A stretch of DNA of 27,625 nucleotides from a virus. Lineage: Duplodnaviria > Heunggongvirae > Uroviricota > Caudoviricetes. Positions 1 through 27,625 of this stretch are shown here, piece after piece; the first letter of the stretch is position 1; each line of letters begins with the position of its first letter. Made by a program: the position numbers and the translations under genes. The stretch spans positions 1 through 27,625 of the IMG/VR virus record IMGVR_UViG_2623620506_000008; one strand, given 5' to 3'. The notes under the pieces were generated by a model. It was not told the DNA's origin, ran no database searches, and was given only the letters and a program-made list of their open reading frames with translations.

Positions 1-945
1 TTAAGCTGCAGGCACGTCCATGTAGGCAATGGTGTTGCCGTACGGGGTTTCCACCTGACCCAGGCGGCCGTAGTAGGTTGTCAGCTGATACAGGCCGCGG
101 TATTCCAGCGGGGTATTCAGCAGCGGCACCAGCGGGAAGCGAATGAACTTCTCATCCTGGGTGTACGCTACAACGCGATGCGCGCCGGATGCGCCGCGTT
201 TGGACGCCCATTTCATGGACACGATTTCCAGCGGCTCGCCATTCTCCTGGAACGCAATACAGTTAATCTTCACGTACTCCAGCACGGAGACGTTGCCCGC
301 ATCAGAAACCTTCTTGCTTGCCAGCAGGCCGAATAACTCCGGCGCCAGGCCGACTTTTTTCGGGCAAATTGCGTAACCTGAAGTCACCCATGCCTGGGAA
401 AGAAGCAGGTTAAAGTCCTGCACGATTTCGTCAGGGCTGGCGGTGGCCCACGCTTTGGCTGCGCTGATCGGCGTTACCTGGGAAAGGTTCAACAGGCCGG
501 TGATGCCCATGTCGCTGTCGCCGATATAAACCTGCTCGTCGATGTCCATGTTCCATTTCAGCTGCATGGCATCATATTTTTGGCTGTCGATTGGGCGCCC
601 AACCTGCTGCGCTGAAGCAAGTTCCGGCAGGGTCCAGCCCAGCTCCATACCCCACAGACTAAGCGGCTGCGCGGTCTTCTCGATGTAGAGATTGGTTTGC
701 GGGAGCGCAGTGGAGTTTTTGCCGATCCAGTTTTTACCGTTCGGGTTTACACCACCAGCGGCTGCCAGATCGGTGTTGGTGAAAGATGACTGCTCGTCGG
801 CGATAGAAACGTCGCTACGCAGAGGCATATCGCGCGACCACTTATAGCTGACCAGCGGCAGGTTAAGCGTCTGGTCCAGGCGCTCAAGTTCACCAACCAG
901 AAATACGCCAGCAGCGTCTACGGTGGCCTTATCAATGGTAATCAT
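1..945 (-). CDS. Major capsid protein (possibly DUF2184-type)
   Basis: 314-aa ORF, ATG at 945 with AGGA RBS, last gene of a terminase-portal-scaffold-capsid series; family assigned from memory only. Confidence 0.6.
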   Translation of the reverse strand: MITIDKATVDAAGVFLVGELERLDQTLNLPLVSYKWSRDMPLRSDVSIADEQSSFTNTDLAAAGGVNPNGKNWIGKNSTALPQTNLYIEKTAQPLSLWGMELGWTLPELASAQQVGRPIDSQKYDAMQLKWNMDIDEQVYIGDSDMGITGLLNLSQVTPISAAKAWATASPDEIVQDFNLLLSQAWVTSGYAICPKKVGLAPELFGLLASKKVSDAGNVSVLEYVKINCIAFQENGEPLEIVSMKWASKRGASGAHRVVAYTQDEKFIRFPLVPLLNTPLEYRGLYQLTTYYGRLGQVETPYGNTIAYMDVPAA

Positions 946-956
946 TCATCGTTCCT

Positions 957-1475
957 TTAGATGTTGTAGGCGATTTCAACGTTGCCGTGGGTGGTGGTTG
1001 CCGCCGCATCGCCGGGGCCCATTACTTTCGCAATGGTCAGTTCCGGGGTGTTGGATGCAGTCGAGTCCGGCGTAAGAACTACAGAGCCCAGTGGACTGGA
1101 AGCCGTTGGGGCTGCGACGCGGATATAAACCTTGTCGCCCTTCTTGGCGGTACCGGCCTGAGCCGTAGGAACTGCCACGCAGATATAACCACGCTTCAGC
1201 TGGTCGCCGGTGTAGCCAGCCGTAATACCGAGAGATCGCGCGTCAGTCGGGTTGGTGGTTGGATACGGACGAACAAACAAGCCAGCGACATCATCGATGT
1301 CATCACCGGCTTCCAGCGGTACAAATTTACCGTTGAGGTTTTTGCCAGCCAGACCATACGAAGGGAATGGTTTAGCGGCATCGAGGATTGCAGGCTCTGC
1401 GGTGAGATCCTGCGGACGAGTAATAGCGCCAGGGAAACCAATCCCCATGCGAGTCAAATAAGCTTTACCAGCCAT
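957..1475 (-). CDS. Head structural / decoration-like protein
   Basis: 172-aa ORF between scaffold-like and capsid genes, Gly/Ala/Thr-rich; assigned by position. Confidence 0.4.
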   Translation of the reverse strand: MAGKAYLTRMGIGFPGAITRPQDLTAEPAILDAAKPFPSYGLAGKNLNGKFVPLEAGDDIDDVAGLFVRPYPTTNPTDARSLGITAGYTGDQLKRGYICVAVPTAQAGTAKKGDKVYIRVAAPTASSPLGSVVLTPDSTASNTPELTIAKVMGPGDAAATTTHGNVEIAYNI

Positions 1476-1486
1476 TGTTGGTTACC

Positions 1487-2743
1487 TTATTGGTTGCGTT
1501 TCCAGAATTCGGCGTTGTATTTGTTAATCTCTGCCGGGGTCATTGGGCCGCGGGCGCGGTCACCAGTTGGTTTGCCAGATGGCGGGGTGATGTGGTTCTT
1601 GGCCTTGCAGATCTCGACGGCAGCCTTAAACACCGCATCAACTGTGGCTTTCGGCGCTTTATCGAAATCGCTAATGCCAAACGCTTTGAGGCTGTCACCA
1701 GTACGCGCAGCATGTGCCAGCACCTGACGCTTCAGGCCTTTGTCGCTGGTAGGCTGGAAGCCCGGGCAGATGATTTCGGCGTCACCGATGATGTTGCGCT
1801 TATACGCCGCATCGCCGGTCACCTTCGCATCTTCTTCTGCGTCTTCGTCACCCGTCTTGGTGTCGTCATCCGGATCAGCGTCACCAGTTTTGCCTTCCAG
1901 CTTATCGAGGCGAGCAATCATTGCCTGCGCCCAAGCGGGCACCTCTTCGTCGCCGGTTTTCTTGTCATCTTCCGGATCTTCATCGGTCGTGGTCTTCTGG
2001 TCTGCCGGCAGCGCGGTAGCCTGTGAAGGCACGTTCATGTTGATGGTTAACCCGGGGATAGAACCCATGCCATCAGACGGCATGTCCGGCGCTTCGTCTG
2101 CAAGCTTAGCCAGCGCATCTTCATCCTTCGTGCGAATGGCGTTGGCCAGCTTCTGAAACCAGTTCTGCTGTTTCATGTTGCTTCCTTTGGTTGATGGGGC
2201 TGAATCCCCGATTGCACAGCGGGAACCCGCCCGACCCTTATCAACGATGGCCAGATGGTTTCCTGTGATTTCTGTTTGCTTGCCCTTACCCGGGCCGATT
2301 TGCACGTACTGGGCGTCGTAGCCGCAGCTGACCTGGTTCTTTCCGGCGTTGACCGCGTCGATACCCTCCTGCCGCTTCACCAGCACATCGGCGATCAGCA
2401 GGTCGGCTTTATCGCCGGTACCGCGCCGGACGTTCTGGATATGACCGTGGGCCAGCTCCGCGAAGTTCGCCGGGTTAACGAAAACGATGTTGCCTTCGCC
2501 GTCTTCCGGGTGGTCCAGCGTTACCGCCATGCCCTCGAAGCTCGCCATCGTCTCCGGGGAGAAAACCTCGTCCTCAGTGCGATAGACGACGACAAAGCCA
2601 TCAGCGCCGGGGATCAGGTCGATTTCTTCGGGGAGATAGGTTTGCGTGCCGGTGCGGGCGATCGGGACGTCTTTGCACAGCAGTGAGCCGTCCGCCAGCT
2701 GGTAGCGCGTTTCGCCCAGGCGGGTAGTGAAGAAGTATTTCAT
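1487..2743 (-). CDS. Capsid scaffolding / prohead protease-like protein (DUF2213-like)
   Basis: 418-aa ORF with a long acidic low-complexity middle (DEDPEDDKKTGDEE...) typical of scaffold proteins; sits upstream of the capsid gene. Confidence 0.5.
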   Translation of the reverse strand: MKYFFTTRLGETRYQLADGSLLCKDVPIARTGTQTYLPEEIDLIPGADGFVVVYRTEDEVFSPETMASFEGMAVTLDHPEDGEGNIVFVNPANFAELAHGHIQNVRRGTGDKADLLIADVLVKRQEGIDAVNAGKNQVSCGYDAQYVQIGPGKGKQTEITGNHLAIVDKGRAGSRCAIGDSAPSTKGSNMKQQNWFQKLANAIRTKDEDALAKLADEAPDMPSDGMGSIPGLTINMNVPSQATALPADQKTTTDEDPEDDKKTGDEEVPAWAQAMIARLDKLEGKTGDADPDDDTKTGDEDAEEDAKVTGDAAYKRNIIGDAEIICPGFQPTSDKGLKRQVLAHAARTGDSLKAFGISDFDKAPKATVDAVFKAAVEICKAKNHITPPSGKPTGDRARGPMTPAEINKYNAEFWKRNQ

Positions 2744-2769
2744 GGGTTACCTGCTGAATTGCGGGCAAT

Positions 2770-2794
2770 AAAAAAGGCCGCTCAGTGGCGGCCT
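2770..2794 (-). terminator. Rho-independent terminator after the 123-aa moron
   Basis: Minus-strand hairpin GGCCGCC-ACTGA-GCGGCC followed by TTTTTTATT, directly 3' of the ORF ending at 2816. Confidence 0.5.
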
Positions 2795-2815
2795 CGTTAT
2801 GAATTAACTCAGTTC

Positions 2816-3187
2816 TTATTCGTTATCGTCTTCATGGTTTTTAGTTGGCGGTAGCTTGAGCTTAACGATCGCCCGTTCAACCTCGTCATCAGAGGGCTTA
2901 ATGGCGTAAGCAATCAGATAAGCATCTGTGTTTCCGTCTTCCGTAGACCATACATAAGTTTCAATAGCATATTGCTCATACGACGGAGCTTTTGGACCCT
3001 TTAAATTAAAATGGGTATGTACCTTTTGCCCCGTCTGAACAATGAGCTTTTGCGGATCGCCCTCTGCAGGAAAATAAACATAGAAGTCCATGACAATCGC
3101 CTCGTTGAGAATATTACGGTCAATGTAACCTATTTCCTCGGAGGCGGCACCTGCACTTCCGGCCAGCATTTGCAGTTCGGCAGGCAC
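2816..3187 (-). CDS. Hypothetical protein (moron inside the head module); start uncertain
   Basis: ORF-track start is GTG and overlaps the upstream gene; ATG at 3169 or ATG at 3091 (GAGG RBS) are alternatives. GC is lower than the flanking head genes and it has its own terminator. Confidence 0.45.
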   Translation of the reverse strand: MPAELQMLAGSAGAASEEIGYIDRNILNEAIVMDFYVYFPAEGDPQKLIVQTGQKVHTHFNLKGPKAPSYEQYAIETYVWSTEDGNTDAYLIAYAIKPSDDEVERAIVKLKLPPTKNHEDDNE

Positions 3188-3888
3188 CCTGCGTGCCCGG
3201 TCATGCCGTCCAGCGTCGGCGGTTTATCCCAGCGCACAAATTTATTCCGCATTTTGTAGTGGGAATCCCGAGTTCCGGCCCCTTCTATACGCCACCAGTA
3301 GCCCTCTGAACCAATCGACTCTGCGCGCGCCTGGGTGAGTGCTGTCGTGGCCCTGCCGATTTCGGTGCGGGCGATCATCTTCGCGCGGCTCTCCGCCACG
3401 TCGCCGGACTCCATAATCATCCGGTAGAGCGCGTCGGGGCGTTCACCGTTGATGACGGCTTCCATTGCACGCGCCTGGATATCACGAACGCGGTCGGCAG
3501 CCTCCAGCGGCAGAGATTTAATCAGCTGCACCTGGCGGGATACGATGTCCTGAGCCACGAACCCCACCGGCGTATTGCCGACGACATCACGTAGCCCCTC
3601 AGAGATTTCCTGCGATACCGAGCGCCACTGGTTCCACTCCTCCTGCTCAACCTGCAGGAACATGCGTTTGGCTACCCGGTCGGCCCAGTCGTCAATCAGC
3701 AGTGAGTAATCCATCAGCCGGGCGCTAACCTGCTCGGCGCTGACCTCCGAACCATCGTAAGAGTCCGTTACGATCGCCCCTACCTGCTGCGCTATCTCCT
3801 GTAGGCTTTTCTGATACTGGCGCTCCGATTTGCGGCGGAGGTTCGGTTTCAGATTCAGCCTCCTCCCATTCTGCTTTGGCATCTTCAA
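3130..3888 (-). CDS. Head morphogenesis protein (Mu F / SPP1 gp7-like)
   Basis: Position right after portal; probable true start is ATG at 3882 with AAGGA RBS (the track start is TTG). Confidence 0.6.
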   Translation of the reverse strand: MKMPKQNGRRLNLKPNLRRKSERQYQKSLQEIAQQVGAIVTDSYDGSEVSAEQVSARLMDYSLLIDDWADRVAKRMFLQVEQEEWNQWRSVSQEISEGLRDVVGNTPVGFVAQDIVSRQVQLIKSLPLEAADRVRDIQARAMEAVINGERPDALYRMIMESGDVAESRAKMIARTEIGRATTALTQARAESIGSEGYWWRIEGAGTRDSHYKMRNKFVRWDKPPTLDGMTGHAGCLPNCKCWPEVQVPPPRK

Positions 3889-5203
3889 TATCCTTGTCGG
3901 TGATAGAGCCGCCGATCCCGATGATGTCGGACAGGTTGCGGAGGTCGTTCAGAGCAGCGTGCTGCGGCATACCGATATCGCGTACGGCAGTCGCCAGGGC
4001 GGTGGCCACGTTACTCGCCATCGTCGCCCGGTCGGTATCCGACATCTCCCAGAGTTTATTGAACTCAAAGGTGAAGTCTTCCGGCAGAGGCTGACCAAAC
4101 AGGGAGCGCCAGGAGATGTCCAGCAGCCAGCGGATGTGCCGGCGCAGACGTCGTTCTTGCAGCGAGTTAACGCGGCTGTAGTAGTTCTCCAGATCCCCGT
4201 CGCCGGTGCTGAAACCGGATGGGGATTGTCCGAACAGACGCACCAGCGGGATCCCAGTTGCACCGGACACCTGCTCAGCAAAGCGCAGGATGACATCGGC
4301 GATGCCAGCGAACGAGTAGCTGTGGGTCTGGAATTCGTCTGACTTATCCATGATGGTCATGCCTTCGATGGTCTGAAACTCACGGATCATGTCCATGTGC
4401 TTCATCAGCCCCTCTTCCAGCGTGCCGCCAGTGGCCAGAATCTTGCGCAGCCCGTCAATGCTGTACGTGCGCAGGTGCGCCTTGTGAATCAGCTGTGTGG
4501 TGCCGACGGTTGCGGTATCGAACGCCTGAATGCGCTCGTAGATACGCTCGACTACCGACATTCCCCAGCCGTTCTCGGTCTGCGCCTGCTGGAATGGCAG
4601 CGAGTCGCCTTCCATGCGGATAATGCGGCTGTGGTGGATCTTCCAGGGCGGGATCCCCTGCTGGTTGGTCACAACCTTGTAGAATTTCGGCTTGCCGAAC
4701 TCCGGGCCGTAATCGGTCACCAGGTCGTAATAGCTCGGGTTGACCTGCCAGCGGTCCAGGCACATCACCCCTTTAAACTGCCCCTCCTTGATGCGGTCAA
4801 GCTTCAGCGGGGTGGACATATCCTGCCCTTCCAGCAGCACCACCAGCAGCGCACCGCCGTAAAGACGAGACCACTTCAGTGTGTCATTCAGACCGTCCCA
4901 GATGGCAATGTCATCCCAGAACATCTCAAACTTACCCTTCTGTCCGGGCTCGAGCTTGGAGCTGATGTTTATGCCCGTGCGGGTCATATCATCAGCCATA
5001 GCGTCCACACCGGCGCCCACCAGAAACGATGAGCGATACGCAAATTCCAGCTGTACGCGGTTACGCGAGATGTAGCCAGGCTGGTAACCCCCACCGCTCT
5101 GGATGTTGGATGTATAGCCGCCGAGCTTGGCCGCGAAGTTGTTGTACCCGTCACGCGTCCGGACGGGCTTCTGTGCGCCGGTCTGGCGTTTCTTTCGGGA
5201 CAT
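3725..5203 (-). CDS. Portal protein
   Basis: 492-aa ORF immediately downstream of the large terminase, ATG at 5203 with GAGGGG RBS; size and position typical of portal. Confidence 0.7.
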   Translation of the reverse strand: MSRKKRQTGAQKPVRTRDGYNNFAAKLGGYTSNIQSGGGYQPGYISRNRVQLEFAYRSSFLVGAGVDAMADDMTRTGINISSKLEPGQKGKFEMFWDDIAIWDGLNDTLKWSRLYGGALLVVLLEGQDMSTPLKLDRIKEGQFKGVMCLDRWQVNPSYYDLVTDYGPEFGKPKFYKVVTNQQGIPPWKIHHSRIIRMEGDSLPFQQAQTENGWGMSVVERIYERIQAFDTATVGTTQLIHKAHLRTYSIDGLRKILATGGTLEEGLMKHMDMIREFQTIEGMTIMDKSDEFQTHSYSFAGIADVILRFAEQVSGATGIPLVRLFGQSPSGFSTGDGDLENYYSRVNSLQERRLRRHIRWLLDISWRSLFGQPLPEDFTFEFNKLWEMSDTDRATMASNVATALATAVRDIGMPQHAALNDLRNLSDIIGIGGSITDKDIEDAKAEWEEAESETEPPPQIGAPVSEKPTGDSAAGRGDRNGLLRWFGGQRRAG

Positions 5204-5215
5204 ATCCCCTCGCTG

Positions 5216-6421
5216 TTATTGTTTGCCCAGTGCGGCCCAGACGCCGAGATCGCCGACGCTTGTGATGTATCCATCCAGGGAATAACGCACGGCATCCCAC
5301 AGGTGGTTGTGCTTATCCACGACTACCGGCAGCACCTCGCCGGTCATGCGGTCGGTTTTATACGAGTACAGGCGCGCCTCATCGACCATGTGCTTACAGC
5401 GCTCATGGATGATGATCTCTTCGAACCCTTTCAGGTAGGTGATGCCGTCCTCAACGCTTCCCGGCCATTTGGTAGCGCCGTCGATGATGAAGCCCTGACG
5501 CGAAAGATAGCTGATGGTCTCCGGTCGGCTGCAGTCGCCATGGATAGGCCAGCGCCTGACCTCAGGCACCGAGTCATAGAACGACGCCATTTCGTCCAGT
5601 TCGACGCCGACGCCGTACGCTTCGTACTCGATGTAAAGCCTGGTGTCGATGATGAAGCAGCGAACCAGCGTGGAGGGATCGTTCGCAAAGCCGAAGTCAG
5701 CGCCAAAGAACAGGCGATCGGCGCTTTGCCACAGGTCGTCAGAGAATGCCTCAACCCGGTACTTGCCGGAGAAGATAACGGCCTCACTGAGCGCCTTCGG
5801 CAGCCCCAGCCAGATATGCTCGTAAGCCTCAAAGTCGATGCGTTTGCAGTATTCCATCTCATGCCTGAGCACGTCAGGAAAGAAGGCGTTATCGCAGTAG
5901 TTGACGCAGGTAATAATCGCTCCGCCATCAGGGGGGTCGGCGCGGTGCCGCTCCATCATGGCGTATGTCGGGTCGGTAGCTTCGCGCGGGTTGAACGACA
6001 CCCACACTTCGGATTTATTGGCGCGAACGGTCGGTCCGAGGATGTCCCAGCTGTCCTGCGATACGGTCTGCGCCTCCTCCACCCAGCATATTTTGATGCC
6101 GTGCATCGATTTTATGCTCTGGATGTTGTTGCGCAGGCCTTTGAAGGTAAACCGCGTGCCGTTGCTGCCCTCTATCTCGTTGTTCTTGACCTTGTAGAAG
6201 TGCGCAAGGCCAAGCGAGTGGATTTCAGCGTCCAGCAGCGCCAGCACCGAATCGTTAATAGAGTTCTGGAACTCACGAGCACACAGGATGATCATCGGCT
6301 CGATAGCGCCCAACAATACCAGCGCGCGGGCAATCTCTACCGACTTGCCGCCGCCACGGCCACCATACGTCCAGCGCCAGCGGACAGAGCCTATCGGTGC
6401 GTCGTACAGCGTCCCGAGCAC
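5216..6421 (-). CDS. terL: Terminase large subunit
   Basis: Walker A-like GGRGGGKS near the N-terminus, acidic nuclease-type C-terminal half, follows the small subunit; start appears to be GTG. Confidence 0.85.
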
Positions 6422-6456
6422 CCAGTCGCTACTGAATGAGTACAGGACACCATCGA

Positions 6457-7164
6457 TTATTGTTGGGCTGTCTGCTTTCCCTCGCGCAGCTTATCCATGT
6501 GCGCCGCCCACGCTTCAGGCGGGCAGTTCGACGGCGTGACGATGCAGACCTTTCCGTAGCTCAAACCAGCCAGATCGACATTCACTTCCGTTTTGTTGCT
6601 CATGTCGATGCCGGTCAGCTGCGCGGCGTTCTTGATGTTCGGGGCTACCTGCCCAAACTTTTCAGCGTCCAGCGCGGCTTTAGCCGATTTGTAGGAGAGT
6701 TCAGCCAGGTCCTTCGCATCGAATGATACGAGCAGCGCGGCATCCTGACGCAGCTCTCTGATGCGCCTGCGCACATCCGGGCGTTTGAACAGTATCGAGG
6801 CTTGGGAATCAGCGCGTGAAGGAGAATAGCCCGCGCATATCGCCGCTTCTTTCTGCGGCATGCCCCGCGCGATGTTCTGCGCAAACTGCTCATGCTGAGG
6901 CTTAAGGATGCCTGCGTTTTCCTGCGCAGTATCGCCCTCAGCTGGTGTAGATGCTTCAACCACTACCACATGCGGCATCTGGCTTTGCGCAGTTGTGCGC
7001 ACTTCCTTGTGCGCAGTTTTTTGCGCAGCTGGCTTTTTGATGTACCTGCGCGCAGATGTGTAATTCAGTCCCTGCGCTTCGCACCACTCTTTCGGCGATA
7101 TACCCGTTTTGGCATGCTCGGCGAGGAACCGTTTTTGGAGGTCTCCCCAGTCCGGTTTAGCCAT
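6457..7164 (-). CDS. terS: Terminase small subunit
   Basis: 235-aa ORF with N-terminal HTH-like segment, immediately upstream of terL; ATG at 7164 with GGAG RBS. Confidence 0.65.
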
Positions 7165-7250
7165 AGGTTACTCCGTTCTATCCCCTCTAAGGGATGCGAG
7201 TTACTTTATCCCCAAGTTGGGATAGAGCCATTACGATGGGACTGCCCATG

Positions 7251-7272
7251 GTGATGGCAATAAAAAACCGCC
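7251..7272 (-). terminator. Rho-independent terminator after the 62-aa gene
   Basis: Minus-strand CCGCC-TCCG-GGCGG stem followed by TTTTTTATT, just 3' of the ORF ending at 7302. Confidence 0.45.
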
Positions 7273-7301
7273 CGGAGGCGGCTGGATATAATTGGTGAGT
7301 T

Positions 7302-7490
7302 TTATTTCTTCAAGGCTGCCTGGATAGCATCAGCCAGCTTTTCGATCCTGTCTGTAGCTTGATCTAAGTTACTATGCATCACTCCACCAGAACCTGCCGA
7401 AGCTTTTACTATTTCAAGGGCAGCCTGTACTGCAAGTAAACGTTGTCTGTCCTTCGTCGATACTGTGTTACCAAAATAACCGTCTAACAT
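7302..7490 (-). CDS. Small hypothetical protein (moron between lysis cassette and terminase)
   Basis: 62-aa ORF, ATG at 7490 with strong AAGGGAG RBS, own terminator, GC lower than neighbours. Confidence 0.5.
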   Translation of the reverse strand: MLDGYFGNTVSTKDRQRLLAVQAALEIVKASAGSGGVMHSNLDQATDRIEKLADAIQAALKK

Positions 7491-7579
7491 GATGCTCCCT
7501 TATTTGTTACGATAAGTTAAGTTTCAAGAGCATAATGTAGGTAGGCTCATAGATTTCAAGGGCAAATCCCACCAAAATT

Positions 7580-7840
7580 TTATTGATGTGATGCTCGCTC
7601 AGTTTCTACATTCCTGATACCGACCTTATCAATATTGCACTGGCCCAGCGCCGATAGCAGACTGACATTCAGATCCAGACTGGCCCCGTAGGTCAGCGGT
7701 TCGGGAATGGCAGGCTGTGGTGTTTCAGCTGTCAGGTTCGCCGGCAGCGGCACCACCGGCACCTGCACGTAAACTGTCCGCGTATTCCCGCAACCGGTCA
7801 GCAGCTGCAGGAGGCACAGGCCGACGAGCGCAATCATCAT
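7580..7840 (-). CDS. Rz1: o-spanin (Rz1-like outer-membrane lipoprotein)
   Basis: Signal peptide MMIALVGLCLLQLLTGC with LTGC lipobox, proline-rich mature part, starts inside Rz in another frame. The ORF track extends it to 7906; Met at 7840 is preferred. Confidence 0.6.
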   Translation of the reverse strand: MMIALVGLCLLQLLTGCGNTRTVYVQVPVVPLPANLTAETPQPAIPEPLTYGASLDLNVSLLSALGQCNIDKVGIRNVETERASHQ

Positions 7841-8117
7841 CCGCAACAGCCACTTTGATATCTGCCTGGGCTCTCTGGGATTCCAGTGCGATCTTGTTCT
7901 TTGCATCCTGGTTGGCCTCTGAAATTGCGTTGATGATGTTCACGGCCTGAATGACGTTGGCGGTGATCGCCCCAGCGGCGTTAGCGCTCTGCTCAGCAGC
8001 ATCAGCGCGTTTCTTTTCCGCCTGGTACTTATCGTGGTAGTGACCAGCAGACCAGATGATTGCGCCGATAGCAGCCAGCAGGAACGCGGCGATAACAGCC
8101 TTATAGCGCAGGCTCAT
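7725..8117 (-). CDS. Rz: i-spanin (Rz-like)
   Basis: N-terminal transmembrane segment, then a charged coiled-coil-like region; ATG overlaps the endolysin stop (ATGA). Confidence 0.65.
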   Translation of the reverse strand: MSLRYKAVIAAFLLAAIGAIIWSAGHYHDKYQAEKKRADAAEQSANAAGAITANVIQAVNIINAISEANQDAKNKIALESQRAQADIKVAVADDDCARRPVPPAAADRLREYADSLRAGAGGAAAGEPDS

Positions 8118-8590
8118 GATTTGGGCTCCGCAATGAAACCACCAGCTTCTTCGAACTTCTTAAGGAGGTTCTCGATTTTGTGTTCGTGCTGACCATAGCC
8201 GGCGCCGGGGAGTGATGCCCAGATGTTGCTGCAGCGGTCAATGGCCTGCCGGATGTTGCCGTCGTCGATGAGCTGCAGTGCGCGACGCTCTTTAATCTGC
8301 TGTAGAGCCACCGCATCCTGGCTGGCCGGCGAGAAATCTTTCAGGCCCAGCTGTTTGCGGTAAGCATCCCAGTAGCGGGACAGCAGCTGATAGCGGCCGG
8401 CGGCCGTTGACTTCAGTTTCGGGTTAAGCGTGATCAGTTTGCGGGGGTGATCGTCGTAGCTGGTAAACAGCGAGCCGCCTACAATCACGTCATAGCCGCG
8501 GTTGCGGGTTGGCTGCCCGGGCTTATCAGTGCCTTCTGACCACGCCAGCATGTCCAGGAATGCGGTGCGCTGAGGATTAGTGCTTTGCAT
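8114..8590 (-). CDS. R: Endolysin, lambda R-like lytic transglycosylase
   Basis: Strong similarity to recalled lambda R (AFLDMLAWSEGTD, GYDVIVGG, HPRKL, NPKLKSTAAGRYQLL, QAIDRCSNIWASLPGAGYGQ). Confidence 0.9.
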   Translation of the reverse strand: MQSTNPQRTAFLDMLAWSEGTDKPGQPTRNRGYDVIVGGSLFTSYDDHPRKLITLNPKLKSTAAGRYQLLSRYWDAYRKQLGLKDFSPASQDAVALQQIKERRALQLIDDGNIRQAIDRCSNIWASLPGAGYGQHEHKIENLLKKFEEAGGFIAEPKS

Positions 8591-8865
8591 TATTCAGCCC
8601 TTACAACCTTTGCCAGGTTACCTTTGGCGCGCCATACCGCCGCGCATATCGCCAGATTGAGGAACAGCTCGCCCGGGTCTACGTACACGTAATGGCCGAG
8701 CAGGATGCGGAACGCGGTAAAGCCCGCGGCCAGGATCAGGAGGTAAGCCATCCAGGCGTAGCCCGGTCGGTGCTTTCGTCCTGTCTTACTGAAGAACATC
8801 AGGCGCATCACGATCGCCATGCATACGACCGCGTTTGCGTCCAGGATGACGGTTTGCCATGTCAT
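8590..8865 (-). CDS. Small lysis-cassette membrane protein (holin or antiholin candidate)
   Basis: 91-aa ORF with two or three hydrophobic segments, between the putative holin and endolysin. Confidence 0.4.
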   Translation of the reverse strand: MTWQTVILDANAVVCMAIVMRLMFFSKTGRKHRPGYAWMAYLLILAAGFTAFRILLGHYVYVDPGELFLNLAICAAVWRAKGNLAKVVRAE

Positions 8866-9311
8866 TTACCTTCCTCCTCCAGCCCTGGCATCTTGCCGCG
8901 CCGTGATTTGGCGACGATACGAAGCAGGACTGCGACGGAAATGGAAGCAGCAACAAGGGCGCCCACGTTCGGGGATACTTCGATGCTCGCCGGCGGCGTC
9001 AGCAGGCCCAGGGCGGCGTTAATCACCCCGGCCAGAATCTTCGCCATGGGTATGGAGAAGAACACGCCGCCGATAAATGAGATGACCGCGAACAGCATCT
9101 GCTTCCAGAGTTGGTGAGGTTCCGAGGTCAGCACGTACATTGCCGCCCCTGCAAGGGCGCACAACATTACGCCGGGCGTCGCCTCCGGGAACATTGAAGC
9201 GAAGGTGATCCCCACCGTTGCGGAAGTCACTCCACTGGCAATTGTGATTGGCTCAGCCATATGTATTCCGTGTGTAATTGAGGTCAGGCTCTCGGGCTGC
9301 ATTAACAACAA
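8862..9311 (-). CDS. Putative holin
   Basis: Several predicted transmembrane segments, charged C-terminus, first gene of the lysis cassette; real start probably ATG at 9302 or 9260. Confidence 0.5.
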   Translation of the reverse strand: MLLMQPESLTSITHGIHMAEPITIASGVTSATVGITFASMFPEATPGVMLCALAGAAMYVLTSEPHQLWKQMLFAVISFIGGVFFSIPMAKILAGVINAALGLLTPPASIEVSPNVGALVAASISVAVLLRIVAKSRRGKMPGLEEEGK

Positions 9312-9399
9312 GGCTTGTCGAGGGTGATTGCCCGGAGCCTGAAATAGAAAAGCCGCGGCGTAATCGCGATAAAGTGCGCGAAAAGAGGCTGCGGCTCAG

Positions 9400-9436
9400 A
9401 AACGAAAAAGCCCCACGGAGTTAACCGCAGGGCTTA
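9400..9436 (-). terminator. tR'-like terminator in the late leader
   Basis: Minus-strand stem AAGCCCTGCGG / CCGTGGGGCTT (two G-U pairs) followed by TTTTCGTTT, between Q and the lysis genes. Confidence 0.45.
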
Positions 9437-9604
9437 AATAGGGGTTGTGGCTTCATCTCAAGGCGTCTTTTGACCCGGTGTGCGATGTTTACTTATTTCC
9501 TCACCACTTCAACGAAGGCAGTAACCCATCGTTAGAAAGAAATTAACACAGATTCGGGAAAAGTAAATAGCTCACGATAAAATCGTTAGCGATTATTTAG
9601 CTCG

Positions 9605-10387
9605 TTATCGAGTTATTGCTCGCAGCTGCGATTCGGCCCACGCTTCTTCCATGTCGAATTTGGTGATCAGCCGGTCGTAAAACGGCTTCACTGACTTTTT
9701 CCAGGTGTCCAGAGTAATGGCGTCAGTAATCATGCATACAGCCGCATATGCCTCAGTCGAGGGGATCCGCTCGTATCCGCGCCCGCCGCAGCGTTTACAG
9801 TCGGCCAGCACCGGCACACCCTGCTTCTCAGTCAGGTCCTGATTCACCGCCTTTCCCCTCCCGTGGCAATCGCTGCATGCTGCACTGACCTGCCCGGCCC
9901 CCTTACACTTTTGGCAAAGCACCCTCACGGTCTCCTGGACCTTGATCATCCCGGCCACCTTCATCTTACCTTCCGGCTTACGGAATTTATTGGTGAACAC
10001 GTCAGCCTCGATGAACCCCTGCCCTGCGCAGCAATCGCATTGCTTCACACTGGCGGCGCTGCGGGAGTAGTCTTCAAAAGCGAAGGTGGCCAGTTGGCGC
10101 ATCACCAGCGGTTTAATCCCAGCGTCCAGCTTGCGCAGGGCCGCCACGCTATCGCATTTGGTCAACGCATACTGGGCCAGAAGCTCGATCGCCCTCTCCC
10201 GATCGTTGTTGCTGATGCCCATCTTTCCGAGAAAGGCACTGTAGCCCATGGCGGCGCGTTCCTGGGTCATGCCCATGGCTGCCATGATGTCTGTGCCGGT
10301 CAGTAAATCTGAAGCCGTAGCGCGCGGAGAATCGCTAATCAGCGTCGATTTGGCAAAGTGGTATTTCACGGTGTTTTCGAGGTTCAT
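9605..10387 (-). CDS. Q: Late-gene antitermination protein Q-like
   Basis: 260-aa ORF with clustered Cys motifs (CDCC, CQKCKG, CSDCHG, CKRCGG); sits between nin region and lysis cassette. Confidence 0.7.
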   Translation of the reverse strand: MNLENTVKYHFAKSTLISDSPRATASDLLTGTDIMAAMGMTQERAAMGYSAFLGKMGISNNDRERAIELLAQYALTKCDSVAALRKLDAGIKPLVMRQLATFAFEDYSRSAASVKQCDCCAGQGFIEADVFTNKFRKPEGKMKVAGMIKVQETVRVLCQKCKGAGQVSAACSDCHGRGKAVNQDLTEKQGVPVLADCKRCGGRGYERIPSTEAYAAVCMITDAITLDTWKKSVKPFYDRLITKFDMEEAWAESQLRAITR

Positions 10388-10524
10388 GCAGCAGCTCCTG
10401 CCAACTGGTTAATGCGTATAAAATTGCGAAGAATGCGATAGTCCACCAGCACCGAACCCGGGCGGCGATAAATGCGGAGGCGCAGCCAGCGCATGCGGAG
10501 GATCTCAATCAGTTCTGGTTTCAT
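10384..10524 (-). CDS. Small hypothetical protein, translationally coupled between NinG and Q
   Basis: ATG at 10524 overlaps the NinG stop and its stop overlaps the Q ATG (ATGA junctions); basic 46-aa product. Confidence 0.3.
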   Translation of the reverse strand: MKPELIEILRMRWLRLRIYRRPGSVLVDYRILRNFIRINQLAGAAA

Positions 10525-11138
10525 GCTGCCACCTGCTGTTTTAGTTCTTTGAGTTTTGCGCGGTATTCGTCGCGGATCCGGATGTAGTCGTCGCGCTTCC
10601 ATTTCGGTAATTCTTGCGGGCCCATCAGGGCATCAAATCGGGCCTGGCCAATTTTGGCGATTAGCGCCGGTCGGTAGTTGATGAGATTCCCGGATAGGTG
10701 GTTATTACAGGGGGCGCATTGCCTATGGCAGTTGTCTTCGTTAAAGCGCAGTTCCGGATTAGCACCGGTCGTGCGGAAATGCCCGGCGTGATATTGCCCG
10801 TCATGATGGCGGCCGCAACTAATGCAAGGCAGATGACGATCCCGGTACCGGATGAACTCGTTGAATGCCTGCTGGGCCTGTTTGATGAAATGGCTGAGCG
10901 GCTTAACAGCCTGTCGCCGTTCCGCCTGACGTGCCCGCTCCTCTTTCTCCTCTTCGCGCTGGCGCTTTTTCTGAGCACGCTGAGCATCGGCCCGATTCTT
11001 CGCGGTCTGCGCTTTGGCAACGGCGGTGGCGCACTCGTAGCAGCAGACTACCTGGCCGTCACGAACCGGGTGAAACCATTCGCGACAGCTCTGGTTTGCG
11101 CACTTACGGCGGGGTTTCTTTTTCAGAATGGCAGGCAT
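10521..11138 (-). CDS. ninG: NinG-like recombination protein
   Basis: About 205 aa, Cys/His-rich basic protein matching the recalled lambda NinG architecture and position upstream of Q. Confidence 0.8.
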   Translation of the reverse strand: MPAILKKKPRRKCANQSCREWFHPVRDGQVVCCYECATAVAKAQTAKNRADAQRAQKKRQREEEKEERARQAERRQAVKPLSHFIKQAQQAFNEFIRYRDRHLPCISCGRHHDGQYHAGHFRTTGANPELRFNEDNCHRQCAPCNNHLSGNLINYRPALIAKIGQARFDALMGPQELPKWKRDDYIRIRDEYRAKLKELKQQVAA

Positions 11139-11554
11139 TGTTGTCCACCTCCCTGTATCGCGTTCAACTCTCTACGATGCTCGTTCAGATAGCTGCTCCA
11201 GTGAGCTTGCCGGATGATGGCGGCCTGCTCTTTCAGCAGTGCTGGTTCGCGAATAGCCTTGCCTTTTCGGTTATCGTCCTCCCGGATGACATCGCCATTC
11301 ACATGCAGCGTCTGACATAGCGGGCAATAATCGCGGGTCTCCATTCCCCCAGCTTTTCCAGAGAAGAAGATATTGCCGTGCCACGTTCCGCACTCAGCGC
11401 ACATTGGCGCGTCGCAGGTGAAGATTCCTCGGGCATTGCTGAGGTGATGATTCTCGTCTTCATCAGCATCCCAGCCGATGATCCCATCGCATAGCAGGGT
11501 TGCAGGTTTTCCGCAGAACAGACATTTCGCTGATTTAGCCATGCTCACCCCCAT
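11123..11554 (-). CDS. Hypothetical Cys-rich zinc-finger protein (nin region)
   Basis: CLFCG...CDAPMCAECG...CPLCQ motifs; probable start is ATG at 11542. Confidence 0.45.
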   Translation of the reverse strand: MGVSMAKSAKCLFCGKPATLLCDGIIGWDADEDENHHLSNARGIFTCDAPMCAECGTWHGNIFFSGKAGGMETRDYCPLCQTLHVNGDVIREDDNRKGKAIREPALLKEQAAIIRQAHWSSYLNEHRRELNAIQGGGQQCLPF

Positions 11555-11751
11555 ACCTTCTGACGGAATGCCCCCGGCGTACGTTCCTGCCGGCGCGCCT
11601 CCGGCAGCCTGGCGCTGACGGTCCAGGTGAGATAATCACGGTTAAGGCTGCGCTCTACCTTCACGCCGCGGCGCCGGTATTCCCACATAAGCTCTTCGGC
11701 CTGCTCCGTGGTGCATTCGGTATGGTGAAACCAGGTATATTTCATTGGCAT
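11545..11751 (-). CDS. Hypothetical small nin-region protein
   Basis: Likely start is the ATG overlapping the upstream stop (TGATG at 11749-11753); the track ORF extends to 11835. Confidence 0.35.
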   Translation of the reverse strand: MPMKYTWFHHTECTTEQAEELMWEYRRRGVKVERSLNRDYLTWTVSARLPEARRQERTPGAFRQKVWG

Positions 11752-12347
11752 CACCCCGCGAAGCTCATGAGCTGCGCAGCGGCGTTCTCCGCGTCGCGCT
11801 GGCTCTTGAATGCCCTGGACAATATCCAGCGCCACAGGACATCAAGCGCAGCTTTGTACAGCTGCTGGAACTCGGTTTCGTCCATATTGGCGAAGGCAAT
11901 GCTGCGGGGATGTTTGCGGAGTGTGCCGTCAGGCAGCTGGATCGCGTCGTAGTGACCGGATTCGATGGTTACCCAGGCGCGGTAGGCATCGAATGACTTA
12001 CAGGCACTGATGCTGCCTGTGCGCTTATCAGCGATGCGATCGAGATATTGCTCAGCGGCATCCAGCAGCGCCCCTTCGTTCCCGCCGTAGGAGGCCAGAA
12101 ATCTGGCATAGCCGGTAACCAGCTTGCGTTCGTTGGAAGAGATCGCCCCGCCAGTTGGCTCCCAGTATTCAAACCCGAGGTTCAGAAGCGCGAAGAAGCG
12201 GCGATGGAAAGCCGGATTACGGACCTGTTTGAAGTCGGCCACCAGCACGGCGCCGAGCTTAATTTTTGATTGCAGTATGTCGCTGGTCTCCGGCGTGGCG
12301 GGGATCAGGATTCCTGAGGACTGCTTGATTAGTTGTAACTGCGCCAT
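11751..12347 (-). CDS. Hypothetical nin-region protein
   Basis: 198-aa ORF with ATG start and phage-like context; family not recognised with confidence. Confidence 0.5.
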   Translation of the reverse strand: MAQLQLIKQSSGILIPATPETSDILQSKIKLGAVLVADFKQVRNPAFHRRFFALLNLGFEYWEPTGGAISSNERKLVTGYARFLASYGGNEGALLDAAEQYLDRIADKRTGSISACKSFDAYRAWVTIESGHYDAIQLPDGTLRKHPRSIAFANMDETEFQQLYKAALDVLWRWILSRAFKSQRDAENAAAQLMSFAG

Positions 12348-12429
12348 GGGATTCTCCGTGGCGCATCGTGGTCAGGTTACCGGTTGTTCAGGCCGGTATA
12401 AACATTATGCTATTCAGACACTAAAAAGG

Positions 12430-12723
12430 TCAATTACTGGCTGATAACTCTCTGACGATCTCCACCAGAGTTTCGCGTGATATGACGCGTTCGTCCGTCT
12501 GAAGGCGCTTATAGCCAATTTCTGCGCCAGCAACATTCACCAGCACACGATCTCCTGGCCGGAGTTTAAACGAACACGCGGTAGCGCCATCAGAACGCCT
12601 CACGATATCGAAATACTCACCTCCATCAGAACACACCTCAGCCACATCAACCCCCTTCTTTGCTATCAACAAATTTATCTCTGCCGGCGGGAAAAGCTCC
12701 CCTTCATGAAACCAAGATAACAA
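12430..12723 (-). CDS. Hypothetical protein with no in-frame ATG
   Basis: ORF has no ATG; candidate starts are TTG at 12723 or GTG at 12648 (AAGGGGG RBS 5 nt upstream). Lies 78 bp downstream of the LexA box on the minus strand. Confidence 0.3.
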   Translation of the reverse strand: MLSWFHEGELFPPAEINLLIAKKGVDVAEVCSDGGEYFDIVRRSDGATACSFKLRPGDRVLVNVAGAEIGYKRLQTDERVISRETLVEIVRELSASN

Positions 12724-12800
12724 ATGGCTCTAATTTCCTAATAGGTTGGCCGACAAAGAATTCAAAAATTTTACTGCAGCTCTTAAACCATATCTCAAAA

Positions 12801-12820
12801 TACTGTATAAATAAACAGTG
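12801..12820. promoter_or_regulatory. LexA (SOS) box
   Basis: TACTGTATAAATAAACAGTG matches the E. coli LexA consensus TACTGTATATATATACAGTA at 17 of 20 positions with intact CTGT-N8-ACAG; overlaps a plus-strand TTAAAC-18 bp-TATAAA promoter-like pair. Confidence 0.6.
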
Positions 12821-13140
12821 TTTATCCGTTCGGCTTAAGTATGCACGTGAAAGGCATCTTTGCGCAAGGTCATTTATCTAATTGATTTGGATAATTTTTA
12901 TCGCTACTTACGTGTAAAAAATGATCGTTATTTTTAACACTCAGCGCAGAAAAGTATGCTGGTATAGATATCTTATTCCAATACTCTAGCTTACCACTCA
13001 GGGAGTAGGTCCCTACGCCAAGGGTATATAGAAGCACGGACGCATTCTGTCAGGTTGGTAATTTGTTACTGCAGAGTGTATGTTTCATAATCGTTTTAAT
13101 AGATTAATATCATTTCATCGATCCGTTAAGGCGATCAAGT

Positions 13141-14184
13141 ATGCACGGCTGGCCTTCATACGACCAATGCTTAGAAAAGCATTCTGAAGAAACCATAAGT
13201 GACTTGCACTTTGTTACCACACCACTTCGGAAATTTGAGCTGACCAGTGGCTGCGCAAACGGGGTAGCACATTGCCTATTTAATTCTATAGAAGTAAAGT
13301 ACCCAACATTATTCAGCTATTTGTTAAGGGAATTTATGAAAAGAGGAATGATAATCACGAGTAAAGTTGAGATAGATCAGGAAAATAACTCCGTTAAATT
13401 TAGACCAGAATTTAGCCAAAAGGCTCTGCGATATGGAGTGCTTTATCTTGATGAAATTTGTGTCGCGCAGACCTCTCTGTTTCAAATTGGATTGCCGGTT
13501 GATTGGCAACAACTAAAGAAGGAGAAAATAGTTAATGAGATCATTGGTAAGCCATCGCTCAGCGGAACGGTCGATTTTGCAAAAGCAGCTTTAGATGCAT
13601 ATTCCCAGTCGTTTTCTGAGTTAAACAAACGCCGAAATGAAACTTGGTGTCTCAATAAAGAATTCAAATTCCTCAATGAGCGCATTCCATTTATTGATTG
13701 TCATGGGGAAACTCTAACATTTTTGAATGCGCTTCCTGTGCCTACCGAAGACTTTCCTATAGGTGATCTTTATGAATTCCGCATAAAAAGAGATGATGAG
13801 CGCAAAGAGTTGATGAATTCAATTGATCGACTTAGGCTCAACGTTCTGAAAAGTGAAGATAAACACAATGCACTTAAAGTAGGCTTACTTGATGTTGAGA
13901 GTAATCTCATAACAATGAATCGCCTAATCAAAGAAACGAAGAGAGGTTTCTACCTTACTGATTTTTCATTGGATTACTCATCTAAAGATATGCTCGAAGT
14001 TTTCAAAGGAACATATGAAGCAACCACCACCTCAGGATTCGACAAACTTTCAGCATTAATCTTAGGTATGGGGGCATCACTAGCTTCAGGATTCAATTTT
14101 AAGGGGGGATACAGATATAAGCAGGCAAAACCAAACTCCCCTTATTTTTACGCAGCAGAGATAGTACATAAGTTTGATGTTTAA
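13141..14184 (+). CDS. Orphan low-GC protein, function unknown (moron)
   Basis: 347-aa ORF on the opposite strand to the surrounding early operon; GC about 32-43% against 55-60% flanks; alternative start ATG at 13336 with AAGGGA RBS; strong hairpin just after the stop. Confidence 0.6.
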   Translation: MHGWPSYDQCLEKHSEETISDLHFVTTPLRKFELTSGCANGVAHCLFNSIEVKYPTLFSYLLREFMKRGMIITSKVEIDQENNSVKFRPEFSQKALRYGVLYLDEICVAQTSLFQIGLPVDWQQLKKEKIVNEIIGKPSLSGTVDFAKAALDAYSQSFSELNKRRNETWCLNKEFKFLNERIPFIDCHGETLTFLNALPVPTEDFPIGDLYEFRIKRDDERKELMNSIDRLRLNVLKSEDKHNALKVGLLDVESNLITMNRLIKETKRGFYLTDFSLDYSSKDMLEVFKGTYEATTTSGFDKLSALILGMGASLASGFNFKGGYRYKQAKPNSPYFYAAEIVHKFDV

Positions 14185-14195
14185 TTCTTCAAAGT

Positions 14196-14228
14196 GAGGA
14201 TTCAAATTTTAAGCGCATTTGAATCCTC
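14196..14228 (+). terminator. Perfect 12-bp stem-loop after the orphan gene (terminator or insulator candidate)
   Basis: GAGGATTCAAAT-TTTAAGCGC-ATTTGAATCCTC, 12 nt after the stop; weak U-tract. Confidence 0.4.
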
Positions 14229-14458
14229 GTCTTACTAAGTATATATCGTTTATGCCTAGAGTTTAATTACTGGAGTAAGATTTTCACTGACTTAAAATAT
14301 TGAACATGAGACGTTTAGGTATTTTCGGAGTTTGCGAGCCGACTAAGTAAACACAGCGTCCTTGACGCCCTACACTGACAACCTAACCTAGTCAGCATCT
14401 TTTTACGCTGATTCACTAATTATGTATGCCTGCGCGTTTAAATGCTCATTGGTGAATG

Positions 14459-14953
14459 TCATGGGTTAGTCCTCGCTAAAACTCTGATTCCCTCAGCAAT
14501 GTCTACCAACGTTTCTGAATATTCTCGCTGCGCGTCATTTCCAAATTCAAACGAGCCAGTGTCGTTATCAACACGACCATGCTCGTTATCGAAAGACTCG
14601 CGCTGCTTATCAACCCAGTTCGCAGCAGCAGACACACCTTCACTAAAAGCTGATTCTGTAGGCATGAAAGACAGATCGGCGAAGAACTCACCAAAGCCAA
14701 AGCAGACTGAATATGCCAGGCGGCCATGCGGTTTGTAGCCAGGGTTAGTGATATCCGTTGTTGAGTACGTGGCGGTGATTTCCTCAACTACCGCCTCTGG
14801 CCGCGATGGGTTATCAGACCATGGGATGCAAATCAGGTCGAAGTCTCGCGCCATCGTTCCATGAATAGCCATGGCGTAACCGTGCTTACGAGCTATCTCT
14901 GCCAGTGCCGGGTAAAGCGCGCAATATACTGGTGCGAAGTTAGCTGGTTTCAT
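14459..14953 (-). CDS. Hypothetical early protein
   Basis: Probable start is the ATG at 14953 next to the upstream stop; the track ORF extends to 15034; no confident family. Confidence 0.45.
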   Translation of the reverse strand: MKPANFAPVYCALYPALAEIARKHGYAMAIHGTMARDFDLICIPWSDNPSRPEAVVEEITATYSTTDITNPGYKPHGRLAYSVCFGFGEFFADLSFMPTESAFSEGVSAAANWVDKQRESFDNEHGRVDNDTGSFEFGNDAQREYSETLVDIAEGIRVLARTNP

Positions 14954-14954
14954 A

Positions 14955-15323
14955 TCACCCCTCCCCGTTGATGCGGATACCAGCCATACGTAGGACATGC
15001 TCAACATCGAACCGTGACAGCCATGGTCCGCCATCTTTTGGAATCATTACGCTGCGCTCTGTTTCGTTAATCGGATGGCCTACGCGTGCTGCATAGCCAC
15101 CTGGAAGAGTGACCGTTATATGCCGCGCTTTAAGTAGAGCTTCAACGGCCGAATCGTTATTCGCCGACAGCTCAGCGATACGCCGTTCTGCGGCTTCCAG
15201 CTCATCAAGCACCGCCTCAGCCGCGATGTAAATCACCTGGCGATCGCGGTCAGCCGGGTCGCTATAGCACTCCTGCATCATCTTGAACTCTTCCCTTAGC
15301 TCCTGTTTGTCGATGTTGCTCAT
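14955..15323 (-). CDS. Hypothetical early protein (possibly Ead/Ea22-like)
   Basis: 122-aa acidic protein beginning MSNIDKQELREEF, typical of small lambdoid early-region proteins. Confidence 0.45.
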   Translation of the reverse strand: MSNIDKQELREEFKMMQECYSDPADRDRQVIYIAAEAVLDELEAAERRIAELSANNDSAVEALLKARHITVTLPGGYAARVGHPINETERSVMIPKDGGPWLSRFDVEHVLRMAGIRINGEG

Positions 15324-15826
15324 TGGGCTGCCTCCTGACTAAGCTGCTTGAGATACGACTCAGCCAGTTCCTGCGCCTTGCCGTAGACCTGCACCTGCCG
15401 GTCAAAGTATCCACCCGCCTGGCATTTGGCGTGGATAGCTCCCATCTCTGCGGCGAACTGCGCAACACCTTGAGCGCGAACCTCAGCTAGGAATTCTTCT
15501 GTGGCCGGTGTTTTTGTTGCGCCGCGCAGGACGTTGTAAGCTGCCATCATCCCTCGCTCCGGTACTACTTCATCACCGTAAAACACATCCAGGGCAGCCA
15601 TCATCGTTTGCAGGGTGGGTTTAAACTGTTTTAGCTCCGCATTTTCTACAGTAAGAGCATCCCGCTGCTTCGTCATCTCACGCAGTGCCGCGGTCGTGCA
15701 GTCCAGCCGTTCGGCCAGGCGAGACACCATCTTCGCAATATCGATGATCGCCGTGTCGCTGCTCAGCGCCTTCGCAAACTCATGGCCGGCAGCTACCAGC
15801 TCTTTGTTATTCAGTGAATCGTTCAT
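15320..15826 (-). CDS. Hypothetical early protein, coiled-coil
   Basis: Start ATG at 15826 overlaps the upstream stop (ATGA); the track ORF extends to 15883. Confidence 0.45.
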   Translation of the reverse strand: MNDSLNNKELVAAGHEFAKALSSDTAIIDIAKMVSRLAERLDCTTAALREMTKQRDALTVENAELKQFKPTLQTMMAALDVFYGDEVVPERGMMAAYNVLRGATKTPATEEFLAEVRAQGVAQFAAEMGAIHAKCQAGGYFDRQVQVYGKAQELAESYLKQLSQEAAQ

Positions 15827-16191
15827 ACCCGTGCGCTCCCGAAAATTTTGTGGATCTGATAGCCCTGCCAGTTCTGGCGGCAAACTTCTGCGATTTTGGG
15901 TGTGTGGCTTACCACTGGTTCTGGCCTGGTGCGGGCTTTCACCGCAGCTTTGGCAATACCAGGTTGCTTGTGCCTAACCGGTTTGATCCGTTTTTCACCA
16001 CCAGCCTGCAGTTCGTAAACCGGGTGGTAGGGTTTCCCGACGTTCTTCACCGCTTCCACCAGAACCAGATGCTCGAGCAGCCTGTGGGCCTTTTTGCAGC
16101 CACAGCCCAGCAGCTGGCGGACTTCACGAGGAGTGATGACCCCGCGGTGCTGGAGAGCATGGATGATTGTCCAGAGATTGTTGCTGGCCAT
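15823..16191 (-). CDS. Hypothetical winged-helix-like protein
   Basis: ATG at 16191 with GGGAGGG/GAGG RBS just after the P stop; basic C-terminus. Confidence 0.4.
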   Translation of the reverse strand: MASNNLWTIIHALQHRGVITPREVRQLLGCGCKKAHRLLEHLVLVEAVKNVGKPYHPVYELQAGGEKRIKPVRHKQPGIAKAAVKARTRPEPVVSHTPKIAEVCRQNWQGYQIHKIFGSARV

Positions 16192-16193
16192 CC

Positions 16194-16883
16194 TCACGCC
16201 CTCCCCTCGGATTTCATCTGTTCGTACTTAGCCTTGAGCATCTCTGCTGGTGTGGGGCCGCTGGCTTTAGCCGGCGCGGCGATGGCGCGGCGGATTGGCG
16301 GTACGGGCTTACCTGCGGCGACGCGCTCTTCCCATCCAGCCAGGACCTTGCCGGCGGCCTGGCGCATCTCGTTTTCGGTCATCTGCCGATCGGTACTCTG
16401 GCGTCGCAGCTCGGTGCAGATGTGGTAAAGCACCGGCGTTGGCCAGGGGTATTGCTCACTGGTCGGGAAACGGAACACCAGGCGGCGCCATTTCCAGTAC
16501 TCAGTCATCACGTCATCAACGGTGATCCCCAGCAGGCAGCGCTCCTCCTTGCACCAGGCGACGAACTGGCCCGGAGACGGCAGGAACGGCTTTTCCTGGC
16601 GGCGAGCGACACGCATGCCGGCGGCGACCTGGGCCATGGTGATGATCCCGTTCTCCTGAAACGCCATCAGCCACTGGCGGCGCAGCTCGTTGAAATCGCT
16701 CTGCTCACGGAAAACGGCCATTGCCGCCGGGAACGCGGCACGCAGCGCGCTGAACAGGTCGTTGAAAATCTCCGCCGTCTGCTCGACATCCGGGCGCTCT
16801 GCCGGAGCCTCAGGCATGCCATGGGCGATACGGCGGAAATTCTCGCGGTCACAGTTCGCCAGCTGCTCAGATAGTCTTTCCAT
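16194..16883 (-). CDS. P: Replication protein P-like (DnaB helicase loader)
   Basis: Clear similarity to recalled lambda P (RRIAHGMPE, IRRQW-AF-ENGI-TM-QV-AGMRVARRQ-PFLPSPGQFVAWC). Confidence 0.85.
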   Translation of the reverse strand: MERLSEQLANCDRENFRRIAHGMPEAPAERPDVEQTAEIFNDLFSALRAAFPAAMAVFREQSDFNELRRQWLMAFQENGIITMAQVAAGMRVARRQEKPFLPSPGQFVAWCKEERCLLGITVDDVMTEYWKWRRLVFRFPTSEQYPWPTPVLYHICTELRRQSTDRQMTENEMRQAAGKVLAGWEERVAAGKPVPPIRRAIAAPAKASGPTPAEMLKAKYEQMKSEGRA

Positions 16884-17910
16884 CGAACACCTCGTTGATC
16901 CAGTCTGTGTTGTTGAAGTCGATGCCCTGGGCAGCTGGGCGGGGAGCGGACGGGTTGCTCAGGCGCTTGGTGCTGAGCTTGTCCCATTGCTTACGCAGGC
17001 TGGACGGGCTCAGGATATTGGTCTTCCAGAACTCATCCTTGCTGGCCCATTTGAGAAGGTCGCAAATTTCGTAATGCGTGCGGTTATCCTGCTGGCGCAT
17101 CAGCCGGATGGTATTGGCCCACTCAACCCATTTCGGCTCGCTCAGAGTGGCGTTTACCGTCAGGAGTTGGGTGTATATCCAGCGAGCGGCTTTGAGGTCG
17201 TCAGCCGTTCCCCAGGATTTGCCGGAGGGGGTATAGATTCCATCTGCAGCTTCAGGGTGACGAGAAAGAAATTTTTCAATCGCGTCGTTTCGGGATTCGG
17301 CAGAATTCCGAGACGAAGAGATCTTATTATTTATATTGTTGTTATTACCTTGTTGTTCATGATGCGCGGCTAATTGCGCGGCCTTATGCGCGGGTAAATG
17401 CGCGGCATCTCCCTCACAAGCCCCGCCGTTACTGGGTTCTTCATGCGCGGCATTATGCTCGCCGTAATGCTCGCCGTAATGCGCGGGTAAATTGTCTATT
17501 TTTTGAGCGTAAAGGGCATAATTTGTGATGGTAATCACAGTGCCTTTTCGCTTCTCACCAGCGGTAGAAATCATCCCCTCTTTAACGAAAAGCGCCAGCA
17601 TCCGTTCCACTGCATGGCGACTTGTAGGCTCTCCAGCCCGGTCACATAATTTCAGGCCGAGATCGGCTGAGGTGGTCACCAGTTGTCCGGTTTGCAGCGG
17701 CCACTGACGGCCTTTAAAGTTCGCCGTGTAAGGCTGACGGGCTGCGCCCAAAAGAAGGTTCTCCCACAGCGTGCGCAGGTAAACATCTTTCGCCCAGGGC
17801 TTCTTCAATACACTCCGGTACAACGGGATGAATCCAGTCTTCTGGTTGTCCATCCGGTTGCTCCTGACGGCACTGCGTGCCGCAAAATCGGCGTAAGCGA
17901 CATTCGACAT
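16867..17910 (-). CDS. O: Replication initiator, O-like
   Basis: Immediately upstream of P; N-terminal DNA-binding-like domain, low-complexity middle encoded by iterons, C-terminal domain; preferred start ATG at 17910 with AAGGGG RBS (track start 17967 is TTG). Confidence 0.7.
   Translation of the reverse strand: MSNVAYADFAARSAVRSNRMDNQKTGFIPLYRSVLKKPWAKDVYLRTLWENLLLGAARQPYTANFKGRQWPLQTGQLVTTSADLGLKLCDRAGEPTSRHAVERMLALFVKEGMISTAGEKRKGTVITITNYALYAQKIDNLPAHYGEHYGEHNAAHEEPSNGGACEGDAAHLPAHKAAQLAAHHEQQGNNNNINNKISSSRNSAESRNDAIEKFLSRHPEAADGIYTPSGKSWGTADDLKAARWIYTQLLTVNATLSEPKWVEWANTIRLMRQQDNRTHYEICDLLKWASKDEFWKTNILSPSSLRKQWDKLSTKRLSNPSAPRPAAQGIDFNNTDWINEVFDGKTI
17311..17490. repeat. Origin-like iteron array with adjacent AT-rich tract inside the O-like gene
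   Basis: Two arrays of four 12-bp units (consensus ATGCGCGG plus 4 nt) at 17362-17409 and 17443-17490; AT-rich tract 17311-17357. Confidence 0.6.
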
Positions 17911-18037
17911 GGCTATGCCCCTTTCGCCTGGTGTTTTGTACATGTATTTGTCATAATGACCTCGCAATTACGTCCCGTTTTTGCACCCGAAAGCCGTTGG
18001 TGTTCACGCACCGCGGCTTTCACCATTTCTGAGCCCG

Positions 18038-18595
18038 TCATAGCGCACCACCCAGCATCGTTGTAACCATCGCCATAATGGGCGCCACAGAATCAGGTCC
18101 GTCCAGGTAGAGCTTGGCTACGATGCTCTCGCTGATTTCCTTAAGGCGCTCGTGTCTGGGGGCTTTGAGAACGACAGCCTGAATGGCTTCTGCATCCTCT
18201 TTCAACGACCTGGCTACACGGACCGCGAAGCAATCGTTCTTAACCACGCGATCCCGGTACGCCAGCGGCAGAACCGAAATTATTACCGGCGCCATCTGCT
18301 CGACGTTTGCCCGGTAGGCCGGTGATTTCTCGTGGTTGTCCAGCCAGCGAAAAAGCTTCACGTTCCACACGTCGGGGCTTCCGCTTGTGTCGATGCCATC
18401 GAGCCCGGATTCCTCAACTGCCATCTTAATGGCCAGCGCGACAGCCACGCGGCCCTCTGCCGCCGCCCAGGCGCGAACAGCAGAACAGAGGGCGCGGTGA
18501 TCGACCGGCTGACCTTCGGCTTCGCCATGTTGATACTGGAATTTCAGGCGCTCTGACGGCGCTCTGTTATTCTGTTGAAAAGAAAGTGTTTGCAT
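18038..18595 (-). CDS. YdaT/CII-like early regulator (tentative)
   Basis: 185-aa ORF directly downstream of the Cro-like gene, ATG with AGGAG RBS; assigned by position. Confidence 0.4.
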   Translation of the reverse strand: MQTLSFQQNNRAPSERLKFQYQHGEAEGQPVDHRALCSAVRAWAAAEGRVAVALAIKMAVEESGLDGIDTSGSPDVWNVKLFRWLDNHEKSPAYRANVEQMAPVIISVLPLAYRDRVVKNDCFAVRVARSLKEDAEAIQAVVLKAPRHERLKEISESIVAKLYLDGPDSVAPIMAMVTTMLGGAL

Positions 18596-18606
18596 TTTCA
18601 GTGCTC

Positions 18607-18828
18607 CTACTTTGGTAATCCGTCAGTGGGGTTAGGGTAAGCTTCAGGATCAATCTCGTGTGGTGTCACTTGCCATTCCAGGAACTGACAAAGGGGAATG
18701 ATTCTTTTTTGTGGCACTCCGCTCGCATAGATCCACTTGCCGACAGCCTGACTGCTAATACCGAAGTGCTTCCCGATACGAGTGCGCGTTGCAGCTTTGC
18801 TTATTTTTTCTTGGGTTTGTTTGTTCAT
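18607..18828 (-). CDS. cro: Cro-like HTH regulator
   Basis: 73-aa product with HTH (TRIGKHFGISSQAVGKWI), AAGGAG RBS, divergent from the repressor gene; the track ORF extends to 19134. Confidence 0.65.
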   Translation of the reverse strand: MNKQTQEKISKAATRTRIGKHFGISSQAVGKWIYASGVPQKRIIPLCQFLEWQVTPHEIDPEAYPNPTDGLPK

Positions 18829-18842
18829 GTGCTCTCCTTCAT

Positions 18843-18925
18843 TGATGAAACAAAGCATACATGACGAAAGTTTATGTTTCAACACAACGAAAGATAATGT
18901 TTTAATGCTGAGTGAAACCTTAGGT
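18843..18925. promoter_or_regulatory. OR-like operator/promoter region between cro and repressor
   Basis: 17-mer ACGAAAGTTTATGTTTC (18864-18880) nearly identical to a 17-mer after the repressor gene; extra GAAAC half-sites; palindrome AACCTTAGGTT (18915-18925). Confidence 0.5.
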
Positions 18926-18933
18926 TGTAAAAT

Positions 18934-19353
18934 GTGCGTATGAATGAAATTACTTTCCCGACCTTCGCTAGAAGAATTCAACAAGTAATGGCTGAAAACG
19001 GCTGGTCGAAATCTGACCTCGCCAAAAAGGTCATGCTTTCGCATACGGCCGTTCAAAATTGGGCTAAGGGTAGAAATGTAGCCAGTGGAGAGCGGTTGAA
19101 GAGGCTTGCTGCTGTAACAGGAAAGCCTGAGCATTGGTTCTTTATGGAGGAAGGTCAGGAAGATGCGGCGACAAACACCTTGGGTCAGTCGGCTGTAGAA
19201 CTTGATGAGAAAGAACAGGCCCTACTTTCCCTCTTTAACCAGCTCCCTGAAGCTGAAAAGTTAAGACTCATCCTTCACACTAAAGCTGTCCTTCATGAGA
19301 TTGAGCTTCTAAAAAACGACGTATACGACATTATCAACAGCTCTAAAACATAG
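18934..19353 (+). CDS. cI: Prophage repressor, RacR/CI-like HTH, no peptidase S24 domain
   Basis: N-terminal HTH (WSKSDLAKKVMLSHTAVQNWAKGR), 139 aa, no Ser/Lys autocleavage domain; divergent from cro; first ATG at 18940. Confidence 0.7.
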   Translation: MRMNEITFPTFARRIQQVMAENGWSKSDLAKKVMLSHTAVQNWAKGRNVASGERLKRLAAVTGKPEHWFFMEEGQEDAATNTLGQSAVELDEKEQALLSLFNQLPEAEKLRLILHTKAVLHEIELLKNDVYDIINSSKT

Positions 19354-19377
19354 CTTAGGATTGCAACCTAATAATTC

Positions 19378-19402
19378 AGCGCCTACCAGGGCGCTTTTTT
19401 TT
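19378..19402 (+). terminator. Rho-independent terminator after the repressor gene
   Basis: AGCGCC-TACCAG-GGCGCT followed by TTTTTTTT. Confidence 0.6.
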
Positions 19403-19404
19403 GC

Positions 19405-19470
19405 CCTCTCATGAAACTTTTACTTTTGCGCCCTTTACATACGAAACTTTATGTTGCAGTATTATCTGCA
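19405..19470 (+). promoter_or_regulatory. OL/pL-like operator-promoter for the plus-strand early operon
   Basis: 17-mer ACGAAACTTTATGTTGC (19441-19457) matches the OR 17-mer at 15 of 17; partial copy ATGAAACTTTTAC at 19411-19423; TTTACA and TATTAT hexamers nearby. Confidence 0.45.
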
Positions 19471-19549
19471 TCGACAACACGCGCACCGTTGTCAGGTTAA
19501 AGAAACGTTCCGCCAGCCTGGCGACAAGGGCAAATGAGAGGGAATCATC

Positions 19550-19756
19550 ATGGTTCATCAGCACTATGGCACCCAGACGGTCAACCGCGGCGCAGTTCTG
19601 CCCGGCATGCTCGTTAAGCACAAAGACAGCACCTGGACGGCATCCGCCAACAAGCGCGGCAAGCTATATCTGCATCGCGGCATTGAGCGTACTTACACCA
19701 CCGAGCTGCTGGTCGAAGTTTTTCTTAATGGTGTAGGGAATGGCCTGAGCCATTAA
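19550..19756 (+). CDS. Hypothetical small protein, first gene of the early-left operon
   Basis: 68-aa ORF with GAGGG RBS; no Arg-rich N-like motif. Confidence 0.45.
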   Translation: MVHQHYGTQTVNRGAVLPGMLVKHKDSTWTASANKRGKLYLHRGIERTYTTELLVEVFLNGVGNGLSH

Positions 19757-19767
19757 CGGAGGGAGTC

Positions 19768-19929
19768 ATGCAAGAGAAAAAATGCGCTTACTGCAGCAAG
19801 CCCATCGAGCAGGGGAAGGAAGTTAAAAACAAATTGCTCTTCATCCGCGGCGCGCAGCTGGCGCGCGAACAACGCAATTACTGTTCAGTTCGTTGTGCCT
19901 CTTACGACCAGATGGCCCACGAGGCATAA
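19768..19929 (+). CDS. Small zinc-ribbon protein (not in the supplied ORF track)
   Basis: ATG at 19768 after GGAGGGAG RBS; 53-aa product MQEKKCAYCSKPIEQGKEVKNKLLFIRGAQLAREQRNYCSVRCASYDQMAHEA with CxxC...CxxxC; TAA at 19927. Confidence 0.5.
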   Translation: MQEKKCAYCSKPIEQGKEVKNKLLFIRGAQLAREQRNYCSVRCASYDQMAHEA

Positions 19930-20068
19930 CGTAAAAGCCGCGCAAGGCGGCCCGTACGTCCGGTGACACCGACCAAAGTTCCACCGGAATTTTTACCAAA
20001 ACCAAAAACACACCCAATGGGCGCTATCTCTGGCCCGGGGATCTTACATCCAAAAATGAGGATCTGAC

Positions 20069-23000
20069 ATGGAATTTTTCTATGTGGTCAAAGCCACTCA
20101 GAAATCCGGTAAGAAAGATGCAGTGGTCTGGTTCACTGCCAAAACTCAATCTCGCGCCGCGCTGATGATGGACGTTGCGCTGGAAGACGCAGAAATTGAA
20201 AGTGGCCGCGGTAAAGACTACGCCAAGCCTGTACGCACCGATTTCCCAGTGTACGACGACCTCCCGGAAGAAGGTACCGTGGATTTCACCTGGTGCGAAC
20301 GCTATGAGCTGGCCGACGACCAGCGCACCTGGAACGTGATCCCCGGTGCCGCGGATCAGGGTGAAACCACCCTCGCCCCAGTGACCACCAGTGATGAAGA
20401 ACTGCCTGCCGCGCCGGTAACCTCTACTCATACCGCAGGCACCGGCAAAACGTCCCTGCTTGAAAATCGCACCCCGGCGGTTCGCTTCGCCGTCCATCTA
20501 TTGGGTGATAAATACCTTTCGGCGATCAGCCAGGAGCAGCACATCGTTGCCAACGAACTGGCGACCGATGAGGGGAATGCTTACTTCCAGAACCTGATGC
20601 AGGCCAAAAATGACGTTGGTGATATTGGCGATCTGAGCCTGCATACCGAGTGGAAACTGGTGCAGGCCGTTAAAGACGTTTTTCCTCAGGACAAAGTGCA
20701 CGAATCCGCGTCGCTGGCCGCCTTCATGTCGGGCTGGATTAACGCCGATGATCGCAACCAACTGGTTGATGACTGGAAGAGTGGAAAGCTCCCGGCCAAG
20801 AATGAGCCTGAACATTGGTATGAAGACGACCTGCAGATCTGCAAAGGCGATGATGAGTTTACTCGTTATCCGGTCTGCAAATTGCCATTCCGCCAACAGC
20901 TTCTCGCCCAACTGACGGTGGACGAACTGCGCCATCATGTCACCCGCGATGAACATACGGAACTGCATGCGCTGGAGAGTGATACCGACAACAGCTACGT
21001 CCAGACTCTTCTGCTTGCTGCTGAAAGCTGCCCAGAGTTGAAGGAATTCGATACCAAGGCCCTGTGGAGCTATACCAACGCGGTCCGAAAGGTATTCAGC
21101 CAGGAAAAACGTCACGAGTTGGCTCTGGTACTTCGCTTCACCAGAATCTGGGTGACTACTGAGGCCAGTGACCACGACATCCTGACCAGTGAATGGGCAG
21201 CCGGCCATCGCATTGATGATGTAGGTATTCAAAAAGACCAGAAATCCGAAGGGCCACAACCTTCAGAACCCTATAAGCGCGCAGTGCCGCAGAACATGGC
21301 GAACCTGAGCATCGAGATTGCGATCGCCATGCTATATCCAGACGCGGTACCCGGGAAAATCAACCGTGCGCAGCTGATGGCTGCCAAAGAACTGGCTGAC
21401 AAAAAAGACGAGACTCACTCCAGGGCGCTCAAGGTGCTCGGCAAAACCTCTGATATTACTGACTACAACGCTGACAGTATTTTTGGCATTGCCCGTGCAC
21501 TCCCCTGGAGTGGAGATATAACCACGGTCGAACTGCGTAAGCAGGTTCGTGAATGGTTCACCGCGAACGGTATCTATGAAAATGGCGAGCGTTCAAAGGG
21601 TTATCCAGAGTGGGATGAAGATCCTCGCGCAAGCCGCCAGGTGATGGTGGAAGAGCCAGTAGCTACCAGCCAGCCGCAGGTCGCGAACCTCGGCGGCGGC
21701 ATGTTCTCCATCGATGGCCTGCTGGGTGGAAATACTAACCCGGTCATCAATATCCCCTCACATGAAGTAGAAAAACCGGAAACCGTAGCGGAGACCACCA
21801 GCGATGTGCAGATGGAAGCGACTCAGCCAGAGAAAGACAAAACTGTTGATGCGGTACCAACAGGCGAAAGCGTTGATGCAGCTGATCCGCAAACAGATAC
21901 CCTGAACCCGGCTGAGGTGCTGGCCGCCGCGGCGCCGGAGCTGGCGAACGCCACCACGCAGGAATCGACCACCGAAGCGCCAGACGCGAAAGCGAGCGCG
22001 CCGGAAGAGCAATCCTCACAACCGGTCCCGGAATACCCGGCGTACTTTGAACCTGGCCGTTATGAAGGCCTGCCGAACGACGTTTATCACGCAGCAAACG
22101 GGATCAGCTCCACTCAGGTGAAAGATGCCCGGGTCAGCCTGATGTACTTCAACGCCCGCCACGTCGCCAAAACCATCCCGCGGGCCCCTTCCAAGGTGCT
22201 GGACATGGGTAATCTTGTTCACGCCCTGGCGCTTCAGCCCGAAAACCTCGAGGCAGAGTTCAGCGTAGAGCCGGAGATCCCGGAAGGTGCTTTCACCACC
22301 ACCGCCACCCTGCGCGAGTTCATCGACTCGCACAACGCCAGCCTGCCGGCGCTGCTGAGTGCTGACGATATCAAAGCGCTGCTTGAAGAGCACAACGCCA
22401 CCCTGCCCGCGCAGCTGACGCTGGGCGCCTGCATGGAGGAAACGGCGCAGAGTTACATGTCGCTGCCGGAAGAGTTCCAGCGTATTGAAGTGATTCAGAG
22501 AAAGACCGCGGCAGCCATGAAAGCCTGCATCAAAGAGTATAACGCCACCCTGCCCGTGCCGGTTAAAACCAGCGGCAGCCGCGATGCGCTGCTTGAACAG
22601 CTGGCAATCATCAACCCTGACCTGGTGGCGCAGGAAGCCCAGAAACCGGCACCACTGAAAGTGTCCGGCAGCAAAGCGGAAATGATCCAGGCGGTTAAGT
22701 CGGTCAAGCCTGACGCTGTATTCGCCGACGAGCTGCTGGACGCCTGGCGCGAAAATCCGGGCGACAAGATTCTGGTGACGCGCCAGCAGCTGGCGACCGC
22801 CCAGGCCATCCAGGCTGCCCTGCTGGCACACCCGACCGCCGGCATGCTGCTGACGCACCCGAGCCGCGCCGTTGAGGTGAGCTATTTCGGCTTTGACGAC
22901 GAAACCGGGCTGGAAGTGCGCGTGCGCCCAGACCTGGAACTGGACCTCAACAACCTGCGTATCGGTGCCGACCTGAAAACCATCAGCATGTGGAACGTTA

Positions 23001-23326
23001 AGCAGGAGAGCCTGCGCTCCCGGCTGCACCGGGAAATCATCGACCGTGATTATCACCTGAGTGCGGCCATGTATTGCGAGACCGCGGCGCTGGACCAGTT
23101 CTTCTGGATCTTCGTCAACAAAGACGAAAACTACCACTGGATCGCCATTATTGAGGCATCCGCAGAACTGCTGGAGCTGGGCATGCTCGAGTACCGCAAA
23201 ACCATGCGCGCTATCGCTACCGGATTCGACACCGGCAACTGGCCGGCGCCTATCACCGCTGATTACACCGACGAACTGAACGACTTCGACCTGCGCCGCC
23301 TTGAAGCGCTGCGTACTCAGGCATAA
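20069..23326 (+). CDS. recE: RecE-like exonuclease VIII, PD-(D/E)xK nuclease C-terminal domain with long N-terminal region
   Basis: 1085 aa; C-terminal region has nuclease-like D...E-L-D...D-L-K motifs (RPDLELDLNNLRIGADLKTIS); sits directly upstream of an annealase gene as in Rac recE-recT; N-terminus recalls RecE (FPVYDDLPEEGTVDFTWCERY). Confidence 0.65.
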   Translation: MEFFYVVKATQKSGKKDAVVWFTAKTQSRAALMMDVALEDAEIESGRGKDYAKPVRTDFPVYDDLPEEGTVDFTWCERYELADDQRTWNVIPGAADQGETTLAPVTTSDEELPAAPVTSTHTAGTGKTSLLENRTPAVRFAVHLLGDKYLSAISQEQHIVANELATDEGNAYFQNLMQAKNDVGDIGDLSLHTEWKLVQAVKDVFPQDKVHESASLAAFMSGWINADDRNQLVDDWKSGKLPAKNEPEHWYEDDLQICKGDDEFTRYPVCKLPFRQQLLAQLTVDELRHHVTRDEHTELHALESDTDNSYVQTLLLAAESCPELKEFDTKALWSYTNAVRKVFSQEKRHELALVLRFTRIWVTTEASDHDILTSEWAAGHRIDDVGIQKDQKSEGPQPSEPYKRAVPQNMANLSIEIAIAMLYPDAVPGKINRAQLMAAKELADKKDETHSRALKVLGKTSDITDYNADSIFGIARALPWSGDITTVELRKQVREWFTANGIYENGERSKGYPEWDEDPRASRQVMVEEPVATSQPQVANLGGGMFSIDGLLGGNTNPVINIPSHEVEKPETVAETTSDVQMEATQPEKDKTVDAVPTGESVDAADPQTDTLNPAEVLAAAAPELANATTQESTTEAPDAKASAPEEQSSQPVPEYPAYFEPGRYEGLPNDVYHAANGISSTQVKDARVSLMYFNARHVAKTIPRAPSKVLDMGNLVHALALQPENLEAEFSVEPEIPEGAFTTTATLREFIDSHNASLPALLSADDIKALLEEHNATLPAQLTLGACMEETAQSYMSLPEEFQRIEVIQRKTAAAMKACIKEYNATLPVPVKTSGSRDALLEQLAIINPDLVAQEAQKPAPLKVSGSKAEMIQAVKSVKPDAVFADELLDAWRENPGDKILVTRQQLATAQAIQAALLAHPTAGMLLTHPSRAVEVSYFGFDDETGLEVRVRPDLELDLNNLRIGADLKTISMWNVKQESLRSRLHREIIDRDYHLSAAMYCETAALDQFFWIFVNKDENYHWIAIIEASAELLELGMLEYRKTMRAIATGFDTGNWPAPITADYTDELNDFDLRRLEALRTQA

Positions 23327-23331
23327 GGGGA

Positions 23332-24450
23332 ATGACCATGGAAAACATGAACATCGTAACTGCAGAGCAACAGGCTCCGAACACAATTTCTGCAACCAAC
23401 TCCATTTTCAATGTCCAGGCGCTGACCCAACTCCAGGCGGTTGCTGGCTTAATGGCACAGGCGGCCGTGACAGTTCCCGAACACCTACGGGGCAACCCGG
23501 CTGACTGCATGGCGATTATCATGCAGGCCATGCAGTGGGGCATGAATCCTTACGCCGTAGCGCAGAAAACGCACCTGGTAAACGGCGTGCTGGGTTACGA
23601 GGCGCAGCTGGTTAATGCGGTGATCTCCAGCTCAAATGCCATCGTAGGCCGCTTCCATTATGAATATGAAGGCGACTGGTCGAAGTGCGCCCGGATACGC
23701 GAGGAGGTTGTTAAAAAGCCTGCCAAGGGTGGCGGGACCTATGAGAAAAAAGAAATTGTCCGCGGCTGGACCAGTGATGATGAGCAGGGACTCTCGGTTC
23801 GTGTGGGCGCAGTTCTCCGCGGTGAAAGTGAAATTACATGGGGCGAGCCGGTTTATCTGTCCAGCGTAATTACGCGCAACTCCCCTCTCTGGGTATCGAA
23901 CCCAAAACAGCAGATCGCCTATCTGGCGCTCAAATACTGGGCGCGCCTCTACTGCCCTGCAGTGGTGCTGGGCGTGTATACCCCTGATGAAGTTGAGCAA
24001 AGAACCGAAAAAGAGATTAACCCGGCACCAGCGCGCGTAAGCCTGTCTGATATTTCCGGTGACAACGTAACAACCACTCACAGCGCGCAGGAGTCGGCAG
24101 CCAACATCGATGCTATGGCCGATGAATTCCGGGATCGCATTGAGGCAGCCCAGGACGTGGACAATGCAAAAGCGCTGCGTGCCGACATCGAAACCGCTAA
24201 GGCAACGCTTGGAACTGCCCTGTACACCGAACTGAAGAATAAGGCCGTGAAACGCTATTACCACGTGGACGCGCGTAACAATGTCGAGGCAGCAATCAAC
24301 TCCCTGCCCCAGCCTGGCGAGCCGGATGCCGCCGAACAGTTCGCAGAAGCCGAGCGCGTGCTGGCATCTTCAAAGCGTCACCTGGGCGACGAACTGCACG
24401 ATCAGTTCAGCATCACCCTGGCGGATATGAAACCGGAATACGTGGCCTAA
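23332..24450 (+). CDS. recT: Single-strand annealing protein, RecT/Redbeta family
   Basis: Follows the exonuclease; segments resemble recalled lambda Bet (PLWVSNPKQQIAYLALKYWARLY versus PWQSHPKRMLRHKAMIQCARLAF); probable start ATG at 23338. Confidence 0.6.
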   Translation: MTMENMNIVTAEQQAPNTISATNSIFNVQALTQLQAVAGLMAQAAVTVPEHLRGNPADCMAIIMQAMQWGMNPYAVAQKTHLVNGVLGYEAQLVNAVISSSNAIVGRFHYEYEGDWSKCARIREEVVKKPAKGGGTYEKKEIVRGWTSDDEQGLSVRVGAVLRGESEITWGEPVYLSSVITRNSPLWVSNPKQQIAYLALKYWARLYCPAVVLGVYTPDEVEQRTEKEINPAPARVSLSDISGDNVTTTHSAQESAANIDAMADEFRDRIEAAQDVDNAKALRADIETAKATLGTALYTELKNKAVKRYYHVDARNNVEAAINSLPQPGEPDAAEQFAEAERVLASSKRHLGDELHDQFSITLADMKPEYVA

Positions 24451-24484
24451 GGGAGGCGGGAGGGTTCGCCCTCCCGGTAACGAT

Positions 24485-25318
24485 ATGTTAAGAGAAAAAC
24501 CTGTTAAGCACCCGGCGATCCGTTACCACGGCGGTAAATTCCGCTTGGCATCCTGGATTATCCCTCAGATGCCTGAGCACGTCTGCTACGTGGAACCGTT
24601 CGGCGGCGCAGCTGGCGTATTGCTGCAAAAGCCTCGCAGCTATGCGGAAGTTTATAACGACTTGGATGGTGAGGTGGTGAACCTGTTCCGGGTGCTGCGT
24701 GACGCAGAGATGAACCAGCGCCTGCAACATGCGTGCATGCTCACGCCTTATTCTCGTGATGAATTTTGCGCAGCGCATGAAGTCACCGAAGAACCGATTG
24801 AGCGAGCAAGACGCATGGTTGTCCGCGCCAGCATGGGCTTTGGTTCAGCAGCAGGAATTGGCGGTAATTCCGGCTTCCGTAGCGACAGCAAAAGGAAATA
24901 TGCGACAGCTGCGCATCTGTGGGAGCGTTATCCGGAAAATCTGGCAGCAGTATGTCAGCGCCTTCAGGGGGTCATTATCGAAAACAAAGATGCCCTGTCA
25001 GTAATGCGAGCCCATGACGCTGAAACAACCCTGCACTACATCGACCCGCCTTATGTACCCGAAACCCGCGTGCATGGTAACCGTTATTACAGCCACGAAA
25101 TGACTTTAGAGGGGCATGAGCAATTGCTCGCAGTAGCCAGAACGATGACCGGAATGGTGATGATCAGCGGCTACGACTCGGATGTGTACAACGACATGCT
25201 GGTCGGATGGAAGAAAACGAAAAAATCTTCACGCATTAGCGCCGGTAGGGGTACGAAGGTCCGCACTGAATGTATGTGGCTTAACCCAGCATCACAACAG
25301 GCGGAGCGTGCAGCATGA
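24485..25318 (+). CDS. DNA N6-adenine methyltransferase, Dam-like (orphan)
   Basis: YHGGK near the N-terminus, EPFGGAAGV, catalytic DPPY (HYIDPPYVPE); no restriction endonuclease gene adjacent. Confidence 0.85.
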   Translation: MLREKPVKHPAIRYHGGKFRLASWIIPQMPEHVCYVEPFGGAAGVLLQKPRSYAEVYNDLDGEVVNLFRVLRDAEMNQRLQHACMLTPYSRDEFCAAHEVTEEPIERARRMVVRASMGFGSAAGIGGNSGFRSDSKRKYATAAHLWERYPENLAAVCQRLQGVIIENKDALSVMRAHDAETTLHYIDPPYVPETRVHGNRYYSHEMTLEGHEQLLAVARTMTGMVMISGYDSDVYNDMLVGWKKTKKSSRISAGRGTKVRTECMWLNPASQQAERAA

Positions 25319-25554
25319 AACTGATTAACCGCAGCACACAATCCCCACTCGCGCGCCAGGCGTGCGATATCGCGCTGGCAGCCCATGCTGAGCGCTACGG
25401 CGATTATGGCCCCAGCAAGATGAAAGAGACGTACACCGTGCGGGTAGAAGGCGTGAAGGTCTGGGTGGAGGTGGTGAACCGGAAGGCAAGCTACGTGGCC
25501 ACTGCGATGACCGGCATGCGCAGGCTCCGCTCCCTGCCCGGGCAGGTTTCCTGA
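25315..25554 (+). CDS. Hypothetical small protein
   Basis: 79-aa ORF, ATG overlaps the dam stop (ATGA), GGAG RBS. Confidence 0.4.
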   Translation: MKLINRSTQSPLARQACDIALAAHAERYGDYGPSKMKETYTVRVEGVKVWVEVVNRKASYVATAMTGMRRLRSLPGQVS

Positions 25555-25567
25555 TACCAATATTTCA

Positions 25568-25891
25568 ATGACAAATTTCCGACAGCTTTATAATGAGTTG
25601 TCGGAAGCCGGAGGTAATATGGCCAAGCTTCTTAACCTGCAGGAATGGGCTAAAGAAACCTATTCAACACCGCCCTCTCTTTCTACCCTTCGCCGCTGGG
25701 CCAGGGAGGGGCGCATCTTTCCTGCACCAGCGCTTCATGGCAAAGAATATAAGGTTCAACCGGATGCTATCTATGTGGATCCGAGCAAAAAGAACCTGCG
25801 ACCGAAACCTAAACACATGACGCTGCCCGCCGGCGGCACCCTACTGGAGAGACTGACTCATGGCGAAAAGGCCAGTACGTTACGACGCTAA
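25568..25891 (+). CDS. xis: Excisionase, lambda Xis-like
   Basis: LNLQEWAKETYSTPPSLSTLRRWAREGRIFPAPALHGKEYKV resembles recalled lambda Xis; preferred start ATG at 25619 with GGAGG RBS; overlaps the int start. Confidence 0.75.
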   Translation: MTNFRQLYNELSEAGGNMAKLLNLQEWAKETYSTPPSLSTLRRWAREGRIFPAPALHGKEYKVQPDAIYVDPSKKNLRPKPKHMTLPAGGTLLERLTHGEKASTLRR

Positions 25892-26945
25892 TCTGCCCCG
25901 TAACCTGACCTATCGTAAAAGAGACAGGCTTTATAGCTGGCGCAACCCGACAACCGGCCAGGAAATATCTCTTGGCCGGATCGACAGGAAGGATGCCATC
26001 TCTCAGGCCATAGAGGCCAACAACTACATCGAACAGAATTACCTGCCCTCAGCTCTGCTTGACCGCATAAAGGAGACCCCTACCTTTACGGTTAAGAGCT
26101 GGCTTGAACGGTACGAGGTGATCCTTGAGCGAAGAGAGTTGAAGCCAAACACCATGAAGGTCAGGCGAAATCAGATCGCAACCATTAAGGATGAATTCGG
26201 CAAGATGCCGTTATCCTCAGTTAGCACGAAGGACATATCAAACTTTCTTGAGTCCTATATTTTATGCGACAAGAAAAGCATGGCCGCCGGCCTACGGTCC
26301 GTGCTGCTGGACATTTTCAGGGAGGCTATTGTCGAAGGGCATATAGAAAGGAACCCAGCGGATCCTACGCGAACGCCGACACCAAAGGTAAAACGGGAGC
26401 GTTTGCTGCTCGAGCATTTTATAGTTATCCGCGCGGCAGCTGCTTCCCACTCGGAGTGGTTGCCGAACGCCTGCAATCTTGCTCTGGTTACAGGACAGCG
26501 CCGCGAGGACATTTCGCTTTTTCGGTTCAGTGACGTTAAGGATGGTAGGCTATTTGTTACGCAGGAGAAGACGGGACACAAACTGGCGCTGCCGCTTGAT
26601 TTGAAATTGGAGGCCGTGGATCTTGTGCTTGAAGAGGTAATCGAACGCTGCAGAGTAAATAATCCCTCAGACTTTATGCTTTTCTCCCCAGTCAGGCGTG
26701 GGGGCAGAAAGCCGGGCCCCTTAACTCCAGATGGTTTAACCCAGGCTTTTGCGGATGTGCGAGATGCAACGGCGTTAAAATTTGGCCCGAACCCACCGCC
26801 CTACCATGAGATCAGAAGCCTGGCCAGCAGACTATATGAAAAGGAACGTGGAGAGGAATTCACGCAACGTTTGCTCGGCCACAAAAATTTAACAATGACA
26901 AAAAAATACCTGGACGCACGCGGTGCAGAGTATGTTATGGTTTAG
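25860..26945 (+). CDS. int: Tyrosine integrase, lambda Int-like
   Basis: Extensive similarity to recalled lambda Int (LALVTGQRREDI, HEIRSLASRLYEKE, LLGHK, Tyr near the C-terminus). Confidence 0.9.
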   Translation: MAKRPVRYDANLPRNLTYRKRDRLYSWRNPTTGQEISLGRIDRKDAISQAIEANNYIEQNYLPSALLDRIKETPTFTVKSWLERYEVILERRELKPNTMKVRRNQIATIKDEFGKMPLSSVSTKDISNFLESYILCDKKSMAAGLRSVLLDIFREAIVEGHIERNPADPTRTPTPKVKRERLLLEHFIVIRAAAASHSEWLPNACNLALVTGQRREDISLFRFSDVKDGRLFVTQEKTGHKLALPLDLKLEAVDLVLEEVIERCRVNNPSDFMLFSPVRRGGRKPGPLTPDGLTQAFADVRDATALKFGPNPPPYHEIRSLASRLYEKERGEEFTQRLLGHKNLTMTKKYLDARGAEYVMV

Positions 26946-27213
26946 ACAGGATATGGATTATTCGAGTAAGTTTCGGGGGATTTCGTGAGAACACCGAAAA
27001 AACCCTTAAGAAACAAATAGATAAAAAGAGACCGAATACGATTCCTGTATTCGGTCCAGGGAAATGGCTCTTGGGAGAGAGCCGTGCGCTAAAAGTTGGC
27101 ATTAATGCAGGCTTAGTTGCCTTGCCCTTTAAGAATAGATGACGACGCCAGGTTTTCCAGTTTGCGTGCAAAATGGTCAATAAAAAGCGCGGTGGTCATC
27201 AGCTTAAATGTTA

Positions 27214-27257
27214 AAAACCGCCCGTTCTGGTGAAAGAACTGAGGCGGTTTTTTTATT
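27214..27257. terminator. Bidirectional rho-independent terminator between int and the host gene
   Basis: AACCGCC...GGCGGTT stem with inner GTTCT/AGAAC pairing, flanked by AAAAA on one side and TTTTTTTATT on the other. Confidence 0.5.
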
Positions 27258-27283
27258 GGAAATCAAAACGCTAGTTTAGGTAA

Positions 27284-27625
27284 TTAACAGAGTTTTTCAG
27301 CTCGTTCTATAAACGGTGCCAGACTCATTTTTTCGCCGGGATTGTTAGGATCATCAATCTGAATCACCGAAATGGGTTGGGCTTTAGTCTTCCCACTGGC
27401 AACTTCCTTTTGTGCGATATCGTTTAAAGGATACTGCACGAGGGTACTTGGGTTGATGACATACAAAGCATTACCCGGTCGGCAAGTCAGCATCACCTCT
27501 TCGCGATTAAACGCCCATTTGTCTTTACCCACTTCAAAACGGCTGACGGTAATCACCTGCGGTGCAGCCAGCGCCGCTGCAGAACTGGTGAGTAACAGAA
27601 ACGCCAGAATACTTTTTTTCATCAT
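27284..27625 (-). CDS. yebY: Host periplasmic protein, YebY-like (DUF2511)
   Basis: 113-aa product with signal peptide [22 protein letters not shown]; closely matches the recalled E. coli YebY; ORF starts at the window edge. Confidence 0.6.

What the first reader, a model, noticed from the sequence alone, without database searches (positions are those of the whole stretch)
20069..25318. RecE-like exonuclease, Redbeta/RecT-like annealase and orphan Dam methylase module with internal repeats in the exonuclease
The 1085-aa protein has a C-terminal PD-(D/E)xK nuclease-like domain and an N-terminal region of more than 600 residues, including a highly acidic linker and three copies of an (H/Y)NA(S/T)LP motif (DNA near 22329, 22389, 22539). 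The annealase follows, then a Dam-like methyltransferase with no restriction partner, which may protect against host restriction or tune phage gene expression. The function of the N-terminal region is not evident from sequence.
Basis: partly seen in the sequence, partly recalled or inferred. Interest (0 to 1): 0.45.

Follow-up and report, generated by a model that had tools for sequence, protein, structure and literature searches.

The report
Prophage RecE/RecT recombination genes plus methylase
This is an ordinary, already annotated recombination module (RecE exonuclease, RecT annealase) of an E. coli lambdoid prophage with an extra adenine methylase gene slipped in; the only new point is that the repeated motif is a chain of small SAP-like helix-linker-helix units inside the nuclease domain.

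Summary
The three ORFs are real and the main labels hold. ORF 20069-23326 is a RecE-family exonuclease. ORF 23332-24450 is a Gifsy-type RecT. ORF 24485-25318 is a D12-class N6-adenine methyltransferase with no nuclease partner. Identical proteins are already annotated this way in NCBI E. coli records.

The three (H/Y)NA(S/T)LP copies are real, but they do not lie in the N-terminal region. They sit in a ~155-residue insertion (aa ~738-893) inside the PD-(D/E)XK nuclease domain. This insertion replaces the K-12 RecE loop 665-698, the proposed DNA-capture loop at the channel rim. It is a chain of SAP/HeH-like units: relatives with one unit there pass Pfam's SAP threshold, and unit number varies across the family.

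The methylase is an accessory insert, absent from Gifsy-1, mEp237 and Enterobacter relatives. GATC specificity is unproven: it scores below the Dam-family cutoff.

Overall this is a new member of a known kind, of low to moderate interest.

The parts
20069..23326 (+). recE-family gene (1085 aa): 5'-3' dsDNA exonuclease of a RecET pair
   Evidence: ORF. Pfam PF06630 and PF12684; phrog_607. An identical protein is annotated 'RecE family exodeoxyribonuclease [E. coli]'.
20069..20359 (+). N-terminal Exonuc_VIII-type domain (aa 1-97), function unknown
   Evidence: PF06630 at aa 3-97, 74.8 bits against a cutoff of 25. It is conserved as far as K-12 RecE and Vibrio-type relatives.
20495..20788 (+). 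N1: first copy of a ~100-aa helical domain (aa ~143-240)
   Evidence: N1 against N2: Smith-Waterman z = 20.3; hhalign probability 98.6%, E 5e-16. N1 is absent from Gifsy-1, mEp237, the AR_0119 prophage and K-12 RecE.
20909..21208 (+). N2: second copy of the same domain (aa ~281-380), the copy shared by all RecE relatives including K-12
21581..22033 (+). Acidic, probably disordered linker (aa ~505-655)
   Evidence: Net charge is -18 over aa 520-655. The full-length model shows almost no secondary structure and pLDDT about 25 there. Length and sequence are highly variable among relatives.
22034..23323 (+). PD-(D/E)XK nuclease domain (aa 656-1085) with catalytic H718, D955, D968 and K970
22280..22747 (+). 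Insertion in the nuclease domain (aa ~738-893): an array of SAP/HeH-like helix-linker-helix units that replaces the K-12 RecE loop 665-698
   Evidence: Alignment to K-12 RecE and 3H4R. Predicted helices at aa 745-758, 765-777, 789-797, 814-827, 838-848, 850-857, 869-879 and 886-895, with pLDDT mostly 88-95. Single-unit homologues pass the Pfam SAP threshold. hhalign gives probability 93-96% for units 3 and 4.
22331..22348 (+). HNASLP motif, copy 1 (aa 755-760): end of helix 1 plus start of the linker of unit 1
22391..22408 (+). HNATLP motif, copy 2 (aa 775-780)
22538..22555 (+). YNATLP motif, copy 3 (aa 824-829), in the only complete SAP-like unit (aa 813-849)
23332..24450 (+). recT-family annealase gene (372 aa; the real start may be 23338)
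   Evidence: PF03837 at aa 39-228, 133 bits; phrog_561. It is 72% identical to Gifsy-1 RecT. BLASTP finds no similarity to K-12 RecT. One assembly calls a 370-aa product.
24457..24476 (+). Conserved GC-rich hairpin just after the recT stop: 8-bp stem with a TTCG loop
   Evidence: Read from the alignment. Gifsy-1, mEp237 and AR_0119 keep a GC-rich inverted repeat at the same place; the loop is GTAA in AR_0119 and mEp237.
24485..25318 (+). Orphan D12-class (alpha-type) N6-adenine DNA methyltransferase (277 aa). Motif I FGGAAG is at aa 39-44 and motif IV DPPY at aa 187-190.
   Evidence: PF02086, 73.5 bits; PADLOC MTase_II, E 4e-58. The exact protein is annotated 'DNA adenine methylase'. The gene lies between the hairpin and the DUF4060 gene, and its stop overlaps the DUF4060 ATG.
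25315..26945 (+). Context: DUF4060 gene (25315-25554), excisionase (25568-25891) and lambda-type integrase (25860-26945), which close the operon
   Evidence: The same order occurs in Gifsy-1, mEp237, AR_0119 and Enterobacter elements, without the methylase.

Best explanation
The region is the early-left (Rac/Gifsy-type) recombination operon of a lambdoid prophage of E. coli. The gene order is kilR-like, ydaE-like, recE, recT, methylase, DUF4060, xis, int.

RecE is a two-part protein. Its C-terminal PD-(D/E)XK domain resects the 5' strand of dsDNA ends, by homology to K-12 RecE, which is a toroidal tetramer. RecT then coats the 3' overhang and anneals it to a complementary strand.

Where K-12 RecE has a 34-residue, largely disordered loop (665-698) proposed to capture dsDNA at the channel rim, this RecE carries a ~155-residue ordered helical insertion. 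It arose by internal duplication of a SAP/HeH-like helix-linker-helix unit. The (H/Y)NA(S/T)LP motif is the C-terminal end of helix 1 plus the start of the linker in three such units. I infer that this array is an enlarged DNA-end-capturing collar. That step is not shown.

The N-terminal 655 residues contain a conserved ~97-aa head domain, a tandemly duplicated ~100-aa helical domain, a third helical segment and an acidic disordered linker. Their function remains unknown.

The methyltransferase is a gene cassette inserted between recT and the DUF4060 gene. It is probably co-transcribed early and most likely methylates adenines in phage DNA to blunt restriction. Its target sequence is unknown.

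Shown here: gene identities, fold, catalytic residues, repeat homology, and the accessory status of the methylase. Inferred: DNA binding by the array, tetramer formation, early co-expression, and the anti-restriction role.
For: Gene identities.

Synteny: Gifsy-1, mEp237 and an E. coli prophage share the order recE-recT-DUF4060 followed by excision/integration genes, without the methylase. K-12 Rac has kilR-ydaE-racC-recE-recT-ralR-rcbA-xisR-intR.

Insertion site: it equals K-12 loop 665-698. [quoted passage not shown]

SAP identity: homologues with one unit in this loop score 27-34 bits on Pfam SAP, above the 23.9-bit threshold. Two others carry a precomputed Pfam HeH domain. hhalign of unit 3 against a flank-trimmed SAP-loop profile gives probability 93% and E 2.5e-7; helix 2 of unit 4 gives probability 96% and E 1e-9. 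Single-unit proteins align helix 1 to the window's first unit and helix 2 to its last unit, which indicates internal expansion.

Loop size classes: the distance from the catalytic His to the conserved Glu falls into discrete classes, and the window's class (219 residues) holds about a third of the 101 sequences compared.

N1/N2 duplication.

Methylase as an insert.
Against: The window's own SAP hit is below threshold: 15.1 bits against 23.9, E 0.018.

Units 1 and 2 match only helix 1 (hhalign probability 36-39%) and lack basic residues. The insertion as a whole is net acidic (-8), and only units 3 and 4 carry K/R clusters. This does not favour strong DNA binding.

No DNA-bound RecE structure exists, so the role of the K-12 loop is itself a proposal.

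I found no published description of this insertion.

The methylase target cannot be read from sequence. Its closest phage relatives are at most 59% identical and come from very diverse hosts.
Confidence: 0.85

Rival explanations
1. The helical insertion does not bind DNA. It is a protein-protein interface, for example a docking platform for the long C-terminal extension of this RecT type, or an element that stabilises or changes the oligomer.
For: RecE proteins with the long insertion are paired with long RecTs of 361-372 aa that carry a ~140-aa tail beyond the Pfam RecT domain. K-12 RecE, which has the short loop, pairs with a 269-aa RecT. The insertion is net acidic and units 1 and 2 lack basic residues. 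In lambda the annealase C-terminal domain binds the exonuclease (review PMC11611040).
Against: The homologous loop in single-unit relatives is a threshold-passing SAP domain, a motif known mainly as a DNA binder. Stand-alone 300-430-aa nucleases also carry the units, but I did not check whether they have RecT partners. The K-12 loop at this position became partly ordered in crystals with DNA, according to the review.
Confidence: 0.25
2. The methyltransferase is a true Dam-type GATC methylase. It would top up GATC methylation on rapidly replicating phage DNA or tune phage gene expression.
For: It matches the full length of TIGR00571 'dam' (E 6e-19) and E. coli Dam structures (E 2e-8), with the motif order X-I-TRD-IV. 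A possible N-x-x-x-R element (N128...R132) could correspond to the Dam N120...R124 hairpin if the HMMER alignment is shifted by two residues; this is my reading and has low confidence. NCBI names the protein 'DNA adenine methylase'.
Against: It is below the curated cutoffs: 68.7 against 114.85 bits for TIGR00571, and 36.2 against 441 bits for the Dam equivalog. The target-recognition region aligns poorly, and no proline matches Dam P134 in that alignment. Close relatives occur in phages of very diverse hosts, including Pseudomonas, Bordetella, Caulobacter and Meiothermus. Dam-related phage enzymes with relaxed specificity exist (Hia5 family, PMC3299994).
Confidence: 0.35
3. The module is a decaying, non-functional remnant, as in many cryptic Rac-like prophages, and the repeats are drift in a gene under relaxed selection.
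For: Rac itself is cryptic. Enterobacter relatives look truncated, with host genes directly beside the replication genes.
Against: All ORFs are intact and the catalytic residues are conserved. The window also holds portal, terminase, Q, NinG and O/P genes. The insertion has one nearly fixed length (His-to-Glu 216-223 residues, mostly exactly 219) in about 33 clusters at the 50% identity level and is predicted with high confidence, which indicates purifying selection.
Confidence: 0.07

Closest known systems
RecE/RecT of Salmonella prophages Gifsy-1 and Gifsy-2 and coliphages mEp237 and HK225
   Same: They share the same operon order and the same long nuclease-domain insertion with the HNAxLP units (His-to-Glu distance 219 in Gifsy-1). 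RecT is 72% identical to Gifsy-1 RecT. DNA identity is 79-82% over the C-terminal half of recE plus recT.
   Different: Those RecEs are 961-969 aa and lack the N1 domain copy. None has a methyltransferase between recT and the DUF4060 gene. Their integrases are on the opposite strand.
E. coli K-12 Rac prophage RecE (exonuclease VIII, PDB 3H4R) and RecT
   Different: Overall identity is only 25%. K-12 has a 34-residue loop (665-698) where the window has the ~155-residue SAP-like array. The NCBIfam equivalog cutoff is not met (348 against 1269 bits). K-12 RecT is not detectably similar by BLASTP. Rac carries ralR/ralA and rcbA where the window has the methylase and DUF4060.
Stand-alone DUF3799/PDDEXK phage exonucleases with a single SAP or HeH domain in the same loop (e.g. 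P0243, P0250, P0253, P0287)
   Same: They have the same nuclease core and the same insertion point. Their SAP unit aligns with the window's units.
   Different: They are 300-340 aa with no N-terminal region. They have one canonical unit instead of an expanded and partly degenerate array, and they lack the 6-residue NATLPx linker extension.
E. coli Dam, T4 Dam and DpnM (D12-class GATC methyltransferases)
   Same: Same Pfam family and motif order, the catalytic DPPY motif, and similar length.
   Different: The score to EcoDam is only about 37 bits and lies below the Dam-family cutoffs. The target-recognition region is not alignable with confidence, so specificity is unknown.

Membership tests
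RecE family exonuclease (exodeoxyribonuclease VIII) | PD-(D/E)XK nuclease fold of the RecE/DUF3799 type | tested here: met
RecE family exonuclease (exodeoxyribonuclease VIII) | Catalytic His, Asp, Asp and Lys (K-12 H652, D748, D759, K761) | tested here: met
   H718, D955, D968 and K970 align with them. D955, D968 and K970 are invariant and H718 nearly so in 28 homologues.
RecE family exonuclease (exodeoxyribonuclease VIII) | N-terminal Exonuc_VIII domain (PF06630) | tested here: met
   74.8 bits against a cutoff of 25, but only profile positions 5-95 of 203 are matched.
RecE family exonuclease (exodeoxyribonuclease VIII) | Equivalog of K-12 RecE (NCBIfam NF007259 cutoff) | tested here: not met
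   348 bits against a cutoff of 1269. It is a family member but not an ortholog-grade match.
RecE family exonuclease (exodeoxyribonuclease VIII) | Processive 5'-3' dsDNA exonuclease activity and a toroidal tetramer | not testable with these tools
   This needs biochemistry, or a multimer model, which was not available here.
RecT family annealase | RecT domain (PF03837), encoded immediately after the exonuclease gene | tested here: met
   133.4 bits against a cutoff of 24; phrog_561 E 9e-165. The gene starts 5-11 nt after the recE stop.
RecT family annealase | ATP-independent ssDNA annealing and a specific interaction with its RecE | not testable with these tools
   No solved structure matched by sequence.
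Dam (GATC-specific D12 adenine methyltransferases) | D12-class fold with an AdoMet motif I and the catalytic DPPY motif | tested here: met
   PF02086, 73.5 bits against a cutoff of 22. Motif I FGGAAG at aa 39-44 and DPPY at aa 187-190 were read from the translation.
Dam (GATC-specific D12 adenine methyltransferases) | Score above the curated Dam-family and Dam-equivalog thresholds | tested here: not met
   TIGR00571 gives 68.7 against 114.85 bits. NF008152 gives 36.2 against 441 bits.
Dam (GATC-specific D12 adenine methyltransferases) | Methylation of GATC | not testable with these tools
   The target-recognition region aligns with low confidence to EcoDam.
Orphan (solitary) methyltransferase | No cognate restriction endonuclease adjacent | tested here: met
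   The neighbours are recT and the DUF4060 gene, both present in relatives that lack the methylase. PADLOC finds no hit in DUF4060. Only this 27.6-kb window was examined.
SAP / HeH helix-extension-helix domain | Pfam SAP (PF02037) at its gathering threshold | tested here: not met
   The window's insertion scores 15.1 bits against 23.9, E 0.018, and only helix 2 of the last unit is matched.
SAP / HeH helix-extension-helix domain | Homology to threshold-passing SAP units at the same position in relatives | tested here: met
   P0243, P0250, P0253 and P0257 score 27-34 bits on SAP. HeH is precomputed for P0287 and P0288. hhalign gives probability 93% for unit 3 and 96% for helix 2 of unit 4. Units 1 and 2 reach only 36-39%.
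SAP / HeH helix-extension-helix domain | DNA binding | not testable with these tools
   This is inferred from family knowledge and from the proposed role of the K-12 loop. The net acidic charge argues for caution.

The most novel reading that the evidence does not exclude
The loop at the channel entrance of RecE-family toroidal exonucleases may be an evolvable slot. In this slot small DNA-binding modules, here SAP/HeH-like units, are duplicated in tandem from 0 to about 5 helix-1 units and about 3 helix-2 units. The window's 3+2 array would then form a crown of 12-20 helix-linker-helix units around the tetramer's DNA entry port. Such a crown could set end capture, processivity or substrate preference. 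That would explain differences in recombineering behaviour between RecE types and give a handle for engineering them. The separately duplicated N-terminal helical domain could be a second tunable element tied to linear-linear recombination.
Probability: 0.3. Interest if true: 0.45.

Novelty: new member of a known kind. Interest (0 to 1): 0.22.

Why it matters
For genome annotation it matters little, because all three proteins are already correctly named in public records.

For recombineering and phage recombination biology there is one modest, testable point. The only RecE with a solved structure, from K-12 Rac, belongs to the short-loop class. About a third of the related clusters compared here, including Gifsy-1, mEp237 and this prophage, carry a well-ordered ~155-residue SAP-like array at the presumed DNA-capture site. 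Some also carry a duplicated N-terminal domain.

If the array binds DNA ends, these RecEs may differ in substrate capture. They would then be worth testing as recombineering tools.

The methylase shows that the slot after recT, which holds ralR in Rac, can take up an anti-restriction-type cargo gene.

Tried and rejected
- Self-BLASTP of RecE printed nothing useful. I replaced it with segment-wise Smith-Waterman with shuffles and hhalign.
- A third copy of the N-terminal domain (aa 403-505) is rejected. The z-scores are 1.2 and -0.5 and hhalign probability is below 1%. A 38-nt DNA similarity between 20525 and 21359 remains.
- AF2 on the full-length protein with a shallow 20-sequence alignment gave pLDDT 44.5 and was not used for fold claims.
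- The profile search for distant nuclease domains returned only 20 proteins. That was still enough for a confident C-terminal model.
- I considered a relation of the methylase to the non-specific M.EcoGII and dropped it, because M.EcoGII is a beta-class enzyme (abstract of PMC7544214) and this protein has the alpha motif order.
- A relation to the Dam-like non-specific Hia5/Hin1523 family (PMC3299994) could not be tested, because I had no Hia5 sequence. It stays open.
- No solved structure matched RecT by sequence.
- PADLOC gave no defence-system hit for RecE, DUF4060 or the low-GC ORF.
- The original RecE structure paper (PMC2688778) is not held. I used the 2023 review instead.
- Literature searches for SAP or DUF3799 in RecE found no description of the insertion.
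- Promoter and terminator scans of 18500-27625 gave counts not clearly above shuffled expectation (promoters 4 found against 5.8 expected; terminators 17 against 11.4 with sd 3.5). The one convincing site is a terminator after the repressor gene at 19378-19395.
- No tRNA genes are present in the window.


Full report
OBSERVATION. The three ORFs exist exactly as described: 20069-23326 (1085 aa), 23332-24450 (372 aa) and 24485-25318 (277 aa), all on the + strand. The motif [HY]NA[ST]LP occurs three times, at aa 755, 775 and 824 (DNA 22331, 22391, 22538). Composition predicts 1.5e-4 occurrences. The same three sites form a 29-nt DNA repeat family with 90% and 72% identity to the first copy. The acidic linker is real: aa 520-655 has net charge -18, and the low-confidence full-length model shows almost no secondary structure there. 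The motif copies are not in the N-terminal region; they lie inside the nuclease domain.

CONTEXT. The window is a lambdoid prophage. It holds portal, large terminase, Q antiterminator, NinG, DUF1367 and replication O and P genes. It also holds a YdaT/CII-like gene, an HTH repressor and a YdaE-like gene.
- A KilR-like ORF lies at 19550-19756; Pfam KilR was seen on the matching gene in sister assemblies.
- After these come recE, recT, the methylase, DUF4060, excisionase and integrase.
- The order parallels K-12 Rac: kilR-ydaE-racC-recE-recT-ralR-rcbA-xisR-intR.
- Exact copies of all three proteins are in NCBI as 'RecE family exodeoxyribonuclease', 'RecT family protein' and 'DNA adenine methylase', all from E. 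coli.
- The same prophage, with an identical RecE, sits next to yebY-copD-copC-holE in the assemblies shown, out of at least 24 contigs that carry this RecE, and each place shown has the methylase.
- No complete E. coli genome in the collection has a near-identical copy. The best match is 87% identity over 54% of the query.

RecE. Pfam finds the Exonuc_VIII N-terminal domain (aa 3-97, 74.8 bits) and the DUF3799 PDDEXK domain (aa 904-1060, 41.2 bits). PHROG 607 matches with E = 0. By sequence, the K-12 RecE crystal chain 3H4R matches in two pieces: query 671-737 to chain 5-70, and query 900-1063 to chain 93-252.
- A first AF2 run on the whole protein with a shallow alignment was poor (pLDDT 44.5).
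- I then collected more distant nuclease domains and modelled aa 655-1085 with a 28-sequence alignment. The result had pLDDT 91.5 and pTM 0.73.
- Foldseek against the PDB puts 3H4R first (E 7e-10), followed by other PD-(D/E)XK nucleases such as Cas4, MGME1, RecB, AdnA and lambda exonuclease.
- K-12 H652, D748, D759 and K761 align with H718, D955, D968 and K970. These residues are invariant or nearly so in 28 homologues. D968 and K970 are kept in all but one incomplete protein of the 101 sequences that carry the His and Asp anchors.
- The protein falls far below the NCBIfam equivalog cutoff for K-12 RecE (348 against 1269 bits) and is only 25% identical to it. It belongs to the Gifsy-1/mEp237/HK225 branch.

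WHAT THE REPEATS ARE. Between the two pieces that match 3H4R, the window has about 165 residues where K-12 has about 23. In true K-12 numbering the site is the loop [34 protein letters not shown], residues 665-698. [quoted passage not shown] It adds that these loops became partly visible in crystals grown with DNA (PMC11611040, section 2.3).

In the window this loop is replaced by an ordered helical array. The predicted helices are at aa 745-758, 765-777, 789-797, 814-827, 838-848, 850-857, 869-879 and 886-895, with block pLDDT mostly 88-95. Relatives show what the unit is.
- Short stand-alone DUF3799 nucleases have a single segment at the same place, such as MDQMKAALKEAGLKVTGKKEDLVARLKQA. These segments pass Pfam's SAP threshold: P0243 33.4, P0250 34.4, P0253 29.6 and P0257 27.1 bits, against a cutoff of 23.9.
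- Two further homologues carry a precomputed Pfam HeH domain.
- Intermediate proteins have one unit that already shows the EYNA signature, for example SLKAFIREYNADKPKAEQLKLTGKKEELQDAIRAV.
- In a joint alignment, helix 1 of single-unit proteins aligns with the window's first unit, and their helix 2 aligns with its last unit. The array therefore looks like an internal expansion of one SAP-like unit.

Profile-profile comparison against a SAP-loop profile, trimmed of the conserved nuclease flank, gives these results:
- Unit 3 (aa 813-849): probability 93%, E 2.5e-7.
- Helix 2 of unit 4 (aa 859-879): probability 96%, E 1e-9.
- Units 1 and 2: probability 36-39%, matching helix 1 only.

The (H/Y)NA(S/T)LP motif is thus the end of helix 1 plus a linker that is six residues longer than in canonical SAP. 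On its own, the window's insertion does not reach Pfam's SAP threshold (15.1 bits, E 0.018).

Across 101 sequences (98 database proteins, mostly 50%-identity cluster representatives, plus window, Gifsy-1 and K-12 RecE), the distance from the catalytic His to the conserved Glu falls into classes:
- 71-96 residues: 15 sequences, including K-12 at 78.
- 100-124 residues: 40.
- 150-199 residues: 9.
- 216-223 residues: 33, including the window and Gifsy-1 at 219.
- 244-273 residues: 4.

The long form is therefore a common, length-constrained subfamily and not a peculiarity of this window. Other relatives fill the same loop with different short modules, either an RRTKAGK type as in K-12 or a PTEPQRKKYDAWVKxGxP type that is itself repeated in P0179.

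MECHANISM. Homology gives the exonuclease-plus-annealase mechanism of RecET. The exonuclease resects the 5' strand at a dsDNA end, and RecT anneals the resulting 3' overhang (established knowledge; review PMC11611040). The role of the array as a DNA-capturing collar is my inference. It rests on its position at the K-12 'DNA-capture' loop and on its SAP ancestry. Against it, the array is net acidic (-8), only units 3 and 4 carry K/R clusters, and units 1 and 2 are degenerate. The main rival is a protein-protein role, for example docking the ~140-residue tail of this RecT type. Long-loop RecEs are paired with RecTs of 361-372 aa, and K-12's short-loop RecE is paired with a 269-aa RecT. I did not test this co-variation systematically.

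N-TERMINAL REGION. Residues ~143-240 (N1) and ~281-380 (N2) align over 97 columns at 27% identity. Smith-Waterman gives z = 20.3 against shuffles, and hhalign gives probability 98.6% and E 5e-16.
- N2 is shared with K-12, Gifsy-1 and mEp237 RecE.
- N1 is present only in the E. coli, Leclercia and Enterobacter clade of 1057-1141 aa. This accounts for most of the extra length.
- A suspected third copy (aa 403-505) is not supported.
- Some Enterobacter homologues carry a faint Pfam 'YdfE_C' hit in this region.
- The function of the N-terminal region is unknown for K-12 RecE too. It is dispensable for basic activity but improves linear-linear recombination (review).

RecT. The Pfam RecT domain covers aa 39-228 (133 bits). 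The protein is 72% identical to Gifsy-1 RecT, shows no BLASTP-detectable similarity to K-12 RecT, and has no sequence match in the PDB. It is a RecT, not a Red-beta. One assembly calls the start two codons later.

METHYLTRANSFERASE. The evidence for the class is PF02086 (73.5 bits), the motif order X-I-TRD-IV, motif I FGGAAG at aa 39-44 and DPPY at aa 187-190 (read), and PADLOC MTase_II with E 4e-58.
- It is below the Dam-family cutoff (68.7 against 114.85 bits) and far below the Dam equivalog cutoff.
- It reaches only about 37 bits against E. coli Dam structures, with a poorly aligned recognition region.
- Its best phage relatives are at most 59% identical and come from very diverse hosts, including Hafnia, Yersinia, Pseudomonas, Bordetella, Vibrio, Meiothermus, Caulobacter, Streptomyces, Listeria and haloarchaea.
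- Only one of 5426 complete E. coli genomes has even a partial DNA match.
- 'D12-class orphan adenine methyltransferase' is therefore supported, and 'Dam/GATC' is not established.

The gene is an insert. Gifsy-1, mEp237, an E. coli AR_0119 prophage and Enterobacter Rac-like elements have recT followed directly by the DUF4060 gene. In the window the methylase sits between a conserved GC-rich hairpin after recT and the DUF4060 start, and its stop overlaps that start as ATGA. Rac carries ralR/ralA in the corresponding slot. An early-expressed anti-restriction role is a reasonable inference but was not tested.

VERDICT. This is a correctly recognised, ordinary RecET module of the Gifsy type with an accessory orphan adenine methylase, already annotated as such in public records. 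The additions from this work are:
- the repeats form a SAP/HeH-like array that replaces the presumed DNA-capture loop of the nuclease domain, a family-wide feature for which I found no published description;
- the N-terminal domain is duplicated;
- the methylase is a cassette insert of unknown specificity.

Interest is low to moderate.

Noticed in passing
window 24457-24476: A GC-rich hairpin lies 7 nt after the recT stop: an 8-bp stem CGGGAGGG/CCCTCCCG with a TTCG loop. A GC-rich inverted repeat is kept at the same place in mEp237 and the E. coli AR_0119 prophage (stem GGGAGGG/CCCTCCC, loop GTAA) and, with a diverged 3' arm, in Gifsy-1. UUCG and GNRA tetraloops are both known to be unusually stable (my own knowledge), and no T-run follows. 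It may be an mRNA-stabilising or processing element between recT and the next gene.
   Followed up: partly
window 27019-27163: Rfam finds the overlapping sRNA pair SraC/RyeA (+, 178 bits) and SdsR/RyeB (-, 116 bits) 74 nt after the integrase stop. The prophage therefore sits at the ryeA/ryeB locus next to yebY. The attachment site itself was not mapped.
   Followed up: partly
window ~12500-14500, ORF 13141-14184 (+): A low-GC island (0.38-0.41 against 0.55-0.58 around it) holds a 347-aa ORF on the strand opposite to its neighbours. It has a Pfam DUF6236 hit (E 5e-10) and no PADLOC hit. It looks like a moron or possible defence cargo in the nin region. Sister assemblies call it as 282 or 347 aa.
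   Followed up: no
L009-L012 (Enterobacter spp.): Enterobacter genomes carry a truncated Rac-like element: rep P/O, ydaT, ydaS, repressor, ydaE, recE (1057 aa), recT, DUF4060, xis, int. It is integrated next to genes whose products carry the ATP_bind_3 and DEAD/DbpA Pfam domains, which match ttcA and dbpA, the genes beside Rac in E. coli K-12. Host genes directly abut the replication genes.
   Followed up: no
L005 (metagenome scaffold, ERZ28628285): This variant of the same prophage lacks the O/P replication genes, ydaT, ydaS and the repressor between the DUF6236 ORF and ydaE. It is a deletion derivative with an intact recET-methylase arm.
   Followed up: no
homologues P0174, P0179, P0192, P0199, P0211 (nuclease-domain loop): The same loop in other RecE-family proteins is filled by an unrelated short module (PTEPQRKKYDAWVKxGxPxxE...). 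This module is itself tandemly repeated at least four times in P0179. The loop therefore appears to be a general hotspot for repeat expansion.
   Followed up: partly
window 20525-20562 and 21359-21396: A 38-nt direct similarity (76%) encodes ISQEQHIVANELA and INRAQLMAAKELA at the starts of the N1 segment and of the third helical segment. Profile comparison does not support a third domain copy, so this local match is unexplained.
   Followed up: partly
P0031 and other Enterobacter RecE proteins (N-terminal region): The N-terminal region carries a faint precomputed Pfam hit to YdfE_C (PF27432). This may link the E. coli protein YdfE to the RecE N-terminal region.
   Followed up: no

What the first reader, a model, noticed from the sequence alone, without database searches (positions are those of the whole stretch)
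24451..24487. Stable UUCG-tetraloop hairpin between recT and dam
CGGGAGGG-TTCG-CCCTCCCG is a perfect 8-bp GC-rich stem with a UUCG loop, 9 nt upstream of the dam ATG. It contains the only Shine-Dalgarno-like GGGAGG sequences near that start. It could attenuate or gate dam translation, or stabilise the upstream mRNA.
Basis: seen in the sequence. Interest (0 to 1): 0.4.

Follow-up and report, generated by a model that had tools for sequence, protein, structure and literature searches.

The report
Hairpin-bridged ribosome site after recT
The hairpin between recT and dam is real and conserved in many enterobacterial prophages, and it most likely loops out 20 bases so that a ribosome-binding sequence lying directly after the recT stop codon sits 8 bases from the next gene's start codon, an arrangement so far shown only for two phage T4 genes.

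Summary
CGGGAGGG-TTCG-CCCTCCCG (24457-24476) is a perfect 8-bp hairpin (-15.6 kcal/mol, z = -4.1). It starts 6 nt after the recT stop and ends 8 nt before the dam ATG.

It is not specific to dam. In about 500 related loci the same hairpin follows recT whatever gene comes next. Two mutually exclusive layouts occur.
- Layout A, the window's: stop, GGGAGG, hairpin, a 7-11 nt spacer without a Shine-Dalgarno (SD) sequence, ATG. It precedes at least 11 unrelated genes.
- Layout B: stop, 6-7 nt without an SD, hairpin, AGGAG, ATG.

Layout A also occurs with five completely different stem sequences. Stems keep pairing through G.U and compensatory changes. Half of the distinct tetraloops are UNCG or GNRA. 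The free SD and both arms are more conserved than recT codon positions 1 and 2.

Best reading (about 0.55): a split ribosome-binding site of the phage T4 gene 25/38 type, in which the folded hairpin cuts the SD-to-AUG spacing from 28 to 8 nt. It is carried on a recT-linked cassette that ends at a mosaic junction.

It is not an intrinsic terminator, because there is no U tract. It is not the canonical C(UUCG)G tetraloop, because the closing pair is G-C. A role as an mRNA decay barrier is not excluded. Nothing here is experimental.

The parts
23332..24450 (+). recT coding sequence (372 aa as listed). The true start may be the ATG at 23338, which lies 7 nt after the GGGGA that follows the recE stop.
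   Evidence: Pfam PF03837 RecT, E = 9.8e-39. ORF list. recE-recT junction read.
24448..24450 (+). recT stop codon TAA, directly abutting the free SD.
24451..24456 (+). Free Shine-Dalgarno sequence GGGAGG (SD1), flush with the 5' side of the stem. It lies 28 nt from the AUG on the linear RNA and 8 nt with the hairpin looped out.
   Evidence: Duplex with the 16S 3' end: -9.2 kcal/mol. Majority-base frequency 0.966 across 98 unique segments, against 0.840 for recT third codon positions. A GGAGG-type SD is kept at this place in loci with five other stem sequences.
24457..24464 (+). 5' arm of the hairpin, CGGGAGGG. It contains a second, sequestered GGGAGG at 24458-24463. Together with SD1 it forms an imperfect 7-nt tandem repeat, GGGAGGC GGGAGGG.
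   Evidence: Conservation 0.992.
24465..24468 (+). Loop TTCG, variable among relatives (GTAA, GCAA, GAAA, TCCG, TACG, CGAA and others).
   Evidence: Conservation 0.814, similar to synonymous sites.
24469..24476 (+). 3' arm of the hairpin, CCCTCCCG, which resembles the anti-SD sequence.
   Evidence: Conservation 0.990. Substitutions are mostly C to T, giving G.U on the + strand.
24477..24484 (+). 8-nt spacer GTAACGAT without an SD, between the stem and the start codon.
   Evidence: Duplex with the anti-SD: +0.3 kcal/mol. The spacer is 8 nt in 50 of 67 unique layout-A sequences; most others are 7-11 nt, and three short calls come from an ambiguous start codon.
24485..25318 (+). dam-like D12-class N6-adenine DNA methyltransferase. 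The ATG at 24485-24487 is the last conserved element of the cassette, and homology with other phages largely breaks there.
   Evidence: Pfam PF02086, E = 3e-20. BLAST matches end at query position 226 or 238, which is window 24475 or 24487. Conservation of the 30 nt downstream is 0.566.
24521..24527 (+). CGTTACC inside dam, predicted to pair with GGTAACG (24476-24482). This helix favours the register-shifted alternative in which SD1 pairs with 24470-24475. It is a prediction only, and it cannot be conserved in loci with other downstream genes.
   Evidence: Partition-function folding.

Best explanation
The hairpin is a conserved RNA structure on the + strand mRNA, at the 3' boundary of recT in RecE/RecT-type lambdoid prophages of Enterobacteriaceae.

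In the window's layout it is the looped-out insert of a split (hairpin-bridged) ribosome-binding site. The only usable SD (GGGAGG, 24451-24456) lies immediately after the recT stop codon and 28 nt from the dam AUG. Folding of the 20-nt hairpin brings SD and AUG to an effective spacing of about 8 nt, so that a 30S subunit can initiate on dam. That subunit could be newly bound or left over from termination at recT.

The 37-nt unit of SD, hairpin, spacer and ATG behaves as a portable expression cassette. Different accessory genes have been swapped in at or just after the ATG.

Shown: the anatomy, the conservation, the covariation, the mutual exclusivity of the two SD positions, and the recT linkage.

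Inferred: that the hairpin forms in vivo, that SD1 is the SD actually used, and that bridging rather than reinitiation drives dam translation. The same hairpin probably also has an older role, seen in layout B, that does not involve bridging. That role is most likely protection or insulation of the mRNA.
For: 1. Geometry. The order is stop, SD1, 8-bp stem, 8 nt, AUG. The spacer has no SD (+0.3 kcal/mol) while SD1 binds at -9.2. In local context P(stem) = 0.98, SD1 is 0.72 unpaired and the AUG 0.85 unpaired.

2. Mutual exclusivity. Among 117 unique stop-to-ATG sequences, 67 have the SD only upstream of the stem, 28 only downstream and 1 both. The other 21 fall under the -6 kcal/mol cut-off: about 14 have a weaker downstream SD, 2 are layout A with a weakened or mis-parsed SD, and 3 have no evident SD (first set).

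3. The layout recurs with unrelated stems, so the architecture is conserved rather than the stem sequence (energies):
- CGGAGG + CGGCCCC/GGGGCCG (Kluyvera)
- CGGAGG + CTGGCGGCC/GGCCGCCGG
- CGGAGG + TGGCGGTC/GGCCGCCA
- TGGAGG + CTGGCGGCC/GGTCGCCAG
- TGGAGG + CTGGCGGTCG/CGGCCGCCAG
- AGGAG + GGCGGCC/GGTCGCC
Each is followed by 7-11 nt without an SD and then ATG.

4. RNA-level pairing. In the main family 95.5% of cells are paired, 2 pairs show changes on both sides (C-G to U-A, and G-C to A-U via G.U), and the inner 7 pairs have 1 unpaired cell in 294. Anchored on the loop across all stem families, pairs 3-8 are paired in 51 of 51 unique hairpins with 3-4 pair types each, except pair 8, which has two. 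Of the 51 loops, 25 are UNCG or GNRA.

5. Selection profile. Majority-base frequencies are SD1 0.966, arms 0.992 and 0.990, loop 0.814 and spacer 0.866. For recT they are 0.938 at codon positions 1+2 and 0.840 at position 3. A Klebsiella phage whose recT third positions are saturated (39% identity) has the cassette 37/37 identical.

6. Internal comparison. The recE-recT junction in the same window is TAA GGGGA ATGACC ATG, which is the same stop, SD, 7-nt spacer, ATG plan without the hairpin.

7. Precedent. In T4 genes 38 and 25 a hairpin between SD and AUG cuts the spacing from 22 to 5 nt and from 27 to 11 nt. Destabilising mutations lower initiation, and the gene 25 case sits at the 26-25 intercistronic junction (review PMC3014915).
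Against: - There is no experimental evidence for this locus.
- The same hairpin occurs in layout B (Gifsy-2, mEp237 and others), where the SD lies after the stem and bridging cannot be its role. Bridging is therefore at most a derived use.
- In longer folding contexts a register-shifted pairing of SD1 with 24470-24475 reaches P = 0.37-0.62 and would hide SD1.
- The stem sequence is nearly invariant within the main family, so covariation there rests on two pairs. In 56 of 500 shuffles the number of pairs changed on both sides was as high as observed.
- The start is only 34 nt from the recT stop, so SD-independent termination-reinitiation could contribute.
- In the Kluyvera variant the loop holds an in-frame ATG 10 nt after the SD, which offers another reading for that one family. 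The related L039 lacks that ATG.
Confidence: 0.55

Rival explanations
1. The hairpin is mainly an mRNA decay barrier or processing boundary. It blocks 3'-to-5' exonucleases and so stabilises the recE-recT message relative to the distal dam, xis and int part of the leftward operon. Under this reading dam is translated by termination-reinitiation of ribosomes leaving recT, and SD1 only tethers them.
For: - A hairpin sits 4-9 nt (mostly 6-7) after the recT stop in both layouts and in distant RecT clades with unrelated stems (Rahnella, Erwinia, a Pseudomonas lundensis contig, Limnobaculum), regardless of where the SD is.
- The stems are GC-rich with stable tetraloops and no U tract, which is typical of protective stem-loops (established knowledge of REP and other 3' stabilisers).
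- It is the simplest role for layout B.
Against: - It does not explain why an SD is kept flush against the stem exactly when no SD follows the stem, why this holds across five other stem sequences, or why the distance from stem to ATG is held at 7-11 nt.
- No 3'-end data are available.
- This role is compatible with the best explanation rather than exclusive of it.
Confidence: 0.2
2. The hairpin attenuates or gates translation. It sequesters an SD and, through two alternative registers (either GGGAGG copy pairing with CCCUCC), sets or switches how much of the downstream gene is made. The switch might respond to ribosome traffic on recT.
For: - One GGGAGG is buried in the stem.
- The tandem GGGAGGC/GGGAGGG allows a register shift, predicted at P = 0.37-0.62 in longer contexts.
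- The hairpin begins 6 nt after the stop codon, about where a terminating ribosome's entry channel would meet it (inference from the known ribosome footprint).
Against: - The shifted register is about 5.6 kcal/mol weaker in isolation (-10.0 against -15.6). It depends on a helix with dam coding sequence that other downstream genes cannot provide.
- It is impossible in the layout-A loci with other stems.
- The buried SD is 21 nt from the AUG and would be useless even if freed.
Confidence: 0.12
3. The element acts at the DNA level. It would be a short conserved palindrome that serves as a recombination junction, or a protein-binding site, for module exchange between phages, with no RNA function.
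For: - Homology between phages breaks at the end of the hairpin or at the ATG.
- The cassette is 37/37 identical between phages whose flanks are diverged or unrelated.
- There is an analogy with the PeSL cassettes of T4-type phages (PMC2839356).
Against: - G.U-compatible substitutions occur on the + strand only, and there are compensatory pairs.
- RNA-specific UNCG and GNRA loops are enriched, 25 of 51 against about 5% expected.
- Whole stems are replaced while the architecture is kept.
- The element is single-copy per contig, with no second copy to recombine with.
- A junction role may be a consequence of conservation rather than the function.
Confidence: 0.06
4. The hairpin is an intrinsic transcription terminator or pause site between recT and dam.
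For: It is a GC-rich 8-bp stem with a tetraloop.
Against: - There is no T run after the stem on either strand: GTAACGATATG on the + strand and CCTCCCTTAGG on the - strand.
- The terminator scan does not call it.
- The downstream genes have no promoter-like site of their own on the + strand in 23000-26000.
Confidence: 0.03

Closest known systems
Split ('accommodated') translation initiation regions of phage T4 genes 25 and 38 (Nivinskas et al. 1999; Malys and Nivinskas 2009; reviewed in PMC3014915)
   Same: - The SD is too far from the AUG on the linear RNA: 28 nt here, 27 and 22 nt in T4.
- A stable hairpin occupies the interval and cuts the effective spacing to a working value: 8 nt here, 11 and 5 nt in T4.
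- There is no other SD near the start.
- The site lies at an intercistronic junction, as with gene 26-25.
- Close relatives keep the hairpin while more distant ones use an ordinary site.
   Different: - Different phage group (temperate lambdoid prophages) and no sequence relationship.
- The SD abuts the upstream stop codon and is flush with the stem.
- The 5' arm is itself a second copy of the SD.
- The same hairpin also exists in a non-split layout.
- The cassette serves many unrelated downstream genes.
- Function here is inferred and has not been tested.
PeSL (promoter-early stem-loop) mobile regulatory cassettes of T4-type phages (Arbiol et al. 2010, PMC2839356)
   Same: A short conserved intergenic cassette containing a stem-loop marks the boundary of variable accessory genes, and is plausibly the site where modules are exchanged.
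   Different: - PeSLs carry a sigma-70 promoter and a working terminator, and occur many times per genome.
- This cassette has no promoter-like site and no U tract.
- It is single-copy and always follows recT.
Protective intercistronic or 3' stem-loops (REP-type stabilisers of upstream mRNA)
   Same: A GC-rich stable hairpin without a U tract, placed just after a stop codon inside an operon.
   Different: - It is not a dispersed repeat: once in the window and once per viral contig.
- A stabiliser has no need for the positional coupling to an SD and a start codon that is seen here.
SD-sequestering inhibitory hairpins (for example the T4 gene e early-transcript structure, PMC3014915)
   Same: An SD-like GGGAGG is paired with an anti-SD-like CCCUCC strand.
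   Different: The sequestered copy is 21 nt from the AUG, so it is not the working SD. A second, free copy sits outside the stem.

Membership tests
Split / hairpin-bridged RBS (T4 gene 25/38 type) | The SD lies well beyond the functional spacing from the start codon on the linear mRNA. | tested here: met
   GGGAGG at 24451-24456 and AUG at 24485, with 28 nt between them.
Split / hairpin-bridged RBS (T4 gene 25/38 type) | The intervening sequence forms a stable hairpin that reduces the spacing to a functional 5-11 nt. | tested here: met
   20-nt hairpin at -15.6 kcal/mol, z = -4.06. Residual spacing is 0 + 8 nt. Across relatives it is mostly 7-11 nt.
Split / hairpin-bridged RBS (T4 gene 25/38 type) | There is no alternative SD at normal spacing. 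| tested here: met
   The spacer-to-anti-SD duplex is +0.3 kcal/mol. Upstream and downstream SDs are mutually exclusive in 95 of 96 unique sequences that have a strong SD on either side.
Split / hairpin-bridged RBS (T4 gene 25/38 type) | The structure is phylogenetically conserved. | tested here: met
   95.5% of cells paired and 2 compensatory pairs. Five other stem sequences have the same layout. Pairs 3-8 are paired in 51 of 51 unique hairpins.
Split / hairpin-bridged RBS (T4 gene 25/38 type) | Destabilising the hairpin lowers translation initiation, and compensatory changes restore it. | not testable with these tools
   This needs reporter fusions, toeprinting and structure probing.
Intrinsic (Rho-independent) terminator | A GC-rich hairpin immediately followed by a U tract. 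| tested here: not met
   The stem is followed by GTAACGAT on the + strand and CCTCCCTT on the - strand. The terminator scan does not list it.
Extra-stable C(UUCG)G tetraloop | A UUCG loop closed by a C-G pair. | tested here: not met
   The closing pair is G24464-C24469. The Turner model gives no energy bonus. The loop is not conserved: frequency 0.814, with many alternatives.
REP-like dispersed stabiliser hairpins | Many copies in intergenic regions of one genome. | tested here: not met
   One copy in the window. One per contig in 120 viral contigs, 119 of them directly after recT.
PeSL-type mobile regulatory cassette | A strong sigma-70 promoter plus a terminator stem-loop, repeated in hyperplastic regions. 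| tested here: not met
   No + strand promoter-like site near 24400-24500 and no U tract. The element is single-copy.
Recoding stimulator (frameshift or readthrough hairpin) | A slippery or leaky site followed at 5-9 nt by a structure, with a conserved extended ORF. | tested here: not met
   The spacing fits, with the hairpin 6 nt after the stop. However, the last codons GAA TAC GTG GCC TAA hold no slippery heptamer, readthrough meets TAA after 9 codons, and the frame of the downstream gene varies with spacer length.
Known Rfam RNA family | A match to a curated covariance model. | tested here: not met
   No credible match in 24000-25000 at E up to 10. Over the whole window only SraC/RyeA and SdsR/RyeB reach the gathering score.

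The most novel reading that the evidence does not exclude
The 37-nt unit is a natural plug-in expression socket. It would be a recT-linked cassette whose hairpin-bridged SD supplies translation signals to whatever ORF lands at its ATG. Its near-invariant sequence would double as the crossover point through which lambdoid prophages swap accessory genes such as Dam, a dNTP pyrophosphohydrolase and regulators. The tandem GGGAGG copies might in addition form a two-register switch that ties expression of the accessory gene to ribosome traffic on recT.
Probability: 0.2. Interest if true: 0.65.

Novelty: new member of a known kind. Interest (0 to 1): 0.45.

Why it matters
Hairpin-bridged ribosome-binding sites have been shown experimentally only for T4 genes 25 and 38. 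A second, independent case would show that the arrangement is a recurrent solution rather than a T4 oddity. This candidate is widespread in enterobacterial prophages (Escherichia, Klebsiella, Enterobacter, Citrobacter, Kluyvera and others; Salmonella Gifsy-2 carries layout B).

It also comes with natural controls: the same hairpin with the SD before or after it, and the same layout with six different stems.

In practice, gene callers and RBS-strength predictors that look only 5-15 nt upstream would score dam and at least 10 other accessory genes as lacking an SD.

It also gives a concrete example of how a conserved intercistronic signal coincides with a mosaic junction in temperate phages.

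Tried and rejected
- Intrinsic terminator: rejected. There is no T tract on either strand and the scan does not call it.
- Known RNA family: none found.
- Special UUCG stability: rejected. The closing pair is G-C, there is no energy bonus and the loop is not conserved.
- Dispersed repeat or REP-like element: rejected. The element is single-copy and linked to recT.
- Recoding signal at the recT stop: rejected. There is no slippery site and no conserved extension.
- dam-specific regulator: rejected. The identical cassette precedes at least 11 unrelated gene families.
- MAFFT alignment of all stem families together (A1) shifted the non-homologous stems and could not be used for pair counting. I used the main-family alignment A2 plus a loop-anchored count written in Python.
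- Literature searches for 'split Shine-Dalgarno', for recT/Gifsy stem-loops and for lambdoid boundary stem-loops found nothing on this element. A preprint on prophage Pas sRNAs turned out to be unrelated.
- One Python clustering run timed out and was repeated.
- The antisense promoter-like site at 24507-24480 scores 9 of 12 and is within chance expectation, so I did not pursue it.
Full report
**1. The observation**

Window 24448-24487 reads TAA GGGAGG CGGGAGGG TTCG CCCTCCCG GTAACGAT ATG. The recT ORF (23332-24450; Pfam RecT, E = 9.8e-39) ends at the TAA. The next ORF (24485-25318) is a D12-class N6-adenine methyltransferase (PF02086, E = 3e-20). All neighbouring genes lie on the + strand in the order recE, recT, dam, DUF4060, xis, int.

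The 20-nt hairpin folds at -15.6 kcal/mol. Dinucleotide shuffles average -7.0, z = -4.06, and 0 of 200 shuffles do as well. The motif GGGAGGG N3-8 CCCTCCC occurs once in the window against 0.01 expected.

The observation therefore holds, with two refinements.
- One GGGAGG (24458-24463) is inside the 5' arm. A second copy (24451-24456) is free, flush with the stem and directly after the stop codon. The 8-nt spacer before the ATG has no affinity for the anti-SD sequence (+0.3 kcal/mol against -9.2 for the free copy).
- The loop is closed by G-C rather than C-G. It is not the canonical extra-stable C(UUCG)G, and the Turner model gives it no bonus.

**2. What it is not**

- No T run follows the stem on either strand, and the terminator scan does not list it.
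- No Rfam family matches.
- It is not a dispersed repeat. A pattern scan of IMG/VR for GGAGGCGGGAGGGNNNNCCCTCCCG gave 120 hits, one per contig. Of these, 119 lie directly after a RecT C-terminus.

**3. Comparative anatomy**

BLAST of the junction showed that similarity to other phages and E. coli prophages runs through the end of recT and stops either at the last base of the hairpin or at the G of the ATG, whatever follows.

I collected loci with RecT relatives from GTDB genomes and IMG/VR. In 376 loci I parsed the stretch from the recT stop to the next start codon, which gave 117 unique sequences. Two layouts appear.
- **Layout A, the window's.** Stop, 0-3 nt, G/T/C-GGAGG, hairpin, a spacer without an SD (8 nt in 50 of 67 unique sequences, most others 7-11 nt), ATG.
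- **Layout B, for example phage mEp237 and Gifsy-2.** Stop, 6-7 nt without an SD, the same GGGAGGG/CCCTCCC hairpin, 2-4 nt, AGGAG-type SD, 5-7 nt, ATG.

With a -6 kcal/mol anti-SD threshold the counts are:

| SD position | Unique sequences |
|---|---|
| Upstream of the stem only | 67 |
| Downstream of the stem only | 28 |
| Both | 1 |
| Neither | 21 |

Of the 21 'neither' cases, about 14 have a weaker downstream AAGGA or GAGG. Two are layout A with a weakened or mis-parsed SD. Three have no evident SD.

Layout A also occurs with entirely different stems:
- Kluyvera: CGGAGG-T-CGGCCCC-GTAT-GGGGCCG, then 9 nt and ATG.
- CGGAGG-CTGGCGGCC-CTCCC-GGCCGCCGG.
- CGGAGG-C-TGGCGGTC-TTCACC-GGCCGCCA, then 8 nt and ATG.
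- TGGAGG-CTGGCGGCC-CTCC-GGTCGCCAG.
- TGGAGG-CTGGCGGTCG-GCAC-CGGCCGCCAG, then 8 nt and ATG.
- AGGAG-ACT-GGCGGCC-GGTAAC-GGTCGCC.

All of these fold at -15 to -19 kcal/mol. Layout B likewise occurs with other stems in loci from Rahnella, Erwinia and Pseudomonas lundensis. What is conserved is therefore a hairpin just after recT plus an SD on one side of it or the other, not a particular sequence.

**4. RNA-level evidence**

- In the main stem family (42 distinct 20-mers) 95.5% of cells pair. Two pairs show changes on both sides: C-G to U-A at the base, and G-C to A-U at pair 7 with G.U intermediates. The inner seven pairs have one unpaired cell in 294. The one-sided changes are G.U on the + strand, which would be A.C mismatches on the - strand.
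- Covariation within this family is modest, because the arms hardly vary. The number of pairs changed on both sides was reached in 56 of 500 shuffles, and the number of cells changed on both sides in 2 of 500.
- Anchoring 51 unique tetraloop hairpins of all families on the loop, pairs 3-8 are paired in 51 of 51, with three or four pair types each except pair 8, which has two. Of the 51 loops, 25 are UNCG or GNRA, against about 5% expected.
- These are signatures of an RNA structure on the transcribed strand.

**5. Selection profile**

Across 98 unique 130-nt segments, chosen without requiring a hairpin, the majority-base frequencies are as follows.

| Region | Frequency |
|---|---|
| Free SD (SD1) | 0.966 |
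| 5' arm | 0.992 |
| Loop | 0.814 |
| 3' arm | 0.990 |
| Spacer | 0.866 |
| ATG | 1.000 |
| First 30 nt of the downstream gene | 0.566 |
| recT codon positions 1+2 | 0.938 |
| recT codon position 3 | 0.840 |

The SD and the arms are thus more constrained than amino-acid-determining positions. The loop and spacer drift like synonymous sites, and homology largely collapses after the ATG. Some downstream families still share their first 3 to 6 codons.

Against Klebsiella phage 5 LV-2017, the last 66 recT codons are 69% identical, and only 39% at third positions. The 37-nt cassette is nevertheless 37/37 identical, and the next gene is unrelated.

The downstream proteins fall into 20 BLAST families.
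- Layout A precedes at least 11 of them: Dam, a dATP/dGTP pyrophosphohydrolase (PF04447), a wHTH/PerC-like protein, a NinX-like protein, DUF977, DUF4060 and several families without a Pfam match.
- Layout B precedes DUF4060 in 197 of 205 loci.

**6. Mechanism**

The best-supported reading is a split, hairpin-bridged ribosome-binding site.
- On the linear RNA the only SD is 28 nt from the AUG. With the hairpin folded it is 8 nt away.
- In local context the stem forms with P = 0.98, SD1 is 0.72 unpaired and the AUG 0.85 unpaired.
- The recE-recT junction in the same window, TAA GGGGA ATGACC ATG, has the same plan of stop, SD, 7-nt spacer and ATG without the insert.
- The precedent is experimental. 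In T4 genes 38 and 25 a hairpin between SD and AUG reduces the spacing from 22 to 5 nt and from 27 to 11 nt. Destabilising mutations lower initiation, and DMS probing and lacZ fusions confirmed the 'split' arrangement at the 26-25 intercistronic junction (PMC3014915).
- Shown here: the anatomy and its evolutionary conservation.
- Inferred here: that SD1 is used, that the stem forms in vivo, and that bridging rather than reinitiation drives translation.

**7. Caveats and rivals**

- The same hairpin in layout B cannot be a bridge, so an older role must exist. Protection of the upstream recET message from 3'-to-5' decay, or insulation of the downstream site, is the simplest candidate. It cannot be tested here.
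- In longer folding contexts SD1 can pair with 24470-24475 in a shifted register (P = 0.37-0.62). A helix between 24476-24482 and 24521-27 inside dam favours this. In isolation the shifted register is about 5.6 kcal/mol weaker, and it is impossible with the other stems. It keeps a 'gating' reading alive for this particular locus.
- Termination-reinitiation from recT, whose stop is 34 nt upstream, could contribute.
- A purely DNA-level role as a recombination junction is disfavoured by the strand-specific G.U changes and the RNA-type loops. The cassette's conservation may still make it a preferred crossover point, as proposed for PeSL cassettes in T4-type phages (PMC2839356).

**8. Novelty and verdict**

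Searches of the held literature found no description of this element. I file it as a new member of a known kind, the split ribosome-binding site. Three features go beyond the T4 cases:
- the SD abuts the upstream stop codon;
- the same hairpin is used in two alternative layouts;
- the cassette is shared by many unrelated accessory genes at a mosaic junction.

Interest is moderate. The element is not surprising in principle, but it offers a well-controlled natural test system, and it is a warning for RBS prediction in prophages.

**Context**

The prophage sits next to yebY and the SraC/RyeA-SdsR/RyeB locus of an Escherichia chromosome.

Noticed in passing
window 27019-27163 (both strands) and 27284-27625 (-): The SraC/RyeA and SdsR/RyeB sRNA genes (178 and 116 bits) lie about 75 nt after the integrase stop, followed by yebY. 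This flank matches all 5,426 complete E. coli genomes at 95% identity or more, so the window is the right end of a prophage integrated at the ryeA/ryeB-yebY locus of an Escherichia chromosome.
   Followed up: partly
window 25576-25621: A 12-13 bp hairpin (TTTCCGACAGC...GTTGTCGGAAG, -18.2 kcal/mol) is followed 2 nt later by GGAGG (25610-25614) and by an ATG at 25619. That ATG is codon 18 of the listed xis ORF (25568-25891). The Pfam excisionase match starts at residue 22, so the real xis start is probably 25619, in a layout-B-like arrangement of hairpin then SD.
   Followed up: partly
window 23321-23340: The recE-recT junction reads GCA TAA GGGGA ATG ACC ATG, with the SD directly after the recE stop. 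The ATG at 23338, 7 nt after the SD, is a more plausible recT start than 23332. Several relatives align only from residue 3.
   Followed up: partly
window 25315-25318: The dam stop and the DUF4060 start overlap as ATGA. The variable slot between recT and DUF4060 is therefore bounded on the left by the cassette ATG and on the right by a coupled overlap.
   Followed up: no
L004 (Klebsiella phage 5 LV-2017) 1699-1738 against window 24448-24487: The 37-nt cassette is identical, including the 'neutral' loop and spacer. Yet recT third codon positions are saturated (39% identity) and the downstream genes are unrelated. Selection on the SD and stem alone does not explain identity of the loop and spacer, so recent exchange or gene conversion limited to the cassette is possible.
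   Followed up: partly
L003, L102, L136 (E. coli prophages), hairpin loop: The loop is CGAA, the exact reverse complement of the window's TTCG, with identical arms. The whole 20-mer is therefore the reverse complement of the window's hairpin. This could be a loop inversion by template switching at the palindrome, or independent substitutions.
   Followed up: no
L327 (IMG/VR), recT stop to the next ATG: This is a hybrid junction, TAA GGGAGG CGGGAGGG CGGC CCCTCCCG TCACAGGGGGTTAT ATG. It has the upstream free SD and also a G-rich SD after the stem, before DUF4060. It looks like a recombinant between layouts A and B.
   Followed up: no
L505 (IMG/VR), - strand around 1805: This is the only one of 120 pattern hits that does not follow recT. 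The same GGAGG + GGGAGGG/CCCTCCC hairpin follows a different ORF end and is followed by a T-rich stretch (CCCTATTTTCGTCATTTT).
   Followed up: no
window 19378-19402 (+): AGCGCC-TACC-AGGGCGCT followed by TTTTTTT is a canonical intrinsic-terminator shape on the + strand, upstream of recE. It shows what a real terminator looks like in this window, in contrast to the recT hairpin.
   Followed up: no
L022, L035, L061 (Kluyvera), hairpin loop: The loop GTAT plus the first G of the 3' arm creates an ATG that is in frame with the downstream ORF and 10 nt after the SD. The related L039 has loop GGCT and lacks it. This could be an alternative start buried in the hairpin, or a coincidence.
   Followed up: no
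layout-A loci, first codons of the downstream genes: Unrelated downstream families share their first few codons: ATGAGCAAAT... for both MSKSLN and MSKFTK, and ATGACGAAAATTAC.GAA for two different MTKITE proteins. The mosaic breakpoint is therefore sometimes 3 to 6 codons inside the ORF, and the A-rich early codons may belong to the conserved initiation region.
   Followed up: no

What the first reader, a model, noticed from the sequence alone, without database searches (positions are those of the whole stretch)
26946..27283. Integration junction without tRNA, with a perfect 10-bp inverted repeat downstream of int
The prophage end and attachment core must lie between the int stop and the host terminator at 27214-27257, but no tRNA-like sequence is present. 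GACCGAATAC-GATTCCT-GTATTCGGTC (27030-27056) lies 85 nt after int with no U-tract. It could be an Int or IHF arm site, or an RNase III-type retroregulatory (sib-like) structure.
Basis: partly seen in the sequence, partly recalled or inferred. Interest (0 to 1): 0.4.

Follow-up and report, generated by a model that had tools for sequence, protein, structure and literature searches.

The report
Prophage inserted in sdsR sRNA terminator
The inverted repeat is the transcription terminator of the well-known host small RNA SdsR (RyeB), read on the opposite strand, and the prophage has integrated into the 3' end of that sRNA gene just as other phages integrate into tRNA genes, which was already described for Salmonella in 2008.

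Summary
The repeat GACCGAATAC-GATTCCT-GTATTCGGTC is at 27030-27056 as reported. It is not an orphan structure. On the minus strand it is followed by CTTTTTATC and forms the Rho-independent terminator of the sRNA SdsR/RyeB (Rfam RF00111, 27122..27023, 116 bits). The antisense SraC/RyeA (RF00101, 178 bits) overlaps it on the plus strand.

All 5,426 complete E. coli genomes match the window from about 27016-27019 rightwards. Comparing the empty K-12 site with both junctions of related elements defines a 28-bp duplicated core, ATAAAAAGAGACCGAA[C/T]ACGATTCCTGT (window 27021-27048). It covers the T-tract, the descending stem arm, the loop and 2 nt of the other arm.

An allele at 27037 tracks with the flanks: C at 16/16 E. 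coli pphA-side junctions and T at 66/66 yebY-side junctions. This places strand exchange at 27038-27048, probably in the 7-nt loop.

The Int is lambda-type. Three 10-bp-phased TTCG repeats at 26960-26989 are the likely arm-type sites.

Integration rebuilds sdsR but cuts off the ryeA promoter and pphA.

There is no tRNA. The arm-site, IHF and sib readings of the hairpin are not supported. ryeB as a phage attachment hot spot is published (Balbontin 2008). The finding is real but ordinary.

The parts
25619..25891 (+). xis (lambda-type excisionase); the mechanical ORF starts at 25568, the likely start is ATG 25619 after GGAGG
   Evidence: Pfam PF07825 Exc, E 7e-23. The annotated homologues in L002 and L003 are 273 nt and overlap the int start in the same way.
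25860..26945 (+). int, lambda-type (heterobivalent) tyrosine integrase, 361 aa
   Evidence: Pfam Arm-DNA-bind_1 + Phage_int_SAM_3/Phage_int_M + Phage_integrase. It is 39% identical to HK022/434/lambda-group Int and 76.5% to the Int of Flyfo siphovirus Tbat2_3. It is 93% and 88% identical to the Ints of E. coli remnants L002 and L003, and 50% to the common E. coli lineage L123.
26960..26989 (+). three tandem 10-bp-phased repeats ATTCGAGTAA / GTTTCGGGGG / ATTTCGTGAG: proposed arm-type Int binding sites (analogue of lambda P'1-P'3)
   Evidence: Three phased TTCGnnn repeats sit at the same distance (-62 to -33) from the core in every phage lineage using this site, although the surrounding arm sequence is unrelated. 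The same motif recurs at +118 and +140 in the int-distal arms and on both sides of the attP of phage Tbat2_3. Binding is inferred, not shown.
26992..26999 (-). inverted copy of the arm motif (TTTCGGTG on the - strand), within the conserved ACCGAAAAAACC block
   Evidence: Motif scan (-31 hit); conserved in part of the window-type Int lineage. Function inferred.
27021..27048 (.). attachment core: 28-bp block ATAAAAAGAGACCGAATACGATTCCTGT shared by host attB and phage; 27023-27048 is common to all lineages
   Evidence: It is present once in the empty K-12 site and as a direct repeat at both ends of related elements L002 and L003. It is found in at least 119 IMG/VR contigs with host or phage flanks. 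Homology to all E. coli genomes begins at 27016-27019.
27037..27037 (.). allele marker (T here; C in most empty E. coli sites) that locates the crossover to its right
   Evidence: C at 16/16 E. coli pphA-side junctions and T at 66/66 yebY-side junctions. The same C-left/T-right pattern is seen within single elements L002, L003 and L034/L057. Empty sites: the exact C 78-mer occurs in 5052 genomes and the exact full-length T 78-mer in 41.
27040..27046 (.). GATTCCT, the terminator loop: proposed 7-bp overlap (strand-exchange) region
   Evidence: The exchange must lie in 27038-27048, which is right of the allele marker and inside the identity block. A 7-bp spacer between inverted 10-bp arms matches the core geometry of lambda-type att sites (established knowledge). 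The exact cleavage points are inferred.
27030..27056 (-). the reported inverted repeat = SdsR Rho-independent terminator stem-loop; the left arm (27030-27039) lies in the duplicated core and the right arm (27047-27056) is host apart from its first 2 nt
   Evidence: hairpin -15.8 kcal/mol, followed by a U-run on the - strand.
27021..27122 (-). sdsR (ryeB) sRNA gene, complete; its last ~26 nt lie in the core
   Evidence: Rfam RF00111 27122..27023, 116.4 bits (gathering 38), full model 1-100. It differs from K-12 SdsR by one base (G86A). Published 3' ends are +100 to +102 (PMC6610125).
27021..27254 (+). body of ryeA (sraC), cut off from its own promoter and its first ~39 nt
   Evidence: Rfam RF00101 27019-27163, 178.5 bits. 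The ryeA TSS is at sdsR +141, about 39 nt left of the core, and its 3' ends are at +261 to +270 (PMC6610125), which maps to the T-run 27248-27254. In lysogens the promoter segment sits at the distal junction (L002 and L003 left flanks).
27214..27257 (.). bidirectional intrinsic terminator: ryeA on the + strand, yebY on the - strand
   Evidence: RyeA 3' RACE positions; position just after the yebY stop.
27284..27625 (-). yebY (host)
   Evidence: Annotated as yebY under the match in all E. coli genomes.

Best explanation
The inverted repeat is the intrinsic terminator of the host sRNA gene sdsR (ryeB), which is transcribed on the minus strand from 27122 to about 27022. A lambdoid prophage with a lambda-type Int and Xis has integrated into the 3' end of this gene.

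The phage attP carries a copy of the last ~26 nt of sdsR: the T-tract, the descending stem arm, the loop and 2 nt of the other arm. Recombination with attB therefore rebuilds a complete sdsR at the int-proximal junction, in the way tRNA-targeting phages rebuild the tRNA. Strand exchange occurs to the right of position 27037, most likely across the 7-bp loop GATTCCT. The two stem arms would then act as the inverted core-type Int sites. The three phased TTCG repeats at 26960-26989 would act as arm-type sites.

The following are inferred from published E. coli and Salmonella work. The antisense gene ryeA loses its promoter and first ~39 nt. pphA loses read-through transcription from the sdsR promoter. 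Any int read-through would run antisense across sdsR to the ryeA terminator.

Shown here: the RNA gene identity, the core, the side of the crossover and the conserved arm repeats. Inferred: the exact cleavage points, protein binding and the expression consequences.
For: Rfam matches to SdsR_RyeB (116 bits) and SraC_RyeA (178 bits), both full length. Terminator call on the - strand. SdsR fold z = -4.0. No tRNA.

All 5,426 E. coli genomes match from 27016-27019 rightwards, and only 5 match the int side. The 28-bp block is single in K-12 and duplicated at both ends of L002 and L003. In IMG/VR, the core occurs with a host-left flank and C (16) and with a host-right flank and T (66).

The complete circular phage Tbat2_3 has the arrangement int - three TTCG repeats - AAAAAAAAGACCGAATAC-CAATCCT-GT - phage DNA, which is a true attP. 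The Int has a lambda arm-binding domain and sits next to an Xis. Arm repeats are conserved in position across lineages whose Ints are only 50% identical.

Literature: the last 23 bp of ryeB are the att site of phage PhiW104, and lysogeny lowers ryeA and raises ryeB (PMC7380047 citing Balbontin 2008; PMC3333887; PMC3603311). The ryeA TSS and 3' ends, and pphA read-through from the sdsR promoter, come from PMC6610125.
Against: The distal junction of this particular prophage lies outside the window. No identical prophage was found (the nearest relatives are 80-85% identical at DNA level), so the duplication is shown only for relatives.

The T allele is not exclusive to phage: 41 empty E. coli sites carry it. 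The origin of T in this window is therefore a strong statistical inference, not a proof.

The published core is 23 bp, against 26-28 bp here. The primary paper could not be read.

The cleavage positions, Int/IHF binding and the transcriptional consequences in this strain are untested.
Confidence: 0.93

Rival explanations
1. The hairpin is a phage-encoded protein-binding element of the att arm: an arm-type Int site or an IHF site.
For: It lies next to int, in the region where lambda has its P' arm. The Int has an arm-binding domain.
Against: The stem-loop is host sequence in all 5,426 E. coli genomes, 5,189 of which have an uninterrupted spacer. A different motif, three phased TTCG repeats at 26960-26989, is conserved at a fixed distance in all lineages and recurs in the distal arm. 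The hairpin contains no WATCAANNNNTTR on either strand (read from the sequence).
Confidence: 0.03
2. The hairpin is a sib-like retroregulator. Read-through int mRNA folds into it and RNase III cleavage triggers decay of int mRNA.
For: No + strand terminator was called between the int stop and the hairpin, so int read-through would include it. On the + strand the T allele stabilises the hairpin (-11.1 to -15.4 kcal/mol).
Against: A 10-bp stem is about half the length of known RNase III substrates such as lambda sib (established knowledge). The full hairpin exists only in the integrated state: the attP-like sequence folds weakly (-7.6 kcal/mol). That is the opposite of sib logic. The structure is fully explained as the SdsR terminator.
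Confidence: 0.03
3. Same identity (SdsR terminator and att core), but strand exchange is not centred on the loop. The overlap region would be offset (for example 27038-27044 or 27042-27048), and the stem arms would not be the core-type Int sites.
For: The allele data only bound the exchange to 27038-27048. The identity block ends just 2 nt beyond the loop. Phage-side right arms are only loosely dyad-symmetric, for example 6/10 in L002.
Against: A 7-bp spacer between 10-bp inverted arms fits lambda-type core geometry. The phage right arms (GTTTACGGC, GTTTTCGTC, GTATTCGCC and others) retain a degenerate copy of the host arm GTATTCGGTC. In Tbat2_3 the loop differs while the left arm is kept, as expected if the loop is the host-specific overlap.
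Confidence: 0.25
4. The inverted repeat is a chance palindrome with no function.
For: Roughly 0.13 such perfect repeats are expected per shuffled window, so one on its own would not be compelling.
Against: Full-length covariance-model matches at E 1e-22 and 1e-41, conservation in all E. coli genomes, and experimentally mapped SdsR 3' ends at this position.
Confidence: 0

Closest known systems
ryeB/ryeA (sdsR/sraC) insertion hot spot of Salmonella enterica; phage PhiW104 and others (Balbontin, Figueroa-Bossi, Casadesus, Bossi 2008, J Bacteriol 190:4075)
   Same: Same sRNA gene, and the same sub-site (the last ~23-28 bp of ryeB, internal to ryeA). ryeB is rebuilt and the ryeA 5' part is replaced. 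The site is used repeatedly by several elements (for the literature; for the data here).
   Different: The host here is E. coli. The Int lineage of the window is rare in E. coli (about 5 of 5,426 complete genomes, all decayed remnants where inspected), and a different lineage (Int 50% identical) occupies the site in 228 genomes. I could not read the primary paper, so its exact core cannot be compared base by base.
Phage integration into the 3' end of tRNA/tmRNA genes (Campbell 1992; Williams 2002)
   Same: The attP carries a copy of the 3' end of a structured RNA gene, so the gene is restored on integration. A stem-loop with a 7-nt loop supplies the dyad-symmetric core. The int gene lies next to the rebuilt RNA gene.
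   Different: The target is a Hfq-binding regulatory sRNA terminator, not a tRNA arm (no tRNA). The locus is bidirectional, so integration truncates the antisense gene ryeA.
Lambda attP / Int-Xis-IHF intasome
   Same: Int with an N-terminal arm-binding domain, and Xis overlapping the int start. Three tandem arm-type-like repeats lie in the int-proximal arm and two in the distal arm. There are IHF-like sequences between arms and core in several lineages.
   Different: Int is only 39% identical to the lambda/HK022 group. The arm motif is TTCGnnn rather than the lambda arm consensus. The core is an RNA terminator rather than the gal-bio spacer. Binding was not tested.
P2 attachment next to cyaR (ryeE) in E. 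coli (Wassarman 2001, as cited in PMC3603311)
   Same: Another enterobacterial sRNA gene whose 3' end is used as a phage attachment site.
   Different: A different sRNA, phage family and integrase.
Lambda sib retroregulation
   Same: A hairpin downstream of int that read-through transcripts would contain.
   Different: sib is a long RNase III hairpin of phage origin that integration separates from int. Here the hairpin is short, of host origin, and complete only after integration.

Membership tests
SdsR/RyeB sRNA (Rfam RF00111) | Covariance-model match above the gathering score, full length | tested here: met
   116.4 bits against a gathering score of 38; model 1-100 of 100; 27122..27023 on the - strand
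SdsR/RyeB sRNA (Rfam RF00111) | Located downstream of yebY on the same strand, with a Rho-independent terminator | tested here: met
   yebY at 27284-27625 on the - strand. Terminator of 11 pairs plus CTTTTT on the - strand. Synteny rule from PMC3333887.
SdsR/RyeB sRNA (Rfam RF00111) | RpoS-dependent expression of a ~100-nt RNA | not testable with these tools
   The region upstream of 27122 reads the same as K-12 up to a single C/T difference at about 27188 (read); expression itself cannot be tested here
SraC/RyeA sRNA (Rfam RF00101) | Covariance-model match above the gathering score | tested here: met
   178.5 bits against a gathering score of 37; 27019-27163 on the + strand
SraC/RyeA sRNA (Rfam RF00101) | Own sigma-70 promoter and 5' end about 39 nt upstream of the sdsR 3' end | tested here: not met
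   The sequence left of 27019 is phage DNA (P' arm and int), not the K-12 ryeA promoter region. TSS position from PMC6610125. The gene body is present but severed from its promoter.
Phage att site in the 3' end of ryeB (Balbontin 2008 type) | Identity block between phage and host covering the last ~23 bp of ryeB | tested here: met
   Block 27021-27048 overlaps the last ~26 nt of sdsR
Phage att site in the 3' end of ryeB (Balbontin 2008 type) | The same block repeated at the other end of the prophage | tested here: inconclusive
   The distal end of this prophage is outside the window. The repeat is shown for relatives L002, L003 and L034/L057.
Phage att site in the 3' end of ryeB (Balbontin 2008 type) | The block is carried in attP of a free phage genome next to int | tested here: met
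   Circular genome of Flyfo siphovirus Tbat2_3 (Int 76.5% identical) has the block, with a variant loop, 86 nt after the int stop codon, flanked by phage DNA. This is a relative, not this phage.
Lambda-type heterobivalent tyrosine integrase system | Int with arm-binding N-domain, core-binding domain and catalytic domain; adjacent Xis | tested here: met
   PF09003, PF14659/PF22022 and PF00589 in Int; PF07825 in Xis
Lambda-type heterobivalent tyrosine integrase system | Arm-type binding sites on both arms of attP | tested here: inconclusive
   Conserved phased TTCGnnn repeats occur at fixed offsets in both arms across lineages. This is sequence evidence only, with no binding data.
tRNA/tmRNA-gene integration | A tRNA or tmRNA gene at the junction | tested here: not met
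   ARAGORN finds 0 genes in the window, and there is no tRNA/tmRNA Rfam hit
Lambda sib-type retroregulator | Long (about 20 bp or more) phage-encoded RNase III hairpin beyond att, removed from int by integration | tested here: not met
   The stem is 10-11 bp, derives from the host, and is complete only in the integrated state; the attP-like sequence folds at -7.6 kcal/mol

The most novel reading that the evidence does not exclude
Nothing terminates transcription between int and the ryeA terminator. The prophage int mRNA, but not the mRNA of the excised phage, would therefore carry ~230 nt of RyeA sequence as its 3' UTR, and this stretch is perfectly complementary to the abundant stationary-phase sRNA SdsR. 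SdsR pairing followed by RNase III cleavage could make int expression in lysogens depend on host RpoS status. This would be an 'inverse sib' retroregulation supplied by the host. Conversely, int read-through could replace the lost RyeA as the antidote to SdsR. None of this is tested here.
Probability: 0.1. Interest if true: 0.45.

Novelty: already known. Interest (0 to 1): 0.13.

Why it matters
It corrects an annotation trap. A junction 'without tRNA' is not anomalous here, because the target is an sRNA gene on the other strand.

The locus has some practical relevance. Lysogeny at this site leaves SdsR intact but removes the promoter of its antisense partner RyeA, and it separates pphA from the sdsR promoter that mainly drives it. 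Lysogens may therefore differ in SdsR/RyeA balance and in pphA expression.

About 4% of complete E. coli genomes carry an element at this site, almost all from one Int lineage. The window shows a second, rare lineage. None of this changes current understanding.

Tried and rejected
1. A megablast of int plus junction against the phage collection found nothing. Only a protein search found relatives.

2. The primary paper (Balbontin 2008, PMC2395037) is not held, so I used three papers that cite it.

3. I looked for this prophage's own distal junction. The core occurs once in the window. No complete E. coli genome holds the same prophage: the best int-region match is 82% identical at DNA level, and the two inspected (L002, L003) are decayed remnants. 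The fetched IMG/VR loci are at most 85% identical. The duplication is therefore shown only for relatives.

4. I considered that the T at 27037 is strictly phage-derived. I rejected this as an absolute because 41 empty E. coli sites carry T.

5. I considered that the T allele strengthens the SdsR terminator. I rejected this because both alleles fold at -15.8 kcal/mol (G.U against A-U); only the RyeA-sense hairpin changes.

6. The arm-site, IHF and sib readings of the hairpin were rejected (see the rival explanations).

7. I asked whether the split sites that are not exact T-type junctions reflect a different insertion point. They do not: 228 genomes carry another Int lineage at the same core, with a variant phage-side core copy. 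Separately, two genomes turned out to have IS1 or ISVsa5 insertions elsewhere in the locus.

Full report
**The observation**

The sequence GACCGAATAC-GATTCCT-GTATTCGGTC is at 27030-27056, exactly as reported. It begins 84 nt after the stop codon of a 361-aa integrase gene (25860-26945). ARAGORN finds no tRNA or tmRNA in the whole window. Perfect inverted repeats with 10-bp arms and a loop of 3-10 nt are uncommon: there are 2 in the window against a mean of 0.13 in shuffles.

The statement 'no U-tract' holds only for the plus strand. On the minus strand the stem is followed immediately by CTTTTTATCT, and the consensus scan calls it an intrinsic terminator with 11 pairs and a 7-nt loop.

**What it is**

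A scan of the window against Rfam gives two full-length matches over this spot:
- SdsR_RyeB (RF00111), minus strand, 27122..27023, 116.4 bits against a gathering score of 38.
- SraC_RyeA (RF00101), plus strand, 27019-27163, 178.5 bits against 37.

The reported hairpin is the terminator helix in the SdsR model. The 121-nt minus-strand RNA folds at -37 kcal/mol, z = -4.0. SdsR here differs from the K-12 RNA by one base, G86A.

The locus is the known pphA-sdsR/ryeA-yebY spacer of E. coli. yebY is the minus-strand ORF at 27284-27625.

The 'host terminator' at 27214-27257 folds as a terminator on both strands. Published 3' RACE puts RyeA 3' ends at +261 to +270, with the ryeA start at sdsR +141 (PMC6610125). 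That maps to the T-run 27248-27254. This hairpin therefore terminates ryeA on the plus strand and, by position, yebY on the minus strand.

**Where the junction is**

All 5,426 complete E. coli genomes match the window from 27016-27019 rightwards, and only 5 match the int side.

I aligned four sequences: the empty K-12 site (L001), both junctions of two decayed related elements that lie between pphA and yebY (L002 and L003, with Ints 93% and 88% identical to the window's), and the window junction. Together they define a 28-bp block, ATAAAAAGAGACCGAA[C/T]ACGATTCCTGT. It is single in K-12 and is a direct repeat at both ends of the elements. In the window it is 27021-27048.

Read on the sdsR strand, the block contains 2 nt of the ascending stem arm, the 7-nt loop, the whole descending arm and the U-tract. 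This agrees with the published statement that the last 23 bp of ryeB, internal to ryeA, are the attachment site of Salmonella phage PhiW104 and an insertion hot spot (PMC7380047 and PMC3333887, both citing Balbontin et al. 2008; PMC3603311). I could not read the primary paper.

**The phage carries the block**

A scan of IMG/VR for the 26 bases common to all copies returned at least 119 contigs.

The closest named phage by Int (76.5% aa identity) is Flyfo siphovirus Tbat2_3, a complete circular genome. Just after its int gene it has three TTCGGG repeats, then AAAAAAAAGACCGAATAC-CAATCCT-GT, then unrelated phage DNA. That is a true attP. Its different loop suggests a host with another sdsR allele.

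**Side of the crossover**

Position 27037 is polymorphic. I classified the IMG/VR copies by their flanks:
- Junctions with the E. coli pphA-side flank carry C (16 of 16).
- Junctions with the yebY-side flank carry T (66 of 66).

The same C-left/T-right arrangement holds within single elements L002, L003 and L034/L057.

Among E. coli genomes, the exact C-type 78-mer occurs in 5,052 and the exact full-length T-type in only 41. So host DNA supplies the sequence left of the exchange at the distal junction, and phage DNA supplies it at the int-proximal junction. The exchange must lie between 27038 and the end of the identity block at 27048.

This interval contains the 7-bp loop GATTCCT, flanked by the two 10-bp arms. 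That is the geometry of a lambda-type core: two inverted core-type sites around a 7-bp overlap. The phage-side right arms (GTTTACGGC, GTTTTCGTC, GTATTCGCC and others) are degenerate copies of the host arm GTATTCGGTC. I therefore propose the loop as the overlap region, at moderate confidence. Cleavage sites were not mapped.

One consequence follows. In K-12 the DNA repeat is 9/10, which gives a G.U pair in SdsR. This does not change SdsR hairpin stability (-15.8 kcal/mol for both alleles), but it does stabilise the RyeA-sense hairpin (-11.1 to -15.4). The 41 empty T-type sites mean this origin is probable, not certain.

**The recombination machinery and the real arm sites**

Int has the lambda arm-binding domain (PF09003), the central and SAM-like domains and the catalytic domain. 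The upstream gene is a lambda-type excisionase. Int is 39% identical to HK022/434-group Ints.

In the 75 bp between the int stop and the core, three 10-bp-phased repeats (ATTCGAGTAA, GTTTCGGGGG, ATTTCGTGAG; 26960-26989) sit 62 to 33 nt from the core. Every lineage that uses this core has three phased TTCGnnn repeats at the same offset, including lineages whose Int is only 50% identical and whose arm is otherwise unrelated. The motif recurs at +118 and +140 in the distal arms and on both sides of the Tbat2_3 attP. Several lineages also have a canonical IHF consensus between the repeats and the core; the window's version is weaker (read).

These repeats, not the hairpin, are the likely arm-type sites. 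This rests on sequence evidence only.

**Consequences (inferred from the literature)**

sdsR is rebuilt intact, and its promoter region matches K-12.

The ryeA promoter and the first ~39 nt of ryeA lie left of the core. They are therefore left at the distal junction (L002 and L003 left flanks). The ryeA body in the window is preceded by phage DNA, and no sigma-70-like promoter was called in 26800-27625. For PhiW104 lysogens, reduced ryeA and increased ryeB expression are reported.

In E. coli, pphA is transcribed mainly by read-through from the sdsR promoter. A prophage between them should cut pphA off from that promoter.

No plus-strand terminator was called between int and the ryeA terminator. 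Int read-through would therefore be antisense to SdsR. This underlies the speculative 'novel case'.

**How common it is**

Of 5,426 complete E. coli genomes, 5,189 have an uninterrupted spacer and about 234 have it split at the core. Of those, 228 carry one lineage, typified by L123. It is a Rac-like prophage with recE, recT, ralR, xis and an Int 50% identical to the window's. Its core copy differs on the phage side (AAAAAAGGCCGAATAC...), which again fits an exchange to the right.

The window's Int lineage is seen in about 5 genomes, as decayed remnants in the two I inspected.

The window itself is a lambdoid prophage with large terminase, portal, head protease, O-like replication protein, RecE/RecT, a Dam-like methylase, DUF4060, Xis and Int.

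**Comparison and verdict**

This is a member of a known kind: phage integration into the 3' end of the sRNA gene ryeB/sdsR. It works by the same logic as tRNA-gene integration and uses a lambda-type Int/Xis system.

What this analysis adds is modest: localisation of the exchange to 27038-27048 by allele segregation, the conserved arm-repeat architecture, and occupancy figures for E. coli.

Novelty: already known. Interest: low.

Noticed in passing
window 14198-14226: The only other perfect 10-bp inverted repeat in the window is GGATTCAAAT-TTTAAGCGC-ATTTGAATCC. It starts 14 nt after the stop of a 347-aa ORF of unknown function (13141-14184; phrog_23128) and has no clear T-run after it on the + strand. 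It might be a terminator or an operator.
   Followed up: partly
E. coli genomes, site equivalent to window 27021-27056 (e.g. NZ_CP025849.1, H69): 41 complete E. coli genomes have an empty pphA-yebY spacer that already carries the T allele (perfect hairpin). These could be natural polymorphism or scars of past lysogeny and excision.
   Followed up: partly
L123 (E. coli CS6L) 3871-4056 and 228 E. coli genomes: A second Int lineage (50% aa identity; Rac-like prophage with recE, recT, ralR) occupies the same sdsR core in 228 of 5,426 complete E. coli genomes, including O103 STEC. Its phage-side core copy differs (AAAAAAGGCCGAATAC), so these lysogens should make an SdsR with an altered terminator arm.
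   Followed up: partly
L006, L023, L033, L123 and similar loci, about 70-95 nt left of the core: In the non-window lineages the int-proximal arm contains AAAAAGACCGGAATACAGAAATTCGG. This resembles the core/terminator itself (AAAAAGAGACCGAATACGATTCCTGTATTCGG) and might be a vestigial or secondary core-like site.
   Followed up: no
L124 (E. coli FDAARGOS_944) and L125 (E. coli 2017-03-3CC): IS1 and ISVsa5 (IS4-family) insertions lie within the sdsR/ryeA locus at positions equivalent to about window 27110-27116, near the sdsR 5' end. They are independent of the phage att core.
   Followed up: partly
L102 (two cores about 6.3 kb apart), L014 (two cores about 8.3 kb apart; one is followed by TTCCG TTTCCG repeats): Some contigs have phage DNA on both sides of a core copy, or two cores close together. 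This suggests tandem or nested elements at the hot spot. One core is followed by a (TTTCCG)n microsatellite.
   Followed up: no
L046, L059, L063, L072, L118 (left flank TTGCCCTGGATGGCATCGCATTCGCCACAT): A recurrent non-E. coli left flank abuts the same core with the T allele. This is presumably the distal junction in another enterobacterial genus, so the hot spot is used across genera. The host was not identified.
   Followed up: no
window 20069-25554: The int-proximal early region encodes a 1085-aa RecE-like exonuclease (Exonuc_VIII N-terminus plus a PDDEXK C-terminus), RecT, a D12-class adenine methyltransferase and a DUF4060 protein. This is a Rac-like recombination module.
   Followed up: partly
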